Assembly (NCBI GenBank): GCA_040755995.1 | Contig: JBFMAF010000008.1 | Coordinates: forward strand, 192,001-256,000 | Reading direction: 5' to 3' | DNA length: 64,000 nt | Source of the DNA: Acidobacteriota bacterium | GTDB taxonomy: Bacteria > Acidobacteriota > CAIWXX01 | Part shown: positions 1 through 64,000 of the stretch, piece by piece | Numbering within the stretch: position 1 is the stretch's first letter | Layout: each line of letters starts with the position of its first letter | Notes under the pieces: generated by a model | Told to the model about the DNA's origin: nothing | Database searches by the model: none | The model's input: only the letters and a program-made list of their open reading frames with translations | Translations under genes and position numbers: made by a program

Positions 1-810
1 ATCAGCCCGGAGGATCTCGACGCCATTCGACGGCGCCCTGACCTGAGAGTGGAGACAAGAGCCGGCCTCAACATAGGCTATCTGGCAATGAACGTGGAGA
101 AACCGCCTTTCGACCGGGTCGGGGTCCGTCGGGCGATCAATCACGCGATCAACAAGGCCAATCTGGTGAAGATGGCGTACGGCGGGCTCGCCGTGCCGGC
201 CACCGGCCCGATTCCCGCGACCATGTGGGGATCCGCAGGCGACCTGCCTGACTACCCATACGACCCCGACCAGGCGCGGCGATTGCTTGTGGATGCCGGA
301 CTGGGATCGGGGTTCGAAACCAGTCTCTGGGTCATGCCGATCCCTCGGCCCTACATGATTCAACCTCAACGGATCGCGGACGCGATCAAGGCCAATCTGG
401 CCGCAATCGGAGTGAGGGCGAAGCTTCACAGCTGCGACTGGCAAAGCTACCTTGAAGGAATTGGCAGCGGCGAGCACGAGATGGCGCTGATCGGATACAG
501 TGCGGACTCCCCTGACCCGGACGATCTTCTCACGACCAACCTGGGCTCCGAATACGCCGTGAAGCCGAACGCCGGCAACATCTCGTTCTTCCGCAATCCC
601 CAGGTCGACGTCATGCTCTTGCGTGCGCGAAGCGTTCTGTCGCCGGAGAAGCGTGCTGGCTACTACCGGCAGGTGCTCGAGATCGTTCATGAGGAAGCGC
701 CATGGGTTCCCCTGGCCTACGCCAAACAGGTCCTCGCGATGAGCCGCAACCTGCATGGAATCGTACTGACTGACGTCGTGTGGCTGAGGGACGCCTGGAT
801 GGATGAGTAG
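1..810 (+). CDS. ABC transporter substrate-binding protein, family 5 (DppA-like), 5' partial
   Basis: Frame is open from base 1. Motifs 'LNIGYLAMNVEKPPFD..VRRAINHAIN', 'YPYDPDQARRLL', 'MPIPRPY' and 'HEEAPWVPLAY' are typical of DppA. Confidence 0.9.
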   Translation: MSPEDLDAIRRRPDLRVETRAGLNIGYLAMNVEKPPFDRVGVRRAINHAINKANLVKMAYGGLAVPATGPIPATMWGSAGDLPDYPYDPDQARRLLVDAGLGSGFETSLWVMPIPRPYMIQPQRIADAIKANLAAIGVRAKLHSCDWQSYLEGIGSGEHEMALIGYSADSPDPDDLLTTNLGSEYAVKPNAGNISFFRNPQVDVMLLRARSVLSPEKRAGYYRQVLEIVHEEAPWVPLAYAKQVLAMSRNLHGIVLTDVVWLRDAWMDE

Positions 811-849
811 AATCGCGACGGGTGATCCGGCAATGAGCTGTACGAGTGC

Positions 850-903
850 GGGGACGCGGAGACTAAAAGAGACGGAGAAAAGGAGACCTGGTGACACGGG
901 GGG
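850..903 (+). repeat. Degenerate octamer tandem repeat (GGAGACNC-type)
   Basis: ggggacgc ggagact...ggagaaaa ggagacct ggtgacac; same family as 16883, 41838 and 42770. Confidence 0.55.
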
Positions 904-916
904 AGGCGAAGGTCAG

Positions 917-3900
917 ATGAGCGGCATGCACTGGGCGAGGCTGCTGCGCTGGAACTCGATCGGACTCCGCCTCGCTCTGCTCTTCGTCGCGATCGCCCTT
1001 CTCCCTATGGTGATCACCGCCTACACTGGCATGGCGATCGATATGAGGCGATCCGAGCGGGCCTTGCAAGAAGAAGCGACCCGGTCGGTTCGCGATGCAG
1101 ATCGGCTGTTGTCCGAGTACCTCGCCAGGGCGAACAGCCTCGCGGACTTCCTGGCGGGAAGCGGGGCCGTCAGAAAGACGAGTGATCCTGAGGAAATCCT
1201 GGACCTTCTGGAAGCCACCAAGGATCTGTGGTTCCTCGCTGTGGTGGAGGTCCTCGATCGCGATGGCAACCCGGTCGCCCGCAGTTATCCCAAGCGGATC
1301 GGCATCGAAGGGTTTCTCACCAGCCCGCAGGACCCGCTCTTCAGGCGCGCCTCCGGCCTCGAGCCGGTTTCCGACATTGTCGGCGCGCCGGGGGGACTCG
1401 CGCTGAAGGCGGCGGTGCCGGTGCTGCATCCGGTCACGCTCGGTGTGCAGGGTGTAGTGGTCGTCTCGTATCCCGTGACGCCCGCCCTCGCACAGGCGAT
1501 CAAGGACCAGCTGAAGGCGGAGATCACGGTGCAGTGGAGTCCGCGCGGAGACATTGTCAGCACGCTGCAGGATGAGCGCGGGCTCGCGCTCAAACGTGCC
1601 TGGGACTCCGCTTCCAAGCACGTTGAGCAACTGCCTCGGGACCCGGTCTGGCAGGTTGAGGAGATTGCGGGAGCGCGGCGTGAGACGGCCTATCTCAGGC
1701 TCACAAGCAGGGATGGCCGTCCGGTGGGTATCTTGTCAGTGGCCATGGATCGGTCGTCGATAGAGGAGGGCAGGCGCGACGCGGTGAGGATCCTGCTGGT
1801 CAGCAGCGCGGTCGCCTTGCTCCTCGCCATGTTCCTCGCCTTCGTCACGTCCCTCTACCTGACGCGGCCGCTCTATCGGATGCTGGGTGCCATTGCCGAG
1901 ATCTCGAAGGGCGACCTCACGCAGCGCGTGCAGAGCGATCAGAGGGACGAGGTGGGCGATCTGGCCAGGGCGTTCAATCAGATGACTGCGAAGCTACAGA
2001 GCGAGCACGCGTCGCTCCAGGAGGCCGAGAAGAAATATCGCGGCATATTCGAGAACGCAGTCGAGGGCATGTATCAGGCCGATCTCGACGGCCGCTTTCT
2101 GAGCGCCAATGAATCCGCGGCGAGGATACTTGGATACGGCTCCGCCGAAGATCTCAAGCGCTCGACGTCTGATCCGGATCGGCCCTGGTTCGCCGACTCT
2201 CAGGCGCGCGAGGCGATCTATCAAATCGTTCGCGACGGCGGGCGGGTCAGCGGGTTCGAGACGCAACTCCTGCGCAAGGACGGCGGGGCCGTGTGGGCGG
2301 CGATCTCGATGCGCGGTGTAGTGGGGGAGGACGGAACGCCGGCGTACACGGAGGGGTCCATCATCGACATCACGGAGAGGAAGGAGCGGGAGCACGTAGA
2401 AAGCGAGCTTCGGGCGGCCGAGGCTGCCAACCGTGCGAAGAGCGACTTCCTTGCCAACGTGTCCCACGAGATCCGCACGCCGATGAGCGGCATAATGGGC
2501 ATGGCAGAGCTTCTTCTGTCCACGGATCTGGCGCCGCAGCAACGCGGCTATGTGGCGACGATGATCCGGTCATCGGAGTCCCTCCTGGCGATTCTCAACG
2601 ACGTCCTCGACCTGTCCAAGATCGAGGCTGGCAAGCTCGACATCGAGGCGATTCCGTTCGATCTCCACGGGCTGATCCACGATGTCCTGCAGCTCATGAG
2701 GCCGCGCGCGATAGAGAAGGGCATCGAGCTTCTCACCGCCTACCCACCCGAAATCCCTCGGCTGCTGATCGGTGACCCGGTGCGGATTCGCCAGGTGCTG
2801 ATGAACCTCGTCGGGAATGCCATCAAGTTCACTCATCGAGGATGGGTGAGGGTGGAAGTCGAATGCACCGGCCTGCACGACGAGACGGCCACCCTGCAAT
2901 TCCGCGTTTCAGACACCGGGATCGGCATGGCGGCGGAGACCCAGCGGAGGATATTCCAGAAGTTTACACAGGCCGACTCCAGCACCACCCGCACCTACGG
3001 CGGCACCGGCCTGGGATTGGCGATATCCAAGCAGCTGGTGGAGATGATGGGGGGCGCGATCGGGATGTCGAGCCGCGAGGGCGAGGGATCGTCGTTCTTC
3101 TTCTCCCTCACACTGCCGATCCACAAGCAGGTGCCGGCGGTTGCCGAGCCTGGCAGTCTGGCGGGTCTGTCCGTTCTCGTCGTAGACGACAACGACCTCA
3201 ATCGGCAGATGCTCACCGCACTGCTCGACAGCTGGGGCGCCAGGTGGCAAGAGGCGGCGTCCGGCGCGGAGGCGCTGCGCGCCCTTCGAGTCGCATGCGA
3301 GGAAGGCCATCGGTTCGAGGTGGCGATACTCGATTACCTCATGCCCGAGATGGACGGCGAGAAGCTGGCCAGGGCCATCAAGGGCGACGCGCACCTCCGC
3401 GACATGGCGCTGGTGCTGCTGAGCTCCATCAAGTTCCGCCGGCGCGATGATGCACGGCGCCTGGAGGAGGTGGGTATCACCGTATGCCTGACGAAACCGG
3501 TGCGCGCCCAGGACCTCCATGACGCGCTGATCGAGGTGCTCGGCTCCCGTCGGGTTGAAACCGGAGCGCCTGTGACGGAAGGCGAAGAAGCCGGAGTAGT
3601 CCTTCCCGCCCGGTCGATGAAGGGCGTGCGCGTCCTGCTCGCTGACGACAGTCCCGTTATTCAGAAGGTGGCCAGGACGTTTCTCGATCGCCTCGGCTGC
3701 ACCGTCGACGCGGTTGGAAACGGCATGGAAGTCGTCGAGAGGGTGAGGTCGGCCGCCTATGATGTCATCCTGATGGACCTGTCGATGCCGGGCATGGACG
3801 GGTTCGAGACCGCGCGCGAGATCCGGCGAGTCGAAGGGTCCGACCGCCAAACACCTGTAGTCGCCATGACCGCACACGCTATGCGCGGGGACCGCGAGAG

Positions 3901-4447
3901 GTACTTGTCGGCTGGAATGGACGACTACCTGGGCAAACCGTTCCGGCTTGCCGACATTCGTGCAGTCGTCGAAAAACACTGCCGGCTGCGCTCAGATGGA
4001 GCGGTAGAGGCCGAAGCCGCTCCAGCGCCGGCGGATCGCGGGACGGAAGGCAGGACAGGTGTGACCCTCGACCAGACCTACGTGGTCGAGATCGCAGGGG
4101 GCAACACGGAGGCCATCCGCAGGCTCCTGGACGCATTCCTCGAAGAACTGGCGAAGCAGATTGAGCGACTGAGTCAGACTATCGCAGGAGGCGACCTGGA
4201 AAATGCCTGCACGTACGCACACAGGCTGAGGGGATCGGCTGCGCAGCTTGGAGCAGGCGCACTCGCGCAAGCGGCAGGCCGCATCGAGGACGCAGCGAGG
4301 GGCGGCATGCCGGACCTCTGCCGCAGCGGGATGCGTGCGCTAATCGACGAACGCCAGATTCTCGAGAAGACGCTTGCGGCAGTCGATTGGCAGAAGGCGG
4401 TAGATGAGTCCCAATCCTCCGCGAAGGCAACCGGCGACGCGTGCTGA
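917..4447 (+). CDS. Hybrid sensor histidine kinase (TM-periplasmic sensor-TM, HAMP, PAS, HisKA, HATPase, 2x REC, Hpt)
   Basis: H-box '[13 protein letters not shown]', '[10 protein letters not shown]', 'DTGIG', 'GGTGLGLAI', two receiver domains (LDYLMP, MDLSMP), Hpt 'AHRLRGSA'. Start placed at ATG 917 after GGAGG (ORF is open from 803). Confidence 0.93.
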
Positions 4448-4674
4448 TCATCCGCATGCTCGCGGGCGAGGAGAGGCCACGGGACCCGCCCAATGAGACA
4501 GCCCCCGATCGGTTGAGCACCCACGGTGTGGATGTGGCCCAGGCTGGAATTGAACGCGACGAATGAAGTAGACTTGGGTCCACCGGAAGTGAGACAGTGA
4601 TCTCCACGCTCTTTGCCATGCTCACCGGCAAGGTGCTTTCCACAGAGGAGACAACCGGAGAGGACGCGCCGCCC

Positions 4675-5169
4675 ATGGCCCGCTCCGGTATGCTTCCTCC
4701 ATCGTATGGCCATGGCAGCGCATCCGTTGCCGTACGTTCCCTCGGCCTGTTCGCCGTCTGCTCCGTCATCATCGCCTGTGCCGGCAGTGGGGTCGGGCTG
4801 GATGAAAACGGCAATCCACCGGGGCCGGGGGGAGGCCTGCCCGTGGCGTTCGATCCGACCTTCGCCAACATCCAACAACAGGTGTTTACCCCGATCTGCA
4901 CGGCCTGCCACGCCGGCGCCGGCGCGCCACAAGGGTTGATGTTGGATGAAGCGCACTCCTACGATATGCTCCGCAACGTCCCCTCCGCAGAGAAGCCGGA
5001 TCTGTATCGAGTCCTTCCCGGGGACCCGAACAGCTCCTACCTGGTCCGGAAGCTGGAGGGTGGACCGGATATCGTGGGCGCGCAGATGCCATTGGGCCGC
5101 ACACCGCTGTCTCAGCCAACCATCAACGCGATACGTGTATGGATCGCCAAGGGGGCACCGCATAACTGA
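4675..5169 (+). CDS. Monoheme c-type cytochrome, probable lipoprotein
   Basis: CxxCH (CTACH), distal 'QMP' Met, lipobox-like 'SVIIAC'. Start is uncertain (4597 or 4675). Confidence 0.75.
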   Translation: MARSGMLPPSYGHGSASVAVRSLGLFAVCSVIIACAGSGVGLDENGNPPGPGGGLPVAFDPTFANIQQQVFTPICTACHAGAGAPQGLMLDEAHSYDMLRNVPSAEKPDLYRVLPGDPNSSYLVRKLEGGPDIVGAQMPLGRTPLSQPTINAIRVWIAKGAPHN

Positions 5170-5197
5170 CCCTGCGCATCGCACGGAAGGGTATCGT

Positions 5198-6280
5198 ATG
5201 AGAATCTGGGCGCTCGTCTGTATTTTCGTCGTATGGATCTCGTCGATCCTGTCCGCCGAACCATACATAGCTGTGCGCGAGGGCTTCAAGTGCTCTTCAT
5301 GCCATGAGAACGTCACGGGAGGTGGCAAGAGGACGCAGATGGGAGCGACCTACGGGGCCGAGGCGCTGCCGTGGAAGCACATCGACCTGGAGGCCCGAAA
5401 GATCCCCGCCTACCGGTCCTGGTTCGACCAGTTGGTCTCGATTGGCGGCGATTTTCGGTTTCTCAACGAGAGCACCTTCCAGGAAGGTGCGACGGCCAAC
5501 ACCTTCCAGACGGACAAGGCGAATCTATACCTGCGGGTGAACCTGATTCCAAGCCACCTCTCACTCCACGTGGATGAGAGCCTCGCGCCGGGCGGCGCGC
5601 AATCGCGGGAGATATTCGCTCTCGTACAGCTGCCCATGCAAGGCTGGGTGAAAGCGGGCAAGTTCATCCAGCCGTACGGAATCCGCCTCGAAGATGACAG
5701 CGCGTTCATCCGCGAGGTCACCGGATTCAACTTCAACAACCCGGACCTCGGTGTCGAGGTAGGAGTCGAGCCGGGGAACTGGAGTATCGCCCTGGCCGCG
5801 ACGAATGGGACGGCGGGCAGCCTCGACAACAACGCGGCGAAACAGCTGGTAGGAACGCTCGCCTACGTCCGCGACGACATTCGCGCCGGCGCATCAGGCT
5901 CGTATAACTCGGGGCGGCTAGGAGACAAGCACAGCACCGGGCTGTGGGGAGGTTTTCGGCTGGGCCCGGCGGCCTTCCTGGGCGAAGCAGACCTCGTTCG
6001 CGAGCACCCCGACGACGACGCATCCCACGATCGGCTTGTCACGCATGCCGAAGTCGACTTCCTCGTCCACGAAGGCTGGAACGTGAAGGTCGCCTACGAG
6101 TACTACGATCCTGACCTGGACGTCGCCGAGAACCAAAGAGATCGTGTGGTAATCGGTGTCGAGCCGTTTCTGACGCCGTTCGTCCAGCTGGCGGTCTTCT
6201 ACACCTTCAATCAGAGCATCCCGCAGAACAAGCCTCAGAACGCGGACGAGCTCGTCTTCCGGCTTCACCTGTATTTCTGA
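5198..6280 (+). CDS. Outer-membrane beta-barrel protein with N-terminal CxxCH heme motif
   Basis: Signal peptide MRIWALVCIFVVWISSILSA, then 'EPYIAVREGFKCSSCH', amphipathic strands and a terminal 'LHLYF'. Confidence 0.75.
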   Translation: MRIWALVCIFVVWISSILSAEPYIAVREGFKCSSCHENVTGGGKRTQMGATYGAEALPWKHIDLEARKIPAYRSWFDQLVSIGGDFRFLNESTFQEGATANTFQTDKANLYLRVNLIPSHLSLHVDESLAPGGAQSREIFALVQLPMQGWVKAGKFIQPYGIRLEDDSAFIREVTGFNFNNPDLGVEVGVEPGNWSIALAATNGTAGSLDNNAAKQLVGTLAYVRDDIRAGASGSYNSGRLGDKHSTGLWGGFRLGPAAFLGEADLVREHPDDDASHDRLVTHAEVDFLVHEGWNVKVAYEYYDPDLDVAENQRDRVVIGVEPFLTPFVQLAVFYTFNQSIPQNKPQNADELVFRLHLYF

Positions 6281-6326
6281 AAACTCCGACAACTGATCGC
6301 TTCCGGCCCGCAGCCGTCCCACGTCG

Positions 6327-7193
6327 TCAGTGATCCGCAACGAACTGGAGGACTGCCATGGCCATTGGGCTGTCCGGCTCGCCGGTGTTCACCGATGCGA
6401 TCTCGGTGTAATGGTCGTAGCCCTTCAGTTGCTGTAGCTCGCTCGACAGACCTTTCTTCGTCAGAAGATTGTGGAAGCTCTTGGCGTTGCTCGTCAGTCC
6501 CGGCAAGTCTGTCTCTGCGTAAGTGATGAGTAACGGAGCCTGGCCGGCGCCCACGTATGTGACTGGTGAAGCGGCCTTGAGCACGCTCTTGTCGGTCGTG
6601 CCGAAGGCACTCACGAAAGCCGGGCCGAACACCAAGAGCGGTAGCTTTGACAGGTCGTAGGCACCGCTCGCGCTCACCACACCGTCGATGGCGGACGGCG
6701 CCAGGCCCACTTGTGCGAGGTATGTCTCGTCGGTTGCGACGAGCGAGACCAGGTGGCCTCCGGCGGAGTGGCCGAACAGAAAGACATGCTGCGGATCGCC
6801 TCCATATCGACCGACGTTCTTGACGACCCACCGGATGGCAGCCGCCACGTCTTCGACGTGTGCCGGGTGCTGCACCTCAGGCGAAAGCCGGTAGTTGGCC
6901 ACGACCGTGACCAGGCCATGATACCCGCTGAATGTCTTGCCGAGCTCCGCGTACTCGGACTTGTCACCGCTCATCCACGCTCCTCCGTGTATGAACACCA
7001 ACACCGGCGCCGATTTCAGCTCCTTGGGGCGGTAGACATCCAGCTTGTTCAGCGACTCGGGCCCATATGCGATATTCTTCTTGATCTTGACCGTGTAGTC
7101 CTGAGCCTGGACTGAGGTCCCAGGGGCGCAAAGGATGGCCAGGACCGCCGCGCCGGCGACAAGACGGGAAATGAATGTACTCCGAAGGCTCAT
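6327..7193 (-). CDS. Secreted alpha/beta hydrolase (HSL-like esterase)
   Basis: HGGAW oxyanion motif, GHSAG nucleophile elbow, 'DH' His, signal peptide. Confidence 0.88.
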   Translation of the reverse strand: MSLRSTFISRLVAGAAVLAILCAPGTSVQAQDYTVKIKKNIAYGPESLNKLDVYRPKELKSAPVLVFIHGGAWMSGDKSEYAELGKTFSGYHGLVTVVANYRLSPEVQHPAHVEDVAAAIRWVVKNVGRYGGDPQHVFLFGHSAGGHLVSLVATDETYLAQVGLAPSAIDGVVSASGAYDLSKLPLLVFGPAFVSAFGTTDKSVLKAASPVTYVGAGQAPLLITYAETDLPGLTSNAKSFHNLLTKKGLSSELQQLKGYDHYTEIASVNTGEPDSPMAMAVLQFVADH

Positions 7194-7382
7194 GATCATC
7201 CTCCAATCACCTACTATCATTCGCACGCCATCTCAGACGCCGCTCCTGCTCCGGAGGTTACTCCTCCCGACTCTCGTGTGCTCCAAGTCACACGGCGCGT
7301 TCAGCGCCACGTCGAGGTCGCCGGCCCGTGCTCACCAACGCATCGGGCACAGCCGAAAGGTCATCTCACGACTACAGCCCGG

Positions 7383-8015
7383 TCAGCTTCGGACCTTGAA
7401 TGCGACGGAAGCCATGGTTCTGTCCCACATCATGGCAAGCTTTCCCCCGTCGGCCGTCATGTCGATGAAAGCTATGGTGAACTGATCCATGGAGAAAGGA
7501 AGGGCACCAACACTCATTGCGACCCGCAGTACGTCTTTTTCCGAGGTATAGCCGTACGCCCCCCACAGGGCGACTTTGCTGCCGGGCTCATACTCCTGCT
7601 GGGCCGGCCATGTGGAGAAAATCAGCGTCCACGATTTCTCCTTCAATTCCACGAAGACCGAATATTCACCGGCCGGCAGCGTCTTTCTATCGAAAACCAA
7701 CGGCACCTCCGTCTTGAGACGCGTAGTCTGATTTGCCCCGGCACGCCAGACCGGCGCGCCATCATTCAGTGTCCGGCCGTAGTCAGCCCCTGTGCCGAAC
7801 AGGTTCTCGCGGCCGCGCTTGATGGGCCGGCCATAGGTAACCTCGATCCATTTCCCGCCCTGGTACGTCAGCCCATACTTGCCTTCCACGTATTTCCCAC
7901 CCAGCTGAGTGGCGGCTGTTCCGGCGGGGCTGGCCGGCTTCCGGTCCTGTGCCAGCGCGAGGAGACCGGTAAGGGACATTACTCCAATAACCAAGACTAG
8001 TATGCGAAGCTTCAT
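7383..8015 (-). CDS. DUF2911-family secreted protein
   Basis: 'IEVTYGRP.KRGR.LFG...VWRAGAN.TT', 'LPAGEYS', 'MMWDRT'; signal peptide. Confidence 0.8.
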   Translation of the reverse strand: MKLRILVLVIGVMSLTGLLALAQDRKPASPAGTAATQLGGKYVEGKYGLTYQGGKWIEVTYGRPIKRGRENLFGTGADYGRTLNDGAPVWRAGANQTTRLKTEVPLVFDRKTLPAGEYSVFVELKEKSWTLIFSTWPAQQEYEPGSKVALWGAYGYTSEKDVLRVAMSVGALPFSMDQFTIAFIDMTADGGKLAMMWDRTMASVAFKVRS

Positions 8016-8160
8016 AGGGCACTCCTTGTTCTTTCATCTCTAAGGGCTATACGATATTGCTTTTGGGAATAGGTCATAGAAATGCTACGATCGTAGTAAC
8101 ATTCTGAATAGAATGTCGGCGGCTTCCCCCACGTAGGGCTTCATGACCAATCCTCCTGTT

Positions 8161-8249
8161 GGCGAGGCGCCGCCTCGGACCGATTACCCGCGCGAGGGCG
8201 CGTTGGCCGCGCCTCGCGTAGAGAGTAAAGAGTGGAGAGTAGAGAGTGG
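8161..8249 (-). repeat. Dispersed hairpin element with CTC(C/T)ACT heptamer tail, copy 1
   Basis: Reverse complement aligns without gaps to 60863-60946 (50/62 identity in the core, counted by hand). Confidence 0.75.
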
Positions 8250-8481
8250 CGGCGACGCACCACTCCGAAATCTTGACTCAACCGCAACATCTTCTTCGCA
8301 TCGGGCCCATTCGCTGCATATTGTACACTCGAGTGCTCTGACTTCCCAAATGATCAACCGATCGGTGCGCGCCTGACGGCGTGCGGCACGCCGGCGGCGG
8401 CCTGCGCCGCTCATTGCGAGTGCGGTCGAGCGCGCGCGCGGCCGCCGCCGGGTACCGCTGCCCGTCAGGGCTCCCTTCTCC

Positions 8482-9861
8482 TCAGACCGGCTTGATGTTC
8501 TGGTTCACACGGAAGAAGTTGGTCGGATCGTACTTCTTCTTGACGGCCACCAAACGGTTGTAGTTCTCGCCGTAGGTCGCTCTGACACGATCCTCACCCT
8601 CTTCCATCATGAAGTTCACGTACGCGCCACCCATTGTGTAAGGATGCACGGCCTCCCAGTAGCCCCTGGCCCAGGCCGTCACCGCCCCTGCCTTGGCCGG
8701 ATCAGGATCGATGCCGGCGATGACCATTGACCACGTTGCGTCGCGACAGTTCCATGCGGTCTCGTTTCGCCGCACGCGGTGGACCGCGCCGTCAATGGGG
8801 TACATGTGCATGATCGAGAGCTCCGTGGGGGCCTTGGCCGCATGCTCCAGATGCGCGTCGATGGCTGCATTCGAGAGCTCCTTGACAAAGTCGCCCTTCC
8901 AATACCACTGCAAGCCCTTGGGCAACAGCGGGTCGAACAAGCCCTGCAGGACCGGGAAGGGCATGGGCCCCATCCAGTCAAGGATTGGCGTTGGAAGCTC
9001 CTTGCGAATCGCTTTCACCGCCGCTTCCCCCTTCTCCAATGGCCCGCTGTAACAGGAGATCAGGGCGCAGATCTTCTTCCCCCAGTGCTCCCTGGGGAAG
9101 GGATCAGTCGAAGGGACAGTCTTCAGGCCGAAGAACACGCAAAGGTCGACAGGCGCCTGAGGCAAGAACGCGCGGTACCATTCCATCACACGCCGAGCGT
9201 CGTCTGCCTTCCAGAAGACCGGCCCACCGTAGATCGTGCCTACAGGCCGGGCCTTGTAGACGAAGCTGGTAACGACGCCGAAATTGCCGCCGCCGCCGCG
9301 CACGGCCCAGAAGAGATCCTCGTTGCGAGATGCGCTGGCTGTCACGAAGGCGCCGTCGGCCAGCACGACGTCCACCTCGGTCAGGTTGTCGATGGTCAGC
9401 CCGTGGCGGCGCGTGAGGTATCCGTGACCGCCCCCCAACGTCAGGCCGGCTATGCCGGTCGTCGAGACGATGCCAGCCGGCACCGTCAGTCCGAACGCAT
9501 GACCGGCGTGGTCCATGTCGCCCTGCGTGCATCCAGGTCCAACTCGCACGGTGAAGTTGGCCGGATCGAAGCGCACCCCCTTCATCGGAGACAGATCGAT
9601 AACGAGCCCGTCATTGCAGCTGCCAAATCCGGGCCCGTTATGGCCGCCGCCGCGGATGGCCGTGAGAAGATCGTTCTCCCGGCCGAACCGCACGGCGGAA
9701 ATCACGTCTGCCGGATCGACGCAGCGGGCGATCAGGAGCGGCCGCTTGTCGATCATGCCATTGTACAGTTTGCGGGCCTCCTCGTAGCGCGGGTCGTTTC
9801 GTTGGATCAGATCACCACGCAGGCTCGCCTTGAATTTCTCGATATGTGTCTCGTTCACCAT
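8482..9861 (-). CDS. FAD-binding oxidoreductase (VAO/BBE family)
   Basis: 'RGGGHN' flavin His, 'TGIAGLTLGGGHG', 'DLFWAVRGGGGNFG', C-terminal BBE motif 'YGENYNRLVAVKKKYDPTNFF'. Confidence 0.93.
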   Translation of the reverse strand: MVNETHIEKFKASLRGDLIQRNDPRYEEARKLYNGMIDKRPLLIARCVDPADVISAVRFGRENDLLTAIRGGGHNGPGFGSCNDGLVIDLSPMKGVRFDPANFTVRVGPGCTQGDMDHAGHAFGLTVPAGIVSTTGIAGLTLGGGHGYLTRRHGLTIDNLTEVDVVLADGAFVTASASRNEDLFWAVRGGGGNFGVVTSFVYKARPVGTIYGGPVFWKADDARRVMEWYRAFLPQAPVDLCVFFGLKTVPSTDPFPREHWGKKICALISCYSGPLEKGEAAVKAIRKELPTPILDWMGPMPFPVLQGLFDPLLPKGLQWYWKGDFVKELSNAAIDAHLEHAAKAPTELSIMHMYPIDGAVHRVRRNETAWNCRDATWSMVIAGIDPDPAKAGAVTAWARGYWEAVHPYTMGGAYVNFMMEEGEDRVRATYGENYNRLVAVKKKYDPTNFFRVNQNIKPV

Positions 9862-10181
9862 CGTGTCCTCCTCTTGCTTGTTAGTTTAGTGCGGCCGAGA
9901 AAACGCTCCATTGACAGCGGCACTCACATCGGGGTGGAGGAGTTCACCTGCGCATGAATGCAAAATCATCCATACTTGAACCTGGTCGCTCAGGCGGGGC
10001 TCGCCGCAGGCCGGCGGCTCCAAGCGGCCGTTACGACTTCGGTGCCAGAGTTGACTCAACTATCTACAGCAGCTGTTAGGTGCGCCCAAGATTTCACCAA
10101 CCCGGCCCCCAGTAGGATTTTATCAACCAGCGCGAAGGAAATCGAGGGTGTGTGCACACTTGCCGCAGCTCCCGCGCTGAC

Positions 10182-11948
10182 TCACAGGATATCGCGCCAT
10201 GGAGGCGAGACCGAGAACGCGGCATGAATGAGGCCGACGTGCGAGTAGGCCTGTGGGAAATTGCCCCACATCCGCCGCGTGAGCGGATCGTAGTCTTCGG
10301 ACATGAGGCCGAGCGGCGAACGAGCCGATAGCGCAGTCTCGAACACAGCCTTGGCCTCCGCGGTTCGACCGAGCGCCGCCAGAGCCTGGGCCAGCCAGAA
10401 TGTGCAGATGGTGAAGGCGACTGAGGGCACACCGAGGCCGTCGTCAGACTGATACCTGAGAACCCATCCGCCGCGGCCGAGTTGGCGCGCCACTGCGTCG
10501 ACAGTGGCGATGAGCCTCTCATCACCGGGCGGCAGGAAGTGCAGCATCGGCAGATTCAATAGCGCAGCGTCCAGATCCGAGCCTCCGTAGGTCGCCGCAA
10601 AACCACCCGGACTTTCGTTCCACGCGCCGGAGAGGATCTCACGACGGATGTTATCCGCGGCGTCGACATAGAACTGCCGCCGCTCCGGAAGGTGTCGCCC
10701 GGCCACCAGCGCCATGCGATCCGCGGCCGCCCAACACATCACGCTGGAGAACGTCTGCGGCCTGGCTTCCCGGCGGTACTCCCATATCCCCGCATCCGGC
10801 GTGCCTGCCACGGATATGGCCTTCTGCGCAAGCCTGTCGATGAGCTCCAACATGATCGACGTCTGTTCCGCCCGAAACCGATCGTCCAGAAACACGGGAG
10901 CAAGGGCCAGGACCAGCTCTCCGAATATGTCATTCTGCCGCTGCCGCGCGGCAAGATTGCCTATGCGCACGGGCTTCTCGTCAGAATAGCCCGCCCAGCC
11001 TTCAAGGACCCTCTCGTCCAAGTCCCCTGTTCCGTCGATCCTGTAAAGCGGGGCCAGATCCAGGTTCGAATTCCCGGCGACTACGTTGAACAGGTACTGT
11101 ACAAAGCTCTCGCGCTCCTCAAACTGCCCCAGCAGGCGGAACGCACCGAGCACGTGAAATGCATCCCTGAGCCAACAGTATCTGTAGTCCCACGTCCGGC
11201 CGCTTCCGGGCGACTCCGGGATCGAAGTGGTGGTGGCCGCGACAATCGCCCCGGTGTCTTCGAAGCAGTGCAGCTTGAGGGCTAGCGCCGAACGGATCAC
11301 TTCTTCCTGATACAGAGGTGGAACGTCGCAGTGCTTCACCCATCTCTGCCAGTACCGCACGGTCTCGGTCAGAAAGCGATCACAGAGCGCAGGCAGCGAT
11401 TCCTCGACACTTGCCCCCCACGAGAGCAGGAAATGACGCCGTTCAGTCAGCGCGAACGGCTGGCCGCCCAGATACGAGAGCGGGACGTCGGTCCAAAGTC
11501 GAAGAGGATCGGCGAAGTTGTCGTATCGGACGTGGTTGGAGCCCAGCACGGCAGAAGGAACGCCGCGGTCCCATCCGCGGCGCGGCTCGCAGTACGCACG
11601 TACGCGCGGCATTCCTCCCAACGGCTCCAATATTCGCACGATTTGGGTGGGGTGAAAGCGCCTTCCATATTGCCCGAAACGGGGCGCAAAATCGATCACG
11701 CGAAACGCTCCGTCGCTCGCCCGAAACTCCGTGACCAGAACATTCGTGTTAGGGAGATACCGTTGCTTCCCACTTTCACCGCCTGCCGGCGCCACGAGGA
11801 AACGCCCGCCGTGGCGGGCGTCGAGCAGGGTCGAAAACACCGGCTCGGAATCGAACCTCGGAAGGCAGCACCAGACTATCTCTCCCGATTGATGCACGAG
11901 GGCCGCGAATTGGCAGTTGCCAATGAGACCCAGTTCTTCGAGTCGCAT
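10182..11948 (-). CDS. Glycoside hydrolase family 15 (trehalase/glucoamylase-like)
   Basis: 'GAIVAATTTSIPE', 'WDYRYCWLRD', 'GIWEYR', 'GNFPQAYSHVG'. Start placed at MRLEELGLIGN. Confidence 0.92.
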   Translation of the reverse strand: MRLEELGLIGNCQFAALVHQSGEIVWCCLPRFDSEPVFSTLLDARHGGRFLVAPAGGESGKQRYLPNTNVLVTEFRASDGAFRVIDFAPRFGQYGRRFHPTQIVRILEPLGGMPRVRAYCEPRRGWDRGVPSAVLGSNHVRYDNFADPLRLWTDVPLSYLGGQPFALTERRHFLLSWGASVEESLPALCDRFLTETVRYWQRWVKHCDVPPLYQEEVIRSALALKLHCFEDTGAIVAATTTSIPESPGSGRTWDYRYCWLRDAFHVLGAFRLLGQFEERESFVQYLFNVVAGNSNLDLAPLYRIDGTGDLDERVLEGWAGYSDEKPVRIGNLAARQRQNDIFGELVLALAPVFLDDRFRAEQTSIMLELIDRLAQKAISVAGTPDAGIWEYRREARPQTFSSVMCWAAADRMALVAGRHLPERRQFYVDAADNIRREILSGAWNESPGGFAATYGGSDLDAALLNLPMLHFLPPGDERLIATVDAVARQLGRGGWVLRYQSDDGLGVPSVAFTICTFWLAQALAALGRTAEAKAVFETALSARSPLGLMSEDYDPLTRRMWGNFPQAYSHVGLIHAAFSVSPPWRDIL

Positions 11949-12251
11949 CGCTTGAGCTATGTGTTCTTCTGACAAGAGCCGACTCCGGCAGAATGCAGTA
12001 TGGGACGCGAGCGCGTATCCTGATGGCACTCTCTCTGCATCCGTGGACGTGAGTGCATGATCGCCGGCTGCATCACCTCTGACCTCTCGTCCCACACCAC
12101 CAACTCATTCTAGCCAGCCCAACGGCAAGTTGGAATGGCGATGCCACCGGACTACGGAACCCGCGGCCATTGACTCGGCGGAACCATCGTCTATCATCAG
12201 TACCTTGGGCATGCGGGCACCTGATCGAGGGCGGACTCTGGAGGACAGGCT

Positions 12252-14513
12252 GTGCGACTGATCTTGCGGTTCATCATGCCGCTGCTTTGCGTGCTCGGCC
12301 TTCTCGTCTGGATCGCCTCCGTCCTCGTGAGCGACACATTCCGGAGGTGGTCGGAGAGGGACATGCGCCTTCGCGCCGACCTGGCGGCGAACAGCGCTCG
12401 TGAGGAGTTGCTCCGTTGTTTGCACCAGAACGACTCCTCCGAGATGTCTCGCGTTCTGGAACAGCTTGTGCGAGACGAGCGGATCATGGGTGCTTCCCTT
12501 TGCGGGTGTGATGGACGATTGATTGCAGCCAGCCCGGAGTTTCCAGCTGGCTACGACTGCAAGTCGGTTGGCGGGCACGTGGTAGTCTCGGGAGGGGTGG
12601 CCGGAGATCCGCCGATGCTGGTTCGGTGGACCGAGGTCAAGGACGGCAGCATCGGCCGGGTGCACGTCAGCGCCATCCCCATCATGGAGAACGAACAGGC
12701 AGCGGGGTTCTTGACCATAGTGCAGGACTTGAGCTTTGTGGCGCGTCGCGAGTCGCAGGTGCGGTTCTTCACGGTGATCGCGTTCACAGTTCTGGCCGTC
12801 TCCGCCTCCGTTCTGACCGTGCTGGTCGCGCGGCTGTCACGACGCACCTGGACGGTGGAAATCAGGCAGATGCTACGCGGCAGGGCTGCTGCGCCTCCCG
12901 AGTTCCAGCCGATCATGCGGGACTTCCGCGAGCTCGTGGCGGAGATCTCGGCGGAAGTTCATGCAGGCGCCCAGGGACGGGTGTGGACGGCCGAGCGGCT
13001 GAGGCAGGTGCTCAGGCAGGAGCTTCACGGCGAACGCGTGATCATCCTCGCAAACCGCCAGCCGTACGTCCATAATCGGGCGAGCGATGGGAAGATCGAA
13101 GTGCAGCACCCTGCGAGCGGCCTTGTCACGGCGCTGGAGCCGATCATGCGAGCATGCTCCGGGGTATGGATCGCTCACGGGAGCGGCTCGGCCGACAGGG
13201 AGGTGACCGACAAGAAGGACTGCGTGCGGGTTCCGCCCGGCGAAGAATCCTACACACTCCGTCGTGTGTGGCTTACGCCCGAGGAGGAGAAGGGGTACTA
13301 CTTCGGATTCGCGAACGAGGGCCTTTGGCCCTTGTGCCATCTGGCCCACGAGCGCCCTGTTTTCCGCAGGTCTGACTGGGCCTATTACCAGAGCGTGAAC
13401 CAGAAGTTCGCTGATGCGCTGGCCGAGGAGATCGACAATGACGACTCGATCATTCTGGTGCAGGACTATCATTACGCTCTGGCGCCATCCATGATTCGCA
13501 AACACGCATCCCGCGCCACCATCCTCACATTCTGGCACATACCCTGGCCCAACTCGGAGAGATTCGGAATCTGTCCGTGGCAGAGGGAACTGCTTCGCGG
13601 TCTCTTGGGGAGCAGCATCCTCGGCTTCCACACGCAGGCGCACTGCAACAACTTCATCGATGCGATTGACAGATACCTGGAAGCAAGAATCGATCGCGAT
13701 CAGCAGGCGGTGATACAGGGAGGGCACAGGACGTTGATCCGGCCGTACCCGATATCGATCGAGTGCCCGAGCCGGTGGATTCGCCATGTGCCGCCCGTGG
13801 CCCAGTGCCGGGAGGAGGTGATCAGCGAATTCAACCTCCCCCGCAACGCCCTGATCGGTGTGGGCATCGACCGGCTCGACTACACGAAAGGCATAGAGGA
13901 GCGGCTGCTGTCGGTCGAAACCCTTCTCGAGAGATTCCCGCAATTTGCAGGCCGCTTCACTTTCATCCAAGTCGCAGCGCCCAGCCGCACGGCCATCGAA
14001 CGATACAAGGCGTATGGGAAGACGATTGAGCAGATGACGGAGGCGATCAACGCGAAATTCCGGCGTGGCGAGTATCGTCCGGTCATCCTTCTGCGCAGAC
14101 ACCACGAGCCGCCCGATGTGATGCGTTTCTACCGGGCGGCCGACCTGTGCTACGTGAGCAGCCTGCATGACGGCATGAATCTTGTGGCCAAGGAGTTTGT
14201 CTCCGCGCGGGATGATGAGCGGGGGGTGCTGGTGTTGAGCCGGTTCACGGGGGCTGCGCGCGAGTTGACCGAGGCTCTCATCGTGAATCCCTACGATATC
14301 GAAGAGGCCAGCTCGGGTCTCGCCGCCGCATTGAACATGAGCGAGGAGGAGCAGAGCGAGCGGATGAGGGCCATGCGGCTGTATCTCACCGAGTTCAATG
14401 TGTACAGATGGGCAGGCAGGATGCTGACCGACGCCGCGCGGCTGCGCCACAGGCATCGCGTCTCGGATCGCCTCATCCCTCATCTCGGTCCAGGAGAGCT
14501 TCCGCTGATATGA
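12252..14513 (+). CDS. otsA: Trehalose-6-phosphate synthase (GT20) with N-terminal membrane/extracytoplasmic module
   Basis: 'SGLVTAL', 'VQDYH', 'FWHIPWP', 'DRLDYTKG', 'DGMNLVAKE'. First ~195 aa contain two TM helices. Confidence 0.9.
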
Positions 14514-15427
14514 TGAACGTTCTCAGCGCCCGCAACCGGCGGCTGATTGGCGAGTTCGCGAGGCTCAATTCGATGCTGGCGCTCGACTTCGACGGCACAC
14601 TGGCTCCGATAATGCGGCGTCCCGAGTCCGCTCGAATGCGGCGCCAAACCAGGGCACTGCTGCAGAAAGCGGCCGCCCTCTATCCGTGCGCTATCATCTC
14701 AGGTCGATCGATCCGAGATCTGAAAACGCGCATCGGCCTGAACGGGGTGACCTCGATGGTGGGAAACCACGGAGCCGAGTGGGAATGGTCACGCCCGGAT
14801 TCCCGTGGGATTGCGCGCGCGAAACGGTGGGCGCAGACGCTCGCGCGCGAGCTGCGCGACTGGCCCGGCGTCGAGATTGAAAACAAGGGGCTCTCATTGG
14901 CAGTGCACTACCGCGGTGCCGCGGATCGCGCGCGGGCCGCGCGGGCAATCAACAGAGCGGCATCCGGACTCGAGGGAACCCATGCGTTCGCCGGGAAATG
15001 CGTCGTGAACATCGTCCCGCGCAATGCGCCGGACAAAGGCACCGCACTCGAGTCAATGCGCCGAATGCTGAGGTGCGATGCGGCGATCTACATAGGCGAC
15101 GATACCACCGATGAATCGGCGTTCCGGTGGAAGGAAAGAGGACGGCTACTGACGGTCCGGATCGGCAAGAGCCGAAGATCATTCGCCGATTTCTATGTTC
15201 GGGACCAGAGGTCCATAGACGCACTGCTGCGGGCGTTGATAAGTGAACGAGAGAAGGCGGCCCCGTGCCGGACCTGCGGATTGATCTACTGCTGCGCCAA
15301 GGCCAGGATAAAGCTCCGAACCGGCCCCCGGTTAGTAGCGACGAGAGGAGCGAAGATGCGGGCGAGAATGCCGCCGCGCCGGAGGACGCCGGCCCTCTGG
15401 AGCGCGATATCGTCATGCCGGTCCTGA
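14510..15427 (+). CDS. otsB: Trehalose-6-phosphate phosphatase (HAD)
   Basis: 'LDFDGTLAP', 'ISGR', 'GNHGAE', 'DKG', 'GDDTTDE'. ATGA overlap with the otsA stop. C-terminus looks extended. Confidence 0.9.
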   Translation: MMNVLSARNRRLIGEFARLNSMLALDFDGTLAPIMRRPESARMRRQTRALLQKAAALYPCAIISGRSIRDLKTRIGLNGVTSMVGNHGAEWEWSRPDSRGIARAKRWAQTLARELRDWPGVEIENKGLSLAVHYRGAADRARAARAINRAASGLEGTHAFAGKCVVNIVPRNAPDKGTALESMRRMLRCDAAIYIGDDTTDESAFRWKERGRLLTVRIGKSRRSFADFYVRDQRSIDALLRALISEREKAAPCRTCGLIYCCAKARIKLRTGPRLVATRGAKMRARMPPRRRTPALWSAISSCRS

Positions 15428-15497
15428 CCGAGGCCTCGCGCCGACGGACCACACCCTGCTGGGCCGGCCCCGAGGGTTCGGAGTCAGGCGCCTCGCA

Positions 15498-16877
15498 TCA
15501 CACTGCCAGCTCTGATCGAAACGGCTGTACCTTGCCGCTGGCCATGCGTTCGCCCAGGGCCGGGTCGAGACGTATATCGATCGGCGACATCACGCCGAAC
15601 AGGGCTGCCAGCCGGCCCGCCAAGGTCTCCGTGTCGACGGAGCCACCCGGAACCGGGCGTAGCGCCAGGTCGCACGAGCCGTCTGCTCGCTGGACAAATT
15701 CGTGCTGGACGATGGGATATTCGCGGATGATTCGCCCGATATCTACGGGGCAGATCGGCGAGCCGTCGGTGGCTCGGAACATCACAGCCTCGCGCGCCTC
15801 CAGATCGAGCAGGCGCGCGGTCACGCGCCCCTCCGCATTTTCTTCGAAGGACATCCTGGCGAAGTCGCCCGTCCTGTAGCGCAGCAGCGGCAGGTACGGA
15901 TTACGGCCTCCGGTCACGGTGATCTCGCCGCGCGCGGCCGGATAGCCGTCGGCGTCCACGACCTCCACGAACACATCGGGAGGAAACACGACCAGGCCGC
16001 GGCCCCCGGGATCCGAGCAGGCCACAGGCCCCGTCTCTGTCGTGGAGTAGTAGTCGATCACGGGGCAACGGAAGTGCGCCTCCAGTCGCGACTTGAGTGA
16101 GGAGCCCAGCGCCACAGCAGTCGAGACCATTGCCGCAGGCCGGATGGGGATCTTCCATCTCATCAGCTCTGCGAACCCCATGGGGTCGCCCGTGAGGAAC
16201 TGCGGTGCCAGGATCGAGAAGAATCGCCGCGCGTTCTCGACGTCTCGCCATCCGCGCGGGTGCAAGTTGACCTTCGCAAACCCGGCCTGGTTCCAGACTG
16301 AGAACACGTTCGCAAACACCACGGTCGTCGCTTGCGCTCCGACATTGAAGCACGCCACGCCATCCGGTCCGAAATGAGGCCGTACACCGTGTTGTTCGAG
16401 CGCATACTCGATCAACGGATGGTTCTGCGCCATCGTGCGCGGGTGATACGGAACGACGATGGCATGTCCCGTCGTGCCCGATGTGTCATATACGATCATT
16501 CGCGAGATGTCCTCGTCCCAGGGCACGATATCTTCGATGCGGGTCGCGATGTCTTCGCGCGCCATCGTCGGGACGAAGGCCCAGTCCCGCTCGAGGTTCA
16601 TCCCTTCTGGAATATGCCTGCGAAACATGCGTGCTCGTGAACGCATCGCGCGCACCCAGTCCAGTATCTGCGGCGACGGCGCGGGCGATCCGCCGGGACG
16701 CTGCTCGAAGAGCGCCCTTCGGTACGCTTCCACCAGCGGCAAATCCTCGACCCTCACCCGGTCGCCCACCACGTAGCTCCAATACGGCGCATCGGGATGC
16801 TGCTGGATCGACTTGAGCAGGCCGTAGCCGGCCTCGGTGATCAGCGGGTTGCGATCGAGCCTGTCCGCCGGAATCAT
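15498..16877 (-). CDS. Adenylate-forming enzyme, phenylacetate-CoA ligase/CapK-like
   Basis: P-loop 'YDTSGTTG', 'YYSTTETG', 'RYRTGD', C-terminal 'SGK'. Confidence 0.85.
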   Translation of the reverse strand: MIPADRLDRNPLITEAGYGLLKSIQQHPDAPYWSYVVGDRVRVEDLPLVEAYRRALFEQRPGGSPAPSPQILDWVRAMRSRARMFRRHIPEGMNLERDWAFVPTMAREDIATRIEDIVPWDEDISRMIVYDTSGTTGHAIVVPYHPRTMAQNHPLIEYALEQHGVRPHFGPDGVACFNVGAQATTVVFANVFSVWNQAGFAKVNLHPRGWRDVENARRFFSILAPQFLTGDPMGFAELMRWKIPIRPAAMVSTAVALGSSLKSRLEAHFRCPVIDYYSTTETGPVACSDPGGRGLVVFPPDVFVEVVDADGYPAARGEITVTGGRNPYLPLLRYRTGDFARMSFEENAEGRVTARLLDLEAREAVMFRATDGSPICPVDIGRIIREYPIVQHEFVQRADGSCDLALRPVPGGSVDTETLAGRLAALFGVMSPIDIRLDPALGERMASGKVQPFRSELAV

Positions 16878-16882
16878 CCTAC

Positions 16883-16919
16883 TCTCTCCGCGTCTCCGTG
16901 TCCCCGCGGCCCCGCGTCC
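16883..16919 (-). repeat. Octamer tandem repeat (GGACGCGG/GGACACGG type)
   Basis: ctctccgcgtctccgtgtccccgcggccccgcgtcc. Confidence 0.6.
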
Positions 16920-16972
16920 ATTTCCTCCATGCTCCTGCGCCGCATTTCACGCACCCCTGGGCGTCTCATGCG

Positions 16973-17548
16973 TCATTCCCTGCTGGCTCGCGCGGCGGCC
17001 TCGCGTGCAGCCTCTTCCCGCATCTTCTCTCTGAGCTTCCGCGCGCGCTCGAGCTGGTCGCGCGTCTCGCGGATGACGGCCTCGCGCTCGACGCTGTTGA
17101 GCGTCTTCAGCCGGTCGTCCGCCTGTGACTGCGTCTCACCCGCGGGACGCAAACCAAGAGCCGCGAGGCAGTGCCGCACAAGCTCCTCGCGTCTATCCGG
17201 GTCAGACACGAACTGGTCTGCCGACACGAGCTGTGAGAGCGGGCCGAGGCCGAGTCTCAGCCATCCGTAGGCATCGGCGGAGAGGGTCCGCGCCTGTTGA
17301 AACCACTCGTCATGCAGCAACCACGCACCGACCAATACCAGCCGTAGCCAGTTCCGCTCCTTGGGCGACCCCTGGAAATGGCGGGACTCGTCCGCGCTGA
17401 CTGGAGCGCCGCCGAGATCCTGCATCAAGTCGGACACGACCGCATCCACATGCACCCCCTCGCCTCCGGTGAGTCGCGGCTCCGACAGGAACTCTGCGGG
17501 GCAGATCGAGAGACGATGCGTCAGTTTGTCGAGTGCAGGGCCTTCCAT
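16973..17548 (-). CDS. Hypothetical helical protein with C-terminal charged coiled coil
   Basis: Co-oriented within the MoxR-VWA operon; protein-like composition. Confidence 0.75.
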   Translation of the reverse strand: MEGPALDKLTHRLSICPAEFLSEPRLTGGEGVHVDAVVSDLMQDLGGAPVSADESRHFQGSPKERNWLRLVLVGAWLLHDEWFQQARTLSADAYGWLRLGLGPLSQLVSADQFVSDPDRREELVRHCLAALGLRPAGETQSQADDRLKTLNSVEREAVIRETRDQLERARKLREKMREEAAREAAARASRE

Positions 17549-17574
17549 GGACCTATGATGAGACAGAAGATCTC

Positions 17575-17991
17575 TTACCGGGGCTTCGGGCCAGGACGGG
17601 CAATGAAGCGATGCGTGAAGTCCCTGTCCACGGCCAGCGCTTCGCGAATGCCCAGCCGCCCCATCACGACGAAGCTAAGGCAATCCACGAAACTGTGGAC
17701 TTGATCCTTGTGGTGCCTGAAATACTCGAAGGCCATCTGCTCTTCGTCGGGCGTTGCCCAGTGAATACGTGCTAGCTTCCCGCCATAGATTCGCTCGCCC
17801 AGACGCGTAGCCTCTTCGTGCCCCAGCTTGCGCGTGAGTGTAATCGTCTAGGCAATAACGTGGTTCGTTGTCAGGAGCACATCCGAGAGCCGGGCACCCT
17901 TGAAGGCTTCGAACACCTCCAGCACCCGATCGTGGTGCTCATCCCTTTCCGAGACCAGGGCGAAGAGGAAACCGGTATCAAGGAAGATCAC
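17575..17991 (-). pseudogene. vapC: PIN-domain (VapC-like) toxin with an in-frame TAG at codon 48
   Basis: Manual translation: MIFLDTGFLFALV...LLTTNHVIA*TITL...SFVDCLSFVVMGRLGIREALAVDRDF. GTGA overlap with the antitoxin. Absent from the ORF track. Confidence 0.85.
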
Positions 17992-18221
17992 TCGCGCGGT
18001 CGCCCGTAAAGGTAATGGTCGTGGTTTTCACTCATGTCGGGTGGAGCGTCCTTGATGAAGCCGATGAGCTCCTCGGCCGCCCTCCAGCCGGTGGGATCGC
18101 TATCGTCCTGCGGCGTAGCCGTGGGAATGAGCACCTCCACCTCGGCGTGCTCTTCGAGGTGCACAGGCTCCTTGGGCTTGAAGACCCCATGTTCGTGAAT
18201 CGCCTTGATTGCCGTGGCCAT
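17988..18221 (-). CDS. Antitoxin, AF2212/DUF104-like
   Basis: 'MATAIKAIHEHGVFKPKEPVHL..HAEVEV', C-terminal 'DMSENHDHYLYG'; lies directly upstream of the PIN gene. Confidence 0.8.
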   Translation of the reverse strand: MATAIKAIHEHGVFKPKEPVHLEEHAEVEVLIPTATPQDDSDPTGWRAAEELIGFIKDAPPDMSENHDHYLYGRPRE

Positions 18222-18343
18222 GCCTTCACCTCGTTCACATTCTAACACAGGCGGTCTGTATGTTGTTCTCCTGAGCCGCCTCACCGAAATCCGGCGGCAT
18301 CCTCTTTGCATTCGTGGCCACAGAGGCCGGCTGCTCTGGCGGC

Positions 18344-20110
18344 TCACTTCCGTGCCTCCGGCACGGATTCATACTTCGCTCGACTGAAGGCGCGGGCGAA
18401 TGCTACGAGGTCTTCCTGTGTCGCAACCAGGTGGACGTTCCAGCCGATCTGGCGCATCCGCGCAATGCCGTCGGCGTAGCAGGACTCCTGCGCCATATGC
18501 AGCACGAACGTGGCTCCTCCGCGCGCCGTCTTCGCAGCCTGCTCGGCGATCTCCCATCCTGTGCGAACTTCGTCTAGCATGTGGAAGATGTCCGAGTCGG
18601 TCACGATCAGGATGTGGGCCGGCCTCGGCAGCTTCTCGCCATCGAGAAACGTCTCCTTCAATCGTAGTATTCCGAACGAATAGCCCGTGCCGAGATAGCC
18701 GGTGAGCACCTTCATGATCTCGTGGTGGTTGCGCGTGAAGCCGTCGGTGCTGGAGTGTTCCCCGGGCTCGCCCGAAAGCGTCACCATGACTTTGGCGCCC
18801 ACCCTGAGAGCCGACAGCGCGATGATCGCGCCTGCAAGCACCGGATAGGATAGATTGTGCTTGGGATTGAACATCGAGCCCGAGCAGTCGACGCCCAGGT
18901 AGAGATCCACCGGCAGGCGCTCGGGCGAGCTCCCCTCGCTGGTCCCATAGACTCGCTCGACCGTGGTCACTCCCGGAATCACGTGGGGGCTTTTGGTCAG
19001 CGACTCCACCCAGTCAACGTTCTGCAGTGGCGAACCCGCGTCCCAGACGTCGACCCCTTCCGGCAGCGGGTCCTGCGCTTCCTTCACCTCGCGCACCGGG
19101 AAGCGCACCAGGTGCGGGGTCGCCAGCTCGCGGTAGTACCGGATCACCACTTCGTTCTCGCTGAGCTTGACGCCGAGGCTGTCCATGAGCTCCGTGTATT
19201 GCTTCGGCGAACGGTACTGGTTCTTCCTCCCGCCCTTCTCCGCCCTCCCTCCGGCCTGAGGGGAGCTCGAGTCGGATTCCGCTTCCAACCCGCTCAGCTC
19301 CGGGTCTTCCGCCGGATGAATCGCTCCATCGATCTCCGACTCGTCGATTTCCGCCAACCCGTCCGGGATCGAACCACCCTCACCGGCGCGCTGGGTGTCC
19401 AGCCAGGGCGTAAGCACGCCGGCGATCTTCTCCGTCTTCAGCTCCAGCAAGTACGGCAGCAGCAGGCAGGCGAAGCGCCCGGCGCCGTCGAGCCAGTCCT
19501 TCGCATACGCTCGTACGACGCGCGCGCCGAGCTGCGCGTCGCACTGTATCTGGCGATCCTCGATCGCATCCACGAGCTCGCCCGAAGGGAGGCTCCAGAG
19601 CACCTCGTACATCCGCATGTATAGCTTCCACAGGCGGTCTGCATCCGGCCGCTTCAGTTTCCTGTATACCTCCTTCATCTTCAGGCCTGCTGTTCGCTGC
19701 AGGCGATCGTTGATCAGCAGGTCCGTGTAGAGGTTCGACACGAGCGGCGCGAAGCTCTCTCGCGTCGGCAGCCCGGCCCGAATGTGTGCCAGCAGACGAG
19801 CGTTGTCGCGAAGGTCGGCCGGCGCGAGCACGTGATGGCCGACCTCATGCGCCATGATCTCCACCGGGAACGTCTCCAGGCCCAGCTCGCGCACCTGCTT
19901 CAAGCTGATGACGATCGCATGATCATCGAGACGGATCATCGCGAACGAGTCAGTGAGGTGCTCGGCCTTGTCATCCTTCTCGTTCAGACACCAACGGGGC
20001 TCGGTCAGCTTGGTGAACGGACTCCACGCGGCGAGCGCCTCCGGCCACCGCGCCTGCCAGTCGTCCAGCAGGCCCGCCAGGTCGCCTCCTCCGATCACCG
20101 GCCACTTCAC
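18344..20110 (-). CDS. HEXXH metallopeptidase-like domain + C-terminal VWA (MIDAS) protein
   Basis: 'MAHEVGHH'; MIDAS 'VDCSGSM'...'GT'...'IVTDSD'; start overlaps the upstream stop (GTGA). Confidence 0.85.
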   Translation of the reverse strand: MKWPVIGGGDLAGLLDDWQARWPEALAAWSPFTKLTEPRWCLNEKDDKAEHLTDSFAMIRLDDHAIVISLKQVRELGLETFPVEIMAHEVGHHVLAPADLRDNARLLAHIRAGLPTRESFAPLVSNLYTDLLINDRLQRTAGLKMKEVYRKLKRPDADRLWKLYMRMYEVLWSLPSGELVDAIEDRQIQCDAQLGARVVRAYAKDWLDGAGRFACLLLPYLLELKTEKIAGVLTPWLDTQRAGEGGSIPDGLAEIDESEIDGAIHPAEDPELSGLEAESDSSSPQAGGRAEKGGRKNQYRSPKQYTELMDSLGVKLSENEVVIRYYRELATPHLVRFPVREVKEAQDPLPEGVDVWDAGSPLQNVDWVESLTKSPHVIPGVTTVERVYGTSEGSSPERLPVDLYLGVDCSGSMFNPKHNLSYPVLAGAIIALSALRVGAKVMVTLSGEPGEHSSTDGFTRNHHEIMKVLTGYLGTGYSFGILRLKETFLDGEKLPRPAHILIVTDSDIFHMLDEVRTGWEIAEQAAKTARGGATFVLHMAQESCYADGIARMRQIGWNVHLVATQEDLVAFARAFSRAKYESVPEARK

Positions 20111-21144
20111 TTGCCTTCAACCTCGGCAATCAGGAACAGGTGGTGGCTCCTGGGCAGCGTGACGGCAAGCGTCGCCGCCGTCGAGGCGCTGCTGCTGGAT
20201 TCGCATAGCTGCTCGAAGCACGCCTTCAGACGCCCCTTGGCCACCGATCCATCGGGGGCGATCCGAAGTGCAGGATGGGGATCGGGCCCGATGCCCTTCG
20301 GGAGGTCCCGGCCGAAGCGCTGGAACGTCGCCCCGAAGCAATCTGCGTGAAGCGTCCAGCAGCACTCGCTGTCGAACACGTAGAACTGACCGTCCACGGC
20401 GGTGACCTCGGGTGGAGCAATGAATGGTCCGCCGAACCCGCGGAATCCGCCCGGGCGGGCTACCAGTGCCAGCTTCCGTCCCGCGGGTTTCACAAGGTCT
20501 GGGCGGGGCGTCCACCAGGGATCCTGAAGCGCCCGGGCCAGCGATGCCGCCGGCGCGGATGCTTCGATACCCAGCGCAGCGGACTGGAGGTGCGCGGGCA
20601 ACTCCTTCCATGTCCTCAGCGCGCTCGCCCGGTAGTGCGCCATCCCGCTGCACCAGGCCGCCACTTTGCCCGCATCGAGAAACTCCGACGTGCTGGTACA
20701 CAATGGTGCGATCGCCGTCATCCGATCGATCCAGTCGCGCGGCCGCGCGCCCGGCTCGTTCGACAGGTTGTACACGGCGTTGGAGATGAGGGCGATCACG
20801 AGCCGCGGGTTGTCGGCCACAAACGGCGCTGCGACGGGAAGTAGCCGGGACCATGCGACGGTCATCATGGGATATCGCGAATTCGATCCGAGGCAGTCGT
20901 GACCGAGGAGCTCCAGCGAGCCGTCGTAGAGCGCCGCCGCCACCTCATCGGCCTGATCTCCTCGCACACCGGCGCACGCACGCACGATCGGATCGACCAA
21001 CGATCTCAAGAGCCCCAGGAACTCCTCCGGGTCGAGGCGGCGGTTCAGGTGTCTCGCCTGGGCGAAGCGCCGGTTGAATTCGGCCCGGTTGCGATCGAGG
21101 GCCTCAGCGAACGGGCCTTCGATCCGCTCGCCCTTGCCATCCAC
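20107..21144 (-). CDS. Hypothetical protein (helical N-terminus, beta-rich C-terminus with GGFRGFGGPF)
   Basis: Lies between MoxR and VWA genes and is translationally coupled to the VWA gene. Confidence 0.75.
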   Translation of the reverse strand: MDGKGERIEGPFAEALDRNRAEFNRRFAQARHLNRRLDPEEFLGLLRSLVDPIVRACAGVRGDQADEVAAALYDGSLELLGHDCLGSNSRYPMMTVAWSRLLPVAAPFVADNPRLVIALISNAVYNLSNEPGARPRDWIDRMTAIAPLCTSTSEFLDAGKVAAWCSGMAHYRASALRTWKELPAHLQSAALGIEASAPAASLARALQDPWWTPRPDLVKPAGRKLALVARPGGFRGFGGPFIAPPEVTAVDGQFYVFDSECCWTLHADCFGATFQRFGRDLPKGIGPDPHPALRIAPDGSVAKGRLKACFEQLCESSSSASTAATLAVTLPRSHHLFLIAEVEGK

Positions 21145-21170
21145 AGCCCCGACTCCTCAAAGCGCACCAG

Positions 21171-21205
21171 TCAACTGACCACTGTCAACCGACAACTGAC
21201 AACTG
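21171..21205. repeat. Heptamer tandem repeat (consensus ACAACTG) x5
   Basis: tcaactg accactg tcaaccg acaactg acaactg. Confidence 0.75.
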
Positions 21206-21206
21206 C

Positions 21207-22802
21207 TCACCCCTTCCACTCCAGCCATTTCAGGTAGTTCGTGTACCGTTGATGGAAGTACTTGAGCTTCAGAATGTCGTCGAACATGTGCCCGTAGAAC
21301 TTCCGGCCCTTCGTCCATTCGCGCAGAGTCCGTTCGATCGAGACGAGCCGGTTCCGCACTTCCTTCTCCGAGAGTCCTTCGAGCCCTTGTTCGAACTGGG
21401 TCTCAAGGGTGGTGACCGGGTCGGTCTTGTCGAGGTTCAGCCGCTCGTACTCGCGGCACGAGGCGTCGAAGAGGGCGCGAATCCACGTGATGCGATCGAT
21501 GCGCAGGGCGCCGTTCTCCGGTTGTTCGAAGAACGGCGAGTCCGGGTTCTGTATGAGCTTGTCGTGGAGTACGAACGGCAGGATCTGCCGGATGTCTTCG
21601 AAGCAGACCTCGCGTGCGCCGCGCAGGTAGGCCATGGCTTTTACGAAGACGAGGCTCGTCATCAACGCGCGCACGGAGAGCCCGTTCTTGGTCTGGCTGC
21701 CGAGATCCGCGACCTGGTCCTTGCCGGTCTCTTCGCCCGCGAGCGTCTGGAAGTCCACGGCTGCCAGCTTCACGGTGTCCTTGGTCATGTACTCGACCTG
21801 TTTCGCCGCCGGCTCGAAGAACTCGAACTGGCTCGCAAAGAACTCGATGCGGCGCCGGAGCGGCGCCGGGAGCTGCACCTCCAGGACCTCCTTGTTCGCC
21901 CGATCCAGCTCCTGCTCTGTGAAGATGATCTGAGGCGGCACGACCTCCTCAGGGCGCACTCCCGCTTCGATTCTCAGGAGCAGCTCGTTGAGGAAGCGGG
22001 TGTTGAAGTGGAGCGCCTTGACGACCACGTCGATGCGGTCTCTGAGCGCCTCGATGACCTGGTAGGTGCCTCCGCCGACGTCATCGTTGGCGGTGAGGTA
22101 CCAAGCGCTCTCCGGGCATTCGAATATCTGGTCATAGATCTCCGCGTAGTTGTCGGCCATGACGGTCAGTAGCGCCGATTGAGTGCGCGTCGGGATGCGA
22201 TTGTACTCATCTATGATCTTGATCCGCATGCTCAGCCAGCGCCGCCATGCGATCTTGACCGCGTCCATCGATTCGGCGGTGACCAGTGTCGACGGCAGCG
22301 GATTGCCGAGCAGATCGGCGATGGTCATCTGCGGCTGGCCGTGCTGGATCGAACGCTTGATCTCGCGGAGCTTGTAGCCGGAGACGACACCCATGAGGAT
22401 GGCGACAGCGGTCTTGCCGCGGCCCGGGCCGCCGACAAGCAGGCAGCGGCGCCGCGCCGCAAGGTTCAACAGCGGAAGCAGCACGTAGCTCGAGTAGCTC
22501 TGGTCCGAGGGCAGGTTGAGCGTGACCTTGCGATCGCCGAATTGGAACTTCTGCGGCGGCGTGTCGTTGTACTCGATGTCGTAGAACGGACTGATGATGG
22601 CGTGGTTGGTGATCCAGAAGTAGGCCTGCCGGAGCTTCTCATCCAGAGGCTGACGGACCTCCTCTCGCGCACCGCCTGCGGCCAACGGGCCGGTGTAAAG
22701 CTCGGCCACGTCGAACTGCTTCGGGCCCGGAGCCGCCGCCGGCTTGGTCGGTGCCTCGGAGACCTGCTGGAAATGTTTGAGATCTTTCATGGGCTGCTCC
22801 AT
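21207..22802 (-). CDS. MoxR-like AAA+ ATPase
   Basis: Walker A GGPGRGKT, Walker B IIDEYNR, 'TAN', Arg finger 'EALRDR', 'SVRA'. Confidence 0.88.
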   Translation of the reverse strand: MEQPMKDLKHFQQVSEAPTKPAAAPGPKQFDVAELYTGPLAAGGAREEVRQPLDEKLRQAYFWITNHAIISPFYDIEYNDTPPQKFQFGDRKVTLNLPSDQSYSSYVLLPLLNLAARRRCLLVGGPGRGKTAVAILMGVVSGYKLREIKRSIQHGQPQMTIADLLGNPLPSTLVTAESMDAVKIAWRRWLSMRIKIIDEYNRIPTRTQSALLTVMADNYAEIYDQIFECPESAWYLTANDDVGGGTYQVIEALRDRIDVVVKALHFNTRFLNELLLRIEAGVRPEEVVPPQIIFTEQELDRANKEVLEVQLPAPLRRRIEFFASQFEFFEPAAKQVEYMTKDTVKLAAVDFQTLAGEETGKDQVADLGSQTKNGLSVRALMTSLVFVKAMAYLRGAREVCFEDIRQILPFVLHDKLIQNPDSPFFEQPENGALRIDRITWIRALFDASCREYERLNLDKTDPVTTLETQFEQGLEGLSEKEVRNRLVSIERTLREWTKGRKFYGHMFDDILKLKYFHQRYTNYLKWLEWKG

Positions 22803-23091
22803 CTACGCCACCGCCCGCGTGTCTTCCGTTTGTCTGCACTCCCGCGGGCACCTCATCTCAGGATAACACACCGATCCGGCCAGCGCGAACCCCGGAACGC
22901 TGAATTCCTTCCTGGTGCACTGACTGGATCACTCGCCTCCGGGCCAGGGCCGGGCTTCGCCGTGGAGCACTCGAGCACTACCGGGTGTTCCCTCCCCGCC
23001 GTGACAGTGGAGCCCCACACACTCGGTGGATGCACCCCGCAACGACCCCTGGCTTGCGTAGCTACAAATCAATAGTTATAGTACTTGTGCG

Positions 23092-23397
23092 ATGGTCGTG
23101 TTTGAATGGGATCCGAGCAAGTCGCGCATCAACAGACGAAAACACGGCATCAGCTTCGATATGTCACGGCGCGTGTTCGAGGATCCAGATGCGCTCAGCG
23201 TGCACGATCGAATCGAGGATGGCGAACGGCGATGGCGGACGTTGGGGATGGTGGGAGGCGTCTTGCTCGTGTTGGTCGCGCATTCAGTGAGGCAGGAGGG
23301 CGACGATGAGGTCATTCGGGTCATCTCAGCGCGCCGCGCGGATCGCAAGGAGAGGAGACGGTATGAGGAAGCACGTCAAGTCCGTTGCACGCGTTAG
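23092..23397 (+). CDS. brnT: BrnT-family toxin
   Basis: 'FEWDPSKSRINRRKHGISF', 'GERRWRTLG', 'IRVISARRA'. Confidence 0.9.
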   Translation: MVVFEWDPSKSRINRRKHGISFDMSRRVFEDPDALSVHDRIEDGERRWRTLGMVGGVLLVLVAHSVRQEGDDEVIRVISARRADRKERRRYEEARQVRCTR

Positions 23398-23686
23398 ACC
23401 CTTGACGGCGAAGCAGTGCCGAGAGATAGCTGCCCTGGCCGCGCGGCCAGACAGTGAGATCGATTACACGGACATCCCGCGGCTCCCTGAGGCTGTGTGG
23501 AAGAACGCTGTCAAGAATCCCTGGTACCGGCCACTCAAGCAGCAGTTGACCGTCAGACTGGATGCTGATGTCGTCGGCTGGCTGCGAGCCCGGGGCAGGG
23601 GATACCAGACCAGGATGAACGCGCTGCTCCGAGACGCGATGCTCAAAGAACTCGCCAAGCGCGGTACCTCCAACCGAAGATCGTGA
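23363..23686 (+). CDS. brnA: BrnA-family antitoxin
   Basis: 'IDYTDIP', 'KQQLTVRLDADVVGWLR..GRGYQTRMNALLR'; overlaps brnT. Confidence 0.9.
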   Translation: MRKHVKSVARVRPLTAKQCREIAALAARPDSEIDYTDIPRLPEAVWKNAVKNPWYRPLKQQLTVRLDADVVGWLRARGRGYQTRMNALLRDAMLKELAKRGTSNRRS

Positions 23687-23800
23687 GCTCCTGGACGAGC
23701 TGAGCCGCGAAATCAGCCAGCAGCGACCACGGGCGATTGCCGCTAGCGGCCTCGTGAGTGATAGACTTCGGTTGATCGAGAGTGGAGGAGGCGAGGCGCG

Positions 23801-24670
23801 TTGGCGATTCGGGCGAACATCAACGGCAGGATGTGCACCGAGGCGGAGGCGGTCGTTTCCGTATTCGACCACGGGTTTCTGTACGGAGAGGGCGTGTACG
23901 AGACGCTGAGAACGTACCGCCGCAAGCCGTTCCTCTTCGACCGCCACCTTCGCCGCCTGCGGGCGTCGGCGTCGATGATCGATCTGGACGTGCCGCTCAC
24001 GGGCGATTGCCTGTTGGCGCGCATGGAAGAAACGGCGGCGGACCTGAACGCGGAGGGGGAGATCTACTTCAGGATCCTCTTGACGCGCGGGCCCGGCGAT
24101 TTCTGTTACGACCTCAACGCCTGTCCCGAGCCGACGCTGGTCATCATAGCCAGGCCGTTCGCCCCGCCGCCCGAGGAGGTCTATGCGCGCGGGATCCGGG
24201 TGTCAGTGGTGTCGACCACGCGGAGCTATCCGAACTCGATCAATCCGCTGATCAAGTCGAACAACCTGCTCCCAAACGCGCTCGCCATGCGCGAGGCGCG
24301 CAAGCGAGGCGCCTATGAGGGGGTCATGGTCAACTTCCGCGGCGAGATCACCGAGTGCTCCCAGTCGAACTTCTTCGTAGTGGAGCAGGGACAGGTGCTG
24401 ACGCCGCCGCTTGAAAGCGGCCTGCTCGCCGGCATCACCCGCGAGCTCGTTCTCGAGATCAGCGCCGAAGCGCAGCTGTCGACTCGCGAGTGCGTGCTCC
24501 GGGTCCGCGATCTGCTCGACGCCGACGAGGCGTTTCTGACCAGCACGACGCGAGAGGTCGTGCCAATCGTGCGCGTGGATGGACACGTGATCGGGTCGGG
24601 GCAGCCGGGTCCGATTACACGAATGTTGCTCGATCGTTTCCGAACGAAGGCGCTGGAGCTCAGCAGTTGA
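23801..24670 (+). CDS. PLP-dependent class IV aminotransferase (IlvE/Dat/PabC family)
   Basis: 'DHGFLYGEGVYET', 'IKSNN', 'ECSQSNFF', 'LAGITR', 'EAFLTST'. Confidence 0.9.
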   Translation: MAIRANINGRMCTEAEAVVSVFDHGFLYGEGVYETLRTYRRKPFLFDRHLRRLRASASMIDLDVPLTGDCLLARMEETAADLNAEGEIYFRILLTRGPGDFCYDLNACPEPTLVIIARPFAPPPEEVYARGIRVSVVSTTRSYPNSINPLIKSNNLLPNALAMREARKRGAYEGVMVNFRGEITECSQSNFFVVEQGQVLTPPLESGLLAGITRELVLEISAEAQLSTRECVLRVRDLLDADEAFLTSTTREVVPIVRVDGHVIGSGQPGPITRMLLDRFRTKALELSS

Positions 24671-24693
24671 CCTCGCTGTAGCGGAGATTGCAC

Positions 24694-25776
24694 ATGAAGT
24701 GGGTTGACATCCTATTCAACGGAAACCGCACCATCGATTGCGCCGTGGCCCTCGGCGTCGCCGTGGGTTTCATGTCGCTGCTGTTTCTTTTCAAGCGCCT
24801 CGTAGTCCATCAATTGGCGGCGCACGCCAGGAAGACGCAGACGCGGGTCGACGACATCCTGATGGACGTTCTCGGTCGCACCAGACCGTGGCTGCTCCTT
24901 CCGCTGGCGCTGCACATCGGGGCGCAGGCGCTGGCGCTGCCGCCGAAGGTCGAGTATCTTCTGGCCAAGCTCACCGTGATTGCGCTGTTGATCCAGGCAG
25001 CCATCTGGCTCAACCGGGCCGTGGTGAACTGGCTTACCCATGCCGTCAGCGCGACACGCGAGCAGGACGCGGCGGACAAGACGACTCTGGCGATTCTCGG
25101 CTTTGTGGCTCGCACGGCGCTGTGGAGCACAGCGTTGCTGCTGGCACTGGACAACCTCGGTTTCGATATAACGGCGCTGCTCACGGGCCTCGGTATCGGC
25201 GGGATTGCCGTGGCCCTGGCCGCACAGAACATACTCGGTGACCTCTTCGCATCCCTCTCGATCGCCCTGGACAAACCCTTCGTCATCGGTGATTTCATCA
25301 TCGTCGACGATATCCAGGGGACGGTCGAGCACGTCGGCCTGAAGACGACGCACATCCGGAGCCTCGGCGGCGAACGGATCGTTGTCAGCAACACGGACCT
25401 TCTCAAGAGCCGCATCCGAAACTACAAGGATATGAAGGAGAGGCGCGTGCTCTTCACCTTCGGCCTCACCTACCAGACACCGGCCGACAAAATCGACAGG
25501 ATATCGGCATGGGTGCGAGAGATCATCGATGCTCAACCGAAGGCACGCTGCGATCGCGCACATTTCAAGGAATACGCGGATTCGGCGCTCAGCTTCGAGA
25601 TCGTCTACTTCGTCCTCGATCCAGACTACACGGCGTACATGGATCTACAGCAGAAGATCAACATCGCCCTGTTCCGGCGTTTTCAGGAAGAGGGCGTCGA
25701 GTTCGCGTACCCGACGCGCACCGTGTACGTGGCGCCAACGGGGCCGACATCGCCGCCGGAGGCGGGCAATCGATGA
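24694..25776 (+). CDS. MscS-family mechanosensitive channel
   Basis: 'GLGIGGIAVALAAQNILGDLFAS', 'KPFVIGDFI', 'FAYPTRT'. Confidence 0.92.
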   Translation: MKWVDILFNGNRTIDCAVALGVAVGFMSLLFLFKRLVVHQLAAHARKTQTRVDDILMDVLGRTRPWLLLPLALHIGAQALALPPKVEYLLAKLTVIALLIQAAIWLNRAVVNWLTHAVSATREQDAADKTTLAILGFVARTALWSTALLLALDNLGFDITALLTGLGIGGIAVALAAQNILGDLFASLSIALDKPFVIGDFIIVDDIQGTVEHVGLKTTHIRSLGGERIVVSNTDLLKSRIRNYKDMKERRVLFTFGLTYQTPADKIDRISAWVREIIDAQPKARCDRAHFKEYADSALSFEIVYFVLDPDYTAYMDLQQKINIALFRRFQEEGVEFAYPTRTVYVAPTGPTSPPEAGNR

Positions 25777-25786
25777 TCGAACCCTC

Positions 25787-25814
25787 GTAGGGGCACGGCG
25801 CGCCGTGCCCCTGC
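25787..25814. repeat. REP-like palindrome beginning GTAG, between convergent genes
   Basis: GTAGGGGCACGGCG-CGCCGTGCCCCTGC, containing a perfect 24-bp palindrome. Confidence 0.65.
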
Positions 25815-25842
25815 TACCGCGCGCACGCGCGTGGCAGACGCG

Positions 25843-26901
25843 TCACGACGCGTATACGAGGCGGCCGGAAGAGGCGAGCTCGTGCCAGCAGCGGCGGTCG
25901 GGATCGAAGATCGCCCAGATGAAGCCCGCCCCCACAACTCCCAGCGACAACAACGAGACGACGGAAAATAGGGCTGCTTTCAATGCGCCGTGATGCCCGT
26001 TGGTCGAGAAGCGCATGCCGAAGAGTGCCAAGCCCGGCGTTACGCCGACTGAAGGGAGGAAGAAGAGGTCGTACATGGTGTGAAACACCACGAACAGAAG
26101 AGCGAACGCCAGCCAGTTTTCCGCAAGCATGCTCGAGAGCCGCTGATCGAGCACCTTCTGCGCGCTGAACACTGCGACGATCCACGGAATGGCGACCACC
26201 AGCGTATCGCAGAGAGCGGCCAGGGCCTTGATGCCGGTGGTAGGCTCGCCCGTCTCTTCTGCCCGCTCTTCAAGCAGCTCGGGCGTGAACAGCGGTTGCT
26301 GGTCGAGCTTCTTGACCCTCTCAGCCCCTGCTTTGCCCTTCTCGACCGGCGGTCTCTGAGCCAACGGCGGCGGAGGTCCCATCGACAGAGTAGGCTCACG
26401 CGGACCGGCTACCTCAGCGGCCACCGCCTGCTCATGGGGCTCCGCCGCGGGCGCGGCGCCCTTCGCCATCTGCGGCGTCTTCTCGACCTTCGGGTGGTGC
26501 CGTATGGCCGGCGGGGGGACGGCAGCCGCCTTTTCCCGGCGAGCCTGAACCTTCTTCTTGATGTCGCTCTTCCACACCTCGGCAGGCACCGGCACTACCT
26601 CGGGCGGAGGCGCCTCTTCGATCTTCACCTCGGGCCCCGGGGGCGGGTGCACATCCACTGGCACCGGCTGCGCACCCGCAGGCTGCGGTTCTACACTCAC
26701 CGGCGTCGGAATCGCATCCTCCCTGAGAGGCAACTCCTGCACAGCCGGCGCAGGTGGAACGGCTTTGCGAAGCGTAACCGATTCGGCACCCGCCGGCGCC
26801 GCCGCCGCCTCGGGGGGCGGCTCCTTGTGGAGCAGGCTACCGCACTTCTTGCACTTCTCGGTTTCGGTGAAGCTGACGTAGCCGCAATTAGGACACTTCA
26901 T
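25843..26901 (-). CDS. Zinc-ribbon / Pro-rich linker / RDD-domain membrane protein
   Basis: N-terminal CPNC..CKKC; C-terminal TM segments with 'TPG', 'WAIFD..RRCWHE'. Confidence 0.8.
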   Translation of the reverse strand: MKCPNCGYVSFTETEKCKKCGSLLHKEPPPEAAAAPAGAESVTLRKAVPPAPAVQELPLREDAIPTPVSVEPQPAGAQPVPVDVHPPPGPEVKIEEAPPPEVVPVPAEVWKSDIKKKVQARREKAAAVPPPAIRHHPKVEKTPQMAKGAAPAAEPHEQAVAAEVAGPREPTLSMGPPPPLAQRPPVEKGKAGAERVKKLDQQPLFTPELLEERAEETGEPTTGIKALAALCDTLVVAIPWIVAVFSAQKVLDQRLSSMLAENWLAFALLFVVFHTMYDLFFLPSVGVTPGLALFGMRFSTNGHHGALKAALFSVVSLLSLGVVGAGFIWAIFDPDRRCWHELASSGRLVYAS

Positions 26902-26909
26902 TTAGCCGC

Positions 26910-28973
26910 TTACTCTCTGAGTCGCTGGAACTTGATGTAGACCTGCAAGCTGCGATCGGCGGGCTGGTCCTTGTATCGCCTGATCACGGCCAGCTGGCGG
27001 AGGATCTCCTCGTCCTCCGGCCTTCCTTCCAGCGCCTTTCGGAAATTCAGGTCGGCTTGCGCAAGATTCAGCTCCCTCATCGCGATGATGCCGATGTTGT
27101 AGTAAGCCTTGGACAGCAGAGTGCGCGCATCCTGATTGCCCGGCTCGATTTCGATCACACGCGAGAAGCTCTGTACGGCTCTCTCGAAATTCGCGGAGGA
27201 GAAACTGGTCCTGCCTTCGGCCATGTACTTGCGAGCTTCGGCCGAGGGCGCGGGAGCAGCCGGTTTCTGGGACGGTTCGGCGGCAGGCGTCTGCGCCGCT
27301 TGCGGAGCAGACGGCTCCTCAAGGAGCCTTCGCTGTGCCTCTGCGATCGCGGCCGCCGCCTTCGGATACAATGGCGAATCCGACGGAATCTTCTGCAGGT
27401 AGTAGATGCCATCCAGGTACTGGCTGTTGTCGAGGAGGCGCTGGCCCTGCAGCATGTATGCCTCATCACCCTTCGGCACAGGCAGCGCCTCGGAAGTCGA
27501 TGTGTCCCCTTCTCCCGTCGAATCCAGGCCGGCGCTGAATGAGCTGAAGATACTGTCGCGGTAAAGGAAGAGGATCGCAGCCAGAGCGAGGCCGACGCCG
27601 AAAACGGCGGCGGACACGATTAGGAAATACCGCCTGCCAGCCTTGGCCGGAGGTCCGACTCTAGCCACCACCTCCTCGATCTTCTTCGGAGGCGGTGTGA
27701 CGGGAGCCGAGGGCGCCGCGATCATTGCGGGCGCAGGCGCCGCAGCGGGCGCCGCCACCGGCGCGGGAACCTCTTCTACCGGTTCCAGCTCGAGTTCTTC
27801 GACAACAGGTTCCTCGGACGGCAGGCTGCTCTCGAGTTCCCTGACCATCGCGATCGCCCCGGTATGCTCCGGGTCGACCTCTACAGCCTTCTTCGCCTCG
27901 TTGAACGCCAGGACGATATTGCCTCCGCGGCGATGCTCCTGCGCGTACTCATAGTGTCGCTCGGCCTTCTCGCGGCGCTTCGCCGACTGCACTGCCCGCG
28001 AGAGGGAGACCGCCTGGCTATTACCCGGTTGCAGTGACAGAGCCTCTTGAACCTTCGCCGAAGCCCTGTCCCAATCCTGATCCTGCACCGCGAGGCGCGC
28101 CTCCGAAAGGATCCCATCGATTCGCGCCCGCATCTGCTCCTGCTCGATCTCATACCTCAGCTGCTCGCTCATCGCGCGGGCTTCGGCGTGATCGGGGAGG
28201 CGCGCCAGGAGCCCAGCCAGGCATCCCATCGCTTCCTGTCTGAGTCCCTTCGACTGCAGGTCGCGCGCGCGGTGGAGCGTCTCGTTGAGCTCGCGTTGCT
28301 GCTCTTCCAGGGCCCTGCGCGCTCGAGCGATGGCCTCACGGCCGGCCTCGTGCGCATCATCCACCACCAGGATGCGACCCCAGACGTTGATGGCCTCCTG
28401 GTAGTTGCCCTCGTCGAAGTTCCTCTGCCCCTCGCTGATGAGGCGGCCGAGCATCTCCTGCTGCTCGGGTGTGTACCGCGGCGCGGGCCTGGCGGCGTCA
28501 CAACGTGCCAGCAGAGCGTCGAGGTCCGGGTTGCCCGGATCGACCGATTCAATCTTCATCCATTCGTCGCGCGCGGCGGCGATGTCGCCCTGCGCGAAAT
28601 ACTCCTCCCCCTTCTGCAACAGCTCTCTGACGAAGGGCTCGGAATCCACTCTCTGTTGCGAGACGTGCAAAATCTCCGAGGCACGCGCGAAGTCGGGGTC
28701 GAGATCGAGAATCATCTTTGAGGCGGAGATGGCCTTCGCGTAGTCCCTGATTTCGAGGGCCAGTTCGGCCTCTTTCATGTGTTCCTGAATGAAGGGTTCG
28801 GCATCCAGCTTGTCGGCCGCGCGAGCACGTAGGGTCTCCGCCTCGGTGAGGAATGGGTTTTCCTTGAGAAGGGTCGTGGCCCTCTCGATGACCTCCGCGA
28901 ATTCCCTTTCGTCGAAGAGCCGGCGCAGGTCCGCGATGCCATCCGGTGCGGCCAGAAAAGGATTCTCTTCCAT
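26910..28973 (-). CDS. Multi-TPR protein with one internal TM helix
   Basis: TPR-like helical repeats on both sides of 'YFLIVSAAVFGVGLALAAILFLY'. Confidence 0.8.
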   Translation of the reverse strand: MEENPFLAAPDGIADLRRLFDEREFAEVIERATTLLKENPFLTEAETLRARAADKLDAEPFIQEHMKEAELALEIRDYAKAISASKMILDLDPDFARASEILHVSQQRVDSEPFVRELLQKGEEYFAQGDIAAARDEWMKIESVDPGNPDLDALLARCDAARPAPRYTPEQQEMLGRLISEGQRNFDEGNYQEAINVWGRILVVDDAHEAGREAIARARRALEEQQRELNETLHRARDLQSKGLRQEAMGCLAGLLARLPDHAEARAMSEQLRYEIEQEQMRARIDGILSEARLAVQDQDWDRASAKVQEALSLQPGNSQAVSLSRAVQSAKRREKAERHYEYAQEHRRGGNIVLAFNEAKKAVEVDPEHTGAIAMVRELESSLPSEEPVVEELELEPVEEVPAPVAAPAAAPAPAMIAAPSAPVTPPPKKIEEVVARVGPPAKAGRRYFLIVSAAVFGVGLALAAILFLYRDSIFSSFSAGLDSTGEGDTSTSEALPVPKGDEAYMLQGQRLLDNSQYLDGIYYLQKIPSDSPLYPKAAAAIAEAQRRLLEEPSAPQAAQTPAAEPSQKPAAPAPSAEARKYMAEGRTSFSSANFERAVQSFSRVIEIEPGNQDARTLLSKAYYNIGIIAMRELNLAQADLNFRKALEGRPEDEEILRQLAVIRRYKDQPADRSLQVYIKFQRLRE

Positions 28974-29148
28974 AGATTCTCAGAAAAGTATCAGTTGACT
29001 TTAGCAAAAAGCGGCGGCTTTGGTCAAATCGCCGACTCGCCTCGGTGCGGGGGACACAGAGCGTGGCTCCATGTTTGACCCTGGTGTGACCGAGGCGCTA
29101 GAATATGGGCGTTGCAGGCAAGACTGGCGCAGAGAAGGGGTTCTTTCC

Positions 29149-29862
29149 ATGGCCACGCAGAGAGCAGCGATCTTGCACCGAGTCGACTACCCGGATTCTG
29201 ACGGGAAGCCGATGGGGGAGTCAGACGTTCATCGCGATGAGATGATCGGTGCCATCGAGGCTCTGAAGGATCACTTTCGCGACCATGCTGAGGTATATGT
29301 TGCCGGAGACCTGCTGCTCTATTACGAGGAAGGGGACCCGGCGGCGGTCGTGGTCCCGGACGTGATGGTCGTCAGAGGCGTAGCGAAACGGTTGAGGAGG
29401 AGCTACAAGCTCTGGGAAGAGCAGCACGGGCCAGAGCTGGTGATTGAGATATCGTCACGCTCGACGCGACTGGAGGATCTCGGAACGAAACGGGCGTTGT
29501 ACGAGATGCTCGGAGTGCAGGAGTACTTACTGTTCGACCCGCTGGAGGAGTATCTGAAGCCATCTTTCCAGGGTTTCATCCTGGCCGGAGGGCGGTATGT
29601 GCCGTTAGCGCCCGAGGCGGATGGAAGCTTCCTCAGCGGTGCGCTCGGGCTGCGATTCCGCCGGGAGGGCTCCCATCTTCGAATCATCGACGCTGCCACC
29701 GGCGAACCTCTTTCGACACCGTCTGAGGCCATGAAGAGGGCGCGGGCTGAGGCGGAGGCTCGTGCACACGCAGACGAGCGGGCGGCGCGGGCCGAGGCGG
29801 AGCTGGAGCGGTTGCGGGCGTTGCTCGGCGGCTCCGCCGCGAAAGACGAGCAGAAGAGATAG
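29149..29862 (+). CDS. Uma2-family endonuclease-like protein with coiled-coil tail
   Basis: 'YPDSDGKPMGES', 'VPDVMVV', 'ELVIEISS', 'GVQEYLLFDP'. Confidence 0.88.
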   Translation: MATQRAAILHRVDYPDSDGKPMGESDVHRDEMIGAIEALKDHFRDHAEVYVAGDLLLYYEEGDPAAVVVPDVMVVRGVAKRLRRSYKLWEEQHGPELVIEISSRSTRLEDLGTKRALYEMLGVQEYLLFDPLEEYLKPSFQGFILAGGRYVPLAPEADGSFLSGALGLRFRREGSHLRIIDAATGEPLSTPSEAMKRARAEAEARAHADERAARAEAELERLRALLGGSAAKDEQKR

Positions 29863-30011
29863 TCGCGTCGATCACGCCCAGCGGCGACAAGCCGGTGTCG
29901 GCGTGCAGAAATGTGCATTTTGTCACACATCCAGGCCGCTTCGGCCCACGCACGCGATACGCCACTTGCAGGCTGAGGCGGTATGGGATATTTAAGGAGA
30001 ATGAGCGGGGG

Positions 30012-30392
30012 GTGAGTGTGGACATAGTTCTGAAGAATGCAGGCAGATGGACGAGGTTGGTGATTTGCCTGGTCGGGTTTTCCGCCTCGTCGGCGTTCGC
30101 GAAGGTTGACGTCAAGGAGCAGCTGGCGTTCGGAAACAAGGCGGCGCTGCAGGATCTTTGGAACGAGGCGAAGTTCCGGTGGCTGAAGGTTCTGCAGGTC
30201 GATCCCGGCAACGGCGCCGCTCACAACAACCTCGGGGTGGCGTTCGAGAAGGAAGGCAAGATGGAGGCGGCGGTGGAGGAATACCGGAAGGCGGTGAAGG
30301 CTCTGCCGGGCAACTCGTACGCGCAGAAGAACTTGCAACGCTGCCAGGAACTGCTGAAGACCGCCCAAGGAGCGAAGGAGGAGAAGAAATGA
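30012..30392 (+). CDS. Small secreted TPR protein
   Basis: Signal peptide; 'AAHNNLGVAFEKEGK..AAVEEYRKA'. Start is uncertain. Confidence 0.8.
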   Translation: MSVDIVLKNAGRWTRLVICLVGFSASSAFAKVDVKEQLAFGNKAALQDLWNEAKFRWLKVLQVDPGNGAAHNNLGVAFEKEGKMEAAVEEYRKAVKALPGNSYAQKNLQRCQELLKTAQGAKEEKK

Positions 30393-31045
30393 GGTCGCTG
30401 GCATTGCTTCTTTTTGCCGCGGCGGCGGCCTTTGCCGGTGAGACAGAAGTGATGATACACGTGCCGGTGAATCCTCGCATCGACATGTCGAAATACGATT
30501 CCATACTGGTGATGAACTTTGTCACTTCCGGATCGAGTTATGAGAAGTTCGACGTGAACCAGGAGACCGTCAAGTTCCTGCGGAACGAGTTGAAGGCGCG
30601 GTCGACTGTGAAGGTCTTGGACCCGATGGAGGCGCCCATCGTCGAAGGCGCTGCCGACACGGTGTTCCAGGACGCGAGCTACTGGCAGCACGTCGGTGCG
30701 CTCTACCCGGGCGCGCTGATCGTTTCGGGGCGCTTGGGGCTGAAGGTGGAACAGCGGTCGGGGTTCACGACCGAGGAGGTTATCTCACCGACGACCGGCC
30801 TGCCCGTCCGCGTGCAGCGTTTCAAGGAGGGCAGGTATTTCGTACTCGAGATGGATGCGTACTTCATCGAGGGCTCGACGGGGACGCCGGTGTTGCAGGA
30901 GACCTTTCGCGAGGAGCTCCTGCACGACAATCCCGACCAGCCCGCGCTGTACGGCTACTACGACCTGATGGATCGAATCCTCCCGCGTTTTCTGAGCGCC
31001 GTGATTTCACAGAAATACGTTGAAACGAGGTATCTTCTAGACTGA
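30389..31045 (+). CDS. Secreted hypothetical protein (possible CsgG/TolB-N-like alpha/beta fold)
   Basis: Signal peptide MRSLALLLFAAAAAFA; ATGA overlap with the TPR gene. Confidence 0.7.
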   Translation: MRSLALLLFAAAAAFAGETEVMIHVPVNPRIDMSKYDSILVMNFVTSGSSYEKFDVNQETVKFLRNELKARSTVKVLDPMEAPIVEGAADTVFQDASYWQHVGALYPGALIVSGRLGLKVEQRSGFTTEEVISPTTGLPVRVQRFKEGRYFVLEMDAYFIEGSTGTPVLQETFREELLHDNPDQPALYGYYDLMDRILPRFLSAVISQKYVETRYLLD

Positions 31046-31195
31046 GCCCGGCGCACCGATAGCGAGGACTGTTCAGTATCGTGACATGCGAGAAAAGGAG
31101 AAGACGGCGGTTCTCGGGGCCTGCCGCGGCCGGCCGTTGGACGCCGGCCGCGCGGCTCCCGTGATTTCCGAGGATCGCCTGCTGATGCCAGGGAG

Positions 31196-34084
31196 ATGGA
31201 GGACATGATGAAGAAGCGCGTTGTTTTGGTGTTGTTGGCAGCGCTGGTGGCCTCACCTGCCGCCGCGCAGTATTACGGGAAGAACAAAGTTCAATATGAT
31301 GTATTCCACTGGGACGTGTATCACTCGCCGCATTTCGACATCTACTTCTACCCCGAGGAGCGGATGCACCTGGAGCGCATGGCGAGCTTCGCAGAGTCGG
31401 GCTATCTCAAGGTAAGCAGCGATCTCAAGCACCAGATCCCCTTCGCGATCCCGCTGATCTTCTACAAGACGCATTCGGAGTTCGAGCAGACTCACCTGTT
31501 TCCGGACTTCGTGCCGGAAGGGGTTCTGGCGTTTGCAGAATCGGTTCAGAACCGGATGGTGATGCCCATCGACCTCCCTGCCGACGAGCTGCAGAATCTC
31601 ATCACCCATGAGCTCACGCACATTTTCGAGTATTCGATTCTCTACGGAGGGTTGAGCTCGCCGCTCGTCCAGCTGCGCTCGCCGCCCGACTGGGTGATGG
31701 AGGGGTTCGCCGATTTCGAGGTTGGCGAATGGGACCTCTCGTCCGAGATGACCATCCGGGATATGACAATCACCGACAGACTCCCGACCATCGGCAAGGA
31801 CGGGCAGTTCAAGGAAGAACAGTCCTCGGTGCGCGCGCCGTACGACATTGGCCACGCGATCTTCGATTTCATGGAGAGTCGCTGGGGAATGGACGGGATA
31901 CGCCAGTTCTGGTGGTCCCTGAAGAAGGGGTCGGTGATCGGCAAGAGCACTTTGTTCGAAGATGCGCTGAAGACCAAGGCCAGCGATTTCGATCAGGATT
32001 TCAAGAAGTACATGCGGGATCGATTCAAGGACTACCGCGAGAAGGAGATACCGGTTGACTACGGCAGGGACATCTCGCCGCAGGGGAAGCTCTTCTCGGT
32101 GTTCGCGATGGAGCTCTCGCCATCCGGCGATCTCATCGCCGCTCTGACCGGCAACCGCGCCGACGCCGAGCTGGACCTGGTGTTGATCTCCGCGCGCGAC
32201 GGCAGAATCATCAAGAACCTGACCAAGGGGTACACGACCCGCTACCAGGCGATTCACTACCAGTACGACCCCGCGAAGGGCGACGCCATCGCCTGGTCGC
32301 GAGACGGCGACAACATCGCCTTCCTTGCCCGCACCGGCAAACGGAGGTCGATATTCCTGATCAAGGTGACCACGGGCAAGATCGAGAGGAAGCTCCCATT
32401 GACCATCGACGAGGCCACTTCTCCCGTGTTCTACCCTGACGGCAGCGCCCTCCTCGTGTCAGGGCTGCAGGACGGGGTCGCGGATCTTTTCAAGATCTCT
32501 CTTGCCGACGGGTCCGTCACGAAGGTGACGGACAATCGGCTGGTGGATCGAAATCCCACCATCTCGCCTGACGGTCGCTGGCTGGCGTTCACCGTGCGCG
32601 TCGGCAAGTATGACAAGCTCTTTGTTGCCCCTCTTGATTCACCGCACGCCGCCGAGCAGAAGACATGGGGCGACGGAAACGACGTCAACCCGACGTTTTC
32701 GCGGGATTCGACTCGCATCTACTACTCGTCCTCTGCGCCCGACGGGATCTACAACATCTACACCCTCGACCTCGCCTCGGGCGTCCGGGAGCAGTGGACC
32801 GACGTCCTCGGAGGCAACTTCTTCCCGACACCGGTGCCCGGCGAAAAGGAGCGTGTTCTCTTCACTTCGTACTACCGCGGGGAGTTCGGCCTCTACTCGG
32901 TTGAATTGAAGAAGCCGATCTCCACGCTCGAACCGGAGGCCCCGCAGCAGCCGACGATTCCTGAGGAATTCAAACCGGCCGTGGCACATACTCTGCAGCC
33001 GGCGAGCCTCCACGAGCGAGACAAGTTCAAGCTGCTGGTGGCCGGACAGCTGCCTCTCAACATCGGCGTGGCCACCGACGGGACCTTCTTCGGCGGGACC
33101 GCCGTCTCCTTCACCGACATGCTCGGGGACCACAACTTCAGCCTCATCGCATACTACCTGCGCGAGTTCCGTTCGACCATCTTCACGTACACGAACCTGC
33201 GCCGGCGTCTGCAGTACCAGCTCCGAGGATTCGACTTGACCAATTTCTTCTACGCCAGCTCTCAGTATCTCGACCCCCGCAGTGCGGGCGCATACGAGAG
33301 TACCATCTCCGAGACCTATCGCGGCGGGAGAGCCGACCTGTACTACCCCCTGGATCTGTACCGCCGGCTGGAGGCCGGTGCGGGTTTCATGCGCTACAGC
33401 CGCGACCTGGTCAGCGGCTACATCTCCCCCAGCGGCGGTCTCTTCGACACCGATAGTGTGCAGCTGTTCGCGACTTTTTATGCACCCATCTACGCCGGAT
33501 TCACGCAGGAGACAACCCGGTACAAGCAATACGGCCCGATCGATGGCAACACGCTCCATGTGGAGTACGAGTACGCGCCGGGCAACGGCGACTCATTCAC
33601 CGATCGGAGGACCGTCTACGTGGACGCCAGGAAGTACCTGCGGATCTCCACCGACACGCTCCTTGCCACGCGCTTCTTCGGCTTCCAGAGCGGCGGCAAG
33701 AACCCAGCCGTGTTCTACATGGGAGGCAACAACACGCTGCGCGGAGTCGAGTACGACAGGCTCATCGGCGACCGCGGCTTCTTCCTGAACGCCGAGCTCC
33801 GCTTCCCGTTCATCAACCTGCTCTCCTCTCCCATCGGCGTCATCGGGCCGCTCCGCGGCCTGCTGTTCTGGGACCTGGGCTACGCCCGGTTCAAGGGAGA
33901 CAAGAAGAAGTTCTCGAGCTCGGACGGCGGATTCCACCTGGTGGACGGCGAGAGCTCCTTCGGCGGCGGCCTGCAGATCTTCCTGTTCGCCTACCCGTTC
34001 CACCTCGACTTCGTGAGGCGAACCGACTACCAGCAGGTCTTCTCCGGCACGGATGTGCGCTTCTGGATCGGGTACGATTTTTAG
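31196..34084 (+). CDS. Zn-peptidase-like (HEXXH) + PD40/TolB beta-propeller + Omp85/BamA-type barrel
   Basis: 'THELTH'...'WVMEG'; 'SPSGD', 'SPDGRW' and 'PTFSRD' repeats; 'TLRG..Y', 'NAELRFP', terminal 'IGYDF'. Confidence 0.85.
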   Translation: MEDMMKKRVVLVLLAALVASPAAAQYYGKNKVQYDVFHWDVYHSPHFDIYFYPEERMHLERMASFAESGYLKVSSDLKHQIPFAIPLIFYKTHSEFEQTHLFPDFVPEGVLAFAESVQNRMVMPIDLPADELQNLITHELTHIFEYSILYGGLSSPLVQLRSPPDWVMEGFADFEVGEWDLSSEMTIRDMTITDRLPTIGKDGQFKEEQSSVRAPYDIGHAIFDFMESRWGMDGIRQFWWSLKKGSVIGKSTLFEDALKTKASDFDQDFKKYMRDRFKDYREKEIPVDYGRDISPQGKLFSVFAMELSPSGDLIAALTGNRADAELDLVLISARDGRIIKNLTKGYTTRYQAIHYQYDPAKGDAIAWSRDGDNIAFLARTGKRRSIFLIKVTTGKIERKLPLTIDEATSPVFYPDGSALLVSGLQDGVADLFKISLADGSVTKVTDNRLVDRNPTISPDGRWLAFTVRVGKYDKLFVAPLDSPHAAEQKTWGDGNDVNPTFSRDSTRIYYSSSAPDGIYNIYTLDLASGVREQWTDVLGGNFFPTPVPGEKERVLFTSYYRGEFGLYSVELKKPISTLEPEAPQQPTIPEEFKPAVAHTLQPASLHERDKFKLLVAGQLPLNIGVATDGTFFGGTAVSFTDMLGDHNFSLIAYYLREFRSTIFTYTNLRRRLQYQLRGFDLTNFFYASSQYLDPRSAGAYESTISETYRGGRADLYYPLDLYRRLEAGAGFMRYSRDLVSGYISPSGGLFDTDSVQLFATFYAPIYAGFTQETTRYKQYGPIDGNTLHVEYEYAPGNGDSFTDRRTVYVDARKYLRISTDTLLATRFFGFQSGGKNPAVFYMGGNNTLRGVEYDRLIGDRGFFLNAELRFPFINLLSSPIGVIGPLRGLLFWDLGYARFKGDKKKFSSSDGGFHLVDGESSFGGGLQIFLFAYPFHLDFVRRTDYQQVFSGTDVRFWIGYDF

Positions 34085-34193
34085 CGAGGCGCGGCCTCGG
34101 ACCGAAATGCATTTCTCGCCGTGCCCGGGCCGTAGGCCGGTTCCCGTACGCGTACCCGATCGGGAACGGGTACGGGAAGGGGTACGGGCACGG
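34084..34193. repeat. Partial hairpin element plus long inverted repeat built from CCCGTA/TACGGG hexamers
   Basis: 34084-34105 matches 8162-8183 at 21/22 nt; ccgtgccc..ttcccgtac..gtacgggaa..gggcacgg. Confidence 0.6.
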
Positions 34194-34263
34194 ACCCAGG
34201 TTCGTACCGACGGCGCGTGGCTTCCGAAGGGCACGAATCGCACCGGCCCTCACGCGTAGCGTG

Positions 34264-35598
34264 ATGGAACGCTTCACCTGCGACTGGGCATTCAAGACGC
34301 TGGTCGTCCTCTGCGACGGGAAGGTGGTCTGCGGCTGCGCGGATCCCCGCGGAGAGCGCCCTGTCGGAGATCTCACGACCGACAGCGTGGCCGATGTCTG
34401 GAACGGGCCGGTTCTCTCCGAGGTCCGCGATGGTTTGCGGCGCGGGCACGCGCCGTTCTGTCTCAACTGCGGCATTCGGCGGCCGCTGCTTCCCGATGAG
34501 CCCGTTCCCCAGATGGAGGCCCCTCCGATGCCGCAACGCGCCTTCATCGAACCCGCCGTGACCTGCAACATCTCCTGCTACCGGGCTCACTGCAGCCGCG
34601 AGGCGAAGCTGGCGCTCACGCGCCGCCAGTCCACGATGGACATGGCGACCTTCACGGGAATCATGCAGCAGATGGGCGAGAGCCTGCACAGGCTGGAGCT
34701 GTTCAACTACGGCGAGACTTTCGTCAACGCCGGCGCTATCGACATGATCCGGATGGTCAAGCAACGCTGGCCGCACGTGTACTTGTTCGTATCCACCAAC
34801 GGGCTGCTCCTCGACGCCCCGGACAAGATAGCGGGGCTGGTGGAGTCCGGAGCGGACGAGATCACATTCTCGATCGACGGCTCCAGCCCCGCGGTCTACG
34901 AGAGGTACAGACGTGGTGGCGATTTCAACAGGGCCATCAAGAATATGGGAGCGCTCGTGGCAGCTCGGAACGCGGCCGGGCGCGAGTCGCCGATCGTGAA
35001 CTGGCGATACATACTGTTCAACTGGAACGACAGCGACGAAGAGATGAACGGGGCGCGGCGAATGGCAATGTGCCTCGGAGTAGATCGACTGTGCTGGGAG
35101 ATCACGGACCACCCGCCGGGATGCGCAAGCACACGTTACGCGCCCGGCACCTCGGACTACGATCGGATTCGCCATGAGATCTGGGGGGAGAGCGGCCTTG
35201 CGAACGCGCTGCCTGACCGCCGCATGATGGCCTATATCAGGCCGCCCTGGCGGCCTCTCCGCCTCGAAGCGGGCAGGCCCGTGACGCTCTGGATCAAGGT
35301 ACGGAATGTCGGAACGCGCCCATGGCCGAATGTTACGCCGACCGGATCCCGGTTCGTGCGCCTCGGCGCACAGCTGCTGGATCATCAGCGAAGCCTTCTG
35401 GATCGTGACTTCGCACGGGCGTTCCTGCCGTCGGTTGTCAAGCCGGCGGAGACGGTGCCGATTCCTCTCACACTCACCCCGCCGCCCGCGCCAGGCCAGT
35501 ATGTCCTCAAGTTCGACATGGTTTGCGAAGGAGTCGGTTGGTTTGAAGATGGCGGCTCCGGGGTTCGCTTCAAGAACATGCGTGTGAAGTCACCTTGA
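34264..35598 (+). CDS. Radical SAM protein with N-terminal SPASM/Twitch-like domain and C-terminal Ig-like domain
   Basis: N-terminal C..'DGKVVCGC'..'GDL..DSVADVWNG'..'CLNC'; core 'CNISCYRAHC', 'NYGE', 'STNG', 'FSIDG'; C-terminal 'VRNVGTRPW..PGQYVLKFDMV.EGVGWF'. Confidence 0.82.
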   Translation: MERFTCDWAFKTLVVLCDGKVVCGCADPRGERPVGDLTTDSVADVWNGPVLSEVRDGLRRGHAPFCLNCGIRRPLLPDEPVPQMEAPPMPQRAFIEPAVTCNISCYRAHCSREAKLALTRRQSTMDMATFTGIMQQMGESLHRLELFNYGETFVNAGAIDMIRMVKQRWPHVYLFVSTNGLLLDAPDKIAGLVESGADEITFSIDGSSPAVYERYRRGGDFNRAIKNMGALVAARNAAGRESPIVNWRYILFNWNDSDEEMNGARRMAMCLGVDRLCWEITDHPPGCASTRYAPGTSDYDRIRHEIWGESGLANALPDRRMMAYIRPPWRPLRLEAGRPVTLWIKVRNVGTRPWPNVTPTGSRFVRLGAQLLDHQRSLLDRDFARAFLPSVVKPAETVPIPLTLTPPPAPGQYVLKFDMVCEGVGWFEDGGSGVRFKNMRVKSP

Positions 35599-35665
35599 CC
35601 TTTGATATGATAGGCGGGTTGGTTCGAATGACCGGTGCCATAGAGAAATAAGCAGGAGGAAGATC

Positions 35666-37123
35666 ATGCAGTCAGCCATCGAAGGGTTGAAACCGGAGCC
35701 CGTGTGGAGGTATTTTGCCGAAATATCGCGCATTCCCAGGGGGTCGAAGAACGAAGCGGCTGTCGCCCAGTACGTGATGGACACTGCCAAGCGCCTCGGC
35801 CTTGAAGCGAAGCAGGACGCTTCCGGAAACGTCCTGGTGAAGAAGCCCGCATCGCCGGGCCGCGAGAGCGTTCCATCGGTGGCGCTGCAGGGACACCTCG
35901 ACATGGTCTGCGAGAAGAATGCAGACAAGGACCACGATTTCATGAAAGATCCCATCGAGCTGGTCCGGAAGGACAGAGTGCTGATGGCCAACGGGACTAC
36001 CCTCGGTGCCGACAACGGCACAGGCGTGGCCACCGCTCTCGCCATCATGGAAGATCGGTCGCTGGTGCACGGGCCGTTGGAGTTCTTGTTTACCGTGGAC
36101 GAAGAGACGGGTCTCACGGGCGCGGCGAACCTCGAGCCCGGTTTCCTGGACAGCCGCATACTCCTCAATCTCGACACCGAGGAAGAAGGCGCCCTCTACA
36201 TCGGATGTTCGGGCGGTGTCGATACCCTGGGTACCTGGAAGGCCGACTACAAGGACGCTCCCTCCGGCCATGTGACCGCGCAACTCAAGGTTGCGGGCCT
36301 GCGCGGCGGGCACTCCGGCCTCGACATCGACAAGGGGCGCGGGAACGCGATAAAGATCCTCACACGGGTTCTGCTGGCGCTCGATGCTCTCGGCGCCCGG
36401 ATCGCCTCCGTCTCGGCCGGCAGCAAGCACAATGCCATCCCGCGCGAAGCCGACGCGGTCGTCCTCATTCCGAAGAAGATGATCGACGAGGCCACGAACA
36501 CAGTGCAGCAGCTTGCCACGACACTCCGCGCTGAAGTGGCGACCGTCGATCCCGACCTTGTCGTAAGCCTGGAGAAAGTGAAGGGCAAGCGCAAGGCGGC
36601 GGTGCTCAAGAAAGGCCTCCAGAGGAAGCTCCTGCAGACGCTTTCCGCGATGCCTCACGGTGTAGTGAAGATGAGCGCCGAGATCTCGGGGCTGGTCGAG
36701 ACATCGACCAACCTGGCTGTCATCAACACGACGAAGAAATCGATATCGATGGTGACGAGCCAGCGCAGCTCGGCAGCCTCGGAGATCCAGGAGATCGCGC
36801 AGACAGTGGCATCGGTGCTCGAGCTTGGCGGGGCCGAAATCGGCAGTACGCACAGCTATCCAGGATGGAAGCCGAATCCCGATTCGGCTATTGTAAAGCT
36901 GTCGAGATCCACCTACGCGTCGATGTACGGAAGAGAGCCACTGGTCAAGGCCGTGCACGCGGGGCTGGAGTGCGGGCTCCTCGGCGAGAAGTATCCCGCG
37001 ATGGACATGGTCTCGATCGGACCGACTCTGGAAGCCGTTCACTCGCCGGACGAGAAGATCTACATCGACACGGTCGAGAAGTTCTGGAACTTCCTCCTCG
37101 CGGTCCTGAGGAACGTCGGCTAG
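35666..37123 (+). CDS. pepD: Aminoacyl-histidine dipeptidase (M20C)
   Basis: 'LQGHLDMVCEK', 'TLGADNG', 'DEETG', 'GGHSG', 'HAGLECG', 'HSPDE'. Confidence 0.93.
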   Translation: MQSAIEGLKPEPVWRYFAEISRIPRGSKNEAAVAQYVMDTAKRLGLEAKQDASGNVLVKKPASPGRESVPSVALQGHLDMVCEKNADKDHDFMKDPIELVRKDRVLMANGTTLGADNGTGVATALAIMEDRSLVHGPLEFLFTVDEETGLTGAANLEPGFLDSRILLNLDTEEEGALYIGCSGGVDTLGTWKADYKDAPSGHVTAQLKVAGLRGGHSGLDIDKGRGNAIKILTRVLLALDALGARIASVSAGSKHNAIPREADAVVLIPKKMIDEATNTVQQLATTLRAEVATVDPDLVVSLEKVKGKRKAAVLKKGLQRKLLQTLSAMPHGVVKMSAEISGLVETSTNLAVINTTKKSISMVTSQRSSAASEIQEIAQTVASVLELGGAEIGSTHSYPGWKPNPDSAIVKLSRSTYASMYGREPLVKAVHAGLECGLLGEKYPAMDMVSIGPTLEAVHSPDEKIYIDTVEKFWNFLLAVLRNVG

Positions 37124-37174
37124 GGAGGCCGGGCCTCGGACCGCCAGAGAAGGGGGATCGACCGAGGTGCCTGT

Positions 37175-37260
37175 GCCGCCCCTACGGGGCTCGCATCCGT
37201 CCGTCATCGTTCCAGGGGCTTGCGCCCCTGGCTACCTTCCGCCGCCCCTACGGGGCTCGC
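37175..37260. repeat. REP-like composite: two 20-bp direct repeats flanking a hairpin
   Basis: GCCGCCCCTACGGGGCTCGC at 37175 and 37241; CCAGGGGC-TTGC-GCCCCTGG at 37212-37231. Confidence 0.75.
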
Positions 37261-37431
37261 GCGGAATGCGCGTACTCCGACTCCCCGCATGCGTGTGCGC
37301 ACGCACGCGTCCACGCACGCGTCCGGTTTCTTGACAGCGCACAGACGCTATGCGAGTATTCAGTCTTTGTTTGAGGAGCGGTGACGGATCGTCACGCTCG
37401 GCATAGGAACCCATCGCAGGAGGGAATCGGA

Positions 37432-38478
37432 ATGGTCGGAATCGTAGGATACGGCGCCTACATCCCGCGTAACAGGATCAAGGTGGAGGAAATCGCCAAG
37501 ATCTGGGGGGCTGATGCCCCAAGCTACAAGCGCGGGCTGGGGCTCGAAGAGAAATCTGTGCCATCACCGGATCAGGACACCATCACGATGTCGGTGGAGG
37601 CTTCCAAGTACGCGCTCAAGAGGGCAAGGATCAATCCCCTTGACATCGGTGCTGTGTATGTCGGATCGGAGTCGCACCCATATGCGGTGAAGCCGTCGGG
37701 CACCGTGCTGGCCGAGGCCATCGGTGCGACCCCCGAGGTGCACACGGCGAGCTTCGAGTTCGCGTGCAAGGCCGGCACGGAGGCCATGTTTGTGTGCATC
37801 GGCCTGGTCGAGTCGGGGCGGATCAAGTACGGCCTGGCGGTCGGCGCGGACACCTCCCAGGGCGCTCCGGGCGACGCCCTCGAATACTCGACGGCGGCCG
37901 GCGCGGCTGCGTTCATCTTCGGCAGAGACAACGTGCTGGCCGAGATCAACGAGACATACGCGTTCATGACCGACACGCCCGACTTCTGGCGCAGAGAATA
38001 CGAGCACTACCCGCGCCACGCGGGGCGTTTCACGGGCGAGCCGGCCTACTTCAAGCACGTCCTCGGTGCGGCCACCGGGATCATGAAGAAGAGCGGCATG
38101 ACGCCCAAGGACTTCGACTACGTGATCTTCCACCAGCCGAACGGCAAGTTCCCGCTGAACGCAGCCAAGCAGCTGGGATTCCAGAAGGAGCAGGTCGAGA
38201 CCGGGCGCCTGGTGCCCAAACTGGGCAACACCTACTCCGGGTCCTCCCCCATCGGACTGACCGCGGTTCTGGACGTCGCCAGGCCCGGGAACAAGATCCT
38301 GCTGGTTTCGTACGGATCGGGAGCCGGCAGCGACGGGTTCATCTTCACAGTGACGGACAGGATTCTCGGTGTGCAGAACCTGGCTGTGAAAACCCGCGAG
38401 ATGCTCGACAACAACAAGGTGTACATCGACTACGGTACGTACGCCAAGTACCGCGGGAAGATCCGCAAGGCGGAGTGA
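37432..38478 (+). CDS. Hydroxymethylglutaryl-CoA synthase, archaeal type
   Basis: '[11 protein letters not shown]', catalytic 'EFACKAGT', 'HQPNGKFP', 'GNTYSG', 'SYGSGAGSD'; ~348 aa. Confidence 0.9.
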
Positions 38479-38495
38479 AGGACGGAGGAACAGGA

Positions 38496-39656
38496 ATGAG
38501 AGACGTAGCGGTAATCGGTGTAGGCCTTAACAAGAAATGGGGCGAGCTCTGGGAGATGCCCCTGCGGGATATCCTAGCCGAGGCGGCTCTGGCTGCAATC
38601 GACGATGCAGGCGTAGATCACATCGACTCGATGTACGTCGGCTGCATGTCCGGCGGGCTGTTCGTCGGGCAGGAGCACCTTGGCGCGATGATGGCCGACT
38701 ACATCGGCATGACTCCCGTTCCGGCCACGCGCGTCGAATCGGCGTGCTGTTCGGGCGGCACGGCAGTGCGGCAGGGCTACCTGGATGTGGCATCGGGTGC
38801 GAGCGACATAGTGCTGGCGGCCGGTGTCGAGAAAATGACCGACGTGAGCGGCGACGAAGCCACATACGCGCTCTCGACAGCCTCCGACATGGAGTACGAG
38901 GCATACCAGGGCATAACGTTCCCCGGGCTGTACGCGCTGATCGCGCGCGCGCACATGCATCAGTTCGGGACTACGCGCGAGCAGCTCGCGCACGTAGCGG
39001 TGAAGAATCACAGGCACGCCGCGAAGAATCCAGTGGCGCAGTATCCATTCGAGATCACAGTCCAGGGAGTCCTCGAGTCGACGCTCGTTGCCGACCCTTT
39101 GCACATCCTGGACTGCTCGCCCATAACTGACGGGGCCGCGGCCATCGTGCTGTGTTCGCTCGACATGGCCCGCAAGATCTGCAAGAAACCGCTGGTCAAG
39201 ATCATCGGGTCAGGGCAGGCCACGAGCACCATCGCGCTGCACTCGCGCTCCGACATGACCTGGTTCGAGTCCACAGCGAAGGCGGCGGAGAAGGCGTTCA
39301 AGATGGCAGGCAAGGGGCCTCGAGACATCCATGTCGCGGAGGTCCACGACTGCTTCACAATCGCCGAGATAGTCATCCTTGAGGCTCTGGGCTTCACCGA
39401 ACGCGGCAAGGGTGGGACGGCGGCCGAAAGCGGCATGACCGCACTCGGCGGCAGGATCCCGGTGAACACGAGCGGCGGCTTGAAGGGCAAGGGCCACCCG
39501 GTCGGAGCCACCGGCGTAGCGCAGGTCGTCGAAATCACCCGGCAGCTCCGCGGCGAGTCCGGCGAGCGTCAGGTGAAGGGGGCGCGGGTCGGCCTGACCC
39601 AGAACATGGGCGGGACCGGCGCCAGCACGGTGGTCCACATTTTGGAAGCTCAGTGA
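38496..39656 (+). CDS. Acetoacetyl-CoA thiolase, archaeal/SCP2-like type
   Basis: '[10 protein letters not shown]', '[11 protein letters not shown]', '[15 protein letters not shown]', 'QNMGG'. Confidence 0.9.
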
Positions 39657-39689
39657 ACTCCGGATACCTGGCCCAGAGGAGGATATAGC

Positions 39690-40082
39690 ATGGCAAATCC
39701 GGCAAAATACTGGAGAGAAATACCACAGCGATTTCGTCTGGAAGCGGCGAAGTGTGCCTCGTGCGGCAAGATCTTCTTCCCCCCGAGACTCATATGCGAC
39801 AAGTGCAAGTCGCGCCAGTTCGAGAAGGTCACGCTCAAAGACGAGGGCAAGGTCCTGACCTACACGATCATCCGAGTCGGGTCGAGCCAGTTCGCTGACC
39901 AGACCCCGTATGCCGTCGGGGTCATCGAGCTCGACGACGGCGTGAGGATCACGAGCCAGATCGTAGACTGCGATTTCGAGAAACTGACAATCGGGCAGCG
40001 CGTGAGAATAGAGTTCCGCAAGATCCAGAAGGTGGGAGCCGCCGGCATACTCTGCTACGGCTACAAGTGCGTGCCCGCCTGA
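39690..40082 (+). CDS. DUF35 Zn-ribbon/OB-fold protein (thiolase-HMGS scaffold)
   Basis: 'CASCG..FFPPRLICDKC' followed by an OB fold; adjacent to thiolase. Confidence 0.9.
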   Translation: MANPAKYWREIPQRFRLEAAKCASCGKIFFPPRLICDKCKSRQFEKVTLKDEGKVLTYTIIRVGSSQFADQTPYAVGVIELDDGVRITSQIVDCDFEKLTIGQRVRIEFRKIQKVGAAGILCYGYKCVPA

Positions 40083-40166
40083 TCGGGGAGCGCGCGCCAG
40101 AACACAGCTAATCGACATAGTCGGCTCCGACGGAGCCGGCACAATCCCGGCGAGACGCAGCTACTC

Positions 40167-41774
40167 ATGTATCGAATTGAATCGAAGATCGACACGAAGT
40201 CGCTCGAGTATCAGCAGAATTCGGAAGCGCTGAAGAATCAGGTCGCCGACCTGAGGCAGAGGCTCGAGCAGGTACGCAAGGGAGGATCACGCAGCGCCGT
40301 CGAGAAGCACAAGGCGAGGGGTAAGCTGACGGCGCGCGAGCGCATCGAGCTGCTCTTCGACAAGGCGACGCCTTTTCTGGAGTTCAGCCCCCTGGCCGCC
40401 TACGGGCTTCACAAGAATGAAGTCCCGTCGGCCGGTGTCGTCACCGGAGTGGGTGTGGTCTGCGGAAAGGAAGTGCTGGTCGTCGCCAACGACGCAACGG
40501 TCAAGGGCGGGACCTACCTCCCCGAGACGATCAAGAAACACGTCCGCGCGCAGGAGATCGCTCTCGAGAACAGGCTGACTTGCGTCTACCTCGTGGATTC
40601 CGGCGGGATCTTCCTCCCCCTGCAGGTGGGCACCTTCCCGGACAAGGAACACTTCGGACGCATCTTCTACAATCAGGCGCGGATGTCCGCATTGGGCATT
40701 CCGCAGATCTCGGTCGTGCTTGGCTCATGCACGGCGGGCGGCGCGTACGTCCCTGCGATGAGCGACGAGACGATCATCGTCAGGCAGCAGGGCACGATCT
40801 TCATCGGCGGGCCGCCGCTCGTGAAGGCTGCCACCGGTGTGGATGTGTCGCCGGAGGAGCTCGGCGGCGCCGATGTCCATTGCCGCATCTCGGGAGTCTC
40901 CGATCATTACGCCCTCAACGACCGGCACGCAATCGAGATCACGCGGAACATCGTTGAGAACCTGCCGGCACCCGCCAAGCATCCGCTCGATATCACCGAG
41001 CCCGAAGAGCCGTACTACGACCCGCAGGAGCTGTACGGGATCATCCCCCGCGACCTGCGCAGGCCGTTCGACATGCGCGAGGTCATCGCTCGAATCGTCG
41101 ACGGCAGCAGATTCCATGAGTTCAAGGAGCTCTACGGACTGACGTTGGTGACCGGATTCGCGCGAATAATGGGACACCCGGTCGGCATCGTGGCCAACAA
41201 CGGCGTGCTCTTCTCCGAAAGCTCGCTCAAGGGGGCTCATTTCGTCTCGATGTGCGCCGTTCGCAAGATCCCGCTCGTCTTCTTGCAGAACATCACCGGC
41301 TTCATCGTTGGAAAGCAATACGAGCACGGCGGCATCGCTCGCGACGGCGCCAAGATGGTTCACGCCGTCGCAAACGCCCAGGTTCCGCGATTCACGCTTA
41401 TCATCGGCGGCTCCTATGGCGCGGGCAACTACGCCATGTGCGGCCGCGGCTACCTGCCGCGACTCCTCTGGATGTGGCCCAACGCCAAGATCTGCGTGAT
41501 GGGCGGCGAACAGGCGGCCAGCGTCCTGTTGCAGGTGAAATTGGAAAACCTCAAAGCAAAGGGCGAGACGATGAGCGAGGAGGACCAGGAGGCGTTCAAG
41601 GCTCCGACTCTGGCCAAGTACGAGGAGGAGGCCAGCGCCTACTTCAGCACCGCACGACTCTGGGACGACGGCATCCTCGACCCGGTCGAGACGCGCAACG
41701 CGCTCGCACTCGGCATCTCCATGTCGCTCAACGCCCCGATCCCTAACCACAACTTCGGCGTCTTCAGGATGTAG
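40167..41774 (+). CDS. liuB: Methylcrotonyl-CoA carboxylase-like carboxyltransferase (beta) subunit
   Basis: '[11 protein letters not shown]', 'GSCTAGGAY', '[14 protein letters not shown]', terminal 'FGVFRM'. Confidence 0.85.
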
Positions 41775-41837
41775 ATGCTGCCGTGCAGCGCAACCTCAGC
41801 GTGCGTGACAATCCGGACTGCCGTTCGACCGGCCTCC

Positions 41838-41925
41838 GACGCGAGGACACGGAGACGCTGTGACGCGCAGACGCGGTGACCGGCCCGGTGAGCTCTTCGC
41901 GTCCCCACGCCTTCGCGCCCCGGCC
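41838..41925 (+). repeat. Octamer tandem array (GACRCGGW) with a partial inverted counterpart
   Basis: gacgcgag gacacgga gacgctgt gacgcgca gacgcggt gaccggcc. Confidence 0.7.
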
Positions 41926-41986
41926 TCATCGAGAAGCGCGTTGCAGGCGGGCCCGGGGCTAGACGCCGACCTGTCACCATGAGAAC

Positions 41987-42835
41987 ATGAATCACTACGA
42001 GACCATAGCCATTCACGTCGAGGGGGCGGTTGCGCGTGTGACGCTCAACAGGCCCGATGTCCGCAATGCGTTCAACGACCGGATGCTGGAGGAGCTTCTT
42101 GAGGCATTCCAGCGCATTCACATGGCCGAGACCGTGAGGGTGGTCGTGCTCACCGGGGCCGGGAGCTGCTTCTGCGCCGGGGCTGACCTCAACTGGCTGC
42201 GCCGCGTCAAGGAATTCACCTACGGGCAGAACCTCAGGGAATCTCGAGTACTGGCGGATTGCCTGTACGCCATGTACTCGTGCCCGAAGCCGACAGTGGC
42301 GCGCGTGAACGGCCCGGCAATCGGCGGCGGCACCGGACTCGTCGCCGTGTGCGATATCGCCATCGCATCCAGCGACGCGCAGTTCAGTTTCAGCGAGGTC
42401 AAGATCGGAGTCGTGCCGGCGTGCATCTCGCCGTACGTCGTGCGGAAAATGGGCGAGGGCAAGTGCCGCGAGCTCTTCCTCACCGGCGAGCGGATCGGCG
42501 CCGAACGCGCGCTGCAGGCGGGCCTGCTCAACCAGGTGACGCCGCCCGAATCGCTTGACCAGGCGGTAACGAGCAGGGTCGACCAGCTCCTCTCGAGCGG
42601 ACCGCATGCGCTGAAAATGTGCAAAGAGCTCCTCGAGAAGGTCCCTTCGATGGATCTGCACACGGCAGGCCCGTACACGGCAGAGATGGTCGCAAGGCTG
42701 AGAATGAGCGCCGAGGGCCAGGAGGGCATGGATGCGTTTCTGCAGAAGCGCAAGCCCTCGTGGATCGTGGACGCGGAGACAGGGAGACAAGCAGAAACGG
42801 GGAAACGAGGAAACGGTGACACGGAGACGCGGTGA
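41987..42835 (+). CDS. liuC: Enoyl-CoA hydratase, methylglutaconyl-CoA hydratase-like
   Basis: 'LNRPDVRNAF', 'FCAGADL', 'GGGTGLVAVCD', 'FSEVKIG', 'EGQEGMDAFLQKRKPSW'; lies between MCC subunits. Confidence 0.82.
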   Translation: MNHYETIAIHVEGAVARVTLNRPDVRNAFNDRMLEELLEAFQRIHMAETVRVVVLTGAGSCFCAGADLNWLRRVKEFTYGQNLRESRVLADCLYAMYSCPKPTVARVNGPAIGGGTGLVAVCDIAIASSDAQFSFSEVKIGVVPACISPYVVRKMGEGKCRELFLTGERIGAERALQAGLLNQVTPPESLDQAVTSRVDQLLSSGPHALKMCKELLEKVPSMDLHTAGPYTAEMVARLRMSAEGQEGMDAFLQKRKPSWIVDAETGRQAETGKRGNGDTETR

Positions 42836-42889
42836 CGCGGTGACACGGAGAAACGGCCACACGAAGAAACTCGGACACGGAGACACGGG
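42770..42889 (+). repeat. Octamer tandem array, 15 units (consensus GACACGGA), overlapping the hydratase 3' end
   Basis: gacgcgga gacaggga gacaagca gaaacggg ... gacacgga gacacggg. Confidence 0.85.
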
Positions 42890-42930
42890 GTCCAGAGGTC
42901 GAATGGTCGCCCCCTAGCGACTGCCCCACC

Positions 42931-44433
42931 ATGTTGAAGAAGATCCTCGTAGCGAACCGCGGCGAGATCGCGTTGCGCGTTATCCGTGCGTGCCGCGAGA
43001 TGGGAATTCCAACCGTGGCGGTCTACTCATCGGTCGATCGCGCTGCGAGGCACGTGCAGGCGGCGGACGAGGCTGTCTTCATCGGCCCGCCGGCGCCGCT
43101 GGAAAGCTACCTGAACATCGAGCGGATCGTTCAGGCGGCGCTCCAGATGCGTGCGGATGCGATCCACCCCGGCTACGGCTTCCTCGCCGAGAATCCGCGC
43201 TTCGCACTCAGGTGCGAGGAGGCTGGGCTGGTGTTCGTCGGTCCGAGCTCGAAGGCGCTGGCGCTGGTCGGCGACAAGGTCGAATCGCGCAAGACCGCCT
43301 CTACCATCCGGGTTCCGCTCATTCCCGGGATGATGGCACCGGGCAAGTCGCTGGAGGAGTTCCAGGCGGCCGCGGCGGAGATCGGATACCCGGTCCTGGT
43401 GAAGGCCTCCGGCGGCGGCGGCGGCAAGGGGATGCACGTAGTAAGGTCGTCTGCGGAGCTGAAGTCGTCGATCGAGATGAGCCGCCGCGAAGCGAAGTCG
43501 GCCTTCGGTGACGACGCCGTATACATCGAGAAGTACCTGGAGAGGCCGCGGCATGTGGAGTTCCAGGTGCTGGCGGACCGTCACGGCCACACCATACATC
43601 TGTGCGAGCGCGAGTGCTCGATTCAGCGCCGCCATCAAAAGATAGTCGAGGAAACGCCCTCTGTCGCGCTTGATCCGGGTCTCCGGCGCCGCATGGGTGA
43701 AACGGCCGTCGCTATCATCCGCGCCACGGGGTACACGAACGCCGGCACCGTCGAGTTTCTCCTCGACCGTGAGCGACGATTCTACTTCCTCGAAGTGAAC
43801 GCGCGCATCCAGGTGGAGCACCCGATCACGGAGATGGTGGTCGGCGTGGACCTCGTGAAGCAGCAGATTCGGATCGCCGCCGGCGAGCCGCTGACCATTC
43901 ACCAGGAGGACATCCAGCAGCGCGGCCACGCCATCGAGTGCCGCATCTACGCCGAAGACCCTGAGAGAGGCTTTCTTCCAAGCCCCGGCAGAATCCTCCT
44001 GGCGCGCGAGCCGGAAGGACCGGGAATACGCTGCGACTCGGGGATCTACTCCGGCATCGAGGTGACTCCTCACTACGACCCGATCCTGTCGAAGCTCATA
44101 ACGTGGGGTGAGGACCGGGATTCCGCGCGCCAGCGCATGATATCCGCGCTCGATCGCTACGTCATTCTGGGCATTCCGACTGGTATCGAGTTCCTCAAGG
44201 ACGTTATCAGGCATCCTGCCTACGCATCGGGCGATACGCACACGCACTTCGTGGACGAACACTTTGGCGACTGGAGGCCTGTGGCGCCGGAGGAGGAAGC
44301 GATGAAGGCGGCGCTGGTGGCGGCGGCGTTGACCGAGCTCGGCCCTGCCAGAGCATCAGGACCCGCTCAGCAATTGCGCCGCCCCACTCCCTGGCAGACC
44401 ATCGGCAAGTGGGCGATCGGCGGAACGAGATGA
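42931..44433 (+). CDS. Biotin carboxylase subunit
   Basis: 'ILVANRGEIALR', 'HPGYGFLAEN', 'GGGGKGM', 'ERECSIQRRHQK', 'RIQVEHP'; no BCCP domain. Confidence 0.93.
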   Translation: MLKKILVANRGEIALRVIRACREMGIPTVAVYSSVDRAARHVQAADEAVFIGPPAPLESYLNIERIVQAALQMRADAIHPGYGFLAENPRFALRCEEAGLVFVGPSSKALALVGDKVESRKTASTIRVPLIPGMMAPGKSLEEFQAAAAEIGYPVLVKASGGGGGKGMHVVRSSAELKSSIEMSRREAKSAFGDDAVYIEKYLERPRHVEFQVLADRHGHTIHLCERECSIQRRHQKIVEETPSVALDPGLRRRMGETAVAIIRATGYTNAGTVEFLLDRERRFYFLEVNARIQVEHPITEMVVGVDLVKQQIRIAAGEPLTIHQEDIQQRGHAIECRIYAEDPERGFLPSPGRILLAREPEGPGIRCDSGIYSGIEVTPHYDPILSKLITWGEDRDSARQRMISALDRYVILGIPTGIEFLKDVIRHPAYASGDTHTHFVDEHFGDWRPVAPEEEAMKAALVAAALTELGPARASGPAQQLRRPTPWQTIGKWAIGGTR

Positions 44434-44540
44434 GGAGCAGGCTGTGCGTGCGACGGGCAGAGATGCGTTCACGCTCACGTCGAAGTCTACGTTCACGAAT
44501 GACCGTGCCGCCGCATCATGGCGGCACCCCGTGAGGCGAG

Positions 44541-45044
44541 ATGGAACATGAGTTTGTAGTGGGCGGGCAGAGCCATCGGGTCTCGGTGGAACACCGGGAT
44601 GGGAAGGATCACATAGCGGTCGACGGCGAGCCGTTCGATGTGGATCTGCGGCAGGTCGATTCACACACCGTCTCACTTCTTCTGGGGAGCCGCTCTTTCG
44701 TCGTCCACATTTCGAGGGATGCTAGCCGGACACTGGCGGTTGTGGGGGGGCACCGGTTCTGCCTGGAGGAGCCCGCCGCTGAGAGTGCGCGCGCCGCCGC
44801 GGGCGCGGGAAGCGCCGACGGGGAGATAAAGGCGCCGATGCCGGGGCTAGTGACGAAGGTACACGTGGCGCAGGGGGCCGTAGTGAAAGCCGGGGAGAGC
44901 CTTGTGGTCGTCGAAGCCATGAAGATGGAAAACGAGATGCGGGCGCCGTTCAGGGGCGTGGTCGCGAAGGTACACGTGCAGGCCGGCCAACAGGTCGACG
45001 CGTTCCAGGCGCTGGTCGAGGTGGAGCCCGCCGAAGGCGACTGA
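44541..45044 (+). CDS. Biotin carboxyl carrier protein with N-terminal BT-like domain
   Basis: 'APMPG', 'EAMKMENE' biotinylation motif. Confidence 0.92.
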   Translation: MEHEFVVGGQSHRVSVEHRDGKDHIAVDGEPFDVDLRQVDSHTVSLLLGSRSFVVHISRDASRTLAVVGGHRFCLEEPAAESARAAAGAGSADGEIKAPMPGLVTKVHVAQGAVVKAGESLVVVEAMKMENEMRAPFRGVVAKVHVQAGQQVDAFQALVEVEPAEGD

Positions 45045-45170
45045 GCAGGGCCGGCCGAATCCCGCAGCCGCCGGGGGAGTGGCACGGGTCTTCAGCGATC
45101 TTCGCTGCTATGCCAGCGACATCGCGGGCTTGACGCCCCACTGCGGGTTCCGCTATAGTCCATCTTCGAC

Positions 45171-45986
45171 ATGGCAGCTCAAGCACGGCCCTTCATTGTC
45201 GCGCTACTCAGCGACTTCGGCACAGACGATCCCTACGTCGGCTGCATGAAGGCTGCGATCCTGGGCGTGAACCCGTCGGTTCCGATCATCGACATCACGC
45301 ACAGCGTGCAGGCGCACAGCATCGTCGCAGCCGCCTACACGCTCGCCGCCACGTATCGCAGCTTTCCCGAGAAGACGGTATTCGTGTGCGTCGTGGACCC
45401 CGGGGTGGGATCGGAGTGCCCGGTTCTGATTGCCTCGGCTGGGCGCCGCTATTTCGTTGCACCCGACAACGGGCTGCTTTCACCTGTCTTTGAGGACCCG
45501 GATCTCGGCCGCGTGTTCCGGGCCACGGCATCGCATTTCTTCTCCGCATCCGTCGCACAGACGTTCCACGGCAGGGACATGATGGCGCCGCTCGCGGGGT
45601 GGATTTCGAAGGGTGTGGACATCGAGAACATGGGCGAGCCGTACGCGCTCTACAAGCGCGTCGAGCTGCCCATGCCCAAACTGGTGGCGGGGGGCATTCT
45701 CGAGGGGCAGATCTGGCACATCGATCGCTTCGGTAATTGCATCACCAACATTACGCGTGAGGCTTTCGATCAAGCCGCTGGGACGGACAAGAAGTTCGTC
45801 AAGGCAGTCGCGGGCAAGCACGAGATCAAGACTCTCTGCAACTATTACGCGCAGGCCCCGGTCCGCGGCGGACCCGTTTGCCTCTTCGGCAGCCTGGGTT
45901 ACGTGGAGCTAGCCTGCAACCGGGCCTCCGCCAGTGAATTCCTCACCGCCAACGTCGGCTCGATTGTCGGGATCGTCTTCGATTGA
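45171..45986 (+). CDS. DUF62 SAM hydroxide adenosyltransferase / halogenase-family protein
   Basis: 'LLSDFG.DDPYVG', 'IDITH', 'VVDPGVG', 'PDNGLL', 'TFHGRD', 'IDRFGN'. Confidence 0.9.
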   Translation: MAAQARPFIVALLSDFGTDDPYVGCMKAAILGVNPSVPIIDITHSVQAHSIVAAAYTLAATYRSFPEKTVFVCVVDPGVGSECPVLIASAGRRYFVAPDNGLLSPVFEDPDLGRVFRATASHFFSASVAQTFHGRDMMAPLAGWISKGVDIENMGEPYALYKRVELPMPKLVAGGILEGQIWHIDRFGNCITNITREAFDQAAGTDKKFVKAVAGKHEIKTLCNYYAQAPVRGGPVCLFGSLGYVELACNRASASEFLTANVGSIVGIVFD

Positions 45987-46008
45987 TTCTCCCGCCTGAA
46001 CCCGCCTG

Positions 46009-47685
46009 ATGGTCGTCGACTACAAAGACTACTCCAAGGGGTTCAGGATCGCCCACAGAGAGCGGCGGTGGGGGCGATATCTCCTGATCCCGCTCGCGCT
46101 GGCCGTTCTTTGCGCTGCAGTTTACATTTGGGTTGGGCACCGGCTCTCGACCGGAAGGAAGCAGGCCGAGCAGGGCCAGTTGGGAGACGCTGAGGAATCG
46201 TTCCAGTTCGTCAAGAAGCTGCACATTCGAGGACGAGAGGCCGAAGATGGCCTGGGCGTTCTGGACCTCATGCGAGACGACATCACCGCCGCTCAGGGGC
46301 ACCTGCTCGGCGGCGGCCGTTCCGTGTTCGACACGCCCCAGCTGATGGCCTCGTTCACGTCGCGTGGGCTCTACGCGTATGCGGCACTGTATGGCGAGTA
46401 TGCGCGCGAGTGGAACAGGAAACCGGCCGTGGCTGTCGAATATGCGGCGGCGCTCGCCGGTCTGCAGAAATACGGAGAAGCTGCGCAGGCGCTGGCAGAT
46501 GCAGGTTCCGCCGGCGATCCGGCGCTCGCATCGCGGCGAGAGGCTGTGCGGAAGGCGCTGGATGCGAGCAAGAAGTCGGGGCTGTTCTGCTACGTCGCGG
46601 ACCGCGCCAACACGCCACTCGCCTCCTACGCGCGCGGAAGCGCGGGGCCTGGAGGCGACGTGGTGCTGTCAGGGGGATTGCGCGTGGGAGAGGCGCTGTC
46701 GTCGAGCGATTTCCATAATCACACGCTGCTCAATATCGACAAGGAGATCCAGGACGCGGCGTCCTCCTCGCTCGGATACGCCGGAGCCCTCGTGGCGATT
46801 GCACCGTCGACCGGCGAGATACTGGCGGCCGTGTCAAATCCTCCCCCTGGAGATCACTCGCTGAACTTCGCATTCGAAGGGCGCTTCGAACCGGGATCGA
46901 TCATCAAGCTTCTGACCCTCTCTGCCGCGCTCAGGGCCGACATGGACATGGGACAGATCTTGCCGTTCAAGTGCACGGGCATGCTGGATTGCGACGGCGT
47001 CTGGTTCTACGACTGGGCGATTCACCGAGAGGTGCGCGACATCGAGCAGGCAACGGCCGAGTCATGCAACGTCGCGTTCGCGCGGATGGGCATCGCGGTG
47101 GGGCGGGAGGCGCTGAAGCACGAGTTCGAGCTCTACGGCTTCGGGCGTGCGCTCAGCGACCACACACCGCCGATGGCGCTGGGGCAGGTCGAGGAAAAGG
47201 GGGCCGAGAAGCTGCACACGGCACACCTCTCCGTGGGGCTTGATGATCTCACGCTCACGACGCTCCATGGGGCTCTGATCGCGGCCGCGCTCGCGGGCGA
47301 CGGGGTCGTCATGATGCCGCAGTTGGTGCGCGAGAAGCGCAACATTCTGCAGGAGCCCTATTTCCGCTCTCAAGCGGCACCCCTATTCTCGACGGGGCTC
47401 TCATCCGAGGATCGGCGGGTGATTGCCGGGGCATTGAACCGGGTGGTGGGAAGCGAGAAGGGGACCGGCCGACGTGCGGCTATAGAGGGATTCCAATTCG
47501 CGATGAAGACCGGGACATCGGGCAATCGCGAGTTCGGGCTGGATTCGGTCATCATCGGCTTTGCGCCGCTGCAGTCTCCCAAGATTGCGTTCTGCCTGTA
47601 TGCACACGGGGCGGGCAAGGCGGAGCTCGAAGGCGCGAGAATTGTGCGCGAGTTCCTGCTGCGATGTAAGGGGAGACTTCAGTAG
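46009..47685 (+). CDS. Penicillin-binding transpeptidase with TM anchor and helical (TPR-like) N-region
   Basis: SxxK 'PGSIIK', SxN 'SCN', KTG 'KTGT'. Confidence 0.85.
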   Translation: MVVDYKDYSKGFRIAHRERRWGRYLLIPLALAVLCAAVYIWVGHRLSTGRKQAEQGQLGDAEESFQFVKKLHIRGREAEDGLGVLDLMRDDITAAQGHLLGGGRSVFDTPQLMASFTSRGLYAYAALYGEYAREWNRKPAVAVEYAAALAGLQKYGEAAQALADAGSAGDPALASRREAVRKALDASKKSGLFCYVADRANTPLASYARGSAGPGGDVVLSGGLRVGEALSSSDFHNHTLLNIDKEIQDAASSSLGYAGALVAIAPSTGEILAAVSNPPPGDHSLNFAFEGRFEPGSIIKLLTLSAALRADMDMGQILPFKCTGMLDCDGVWFYDWAIHREVRDIEQATAESCNVAFARMGIAVGREALKHEFELYGFGRALSDHTPPMALGQVEEKGAEKLHTAHLSVGLDDLTLTTLHGALIAAALAGDGVVMMPQLVREKRNILQEPYFRSQAAPLFSTGLSSEDRRVIAGALNRVVGSEKGTGRRAAIEGFQFAMKTGTSGNREFGLDSVIIGFAPLQSPKIAFCLYAHGAGKAELEGARIVREFLLRCKGRLQ

Positions 47686-47799
47686 CCCAGTCCGGTCGCA
47701 GTACGCGCGGGCCGGGCCTCGACGCCGTGGATACAAGAGACGATACCCGCACGCGGCGAACACAACCCACGATGGTCGGCCGCGGGATGCCGGCCGCGC

Positions 47800-49284
47800 C
47801 TACTTCTTGTAGATCAGTCGAATGGTGAACCTGATCTCGATGCCCTCGGGTGTCGCCTCGGGCTGAATCGAGCTCAGATCGATCGGCACGACGATCTCGG
47901 GAGCCTCCGCGGGTGGGCGTGGAGGTTGTGGGGGCTCTGCGGCCTCGAGGTCGAGCGGGCCAACCAGTTCTTCGAACGGCTCTGTCGGCAGCGGCGGTGT
48001 CGGTGTCTCGGCTGGGGCCTCGGGAACCAGCGTCGGCTCGGTTCTGGGAGGGGCCGGTTCCGGCTCAGCGACCAGCACAGCTTCGGGAATCGGCTCGGGC
48101 GCCGCCACTGGCATCGGCTCCGGCGCCGCCGCCGGGATGAGCTCCGGTTCGCCAATCACCTCGGGTGCCTCGAGCAGCTCCCGTTCCGCGGCAGGTTCGG
48201 GTGAGGTCATCGGAATCTCCGGCTCCTGGATCGCCTCCGGCATCGGGGCGGGCTCGAGCAGCGTGACCGCGCCAAGATCAGCCGGAGTCTCCTCCGCTGG
48301 GACCTGCTGGGGTTCCTCTTCGATCTCCTCCAGGTCCGAGAGTGAGAGGAATTCCTCCTCCGGCAGAGATCGTCGCAACGGCGCGGGATGCGAGGGAGGC
48401 ACCGGTTCCATAGGGAAGGACTCGTCCTCGATCGGCAACGTCTCGGCCAGGGCCTGTTCGGTCAACTGCCGCGCCGATTCCGGCTCGAGATCCTCCTCCA
48501 TGGGTGAGCTCACGCTGATCGTGGGCGGCGAAAGATCCTGTGGCTCCTCTTCCAACGGTGCTTCGCTTTGCAGCTCGGCTTCGTTTTCGTAATGGACTTC
48601 ACTTTCCGTCGGCTCGAACTCCTTGAACTCCACCTGCTCCTCCAGCGGCGGCTCGTATTTTCGGACTCGAGGTCCCGCCTCCTCACGCTCGAGTTGCACG
48701 AACCTCCCCGTAAGACCTTCGAGCACCTTCTTGCAGATCTCTCGGAATGTATCATGGACTCCCTCTCCGCGAAGCGCGGAGGCTTCGAAGCTCGGCCGGT
48801 TCAGCGTATTGAGCTGTGCTTCCAAGATCTCCACGGGGAGCAGATTCGGGAGGTCGCGCTTGTTGTACTGGATGACGAGCGGTATTTCGTCCAGATTGAT
48901 CTTCTTCTCGGCGAGGTTGGTGCGGAGATTCTCCATGCTCTCGATATTCGACTGGGCCATCTCGGCCTGAGAATCTGCCACGAAGACGACCCCATCAACG
49001 CCTTGGAGTACGAGTTTTCGGGTCGAGTCGTAGAAGACCTGTCCTGGCACCGTGTAAAGCTGCACGCGCGTCTTGAAGTCTTTGATCCGGCCGAGCTCGA
49101 TCGGAAGGAAGTCGAAGAACAGGGTCCTGTCGGTCTCCGTTTGGAGGGAGATCATCTTGCCTTTGCCCTCTGCCGGGAGCGTCTCGTAGATGTACCGCAG
49201 GTTGGTGGTTTTGCCCCCCAGGCCTGGGCCATAGTAGACGACCTTCGCCGTGATCTCTCGAGTCGCGTTGTTGATCAGTGCCAT
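47800..49284 (-). CDS. mglA: MglA-family small GTPase with ~290-aa Glu/Pro-rich tail
   Basis: 'YYGPGLGGKTTN', 'TDRTLFFDFLP', 'TVPGQVFY', 'NKRD', 'ASA'. Confidence 0.87.
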   Translation of the reverse strand: MALINNATREITAKVVYYGPGLGGKTTNLRYIYETLPAEGKGKMISLQTETDRTLFFDFLPIELGRIKDFKTRVQLYTVPGQVFYDSTRKLVLQGVDGVVFVADSQAEMAQSNIESMENLRTNLAEKKINLDEIPLVIQYNKRDLPNLLPVEILEAQLNTLNRPSFEASALRGEGVHDTFREICKKVLEGLTGRFVQLEREEAGPRVRKYEPPLEEQVEFKEFEPTESEVHYENEAELQSEAPLEEEPQDLSPPTISVSSPMEEDLEPESARQLTEQALAETLPIEDESFPMEPVPPSHPAPLRRSLPEEEFLSLSDLEEIEEEPQQVPAEETPADLGAVTLLEPAPMPEAIQEPEIPMTSPEPAAERELLEAPEVIGEPELIPAAAPEPMPVAAPEPIPEAVLVAEPEPAPPRTEPTLVPEAPAETPTPPLPTEPFEELVGPLDLEAAEPPQPPRPPAEAPEIVVPIDLSSIQPEATPEGIEIRFTIRLIYKK

Positions 49285-49478
49285 CGGATCCCTCGTTGGT
49301 CGGTCAAAGTTACTCCAAGAGTTTCAACCGTGTCAAGGAATGCCGATCTCTCGAGATCTCGAGCTGGAGTACACCGGCCTCCTCGCTGCGATCATGGACG
49401 TACAGCTCGACGGAGCGTACCCGTACACGTTCGCTTACCAGAGGGGGGTCGGGAACGTGTACGACTCGAGCTCCATCA

Positions 49479-49510
49479 CTATACAGCGCGACATAAGTCG
49501 CGCTGTATAG
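49479..49510. other. Perfect 14-bp inverted repeat in the divergent intergenic region
   Basis: CTATACAGCGCGAC-ATAA-GTCGCGCTGTATAG. Confidence 0.7.
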
Positions 49511-49634
49511 ACCCACCGACAGATCCGCTCGGCGCCTGAACCTCATGAACCCCTGAACCCCAACCCATCCTGGACAAGGGCGCAAGGAACCTTTATAATC
49601 GCGCTGTCATTCTACCGACACAGGAGGGACGCCG

Positions 49635-49868
49635 GTGGCGGAATTCAACACAATTGAGGAAATGCTTGTACATCATGCGAAGAAGCACTTCAACGACGCT
49701 CATGTGACCACGCAGAGTTATGGGTTTCAGGTCACTGTCGTCACCGATCCTAAGGAGGCGCTGGATGTGACCAGGCTGAAGAGCAAGGCGCTGGCCTACG
49801 ACATCATCGAGCGGGGCATGACGGCGCGGGTCGACAAGCCTGGTGAGATCCACGTGTTCGTGCCCTAG
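49635..49868 (+). CDS. Small hypothetical protein (77 aa)
   Basis: AGGAGG RBS before GTG; globular-looking sequence; no credible overlapping gene. Confidence 0.65.
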   Translation: MAEFNTIEEMLVHHAKKHFNDAHVTTQSYGFQVTVVTDPKEALDVTRLKSKALAYDIIERGMTARVDKPGEIHVFVP

Positions 49869-49970
49869 TGACCAGGGGGCAGTCGATGCCGAGCGGGTGT
49901 TTGTGCGGCGGTTTTGCATGGGGGGCTGAATTGAGCACATCCGGAAGGACCATCTAGAGGGGATCCCGTC

Positions 49971-51503
49971 GTGCAAGGCCATTTGAAGGAGACGATGCTG
50001 CCGGAGGTCTACCGGAAGATCCTTGGCGCGAAGCTCTCGGGCAAGCTGCGGGTGACATCGGGTCCGATCGAGAAGTGTGTGTTCTTCAAGCACGGCGGCA
50101 TCGTTTACGCGACGAGCAACCAGCCTGGGGACCGGCTCGGGGAGATACTGGTCGAGCGCGGCAAGATCACGCCGCACGAGAAGGAGACCGCGGTCAACCT
50201 TCCCATGCCTGGAAAGAGGATCGGTGAGACGCTAGTTGACATGGGGAAGCTGCAGCCCTCGGACGTAACGGATGGTCTTTCCAGGCAGGTCGTGAGGATA
50301 GTGAAGTCCACGTTTCTGCTGCAGGAAGGCAACTTCTACTTCAGCGAAGATGCGCGTCCTCAGCAGGAGGTGCGTGTCAACGAGCTCTCGACCAGCGACG
50401 TCATCATGGATGGTATCCGGACAATGGTGTACAAGGAGGAGATGCGGGCCAGCCTGGGAAACCCGATGCGCCCGCTCAAGCTGACCGCGGACGCCTACCG
50501 CATCGCCGAACAGGTCACGCTCAAACCCACCGAGGGGTTCGTACTCTCGCGCATTGATGGCATCGCGGCCCTTTCCGAAATCTCGTCGCTGGTCCCGGCT
50601 GAAGAGATCGATACATACAAGATGCTGTACGGATTGCGCGTCCTCGGCTTCCTGGTTGAAAACCCCCAGCGCGACAAGGCCGCCGATGCGTTGAAGGAAA
50701 CTGAGGGACAGCCGGCCGCGAAATCGAGACCGTCATCCTCCGGTGATCCGGACCTCGACGTGGCGGTTGCGGACCTCGAGGGGATATATTCGAAACTGAG
50801 CATCATCAATCACCACCAGCTGCTCGGTGTTCCGAGCAATGCGCCGACCAACGAGGTGAAGAAGGCATATTATCGCCTCGCGAAGACCTATCACCCAGAT
50901 CGCTATCAGGCAGCGGAAGACAAGGAGATACAGCGAAAGGCGGCCGCCGTATTCGCGAAGATGACGGAAGCATATGAGGCGCTGCTGGACGCAAGGACTC
51001 GAACGGCCCATGACGTTCGAGCGAAGGCGGCGGAGGCCGGGTCGAAGGAGTCCACCATGGCAGAAAGGAGAGACGAGAAAGTGGCTGAAACTGAGAGCAC
51101 CGACAAATCAGCGGCGGAGAGCTATAAGAAGGGGATCGACTTGTACAACGCGCGGAAGTACGCGGAAGCCATCGAACCCCTCTCCCAGGCTGTCAAGCAA
51201 GCCCCGAAGAATCTCGAGTACGTCCTCGCTCTCGGGAGGGCACAGGCCAAGAACCCGACGACCAAGAAGGATGCCGAGAAGACCTTCCTTCGGGCTGTGA
51301 ACATCGACAAACTAAACCCATTGCCCTATGTCGAGATGGGCAAGTACTACAAAGAGATAAAGATGTTCGAGAAGGCCGAGGCACTGCTCCAGCGTGCTCT
51401 GGCCATGGACGACGAGCATGAGGAGGCGCAGAAGGAGCTTGCGTCTCTACCCGGCCACGGAGCCGAGAAGAAGAGCCTCTGGAGCCGCCTCACTGGGAGA
51501 TAG
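49971..51503 (+). CDS. DUF4388-like + DnaJ J-domain + TPR protein
   Basis: 'MQGHLKETMLPEV..SGKLRV..VFFKHGGIV'; 'KKAYYRLAKTYHPD'; C-terminal TPRs. Confidence 0.87.
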   Translation: MQGHLKETMLPEVYRKILGAKLSGKLRVTSGPIEKCVFFKHGGIVYATSNQPGDRLGEILVERGKITPHEKETAVNLPMPGKRIGETLVDMGKLQPSDVTDGLSRQVVRIVKSTFLLQEGNFYFSEDARPQQEVRVNELSTSDVIMDGIRTMVYKEEMRASLGNPMRPLKLTADAYRIAEQVTLKPTEGFVLSRIDGIAALSEISSLVPAEEIDTYKMLYGLRVLGFLVENPQRDKAADALKETEGQPAAKSRPSSSGDPDLDVAVADLEGIYSKLSIINHHQLLGVPSNAPTNEVKKAYYRLAKTYHPDRYQAAEDKEIQRKAAAVFAKMTEAYEALLDARTRTAHDVRAKAAEAGSKESTMAERRDEKVAETESTDKSAAESYKKGIDLYNARKYAEAIEPLSQAVKQAPKNLEYVLALGRAQAKNPTTKKDAEKTFLRAVNIDKLNPLPYVEMGKYYKEIKMFEKAEALLQRALAMDDEHEEAQKELASLPGHGAEKKSLWSRLTGR

Positions 51504-51654
51504 CAGGGAACCCGACTGTCGATGGGACTGGGAGCAGATCCCGGCGCCCGTTCACTCAATCCGGCACTGCGTGAGTCGCGGAGAACGAACAACAGGCGGA
51601 TGACTCCCATGCCGCGGGCGGACCAGCTTCACGCGTGCAGGCCGCAGGAAGACT

Positions 51655-52179
51655 GTGCTGGCTGAGCGGCAGGCCATGCGATCCCAGCCCAGCACAACCG
51701 GAGGAGACGCTGCAACGCATCGGCGACGGTTGGGCCTCGCATCCGCCGTGTTCGCGGCGCTCCTGGCGGTCCATGCCATCTTCTCGGCATGGGCCGTCGG
51801 CGGACTCTGCTACCGGCGGCTTCGCTTCATCAACTGGTGGTTGCACGCTGATCTAGAGACGCACGAGCAGTATCTCTACAAGCCCGAGTACGCAGACCTG
51901 ACCCGTCGCTGTCTATCAGTGATCCCGAGCGGCGACCGAGTGTTGGTGCGCACGGACGGGTTCCCCTGGCTCCTGAACTACTACCTCTATCCCATCGCGC
52001 TGTACCAGGAAACAACAACCCCTCCCGCCAACCAACGCGTCTTCCTTCCGTCGCCCCGGCAGGCCGCGTATCCCGCGCGCACTGATATCGGCGCAGAATG
52101 GATCATCGAAGATCATTCTGAAGGAGCGGGACGAAGCCAACGGCTGATTCGAGTCAGCCCGGAGAGTCCGCCTCGCTGA
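51655..52179 (+). CDS. Hypothetical single-TM protein
   Basis: Hydrophobic N-segment; 'LNYYLYP' motif; 11 bp from the next gene. Confidence 0.6.
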   Translation: MLAERQAMRSQPSTTGGDAATHRRRLGLASAVFAALLAVHAIFSAWAVGGLCYRRLRFINWWLHADLETHEQYLYKPEYADLTRRCLSVIPSGDRVLVRTDGFPWLLNYYLYPIALYQETTTPPANQRVFLPSPRQAAYPARTDIGAEWIIEDHSEGAGRSQRLIRVSPESPPR

Positions 52180-52190
52180 TCACACTGTTC

Positions 52191-53525
52191 GTGCCGGCGC
52201 TTCTGCTGCTATGGGGCGGCACAGGATTGCTATGCGCCGGCGGTCTGGCGCGCAGGCTCAACCTCGCCGAGCTCCTCTCCCTGTCACTCATGGCAGGGAT
52301 GGGAACAGTGGGAGTGTGGGGCCTGCTCATCATGGGAGCCGGCCTGCGATTCGGCATCCTGACCGCGAGCGCGATCCTGCTGGCAGTCGGCTGCTTCGGC
52401 ATCCCGCAGTGGCGGAGGCGCTGGCGAACCCGGCAGCGGCCCCACCGCCTCGGTCCCGTGGCGGCCGTCTTCGCAGTGCTGTTCACTGCTGCCGCGGTGA
52501 AGCCTCTTCTGGAGGTGCATTGGCTGCCCCTCTTGGGATGGGACAGCCGGATCACCTGGGGCTACAAGGCGAAGGTGATTCTGGAGGAGGGGACGGTGCG
52601 TGTTCCGGCATTCGAGGATCCGTACCGCGTACACCTGCAGCCCGCGTATCCTGTGCTGGTTCCGATCGTGCAGGCCTACTGCGCCGGGTTCGACGTGACT
52701 CGCAATGATGGGGACTTCAAGATCCCGATCGCATTGGCCAACCTGGCCGCTATCATGCTGCTCGCAGGAACGTTGCGCCGGCGCACCGATTCGACGGCCG
52801 CGTGTTTCGGTGGAGCCTGCCTGCTGGGCTACCTGCCCGCGTGGGCATCGGCGATCGAGGTCTCGCTGCCCGAGGTCGTGTCCGGCGCCTGCAACCTAGC
52901 GGCGGCAGTCCTCCTCGCCCGCTGGTTCAGCGAGCGCGACTCCCTTGTCGCTTCGTGGGCCGTCCTGTTCGCCGCGATGTCCGGCTTGAGCAAAGGCGAA
53001 GGGATGATCTTCCTGTTTGCATGCGTGGGGCTGCTCCTGATCAGCGCTATCCGGATGGGCCGTGTCAGACCCGCACTGTCCACGGGGAGTCTGCCGATAG
53101 CGCTTGCTCTGATCGGCCTCGCCGGCTGGAAGTCCCTCGAGCTTCACCTGCCCGTCGTGTGTACGATGGATTACTGGGGTCTCTTCGTGTCCGGGCAATG
53201 GAGTGTTTCCTGGGCGAAGCTCTGTCTCATTGCGAGAGAGTATGCCAGCGCAGCAGTATCCCCCTATTCTTGGGGATTGCTCTTCCCACTCTATGCCCTT
53301 GCGCTCGTCAGATCGACACGGGAGCAACGGCTTCTAGGTCTGGTAGTCCTGACCTACGTGGCAGCGTTGGTGCCCGCCTTCGTCCTCTCCTCGTGGAATC
53401 CTCTCGATGCTCACATCCGCATAGCGTTCCCGCGCATCCTTCTTCAAGTCGCCCCGATCGCCGCTCTGAACGTCGCCGAAGTGTGTGCGGCGTGGTTCGG
53501 TCCGCCGCAACAGCCGGCAGGCTGA
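52191..53525 (+). CDS. Polytopic membrane protein, possible GT-C-fold glycosyltransferase
   Basis: Many TM segments; loop 'WDSRITWGYKAK', 'YPVLVP', 'KGEG'. Confidence 0.65.
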   Translation: MPALLLLWGGTGLLCAGGLARRLNLAELLSLSLMAGMGTVGVWGLLIMGAGLRFGILTASAILLAVGCFGIPQWRRRWRTRQRPHRLGPVAAVFAVLFTAAAVKPLLEVHWLPLLGWDSRITWGYKAKVILEEGTVRVPAFEDPYRVHLQPAYPVLVPIVQAYCAGFDVTRNDGDFKIPIALANLAAIMLLAGTLRRRTDSTAACFGGACLLGYLPAWASAIEVSLPEVVSGACNLAAAVLLARWFSERDSLVASWAVLFAAMSGLSKGEGMIFLFACVGLLLISAIRMGRVRPALSTGSLPIALALIGLAGWKSLELHLPVVCTMDYWGLFVSGQWSVSWAKLCLIAREYASAAVSPYSWGLLFPLYALALVRSTREQRLLGLVVLTYVAALVPAFVLSSWNPLDAHIRIAFPRILLQVAPIAALNVAEVCAAWFGPPQQPAG

Positions 53526-53602
53526 TCACGGTCGCGCCGGCCCCGGCTTCGTCGCCGGACGCTCCGGCGGTGTTATTGGCCGACCGCTCGACCCCCGGCA
53601 CG

Positions 53603-55375
53603 CTATTCCAACGTACACTTCCTCCCGGCGTTGGCTTTCTTCAAGTACGCCATCAGGGGCTCGTAGTAGTCGAGCATCGCCTGAGCGCTGAGATCGGCGC
53701 CGGTGCGCTCGCGCAGGAGGGATCTCCAGTCGGCTGTGGCGCCTGGCTTCATGATCTCTCTTAGGAAGCGCCCGGTTTCCTTGCTGCCGAAGTAGTCGGC
53801 CGAATGCGGGTCCTGCTTGAGGATCTGCTTCGAGATATAGTCGTGCAGGTGGAACTTCAGGACTGTTCCGAGCGCATAGTCGTAGTACTGAGCAGGGTCG
53901 TCGTTGATGTGGGTTTTGCTGGCGGCGTCACAGTACTCCTCGCCACGCGGCGAAGGCGGAACGATGCCCTGGTACTTCCTGACGTACTCCCACCAACGCG
54001 CGTTGTACTGGGCCGGCGGCAGGTTCTTCTCGTAGAGGTCGTGTTCGAAGTGACTCATGGTGCCCGCGGCAAACGGGAGATAGACCACGGAAGACCCGGC
54101 GAGCGCGTCGTCGAGGAGCCACTGTATCTCGTCGATAGGCCTGTCCGCCGGCAGCAGGCCGATCTCGCGGAGGTACGGCCGCTGGCACGACGCGATCCCG
54201 ATCAGGTCGCCGATCCCCTCATGGAACGCGCGATTGGCCCCCTCGCGGAGGAGAATCGGGACGCCGGGGTTCGAGTAGCTCATGTAGTAGTAGATGTGCC
54301 CGAGCTCGTGATGCGCGGTCTTGAACCAAGTAGCGTTGGGCTTGACGCTCATCAGCGACCGGACGTCGTCGTCGAGGTTGATGTGCCAGGCTGACGCGTG
54401 GGTGTTCTTCTTGCGAGCGCCCTCGGGCGGATAGAGGTCCGAGCGTTTCCAGAAGCCCGCATTCAGCGGATCGAATCCCATGGACACATAGAACGCCTCC
54501 GCCTGCCGGACAACCCATTCTTTCGTTCTGTCCTGGAACAGCGAGTCCATGTCGATCGCATCGACGACACCCGGCCAGTTCTGTCCCCAGCGATTGGCGA
54601 GCCAGTGGGCGGGGAGCATGTCCGGGACCGGCTGGTTGTAGCGTTTGGCCAGTTCGTAGCGGCAGTATGTGTGGATCTCCCTGTAGAGCGGCCGCAGCTG
54701 ATCGAGGAATCCATCGAGCAGGGCCATCATTGCCGGCGTGGTCATCCCGTATGCCGCAACCTCCAGGTCGAAATACGACGAGAACCCCATCTCGCGAGCC
54801 ACGCGGTTTCGCAGCTCTTGCAAGTCGACAAGGCCGGCTCGAAGGCTCTTGCCGACTTCCTTCGACGCTTCCCATGCAGCAAGCCGCTGCTCGAGGTCGC
54901 GCGAGTCGACCAGGATGTCATCGATGTCGTTCGGAGTCACCGGCTTCCCATCGATCTTGAAGTCGAAGCCGTACAGCGCGGCGCTCTGATCGGACTCGGC
55001 CTTGACCAGCCTCGAGACGACCTCGGGAATGGTGCCTGGCCGATGGGCCGCGGCCAGCCGCATCATCTCGATCTGCCTGGCCTGGAGCGGCGTGAGCGCC
55101 CCTTTCTGCATCAAGAGGGTTTTCAACTTCTCGATCGTTTCCTTCCTGCCGATGAAAACCGAGAAAGCTTCGTTCGCCTTGACCTCCGCCGCACTGTGCT
55201 CGTCGGTTATGTCGGTATTGGCGAGCCACGACGCCTCTGATGCGGCCGTGTACAGCTTCTGGTACTCCGCCGTGTAGGCCCCGATGAAATCGTCGACATC
55301 CGATCCCGGTTCCGCACCGAGTGCGACGCACGGTAGTCTCAGCATGACAATCGCAAACGCCACTAACATCCTCAT
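53603..55375 (-). CDS. M2-family (ACE-like) peptidyl-dipeptidase
   Basis: 'HASAW', 'HHELGH', 'GANRAFHEGIGD', 'YYDY'; signal peptide. Confidence 0.92.
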   Translation of the reverse strand: MRMLVAFAIVMLRLPCVALGAEPGSDVDDFIGAYTAEYQKLYTAASEASWLANTDITDEHSAAEVKANEAFSVFIGRKETIEKLKTLLMQKGALTPLQARQIEMMRLAAAHRPGTIPEVVSRLVKAESDQSAALYGFDFKIDGKPVTPNDIDDILVDSRDLEQRLAAWEASKEVGKSLRAGLVDLQELRNRVAREMGFSSYFDLEVAAYGMTTPAMMALLDGFLDQLRPLYREIHTYCRYELAKRYNQPVPDMLPAHWLANRWGQNWPGVVDAIDMDSLFQDRTKEWVVRQAEAFYVSMGFDPLNAGFWKRSDLYPPEGARKKNTHASAWHINLDDDVRSLMSVKPNATWFKTAHHELGHIYYYMSYSNPGVPILLREGANRAFHEGIGDLIGIASCQRPYLREIGLLPADRPIDEIQWLLDDALAGSSVVYLPFAAGTMSHFEHDLYEKNLPPAQYNARWWEYVRKYQGIVPPSPRGEEYCDAASKTHINDDPAQYYDYALGTVLKFHLHDYISKQILKQDPHSADYFGSKETGRFLREIMKPGATADWRSLLRERTGADLSAQAMLDYYEPLMAYLKKANAGRKCTLE

Positions 55376-55657
55376 CAGCCTCTCCTCGTGAATCCGGGAG
55401 CCCTTCCTGCGGGCCCCGGAGAACCTCGCCGCTTGTAGCACACGGGTCCGAGTATGGTCAAGGTTGAGTGGCGGCAAGGCGGCAGATTCGTTGCTCGAAG
55501 GAGTCGGTTGAACCGCTCATATGCGGCTCCGCCTGCGGATTTGGCAGACGCCTGATGCACGACCCACTCCTGCAAACGAGGGGGCTGGGCAACGGCAATG
55601 AGGAACCGCTTCTCCCGACAGCCCATCGAGAAGGCCTACTTGCCCCTCGCACCAAGC

Positions 55658-56041
55658 TCAAGGGGCGAAGGGCGTCCCACCCAGAAGCCATCGCCAGGCC
55701 GGAACAGCGTGTACAACGACGCCGTCGCTTTCGATTCGTTGCTCCTGGTTCATCGTAATCACCAGGTTGTCGCGAGTGCCGAAGTAGCTGGCCGTGGTCA
55801 CCAGCGGTTCTATCTCGCGGCGCAGCGTGTCTGGCAGGCTGATGTCCATGCTGACCTGGACCGCCTGAATAGGTCTTCCATGCTGATCGGACACCAGGAA
55901 GTCCACCTCCTGGCGCTTGCTCCGCGTCAGGTAGTGGCGGACTCGGGCGTGGTTCCGGTGCACACGAACGTGCTCGCCATGGGCAACGCGCTCGGCGACT
56001 TCTGAAAGCTTCTCTGTGACTGCCTCATCAAGGCGAATCAC
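55658..56041 (-). pseudogene. Chimeric remnant: Phd-like antitoxin N-terminus joined to the C-terminal domain of a DUF4143-type ATP-binding protein
   Basis: 'EKLSEVAERVAHGEHVRV' then 'YLTRSKRQEVDFLV..IQAVQVS...TLRREIEPL..VPAWRWLL'; no Walker motifs. Confidence 0.6.
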
Positions 56042-56057
56042 GAATCCTCCCCACCTT

Positions 56058-56252
56058 CTATAAGTATACCACGCCGGAGACGGCAGCACGGCTCAGCGAG
56101 TACTTCTGCTCTCTGGAATAGCAGAACTCGCATCCATGCTGGCAGCCTGTGCACGGATACGCGCTGTACCTCGTCCAGAACCAGTGATCGGCCCGCTTGT
56201 GCTTGTTGAGGATGGTCCCGGGCTGATACGGGATAAAGACTGCCCTGCGCAC
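56058..56252 (-). pseudogene. Truncated radical SAM N-terminal fragment (SplB/Rv2578c-like)
   Basis: 'TILNK....WFWTRYSAYPCTGCQHGCEFCY' ends about 20 aa after CxxxCxxC. Confidence 0.7.
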
Positions 56253-56385
56253 GACGCGGCGACGTGTTCAAGTAGCGCTTGCGTCCAGGATGGCGCAATG
56301 CCGCCGTTTCGGCCCGCAGACTTCACGCCAGAGCCCGTGAGCATTATTGCGAGCACTGTCACATAATAAATGCTTGCTGGGGATC

Positions 56386-57675
56386 TCATCTCTCGCCTCC
56401 CTCTTCAAGATGTGCACAGATGTCGTATGCCCCGACCGACGCAGGAAGGACCCTGGAAACTGGGCTGGACATGACCACCTCAGGCTCAGATGCGGTCGAT
56501 GAAAGGACCTTGATCTTCACATCGAGCGGTTCAACGGTCGGGTCCAGAGGCTTCACGAGACCTTCGCATGCATCGATGGTCCCATCCCACGATGTTCGGA
56601 AGGCGAAGCCTTTCGAATAGAGCAGAAGGTGGAAGTCGTAGGCGCTCCTGGATGCGGCGAGGATGATTGAGCCGTCGGCTGAGGGGCTCACTGTGAGGTT
56701 CCCCTTCTCCCCGCTGACCCGGTACCTCTTCGCCCACAGGACCTGCCCCGAGGAATCCAAACGGGCCAGCGCCGCTCCTTGTCCAGCCGTGGCGATGACT
56801 ATCGTGCCGTCTCGGTCCTCATAGCCCGATACGAGGTAGTAGGATTCGAGGTCGATCCTCTCGGACCAGGCTGGATCGCCGTTCGAATCGAGCTTCAGAA
56901 CCGCACATCCTCCCTCGCTGTAGCCCCCCACGACGAGATAGCCTCCGTCGTTCATCACAGTGACGCTCCCGAGTCCTCCGTAGCGCATCGCGGGGAGGGT
57001 ATACGTCTTCAGCCATTGTGGATCGCCCGAACGGTCAAGTTTCAAGATCGCATTGTAGCTTGCCTGGATGACCGCGCCCCCATCCGGCGTGATCCCGAGC
57101 GTATTAACGTCGATCAGCAAACGGGGACTATACGTTCTGTTCAGAGAGATACCGCCCACGCTGTCGAGCTTCAGGAGTTTGCAGCCCTCATTGTCCCAGT
57201 CGGGGCCGGCGAGAAGAAATCCGCCGTCCTCGGATTCCTGAACTCGTTCCAGATCTACCTTGGCAAACGTTCTCTCCCAGAGCTTGCGCCCGTCCGAATC
57301 CATCCTCACGCACCAGCTTTCCCCTCCGTAGTAGGACTCCCAGCTCCGGTACCCCACGAGCAAGTAGCCGCCGTCTCGCGTCTGGATGACCTCCGTGAAT
57401 CCATCGCGCCCCAGGCCACCCAGAGTCTTCTGCCACTGCCACTTCCCCTCCGCGTCGAGCTTCCCCACCCAGCCGTCATAGTAATAGCCGCCGAACGCCG
57501 CCGTGTAACCGACGACCACGCAGCCCCCATCGGCTGTGGCAGTTGCGCGCCCGAACCTGGCGGTGTAGCCCCAATGGGAGAAGATCCGCGCCCAGGTCGA
57601 TTCGGCGACTGCTGCACCGGGGGCGACGGCGGCGAGGATCACCGCCATCCCTGCCGCGAGAACTCTCTTCGGCAT
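56386..57675 (-). CDS. Secreted beta-propeller-like repeat protein
   Basis: Signal peptide; repeated 'T.DGG.(L/V)VVG ... KLD..G...W.KT' units. Confidence 0.78.
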   Translation of the reverse strand: MPKRVLAAGMAVILAAVAPGAAVAESTWARIFSHWGYTARFGRATATADGGCVVVGYTAAFGGYYYDGWVGKLDAEGKWQWQKTLGGLGRDGFTEVIQTRDGGYLLVGYRSWESYYGGESWCVRMDSDGRKLWERTFAKVDLERVQESEDGGFLLAGPDWDNEGCKLLKLDSVGGISLNRTYSPRLLIDVNTLGITPDGGAVIQASYNAILKLDRSGDPQWLKTYTLPAMRYGGLGSVTVMNDGGYLVVGGYSEGGCAVLKLDSNGDPAWSERIDLESYYLVSGYEDRDGTIVIATAGQGAALARLDSSGQVLWAKRYRVSGEKGNLTVSPSADGSIILAASRSAYDFHLLLYSKGFAFRTSWDGTIDACEGLVKPLDPTVEPLDVKIKVLSSTASEPEVVMSSPVSRVLPASVGAYDICAHLEEGGER

Positions 57676-57973
57676 TCCTCACCTCCTACTCAAGCATCTA
57701 TCCCGCGCGCTCGGTTTCCTTTTGTACCCTTCTAGCGGCATAGCAGACAACGCATCCTCTTGTACATGCCAGGAAATCGCGCGGCGCAGGACCCACCATT
57801 GCGCGATGCTAGCATCTCATGCAGAAATGAGGCAATGCCGGCCCGGCGTCTCGGCCCACGCTGTCCGGTCGCGACGCTGCGATTGAACTCGCGCGCGTGA
57901 ATCACGTATAACTCCTCCTTATGGTTAGTCTTGTCTCTGTTCGAAGTCGGAACTACAAGGAGGTTTCTACCTG

Positions 57974-59299
<1,326 letters not shown>

Positions 59300-59301
59300 T
59301 C

Positions 59302-60801
59302 ATGCGAAATCGATGGATGACGGCCATGGCAATAGCGCTTATCTCATCCGCGGTCTGGGCCGCGGAGTCTCCTCAGTTCGTCCTCATGCAGAATCCGGAC
59401 TCCCCGTTCGTGACCTTCCGCTTCTGGATAAAAGCCGGGTCCGCGTGCGACCCGCTTGGAAAAGAAGGCGTAGCCTGCCTCACCGGCGCCATGATCGGCC
59501 AGGGGAGCACACGCAACAACCCGTACGAGGCCATCCTGCGCAAGATGTTCCCGCTTGCGGCGTCCTACGAGGTCCAGGTGGACCGGGAAATGACCGTTCT
59601 GCTGGGAACCGTCCACAAGGACAATCTCGCCCCCTTCTACGCGCTCCTCAAGGACGCGCTCCTCGCGCCCGCTTTCTCGGCCGACGACTTCAATCGCTTG
59701 AAGACCGACCAGGCCAACTACATCGAGACATCGCTCCGGTACAGCTCCGACGAGGAGCTCGGCAAGGCCGTGCTGCATTCCGTGGCCTTCGAAGGTACGT
59801 CCTATGCTCACCCCGAAGAGGGCCTGGTCCAGCCGGTTAAGGCGCTCACGATCGACGATGTCAAGGCCTTCTACTCGAAGTACTACACACGTAGTAATAT
59901 CACGGTGGGCATCGCCGGCGGATTCACCGACGAGCTGGTGGCCCAGATTCGCAAAGACATCGACGCGCTGCCTGCGGGAGTCCCGGCCCAGCGGGTCGTG
60001 CCGGCCCCGCCGAAGGGGCCGCGGGGATTGCGTGTTGTACTGGTCGAGAAGGACACGCGCAGCACCGCCATCTCCTTCGGCCACCGCTTCGATCTCACGC
60101 GCGCCAGCGACGACTTCTACCCGCTCATGATCGCCAATTCCTGGCTGGGCGAGCACCGGAATTCGTTCTCGCACCTCTACCAGGTGATGCGCGAGGCGCG
60201 CGGGCTGAACTACGGCGACTACAGCTACCTGGAGTGGTTCCCTATGGGAGGCCGCTACGAGGTGCCGCGTCCCAACTATGCGCGGCACGCGCAGATGTTC
60301 GAGGTCTGGATCCGGCCGGTCACCAACGAGGCGCGCCATTTCGCACTGAGGCAGGCCGTCCGCGAGGTGGGGATGCTGGTGGAGAATGGAATGACGCCGG
60401 AGACGTTCGGACTGACTCAGAATTACCTCCTGAACTACTGCCTGAACTACGCGCCGACCGAGTCATACCGGCTGGGCTACGGGCTGGACGACATGTTCTA
60501 CGGATTGCCGGAGAGCCACCTGGACCGCATTCAGAAGCGCGTCAAGGCGGCCGCACTCGACCAGGTCAACGCGGCGCTCAAGAAGCACATCGACCCGGGC
60601 AACTTCACGATCGTCATCGTGACGAAGGATGCGGAGGCGCTGAGGAAGGCGCTCATCGAGAACGCGACGAGTCCCATGAAGTACGACTCGCCGACACCGG
60701 AGTCCATCCTCGCCGAGGACAAGGTGATCCAGGACTACAAGCTCCAGATCGCCCCTGAAAACATCCGCATCATTCCGATTTCGGAGGTTTTCGAGAAGTA
60801 G
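59302..60801 (+). CDS. M16 peptidase, non-catalytic partner subunit
   Basis: M16 fold motifs ('GS..DP.GKEG', 'REARGLNY') without HXXEH; 2 bp after its partner. Confidence 0.88.
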   Translation: MRNRWMTAMAIALISSAVWAAESPQFVLMQNPDSPFVTFRFWIKAGSACDPLGKEGVACLTGAMIGQGSTRNNPYEAILRKMFPLAASYEVQVDREMTVLLGTVHKDNLAPFYALLKDALLAPAFSADDFNRLKTDQANYIETSLRYSSDEELGKAVLHSVAFEGTSYAHPEEGLVQPVKALTIDDVKAFYSKYYTRSNITVGIAGGFTDELVAQIRKDIDALPAGVPAQRVVPAPPKGPRGLRVVLVEKDTRSTAISFGHRFDLTRASDDFYPLMIANSWLGEHRNSFSHLYQVMREARGLNYGDYSYLEWFPMGGRYEVPRPNYARHAQMFEVWIRPVTNEARHFALRQAVREVGMLVENGMTPETFGLTQNYLLNYCLNYAPTESYRLGYGLDDMFYGLPESHLDRIQKRVKAAALDQVNAALKKHIDPGNFTIVIVTKDAEALRKALIENATSPMKYDSPTPESILAEDKVIQDYKLQIAPENIRIIPISEVFEK

Positions 60802-60820
60802 CTCGGAGGACTGGCATCAC

Positions 60821-60864
60821 AGGGCCCTGGTACCCCTGCTCACGGCACGAGGTACCGGGGCCCT
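60821..60864. terminator. Hairpin between convergent genes, possible terminator
   Basis: AGGGCCCTGGTACC...GGTACCGGGGCCCT; no U-tract. Confidence 0.4.
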
Positions 60865-60946
60865 CCACTCTCTACTCTCCACTCTCTACGCGGGGCGCGG
60901 CCAAGACGGCCTCGCATGCGTCATCGATCGGAGGCCGTGCCTCGCC
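60863..60946 (+). repeat. Dispersed hairpin element with heptamer tail, copy 2
   Basis: Homologous to the reverse complement of 8161-8249. Confidence 0.75.
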
Positions 60947-60965
60947 AGTCCGGGCCCGCGCCTCG

Positions 60966-61895
60966 CTACCCTTTGGCGTCCGTGAGCTCGAACATCCGTT
61001 CGAGCGGCTTCAGCGCCCTCAGTCGCAGAGACTCCTCCATCTCGATCTGCGGGCGCAGGTCTCGGAGGCAGAGGTAGAGCTTCTCGAGCGTGTTCTTTTT
61101 CATGTGAGGGCAGACGTTGCAGGCGCAGGTGTTGTCCGGCGGAGCCGATATGAAAGTCTTGTCGGGGCAGGACCGCTTCATCTGGTGGATGATGCCCGGC
61201 TCGGTGACGACGATGAACTCGGTCGCGGGGCTGCTGACGGTGTACTTGAGGATGCCCGTAGTCGAGCCGACGTAGTCGGCGTGGCGCAGAACCGGCTCCT
61301 CGCACTCCGGGTGCGCCAGCACCTTGGCGCTCGGGTGTTGCTCCTTGAGCTGGACCAGCTTCTTTTCGCTAAAAATCTCGTGGACGATGCAGGAGCCCTG
61401 CCAGAGAAGCATGTCGCGGCCGGTCTGCTTGGCGACGTAGGCGCCAAGGTTGCGATCGGGCGCAAAGATGATCGACTGGTCTTTCGGCAGCCGCTCCACG
61501 ATCGTCTTGGCGTTGCTGGATGTGCAGATGACGTCGCTCATGGCCTTGATGGCGGCGCTGGTGTTGATGTACGAGACGACAATGTGGTCCGGGTGCAGCC
61601 GCTTGTACTCGGCGAAGGCGTCCGGGGGGCAGCTGTCGGAGAGCGAGCAGCCCGCATCCAGGTCCGGGACGACGACCGTCTTGGACGGGTTCAGAATCTT
61701 GGCGGTTTCCGCCATGAAGTGGACGCCGCAGAAGGCGATCACGTCGGCCTCCGTGCCGCGGGCCGCGCGGGCCAGCTGCAAGCTGTCTCCTACGAAGTCG
61801 CCCAGGTCCTGGAGCTCCGATTCCTGGTAGTAGTGGGCGAGGATGATCGCGTTGCGTTCCTGCTTCAGCTTCCGTATTTCAGTCGCGTAGTCCAT
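60966..61895 (-). CDS. nadA: Quinolinate synthase
   Basis: 'ILAHYYQ', '[12 protein letters not shown]', 'GCSLS', 'CIVH', 'AHPEC', 'CPHMK'. Confidence 0.95.
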
Positions 61896-61960
61896 AAGTC
61901 CTGAATATGATGGTTGAGCGATGTGGTGTCAAGTGCGACGAGGAAACGGGCGCGCCCGTC

Positions 61961-63007
61961 TCACCACCGGCCGGGAATGGCCGCCGAGCATCTGGGGCAG
62001 TTGCCGTTCTTCAGGTTGTTCTGGAGCACGCTGAAGCCGACGCGCTCGATGAGGAGAGCGTGGCAGGCGGGACAGTAGGTGTTCTCGAGGTTCTCGGTGA
62101 AGCCCGGCCGGTTGCCGGCGTAGACGAATCGCAACCCTTCTTCTTTGCCGATGCTCGCCGCGCGCGTCAACGCCGCGGCGCTGGTGCTCCTCCGGTCCGT
62201 CATCTTGTAGTCGGGGTGGAACGCTGTGACGTGCCACGGGATGTCGCGCGAGACGGAGGCGACGAAGCGCGCGATATCGCGGAGCTCCCGGTCCGAGTCG
62301 TTGAAGCCCGTCACCACGAGCGTCACGATCTCGACCCAGAACCCCTTCTCGTGAAGCAGCCGGATCGTGTCGAGCGTGTTCTGGAGCACTCCTCCGAGCT
62401 GGCGGTATCCTTTCTCGGAGAATCCCTTCAGGTCTACCTTGAACAGATCGAGCCACCGCCGCAGGAACTCGACCACCTCCGGCGTTCCGTTCCCGTTGGA
62501 GACGTAGGATGTAGCGAGGCCTCTGGCCTTTGCCTCCTTGAACACCTCCACAGCCCATTCGCTGGTTATCAGCGGCTCGTTGTACGTGCTGGTGATGACT
62601 CGCGCACCGGCCCGCACGGCCGCGCGCACGATGTCCGCGGGGGCGATTTCGCGGATGGATCCGTAGCCGTCCGGATCGCGCGGTGCCTGCGAAGAGATCC
62701 AGTTCTGGCAGAACGGGCAGTGGAAGTTGCAGCCGAGCATTCCGAAGCTCATGGCGATGGCGCCGGGATAGGCGTGGAAGAACGGCTTCTTTTCGATTGG
62801 ATCCGCCTGCAAGCCGGCCACGTAACCGGTGGGAGCATAGAGCACGCCGTCGCGGTTGAAACGTATCTTGCAGATCCCGTCGCGGCCCGGCATGACAACG
62901 CAGCGATGACCGCACGCGGTGCACCGCACCTTACCCTTCTCCTGCTCCTGGAAGAGCAGAGCCCTCTTGGTGTGCGGAGCCAGGGCCTCGGCCAGCGTCG
63001 CTGCCAT
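61961..63007 (-). CDS. amrS: AmmeMemoRadiSam system radical SAM enzyme
   Basis: 'CTACGHRC', 'DPIEKKPFFH', 'GCNFHCPFCQNW', 'TYNEP', 'AFHPDY', 'NTYCPAC'. Confidence 0.9.
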   Translation of the reverse strand: MAATLAEALAPHTKRALLFQEQEKGKVRCTACGHRCVVMPGRDGICKIRFNRDGVLYAPTGYVAGLQADPIEKKPFFHAYPGAIAMSFGMLGCNFHCPFCQNWISSQAPRDPDGYGSIREIAPADIVRAAVRAGARVITSTYNEPLITSEWAVEVFKEAKARGLATSYVSNGNGTPEVVEFLRRWLDLFKVDLKGFSEKGYRQLGGVLQNTLDTIRLLHEKGFWVEIVTLVVTGFNDSDRELRDIARFVASVSRDIPWHVTAFHPDYKMTDRRSTSAAALTRAASIGKEEGLRFVYAGNRPGFTENLENTYCPACHALLIERVGFSVLQNNLKNGNCPRCSAAIPGRW

Positions 63008-63096
63008 CCTCTCACCTCATTTCAATTCTAGAGACGCAATGCCGAATCTTCAAGCCGGGGAGCCGGATAACGCCGAGAAGTCCGATATTGGAATCG

Positions 63097-63738
63097 TCAT
63101 ACACCTCTTGCGCCGGCGCCCCAGATCACCTTGTGTAGCTGCACCTGCATGCGCGCCTCGATGCCGGACTGCAAGACCCACGACGCGAGCTGGTCCAGCG
63201 GCGTCCGGCCCCATACGGGCGAGAAGATTATGCCGCACCGGCCGGCCAGCGCGCGCCCGCCAATCACAGAGAGCGCGAAGTCGAAATCGGCGCGATCCCT
63301 CACGACGAACTTCACATCGTCCTCCGCGGTGAGCAGGTCGAAGTTCTCGGCCAGCGTCTTCATCTGTTCTCCACTGCTCGGGCATTTCACGTCCATGATC
63401 CTGACGACACCGCCGGGCACGGTACGAAGGGACATCGTGCCGTTTGTCTCCAGCAGCACGCGATAACCGAGCTCCAGCAACGCCCTTAACAGATCCGCGG
63501 AATGCGCCTGCATGAGCGGCTCTCCCCCGGTCAACTCGACCATACACCCCTGATACGCGCGAACCCTGTCCACGATTTCGCGGACGGTCATATCGACCCC
63601 GCTGTCGTACGCATAGGTGGTGTCGCACCACGCGCAGCGCAGGTTGCACCCGGCGAGTCTCACGAAGACACACGGGTACCCGATCCAGCGGCTCTCCCCC
63701 TGGATGCTGTAGAATATCTCGTTGACCTTCAGGATCAC
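63097..63738 (-). CDS. queE: 7-carboxy-7-deazaguanine synthase
   Basis: 'EIFYSIQGE', 'GCNLRCAWCDT', 'TGGEP', 'ETNG', 'QLHK'. Confidence 0.9.
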   Translation of the reverse strand: MILKVNEIFYSIQGESRWIGYPCVFVRLAGCNLRCAWCDTTYAYDSGVDMTVREIVDRVRAYQGCMVELTGGEPLMQAHSADLLRALLELGYRVLLETNGTMSLRTVPGGVVRIMDVKCPSSGEQMKTLAENFDLLTAEDDVKFVVRDRADFDFALSVIGGRALAGRCGIIFSPVWGRTPLDQLASWVLQSGIEARMQVQLHKVIWGAGARGV

Positions 63739-63797
63739 TCCTGAATGATACCTGATATGAGAGGGAAATCGGAGATGCCAGTGGAGCGAGGCCGGCG

Positions 63798-64000
63798 GTG
63801 AGTGTCGTCCAGCGTTTCGAGCACGACGGCGTCGAAGGGCTGCGCGTGGGCCGGTTCAAGTCGCGGATCAATACCACGTGCGTGCTATACCGGATCGGCG
63901 ACACGATCATCGACACAGGCCCGCCTAACCAGTGGCCGTTCACACGGAGCTACCTGCGGGAACGTGAAATCCGCCGCGTCCTGCTCACGCATCACCACGA
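63798..64000 (+). CDS. MBL-fold metallo-hydrolase, 3' partial
   Basis: Manual translation MSVVQRFEHDGVEGLRVG...IIDTGP...RVLLTHHH runs off the window; IDTG and THxH motifs. Confidence 0.75.
   Translation, partial: MSVVQRFEHDGVEGLRVGRFKSRINTTCVLYRIGDTIIDTGPPNQWPFTRSYLREREIRRVLLTHHH

Follow-up and report, generated by a model that had tools for sequence, protein, structure and literature searches.

Five genes in the window, a stretch of 64,000 nucleotides, form a real cassette whose order is kept in distant bacteria. The cassette is composed of two modules: module A, which encodes a MoxR-like ATPase, a protein that we call u345 and a protein in which a HExxH (zincin-type) domain is joined to a vWA domain; and module B, which encodes a second protein without known family, u191, an ANL (adenylate-forming) enzyme and, in some loci, a radical SAM protein. 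The five co-oriented genes had been proposed from a sequence-only reading, and all of their open reading frames were found on the minus strand (Table 1), with a coding-type GC3 of 0.78-0.86. The proposed GTGA coupling was also read directly in the sequence at 20110-20107, where the stop codon of the u345 gene overlaps the start of the zincin-vWA gene.

Table 1 Cassette genes and inserted genes in the window
Feature	Position	Strand	Remarks
MoxR-like AAA+ ATPase	21207..22802	-	531 aa; conserved extensions of ~110 aa at both ends
u345, no known family	20107..21144	-	345 aa
HExxH N-terminal domain and C-terminal vWA with complete DxSGS MIDAS	18344..20110	-	588 aa
AF2212-like antitoxin gene	17988..18212	-	PF01954 7.5e-9; insertion, outside the conserved cassette
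PIN-domain (VapC-like) toxin gene, broken	17575..17985	-	PF01850 3.8e-8 (stop read as X)
u191, all-helical, no known family	16973..17548	-	191 aa; conserved C-terminal ...[KR]x[ST]RE
PaaK-like ANL (adenylate-forming) enzyme	15498..16877	-	459 aa; family-specific N-terminal extension of ~110 aa

The description of the locus as an operon of five genes was correct in that the genes belong together, but it missed a vapBC-like toxin-antitoxin (TA) pair between genes 3 and 4. The gap of 795 bases at this position (17549-18343) is this pair rather than spacer, and its PIN-domain gene is broken by an in-frame TAG at 17850-17848, again read directly in the sequence. No related locus has a counterpart of the pair between the vWA and u191 genes, and the pair in the window copy is a later insertion with no part in the role of the cassette.

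Conservation was counted over the 25 loci with at least 3 kb of sequence upstream and at least 2.5 kb downstream. All four partners were found in 16 of the 25 by phmmer and in 18 with profiles built from those matches, and the order MoxR, u345, HExxH/vWA, u191, ANL was retained in 18, including a Kiritimatiellae MAG; the five genes are colinear in L004, L005 and L007. The ligase and the 191-residue gene are thus conserved beside the MoxR/vWA pair in 18 of 25 loci, and the association that had been proposed withstood this neighbourhood check. Where at least 3 kb of sequence precedes the vWA gene (35 loci), MoxR was present in 32.

Each module also occurs without the other. Module A stands alone in three loci (L012, L033 and L051) and is therefore not strictly dependent on module B nearby. 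A second u191-ANL pair lies in the window's own genome, on another contig (C11), accompanied by a radical SAM gene and with neither MoxR nor vWA genes, and L005 carries the pair twice. In a tree of ANL proteins the two L005 copies are sisters (support 99/97), and the two copies of the window genome fall in different clades. The u191 gene always sits immediately upstream of its ANL gene, and the two are passed on and duplicated together. A full-length radical SAM gene of the twitch type directly precedes u191 in L031, L036, L039 and L045 and the second u191 of L005, with partial copies in L038 and L050; no radical SAM gene adjoins the pair in the clade to which the window belongs. The protein has a CX3CX2C motif and four further invariant cysteines. 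Its best NCBIfam matches were peptide or protein maturases, all far under their cut-offs, and cofactor maturases were matched as well.

The phylogenetic distribution of the cassette is patchy. Both genomes of the same family contained it (2 of 2), whereas 38 further genomes from the phylum all lacked it, and zincin-vWA homologues with 55-72% identity were found in several phyla, which together point to horizontal transfer. The flanks of the cassette vary among loci and consist mostly of housekeeping genes. In two loci (L016 and L025) a further gene separates MoxR from u345; it weakly resembles nucleoside deoxyribosyltransferases (5e-5).

The enzymatic motifs of module A are highly conserved. 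The MoxR protein exceeded the Pfam cut-offs for AAA_3 (33.1 bits, cut-off 27), AAA_lid_2 (27.8, cut-off 22.7) and AAA_5 (22.6, cut-off 22), and its Walker A (GGPGRGKT, G124-T131) and Walker B (D198, E199) motifs were invariant in 21 of 21 homologues, over which mean column identity was 69%. The window protein is 66-79% identical to the copies in L004, L005, L006 and L007. For the 588-residue protein, the reported combination of a HEXXH domain and a vWA MIDAS was borne out: AHEVGHH (residues 87-93) and DCSGS (408-412) were invariant in 17 of 17 aligned homologues, as were T455 and D505, which lie downstream of DCSGS in a vWA domain that extends to the C terminus. The top 120 database homologues, 55-72% identical to the window protein over the full length, all have HExGHH and DxSGS (120 of 120 for each motif), and the family comprises at least 2589 homologues at E <= 1e-3 and 890 clusters at 50% identity.

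The window protein itself matched nothing in Pfam, NCBIfam or PADLOC, and no sequence match to it was found in the PDB. VWA_2 from Pfam matched 2 of 17 homologues, at best with an E value of 5.6e-4, and peptidase families were matched weakly, M48 in 1 of 17 (E 0.11) and SprT-like in 1 of 17 (E 0.17). In an Atlas model, the C-terminal half aligned with vWA clusters (TM by row 0.66-0.68). The Pfam families DUF2201_N and DUF2201 have the same metallopeptidase-then-vWA layout; identity with DUF2201_N (PF13203) was rejected, since that model detected nothing at E <= 1e-3 in the window's genome or its two family relatives (G000, G001 and G002) and there was no Pfam match for the zincin-vWA protein at E <= 0.01.

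Both u345 and u191 were without known family, as had been claimed, and have confident predicted folds that match no solved fold. The AF2 model of u345 (pLDDT 94.8, pTM 0.91) has a helical-repeat domain (residues 11-206) and a small beta domain (223-343). Searches with u345 returned no match in Pfam, NCBIfam or PADLOC, none to NTPases or FtsH, and none by Foldseek at E <= 1e-3; by VIA-align, the beta domain alone resembled WD40 blades (best Z 8.6, rmsd 3.9, 112 residues). One natural fusion of u345 to the HExxH-vWA protein was found (P0121). The AF2 model of u191 (pLDDT 95.6) is all-helical with one long terminal helix (residues 152-190); its best Foldseek match had an E value of 0.49, and its best VIA-align match a Z of 5.5 (rmsd 4.2, 92 residues aligned). 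Conservation of u191 runs along the full length (mean column identity 49%). Among 29 stop-delimited C termini, 23 end in RE and six do not (SREW, FED, SQV, ANY twice and VGY); a count of tails ending in E gave 2 more of the 29 besides the 23. An exception to the pairing is L011, where u191 is present without ANL.

The call of a PaaK/CapK-like ANL enzyme for the last gene holds for the core motifs and the weak PaaK-type matches, but the cut-offs for AMP-binding and PaaK were not reached. The match to Pfam AMP-binding (E 3.9e-6, 26.4 bits) was under the gathering score of 29.9, those to the PaaK equivalogs of NCBIfam scored 20-36 bits (cut-offs 646-700), and that to the DVU_1553-family ligase of NCBIfam (4.3e-22) was far under its cut-off. 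Among 20 homologues the TSGTTG loop is largely retained (G134 and G137 in at least 90%), Y277, E281 and D338 (RYRTGD) are invariant, G361-R362 is retained and the C-terminal Lys mostly so. Because of these core motifs and the matches to PaaK in the PDB (9s3l, 2.2e-6), we took the ligase as a divergent ANL member. It has the core adenylation motifs and the short ANL fold in common with PaaK-type enzymes (phenylacetate-CoA ligase; PDB 9s3l, 4r1l and 6siw), but it aligned with these structures only over residues ~250-390, at E 2e-6 or weaker, and its conserved N-terminal extension of ~110 residues is, by comparison with them, unique to its family.

The genomic context of the cassette suggests a metabolic link. 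A pnuC gene and a nadR-like gene directly flank it in 16 of 18 complete loci; in the window genome, these two genes are located ~95 kb away. PnuC scored 61-112 bits against TIGR01528, above the cut-off of 42.45 in 7 of 7 copies scanned, and the nadR-like proteins scored 115-283 bits against the NadR equivalog TIGR01526, under its cut-off of 341 (E 1e-33 to 1e-84). The physiological role of the cassette may be tied to nicotinamide-riboside/NAD salvage. The sequence-only reading had overlooked this link, together with the division into two modules, the optional radical SAM gene and the second u191-ANL copy.

Our preferred reading, to which we give a probability of roughly 0.3, is that the cassette is a machine for processing protein tails, with the C terminus of u191 as its target and a connection to NAD salvage. 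In this scheme, activating a carboxylate on, or for the benefit of, the conserved ...RE tail would fall to the PaaK-like ligase. The acidic tail would probably be captured at the MIDAS site of the vWA domain; it would be pulled by the MoxR ATPase and cleaved by the HExxH domain. We infer u191 as the client, its tail as the recognised part and the order of the steps. The intact Walker A/B, HExGHH, DxSGS and ANL core motifs are consistent with such activities, and the terminal RE in 23 of 29 tails, the u345/zincin-vWA fusion and the radical SAM gene beside u191 also count in favour, as do the conserved gene order, the pairing of u191 with ANL, the pnuC and nadR-like flanks and the published precedent of MoxR-vWA systems linked to a peptide-releasing zincin (PMC7159879, below). 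Several observations count against it: u191 is well folded and conserved throughout, whereas the precursors in known peptide-processing systems are small and diverge fast; in the AF2 model, the u191 tail forms the last part of a long helix; and the missing radical SAM gene in the window-type clade, the six deviant tails, the loci with module A alone and the u191 without ANL in L011 do not fit easily. In addition, the characterised ANL enzymes known to us act on small acids, which counts against a protein substrate for the window ligase. The type of u191 tail and the ANL clade co-vary, which shared descent explains equally well.

It is possible, though doubtful, that the cassette instead functions in conflict with phages or other mobile elements, with MoxR-vWA as a threshold switch, the zincin as effector, and the products of pnuC and the nadR-like gene restoring NAD during or after its depletion. 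Such a role would suit the patchy distribution, the apparent horizontal transfer, the variable flanks, the SNF2 and type I restriction genes that adjoin the L012 locus and the deoxyribosyltransferase-like extra gene of L016 and L025. The window copy is moreover flanked by BrnT/BrnA and invaded by the vapBC-like pair; the TA modules had been cited as support for a conflict role, but they are local accidents, the vapBC-like pair being absent from all relatives. Against this role stand the mostly housekeeping flanks and the very high conservation, as in MoxR, without a variable effector or sensor part. The sole match in PADLOC-DB 2.0 was to IetA (E 0.0033), over 27 residues of the MoxR P-loop, and the other five proteins matched nothing there. 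Relatives of the cassette were likewise absent from IMG/VR and from 72,556 plasmids, and tblastn against 50,697 phage records found no homologues. The published literature that we searched held no function for this cassette and nothing on it, and the claim that no characterised system matches it therefore still stands.

MoxR-vWA conflict systems are known (PMC7159879). The available text of that work describes MoxR-vWA systems that may come with a zincin peptidase, which frees a C-terminal peptide from a precursor bearing a conserved motif at its C terminus, and mentions a radical SAM enzyme that is probably peptide-modifying. As in the VMAP/iSTAND/FtsH ternary systems of that work, our cassette combines MoxR and vWA with a conserved third protein, and both it and the systems described there feature a zincin, a protein with a conserved C terminus, a radical SAM enzyme in some versions and a patchy spread. 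The vWA domain of the cassette ends its protein, however, whereas that of the ternary systems is followed by a C-terminal effector array. Membership in the ternary systems was rejected on this ground and because u345, a helical repeat with a small beta domain, matched no NTPase or FtsH. The zincin of the cassette is also fused to the vWA protein, unlike in the peptide-processing module of PMC7159879. An FxSxx-COOH precursor was rejected too, as u191 is a folded protein of 191 residues ending in ...RE and not a small, variable FxSxx peptide. The available text of PMC7159879 does not mention an ANL ligase or NAD salvage, and NadR, PnuC, AMP-binding and PaaK do not appear in the two supplement files searched.

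We consider it unlikely, if plausible, that the cassette is a maturation or metabolic module, in which MoxR-vWA would serve for metal insertion or the remodelling of an enzyme, as in NorQD, CbbQO, CoxDE and CobST, a small molecule of the pyridine-nucleoside type would be made or salvaged by the ANL, radical SAM, nadR-like and PnuC proteins, and u191 and u345 would serve as scaffold or specificity subunits. The tight linkage of pnuC and the nadR-like gene in complete loci, the cofactor maturases among the radical SAM matches, a conservation that suits an enzyme complex and ANL motifs that are those of small-acid adenylating enzymes all argue for such a module. To our knowledge, adaptors of the NorD, CbbO, ViaA and CobT type lack a peptidase motif and have their target enzyme encoded nearby. 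The invariant HExGHH on the vWA protein is foreign to the maturation pairs known to us, and no conserved target enzyme is evident near the cassette. The nadR-like proteins fall under the NadR equivalog cut-off, and the cassette is absent from most relatives and therefore serves no core pathway. The cassette resembles NorQ-NorD, CbbQ-CbbO, RavA-ViaA and CobS-CobT in having a hexameric AAA+ motor and a MIDAS vWA adaptor. As precedents for such a module, PMC9976466, PMC13036017 and the cobaltochelatase preprint describe MoxR/vWA pairs that insert metals or remodel enzymes.

An elaborated form of the tail-processing reading, which we think improbable, is that the cassette represents a prokaryotic tail editing or tagging system with a logic like that of Pup/ubiquitin or tubulin tails. 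In such a system, the ANL enzyme would activate the terminal Glu of u191 or join something to it, the radical SAM enzyme would modify the tail beforehand in some lineages, and the MoxR/vWA-zincin proteins would read the tail through the MIDAS and remove it, coupled to NAD salvage. Ligase, peptidase and AAA+ activities directed at protein tails are combined in Pup-PafA-Mpa, tubulin tyrosination and RimK, to which the relation is one of analogy alone. As in that logic, a conserved acidic C-terminal end, a predicted ATP-dependent ligase, an AAA+ motor and a putative peptidase are encoded together, but the cassette has no sequence or fold relation to these systems, and its ligase is of the ANL type rather than glutamine-synthetase-like or ATP-grasp. 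If this form were true, tagging logic would use an enzyme class unrelated to the Pup/ubiquitin or tubulin-tail ligases.

That MoxR-u345-vWA and u191-ANL are unrelated modules juxtaposed by chance, without a common function, is hardly credible: the lone module B on contig C11, the three loci with module A alone and the TA insertion between the modules in the window would allow it, but the same order and strand in 18 of 25 loci from several sources and phyla is far beyond chance.

A similar gene arrangement is found in group 2.2 jumbo phages, in which, according to the available text of PMC7824862, MoxR lies beside a vWA protein with an N-terminal metallopeptidase domain and the pair has a proposed role in virion assembly. 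The layout of a MoxR gene adjoining a HExxH-then-vWA protein is shared with that pair as described; by comparison, the cassette adds u345, u191, the ANL ligase, sometimes a radical SAM gene, and pnuC with the nadR-like gene.

All five minus-strand ORFs proposed by the sequence-only reading were recovered at the positions it had assigned, with coding-type codon composition, as was the GTGA string shared by the stop of u345 (the 345-aa product of gene 2) and the GTG start codon of gene 3. Our promoter and terminator scan detected neither a promoter of the sigma-70 type nor a convincing terminator between the cassette genes, and a search of sequencing runs returned no RNA run and only three DNA runs, from one study and with small shares. 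Walker A and B are unchanged across 21 of 21 homologues of the MoxR ATPase. Both motifs previously noted in the 588-aa gene 3 product (zincin-vWA), the HExxH and the MIDAS, do not vary among 17 aligned homologues and are present in 120 of its 120 top database homologues. Searches of this protein against Pfam, NCBIfam and PADLOC gave no match, its profile found nothing among PDB sequences below an E-value of 0.5, and membership of DUF2201_N was rejected. Adenylation motifs are largely intact in the gene 5 product (ANL), which scored under the cut-off for Pfam AMP-binding (E = 3.9e-6).

The five-gene operon proposed earlier stands as to the shared orientation of its genes, but a vapBC-like toxin-antitoxin (TA) pair had been overlooked in the 795-base stretch that separates gene 3 from gene 4. 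Its PIN toxin gene is broken by an in-frame TAG (17850-17848). Because no related locus has a TA pair between the vWA gene and u191 (gene 4), we interpret the pair in the window as an insertion. An archaeal origin, hinted at by the AF2212-like match, was rejected, as the closest named homologues among the matches listed are bacterial. BrnT and BrnA are divergent from the MoxR gene and lie just upstream of it. In the trehalose gene set, about 260 residues precede the GT20 domain in the OtsA ORF.

Cassette genes and neighbouring features in the window
Feature	Coordinates	Strand	Remarks
Trehalose gene set: GH15 glucoamylase/trehalase-like, OtsA (GT20), OtsB	10182-15427		adjoins ANL 3' end convergently
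Gene 5, ANL	15498-16877	minus	divergent ANL enzyme; PaaK-type matches weak
Gene 4, u191	16973-17548	minus	matches no family
vapBC-like TA pair	17575-18212	minus	inside cassette; AF2212-like antitoxin intact
Gene 3, zincin-vWA	18344-20110	minus	AHEVGHH at 87-93; MIDAS DCSGS at 408-412
Gene 2, u345	20107-21144	minus	matches no family
Gene 1, MoxR-class AAA+ ATPase	21207-22802	minus	Pfam AAA_3 and AAA_lid_2 above cut-offs
BrnT toxin	23092-23397	plus	PF04365, 1e-22
BrnA antitoxin	23306-23686	plus	PF14384, 1.9e-16

The zincin-vWA gene is present as a single copy in its 7.7-Mb genome; of 40 relatives examined, both same-family genomes (2 of 2) carry it and none of the 38 from other families of the phylum does. 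A large protein collection contained at least 2589 homologues (E ≤ 1e-3), and clustering at 50% divided the family into 890 clusters at E ≤ 1e-3, or 280 when the threshold was E ≤ 1e-30. Full-length identity of the top 120 is 55-72%; few homologues are named, and then as 'VWA domain-containing' or hypothetical. Their source MAGs are labelled Thermodesulfobacteriota, Myxococcota, Bradymonadales, Kiritimatiellae, Acidobacteria and Nitrospinota, among others.

To assess gene order, we drew loci from the two family relatives, a species-genome collection and metagenomes (53 loci), and searched their six-frame ORFs with the window proteins (phmmer), repeating the search with profiles derived from the matches. 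A single-protein scan of the species-genome contigs yielded only two true loci (L006 and L007); L008-L010 were spurious 50-residue Paenibacillus matches and, like L001-L003 (duplicates of the window, L004 and L005), were excluded from the counts. Where 3 kb or more precedes the vWA gene (35 loci), phmmer found MoxR in 32 and u345 in 29; where 2.5 kb or more follows it (27 loci), u191 was found in 20 and ANL in 21. Among the 25 loci with both flanks, all four partners accompany the vWA gene in 16 by phmmer and 18 by profiles, with order and strand constant in every case, so the co-occurrence of all five genes raised by the earlier reading is borne out. The seven exceptions include L033 and L051, with MoxR, u345 and vWA only (L051 also having a 6-kb insert), L015, with the vWA gene alone, and L028 and L050, in which that gene is broken; L012 likewise has the first three genes only.

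The cassette comprises two modules, one of MoxR, u345 and vWA and one of u191 and ANL. u191 and ANL travel as a pair, apart from an exceptional locus with u191 and no ANL (L011), and occur twice in tandem at L005. A second pair is encoded in the window's genome on another contig, C11 (63731-66806; L080 9723-12819), unlinked to the cassette, where neither MoxR nor vWA is encoded nearby. It is followed by a twitch-type radical SAM gene, and the whole is bordered by an ABC-2/Wzt exporter and DsbD. An ANL tree groups the window copy with those of L004, L007, L013, L048 and L023 (support 99/99), assigns the one on C11 to the other large clade and recovers the two L005 copies as sisters. A radical SAM homologue sits directly between vWA and u191 in four loci (L031, L036, L039 and L045); at L005 it follows the first ANL and precedes the second u191, and pieces of the gene are present at L038 and L050. 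The protein has CX3CX2C and four more invariant cysteines, and its matches, to maturases of peptides, proteins and cofactors, all score far below the cut-offs.

Neither of the two orphan proteins resembled a solved structure. The predicted fold of u345 (pLDDT 94.8, pTM 0.91) combines a helical-repeat domain with a small beta domain, and Foldseek found no PDB match at E ≤ 1e-3. With VIA-align, a structure-comparison tool, only the beta domain aligned, to a few WD40 blades (rmsd 3.9 over 112 residues), and this best score, Z 8.6, is within the range that the tool calls common. u191 is predicted to be all-helical (pLDDT 95.6), with a final helix of about 40 residues; Foldseek against the PDB gave no match at E ≤ 1e-3 (best E 0.49), an Atlas search gave no usable match, and the best VIA-align match had Z 5.5, the wide VIA-align rows for both proteins being only middling. 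Stop-delimited u191 C-termini numbered 29: 27 from the loci and one each from the window and C11. Of these, 23 terminate in RE and another 2 in E; other tails are SREW, FED, SQV, ANY (twice) and VGY. Predicted complexes of ANL with u191 scored 0.56, 0.00 and 0.00 in separate runs, which speaks neither for nor against pairing.

The cassette is also linked to NAD salvage, which we examined by clustering flank ORFs, by NCBIfam scans and by a phmmer sweep. Complete cassettes are directly flanked by a nadR-like gene in 16 of 18 cases and by pnuC in 14 of 18, just past ANL or just ahead of MoxR. The flanking PnuC scores above its NCBIfam cut-off, whereas the NadR-like adenylyltransferase/kinase, with E-values of 1e-33 to 1e-84, does not reach the equivalog cut-off. 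Both genes are absent at L007 and L031, and also at loci without ANL (L011, L012, L033 and L051). At L004, the closest relative of the window, the pair adjoins ANL convergently, a place occupied in the window by the trehalose genes; the window's genome carries pnuC and the nadR-like gene about 95 kb from the cassette, on the same contig (C8:111334-112835; L081 and L082).

From the observed parts list, intact motifs and linkage pattern we infer a mechanism, of which the most economical reading is that u191 and ANL, with or without the radical SAM enzyme, make or mark something on u191 that MoxR, u345 and zincin-vWA then handle. A protein whose acidic end is conserved is encoded beside a putative carboxylate-activating ligase and a twitch-type radical SAM enzyme; an ATP-driven motor and an adaptor with a MIDAS site and a zincin motif complete the set. 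MIDAS sites typically bind a carboxylate. Processing of the u191 tail is a tentative model, to which we assign a probability of roughly 0.3. There is precedent in PMC7159879 for MoxR-vWA systems coupled both to a radical SAM enzyme and to a zincin, the latter trimming a precursor that bears a conserved motif at its C-terminus; PMC7824862 describes MoxR with a metallopeptidase-vWA fusion in jumbo phages. Against tail processing, u191 is folded and conserved over its whole length rather than being a short variable precursor, the window's clade lacks an adjacent radical SAM gene and the MoxR-u345-vWA module can stand alone.

Two further readings concern role, not mechanism, and are compatible with the tail model. 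That the cassette is a conflict system is suggested by a distribution that is patchy and points to transfer, by the NAD link and by some neighbours of defence type. However, conservation is very high, and neither PADLOC nor phages nor plasmids gave a signal: PADLOC, a check proposed at the outset, returned no usable match for the cassette, tblastn of the vWA protein matched neither phages nor plasmids, and IMG/VR held no relatives of zincin-vWA or of P0176, a fusion of a member of this family to an RNA ligase that matches phages through the ligase part only. We consider a conflict role unlikely; if true, the cassette would represent an immune module of a new, NAD-linked type. The other reading, a module for maturation or metabolism built around a pyridine nucleoside, is equally doubtful. 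Tail processing, if true, would bring a new enzyme class (ANL) into protein C-terminal modification.

MoxR/vWA machines are widespread, and to our knowledge very few of them have a known client. The cassette belongs with these MoxR/vWA-centred systems, in a version that is highly conserved and spread across phyla, and adds two orphan folds, confidently predicted and matching no solved structure, and a near-constant, unexplained link to nicotinamide-riboside uptake and NAD synthesis. The cassette is directly testable, as it encodes side by side the candidate client u191, the ligase and a protease motif, joined in some lineages by a radical SAM enzyme. In agreement with the earlier view that no characterised system is known, the portion of the literature covered by our full-text searches contained no description of it; a study of NAD-utilising pathways outside that portion (de Souza and Aravind 2012) may bear on novelty. 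Two supplement files of PMC7159879 contained none of NadR, PnuC, AMP-binding or PaaK.

Natural variants of the cassette were also found. P0121 (927 aa, singleton) fuses u345 to zincin-vWA. In P0176 (1114 aa, a singleton cluster from 2 contigs), a T4 Rnl1-type RNA ligase domain (PF09511, 1e-37) is joined to a full-length zincin-vWA member of the family with 31% identity, which hints that another kind of adenylating ligase may partner the adaptor. Longer fused forms of the vWA protein were sought and none was found, which is weak evidence. A distant variant among the exceptions, L061 (11663-16193; vWA 25% identical), has three extra ORFs (707, 408 and 203 aa) in the interval from vWA to ANL, none of them in a Pfam family; the 408-aa ORF weakly matches the u191 profile (6e-5). 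At L016 (7415-8395) and L025 (1390-2505), an extra gene encoding 327-372 aa lies between MoxR and u345; the two are related to each other at 1e-110, and each has a weak C-terminal nucleoside 2-deoxyribosyltransferase-like match (5e-5).

Follow-up and report, generated by a model that had tools for sequence, protein, structure and literature searches.

A block of seven genes in an uncultured Acidobacteriota genome (completeness 99.84%) may encode a lyase-free version of the lower pathway of leucine and isovalerate breakdown, one that ends in HMG-CoA synthase and thiolase operating in reverse and yields three acetyl-CoA. We hold this reading to be slightly better than evenly balanced. The genes are co-oriented on the + strand within positions 37432-45044 of the window, the 64,000-nucleotide stretch of DNA that was analyzed, and the catalytic motifs are intact in all seven (Table 1). 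The preliminary description of this DNA had listed the same seven genes, and its family assignments hold. A reversed triad of synthase, thiolase, and DUF35 protein that stands in for the lyase was absent from that description and is ranked first here. The chances seem about equal for and against a wider proposal, in which many uncultured peptide-eating bacteria across phyla would finish leucine breakdown without a lyase by way of the reversed triad, with one energy-rich bond saved, and the forward direction would be kept by a sister triad that belongs to an AIB-type operon in the same phylum. No description of such a block was found in the literature searched.

Table 1. Features of the seven-gene block and its flanks (positions in the window)
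Feature	Position	Strand	Details
Terminator-like hairpin, then perfect TTGACA	37305..37336	+	hairpin 37305-37322, after upstream dipeptidase gene; TTGACA 37331-37336
Archaeal-type HMG-CoA synthase	37432..38478	+	348 aa; TIGR00748 559.8 bits, cut-off 353
Archaeal-type acetoacetyl-CoA thiolase	38496..39656	+	386 aa; NF004720 545 bits, cut-off 420
DUF35 scaffold (zinc ribbon + OB fold)	39690..40082	+	130 aa; PF12172 + PF01796
MCC-beta-type carboxyltransferase (LiuB-like)	40167..41774	+	535 aa; PF01039
Crotonase, predicted methylglutaconyl-CoA hydratase (LiuC-like)	41987..42835	+	substrate suggested by context
Biotin carboxylase (BC)	42931..44433	+	500 aa; NF006367 641 bits, TIGR00514 630 bits, both over cut-off
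Biotin carboxyl carrier protein (BCCP), N-terminal extension	44541..45044	+	167 aa; PF00364; MKM motif
Promoter-like site before next gene	45130..45159	+	10/12 consensus match only

The synthase has residues E80, C112, H234, and N266, and this E-C-H-N tetrad is invariant in 88/88 aligned relatives. The thiolase carries C84 (CxS) and the HDxF and GH motifs, which are invariant wherever relatives cover them (81-83 of 85 aligned). Both proteins have 6ESQ as their top structure match (E 4e-144 and 9.9e-112, respectively), and the four Cys of the DUF35 protein are kept in 71-73 of 78 relatives. In the biotin carboxylase, the ATP-grasp and catalytic motifs are intact and kept in 37-39 of 40 relatives, and the MKME sequence of the BCCP is found in 28/28 aligned relatives. 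The crotonase scores below every NCBIfam cut-off (best PRK07468, 262 bits, and PRK05674, 260 bits). It has Gly at the first catalytic position and Glu137 at the second, and its C-terminal tail is a low-complexity sequence derived from an 8-nt repeat (42762-42897). The hairpin and TTGACA upstream of the block possibly mark the 5' boundary of an operon; TTGACA was read from the sequence, and the promoter scan gave it no score. The promoter-like site downstream is a possible 3' boundary, from a scan that found five such sites versus 1.9 expected.

The nearest structures to the carboxyltransferase are those of MCC-beta (720-727 bits), versus 461 bits for geranyl-CoA carboxylase, ~290 bits or less for classical PCC structures, and 157-176 bits for glutaconyl-CoA decarboxylase. 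The preliminary description had named a grouping with geranyl- or propionyl-CoA enzymes as a finding that would speak against it. We reject both assignments because the protein is closer to MCC structures, with the caveat that its top match, 9TPS (743 bits), is labeled propionyl-CoA carboxylase beta, yet ranks among the MCC-beta chains. Elsewhere in the genome, contig C10 encodes a separate PCC/MMD-type beta subunit. At the family level, the BC, BCCP, and beta subunit of the block are predicted to make up a methylcrotonyl-CoA carboxylase, with methylcrotonyl-CoA as the probable substrate.

All seven genes occur together in 26/80 related loci spread over many phyla. Where at least 6 kb of downstream sequence exists (46 loci), 29 have MCC-beta and 33 have some carboxyltransferase. 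The adjacency of triad and carboxylase is not chance, and the functional link that had been drawn between the two halves of the block holds. Neighbors that adjoin the block in the 80 loci include genes for acyl-CoA dehydrogenase (12), methylmalonyl-CoA mutase (5), a leucine-dehydrogenase-like protein (1), and a 2-oxoacid dehydrogenase (1), and peptidase and valine/isoleucine catabolic genes are also found there. We estimate that ~4000 sequence stretches match, a figure that takes in archaeal and other relatives.

A lyase, acyl-CoA dehydrogenase, or reductase is found in 0 of the 45 window ORFs scanned against Pfam, and genome-wide searches place none in the window, in line with the preliminary description, which had listed HMG-CoA lyase, isovaleryl-CoA dehydrogenase, and HMG-CoA reductase as absent. 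The broader claim of a missing lyase stands for the block and for the related loci (0/80 with an HMG-CoA lyase match). It does not stand for the whole genome, where one lyase-family gene, on contig C21, scores 268.7 bits against the NCBIfam HMG-CoA lyase (NF004283) cut-off of 246. In a phylum sample of 161 genomes, 58 have MCC-beta at 54% identity or above, and we compared these for high-scoring lyases (at least 300 bits). A liu-type lyase of this score is present in 0/13 MCC-beta genomes with a window-type triad versus 31/43 without any triad; by family, the contrast is 0/9 versus 13/18, with one AIB-type family among the 9. It is weaker when every lyase-family match is counted (6/14 genomes with triad and MCC versus 35/44), and the p-values overstate it because the genomes are kin rather than independent. 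A known exit is thus not always required by MCC-beta: of the 44 genomes that have it and show no triad match, nine have no lyase-family match either, among them G012, whose AIB-type triad is truncated. In G105, a triad genome that lacks MCC-beta, a lyase scores 362 bits.

The proposed pathway would begin with the deamination and oxidation of leucine to isovaleryl-CoA and then methylcrotonyl-CoA by enzymes encoded elsewhere. Candidates of presumptive specificity are present; the 12 acyl-CoA dehydrogenase matches in the genome all lie outside the window, and none is assignable as LiuA. The BC, BCCP, and MCC-beta would then carboxylate methylcrotonyl-CoA with ATP, and the crotonase would hydrate methylglutaconyl-CoA to HMG-CoA. 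HMG-CoA synthase in reverse would convert HMG-CoA and CoA to acetyl-CoA and acetoacetyl-CoA, and the thiolase would at once split the channeled acetoacetyl-CoA with a second CoA. ATP-driven carboxylation would supply the push, and thiolysis together with drainage of acetyl-CoA through Pta/AckA would supply the pull. Thiolase condensation is given as +25.2 kJ/mol (PMC10562921), so thiolysis would pull by the same amount. Since no free acetoacetate would be released, the CoA transfer that follows the lyase would be spared, at a gain of ~1 ATP equivalent per leucine. The genome also encodes an aa3-type oxidase, and the organism is therefore not necessarily energy-starved, a point against this reading.

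Most relatives have a lyase where this block has its triad, directly before the genes of leucine breakdown, so the triad likely runs backwards. The conservation of the block, the absence of another known sink for HMG-CoA, the retention of a complete ATP-dependent carboxylase in a genome with no Na-pump decarboxylase beta subunit, the catabolic neighbors, and the mutual exclusion of triad and lyase also argue for reversal, although the same exclusion would be expected of a biosynthetic block because a futile cycle would be avoided. The HMG-CoA synthase reaction, described as the exergonic step, ends with hydrolysis of an enzyme thioester (PMC11522927), so a net reverse flux through this enzyme is unprecedented in the literature searched. 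The aligned relatives reveal no active-site change that marks window-type synthases as remodeled. The source genome's own lyase-family gene and ScoAB-type CoA-transferase also count against reversal.

The main alternative, unlikely but credible, is the de novo isovaleryl-CoA route that the preliminary description advanced. Here the triad would run forward, the hydratase would dehydrate HMG-CoA, the biotin enzyme would take over the role of AibA/B by decarboxylating methylglutaconyl-CoA, possibly with recovery of ATP, and methylcrotonyl-CoA would be reduced by an acyl-CoA dehydrogenase with ETF. The product would prime iso-fatty acids or, in the boldest version, leucine by reductive carboxylation. 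The synthase and thiolase steps would all keep their known direction, the absence of a lyase would be expected, and the genome encodes FabH and ETF. Among window-type triad genomes, ilvC and leuA over its cut-off are each found in 0/29, and in Myxococcus the AIB pathway is reported to operate when leucine is limiting (PMC5389471). The route also has a real counterpart: five genomes (G004, G094, G130, G038, and G012) have a diverged triad within a Myxococcus-like biosynthetic operon that carries TetR-, AibA/B-, and AibC-like genes and no BC. As this operon demonstrates, forward operation of archaeal-type triads does occur in the phylum, and exchange of AibA/B for MCC would be a simple parallel. 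The block itself, however, departs from that counterpart. An AibC-like orthologue is present in 5/5 AIB-type genomes versus 0/29 window-type triad genomes and 0/80 loci; in the source genome, the best AibC matches are generic zinc dehydrogenases at 35-38%, versus 58-100% in AIB-type genomes, and three AibA/B-like queries give no tblastn match at E 1e-6. An intact biotin carboxylase, for which a decarboxylase has no need, is retained. The valine/isoleucine catabolic, leucine-dehydrogenase-like, and peptidase neighbors likewise fit poorly with biosynthesis, and leucine importers with 2-oxoacid dehydrogenases would already obtain isovaleryl-CoA and then have no known route to oxidize it.

Ordinary leucine catabolism, finished by the C21 lyase-family protein and ScoAB with the triad unrelated or accessory (for example, in acetoacetate formation), is improbable. 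The C21 gene does pass its cut-off, as do the ScoA/ScoB-type genes (the only CoA-transferase genes found in a PF01144 search of the genome), and some genomes with triad and MCC have a lyase-family match, as counted above. However, the C21 protein is 34-38% identical to liu-linked lyases, falls in a separate, long-stemmed clade (support 100/99) with an adjoining CaiB-type CoA-transferase in 13/14 rows, is followed by CaiB-, LeuC-, and LeuD-like genes, and is also encoded by genomes (G002, G018, G033, and G036) that lack MCC-beta. Its gene neighborhood points to another dicarboxylate substrate, and we take the cluster to resemble a citramalate-type system. In addition, 34/40 genomes with triad and carboxylase that were reached through their loci, and whose completeness is not given, have no lyase over the cut-off.

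It is quite improbable that the two arms meet at HMG-CoA or methylglutaconyl-CoA and that a further enzyme drains this intermediate into a product. Both enzyme sets would keep their usual directions, and in caprazamycin synthesis an HMG-CoA synthase arm and a liu arm are described as meeting at methylglutaconyl-CoA (PMC9636800), but when 3396 ORFs from 91 loci are clustered, no conserved extra gene able to serve as the sink emerges, and the block is spread over many phyla like core metabolism. A leucine-to-mevalonate shunt feeding isoprenoids, also suggested earlier, is very improbable: searches find no HMG-CoA reductase in the whole genome, which also has no mevalonate kinase or AcnX and has the MEP genes Dxr, IspE, and IspG, so the shunt is out for this organism unless a reductase is unassembled or non-homologous, and it may operate in the minority of genomes with a reductase (3/33 triad genomes of the phylum; 5/40 block-bearing genomes full-length, plus 4 weak matches).

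The usual view of HMG-CoA synthase is that it works in one direction and marks mevalonate synthesis. If in reverse it closes leucine catabolism, then HMG-CoA has a third fate beside lyase and reductase, leucine and isovalerate oxidation near the thermodynamic limit gains ~1 ATP equivalent, and annotations in which these genes count as an incomplete mevalonate pathway are incorrect for thousands of sequences. Isovaleryl-CoA supply by a reversed MCC would likewise be new biochemistry. Since one phylum has both the MCC-linked and the AIB-type architecture, the two lend themselves to an in vitro comparison of direction.

Among known systems, the archaeal HMG-CoA synthase/thiolase/DUF35 complex shares with the block its three adjacent genes, nearest structure relatives, and the tetrad and CxS/HDxF/GH motifs (as defined in PMC12960953). 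By its likeness to 6ESQ, the triad may also form a physical complex with a shared CoA site and channeling. Unlike the archaeal genes, those of the triad continue into genes for a biotin carboxylase and a hydratase, its predicted direction is the opposite one, and it would not feed mevalonate, its bacterial host having MEP genes but lacking HMG-CoA reductase. The liu pathway (LiuA, LiuB/D, LiuC, and LiuE) similarly groups MCC-beta, biotin carboxylase, and BCCP with a hydratase, for which the LiuC-like crotonase of the block is a candidate, whereas the block has no LiuE or LiuA, splits the alpha subunit into BC and BCCP, and has the triad where phylum relatives keep the lyase. PhlABC/MucABC are likewise bacterial triads outside the mevalonate pathway, but they are described as having lost the synthase tetrad and thiolase HDxF that the window triad keeps (PMC12960953). 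The AIB pathway of Myxococcus xanthus (MvaS, LiuC, AibA/B, AibC, and AibR) also connects HMG-CoA synthase with C5/C6 branched CoA esters and does so without HMG-CoA reductase. The window block differs in having an archaeal-type rather than MvaS-type synthase and an ATP-dependent carboxylase, with no AibA/B, AibC, or TetR gene, and the true counterpart of that pathway is the AIB-like operon with an archaeal-type triad in five genomes of the same phylum.

Seven open reading frames, all on the + strand, lie where the preliminary description placed them, with the thiolase starting at 38496. They encode an archaeal-type triad of HMG-CoA synthase (HMGS), thiolase and DUF35 protein, an MCC-beta-type carboxyltransferase, a crotonase, a biotin carboxylase (BC) and a biotin carrier (BCCP). 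The synthase and thiolase match TIGR00748 (559.8 bits) and NF004720 (545 bits) in NCBIfam, and their best solved relative is the Methanothermococcus complex 6ESQ; profile searches give clear family matches for the DUF35 protein, carboxyltransferase, BC and BCCP. The carboxyltransferase scores 720-727 bits against MCC-beta chains versus 461 for geranyl-CoA carboxylase and about 290 or less for classical propionyl-CoA carboxylase (PCC) chains, which upholds its earlier assignment to the MCC type, with the top structure match (9TPS, 743 bits) labelled PCC beta. The crotonase falls short of all NCBIfam cut-offs, and its LiuC-like label comes from its gene context. Catalytic motifs are intact and near-invariant among relatives, and GC and GC3 resemble those of neighbouring genes. 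The intergenic gaps measure 17, 33, 84, 212, 95 and 107 nt, relatives being spaced much more tightly. A sequence scan finds no terminator-like site in any of the six gaps, and the genes may be co-transcribed. Two gaps contain a degenerate 8-nt repeat, the second of which adds about 20 low-complexity residues to the hydratase.

The one small RNA found by an Rfam scan is unrelated to the block; its match is flanked by a pair of identical 20-nt copies, one at 37175 and the other at 37241. Genes for peptide catabolism also lie nearby: a PepD-type dipeptidase directly upstream, M2 (ACE-like) and M16 peptidases, and a class IV aminotransferase. An MglA-like GTPase, whose C-terminal extension is long, acidic and rich in proline, adjoins a DUF4388-DnaJ-TPR gene.

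A scan of genome contigs gave at least 586 relatives, and the best 80 loci come from Acidobacteriota (including Aminicenantes), Zixibacteria, Eisenbacteria, Ignavibacteria, Calditrichota, Planctomycetota, Elusimicrobiota and others. The seven genes occur together in 26 of these 80, where the two gene blocks are again adjacent, and MCC-beta occurs in 39. Where at least 6 kb of downstream sequence exists (46 loci), 29 have MCC-beta, 33 have some carboxyltransferase and 13 have neither a carboxyltransferase nor a LiuC-like gene. Gene order varies, with the triad before or after the other genes. An unrelated 578-aa carboxyltransferase (31-36% to the window's) is used in 4 of the 80 loci and in G014, G031 and G086. 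It is equidistant from glutaconyl-CoA decarboxylase and MCC-beta, is accompanied by its own 200-aa biotin carrier, and appears at three places on an HMGS tree (FastTree, 89 rows) whose deep nodes are weak.

Other arrangements also occur. In family f19 (L205-L207, from G020, G037 and G164) the triad and a third carboxyltransferase type (44-48%) with a crotonase are on separate contigs; neither BC nor lyase is found within about 7 kb at these loci. Genome G015 has a similar carboxyltransferase/crotonase pair with an adjacent lyase. A Bacteroidetes locus carries a pyruvate/oxaloacetate carboxyltransferase-BCCP fusion between crotonase and HMGS, which hints at ATP-free transcarboxylation. At L208 (G035), a window-type MCC-beta (72%) accompanies acyl-CoA dehydrogenase, BC and BCCP, without a triad or adjacent hydratase; the only lyase in that genome is of the CaiB-linked type.

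Features of the block, its surroundings and related loci
Feature	Location	Remarks
Seven-gene block	window 37432-45044	+ strand
Degenerate 8-nt tandem repeats	window 41826-41880 and 42762-42897	two operon gaps
Acido-Lenti-1 RNA match	window 37212-37257	Rfam RF01687, 46.6 bits; between dipeptidase and HMGS genes
Peptide-catabolism genes	window 35666-37123, 53603-55477, 57974-59299, 23801-24670	
MglA-like GTPase	window 47800-49284	
HMGL-family lyase, CaiB-type CoA-transferase, LeuC-like, LeuD-like	L036:8195-12374 (source genome, contig C21)	conserved four-gene unit
Second thiolase/DUF35 pair	L187 (source genome, C35:277000-286200)	
Diverged triad operons	L033:7045-14745 (G004), L034:1-7056 (G038), L035 (G012)	AIB-like; also G094, G130
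578-aa carboxyltransferase family	L108:7529-9271, L114:5559-7913, L028, L029, L091, L097, L211	replaces MCC-beta beside triad
Carboxyltransferase-BCCP fusion	L103:1074-3281	Bacteroidetes

We consider it somewhat probable that the block is the end of leucine/isovalerate catabolism, with HMGS and thiolase running in reverse. The complete ATP-dependent carboxylase would make methylglutaconyl-CoA. With this carboxylase complete, and neither lyase nor reductase there to remove HMG-CoA, the synthase would be the only conserved HMG-CoA-binding enzyme left. The predicted net reaction, HMG-CoA + 2 CoA = 3 acetyl-CoA + H2O, counts three solutes on either side, and their ratios would therefore set its direction. 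In the available text of PMC10562921 cleavage is favoured by 25.2 kJ/mol in the thiolase half, and in that of PMC11522927 the HMGS half is exergonic when run forward. If the triad proteins form a complex, a shared CoA site channelling acetoacetyl-CoA would suit either direction. The gain relative to lyase plus CoA transfer might be one thioester per leucine.

The source genome (7.7 Mb, 99.84% complete) has candidates for upper catabolism: the class IV aminotransferase of the window (under cut-off), a leucine-dehydrogenase-like gene (42%), a 2-oxoacid dehydrogenase and seven ferredoxin oxidoreductase matches. It also has 12 acyl-CoA dehydrogenase matches with ETF, Pta and AckA, and an aa3-type oxidase; NCBIfam assigns none of its acyl-CoA dehydrogenases or 2-oxoacid oxidoreductases to leucine. 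The closest named relatives of its HMGS, among the matches listed, are Acidobacteriota MAGs. Elsewhere it carries a second thiolase/DUF35 pair without HMGS, adjoining a 2-hydroxyacyl-CoA dehydratase subunit, its activase and an ADP-forming CoA ligase.

Two HMGS residues, E117 and Y32, differ from 6ESQ and are near-fixed in relatives (87/88 and 80/88). We rejected E117 as an active-site mark of direction because synthases of the AIB type (after the Myxococcus isovaleryl-CoA synthesis pathway) and 39 of 136 aligned representatives share it. A retro-aldolase role for thiolase/DUF35, modelled on Ltp2, was rejected because the thiolase catalytic Cys and the HDxF/GH motifs are intact.

The block might instead synthesize isovaleryl-CoA de novo, which we regard as unlikely but credible. 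A diverged triad, 51-53% to the window's, provides an internal control in five genomes. Its operons resemble the AIB pathway described in the available text of PMC5389471, combining TetR, HMGS, thiolase, DUF35, two sets of CoA-transferase-fold genes and an AibC-like zinc dehydrogenase. At three loci (L033-L035) the triad precedes the CoA-transferase-fold genes and dehydrogenase, with a TetR-like gene before it in two. For the CoA-transferase-fold proteins the top structures are 5MZW chain A (E 2e-66) and chain B (E 2.4e-51), and for the dehydrogenase 5K1S (E 9.7e-119; next 1.7e-49). Their database names are generic, and we take them to be Myxococcus AibA/AibB and AibC. Dehydrogenase orthologues (58-100%) occur in all five AIB-type genomes versus none of 29 window-type genomes. 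This operon has the look of a de novo isovaleryl-CoA pathway outside the myxobacteria. Two of its hosts, G038 and G012, also have MCC-beta, with no lyase match. The control tells for both readings. In this phylum, archaeal-type triads outside the mevalonate pathway do work in the forward direction, but the biosynthetic version relies on a dedicated decarboxylase and a dedicated reductase and has no biotin carboxylase. Among 33 triad genomes, leuA exceeds the cut-off in four and ilvC is present in two, every one of them AIB-type; partial LeuA-like matches below the cut-off turn up in two window-type genomes. Neither gene was found in a search of the source genome.

Ordinary catabolism through a conventional lyase appears improbable. 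The main point against the claimed lack of a lyase is the single HMGL-family gene of the source genome, on contig C21 (268.7 bits versus a cut-off of 246), together with a ScoAB-type transferase. This qualifies the claim at genome level. In the best 80 loci of at least 586, two different queries give no lyase match, and the C21 gene belongs to a CaiB-linked clade. CaiB-, LeuC- and LeuD-like genes follow it, and this four-gene unit is widespread across the phylum. A tree of 26 family members places it in a 14-member clade (support 100/99, long stem); CaiB is adjacent in 13, and the 14th locus ends there. Nine high-scoring lyases fall outside, seven with BC or BCCP within 1.5 kb. We read the C21 protein as a probable lyase for another dicarboxylyl-CoA, presumably analogous to citramalyl-CoA lyase. 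The available text of PMC12290011 does not confirm this analogy.

Triad and lyase rarely coincide. Among 40 chosen loci with triad and carboxylase, from genomes of unstated completeness, a lyase exceeds the cut-off in six genomes, every one of these lyases belonging to the CaiB-linked clade. An even sample of the phylum comprises 161 genomes, each at least 90% complete: archaeal-type HMGS exceeds its cut-off in 33, a lyase reaches at least 300 bits (a line chosen after scores were seen) in 37, and both occur in one, counts that include kin and hence non-independent genomes. With MCC-beta of at least 54% (58 genomes, two AIB-type ones left out of the comparison), such lyases occur in 0/13 genomes with a window-type triad versus 31/43 triad-free genomes (30/42 leaving out unpublished G025, whose publication needs its depositors' permission). 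Score is an imperfect classifier, since some liu-linked lyases score low (as in G015); counting any lyase-family match gives 6/14 with the triad versus 35/44 without. Of these six (the source genome, G028, G100, G108, G144 and G178), the first three were checked for gene context and are CaiB-linked.

An unknown sink for HMG-CoA is very improbable. No other conserved gene able to act as one is found among the relative loci, and the recurrent extra neighbours in the best 80 are catabolic: acyl-CoA dehydrogenase (12), methylmalonyl-CoA mutase (5) and AtuA-like (3). A leucine-dehydrogenase-like gene and a 2-oxoacid dehydrogenase each occur in one locus.

The leucine-to-mevalonate shunt proposed earlier is scarcely credible: HMG-CoA reductase (HMGR) matches occur in 9 of the 40 triad and carboxylase genomes (5 full-length), but the source genome yields neither HMGR nor AcnX, its pair of GHMP kinases consists of IspE and a heptose-kinase-like protein, and Dxr and IspG are present, so the shunt fails there. 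An IspH candidate, a lead from an incomplete motif scan of six-frame ORFs, was not confirmed; the MEP genes identified do not include IspH, Dxs, IspD or IspF. Absence of AcnX also rules out the modified archaeal mevalonate route. A Na-pumping decarboxylase is ruled out, as the genome has no OAD_beta.

A search of the open literature found no published description of the seven-gene block, and it is a real, widespread and apparently undescribed variant. The available texts of PMC6107057, PMC13001223, PMC12960953 and bioRxiv 10.1101/2024.07.05.601840 treat archaeal-type triads only in mevalonate, acyltransferase or archaeal lipid roles, and that of PMC9636800 offers a precedent for convergence. 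The window HMGS keeps its tetrad, which places it outside the Phl/Muc systems. Its triad is intact and archaeal-type, but the HMGR of the mevalonate systems is missing, and unlike the Myxococcus AIB pathway the block has no AibA/B/C. It would work like the lower leucine/isovalerate utilisation (liu) pathway, but without the HMG-CoA lyase LiuE.
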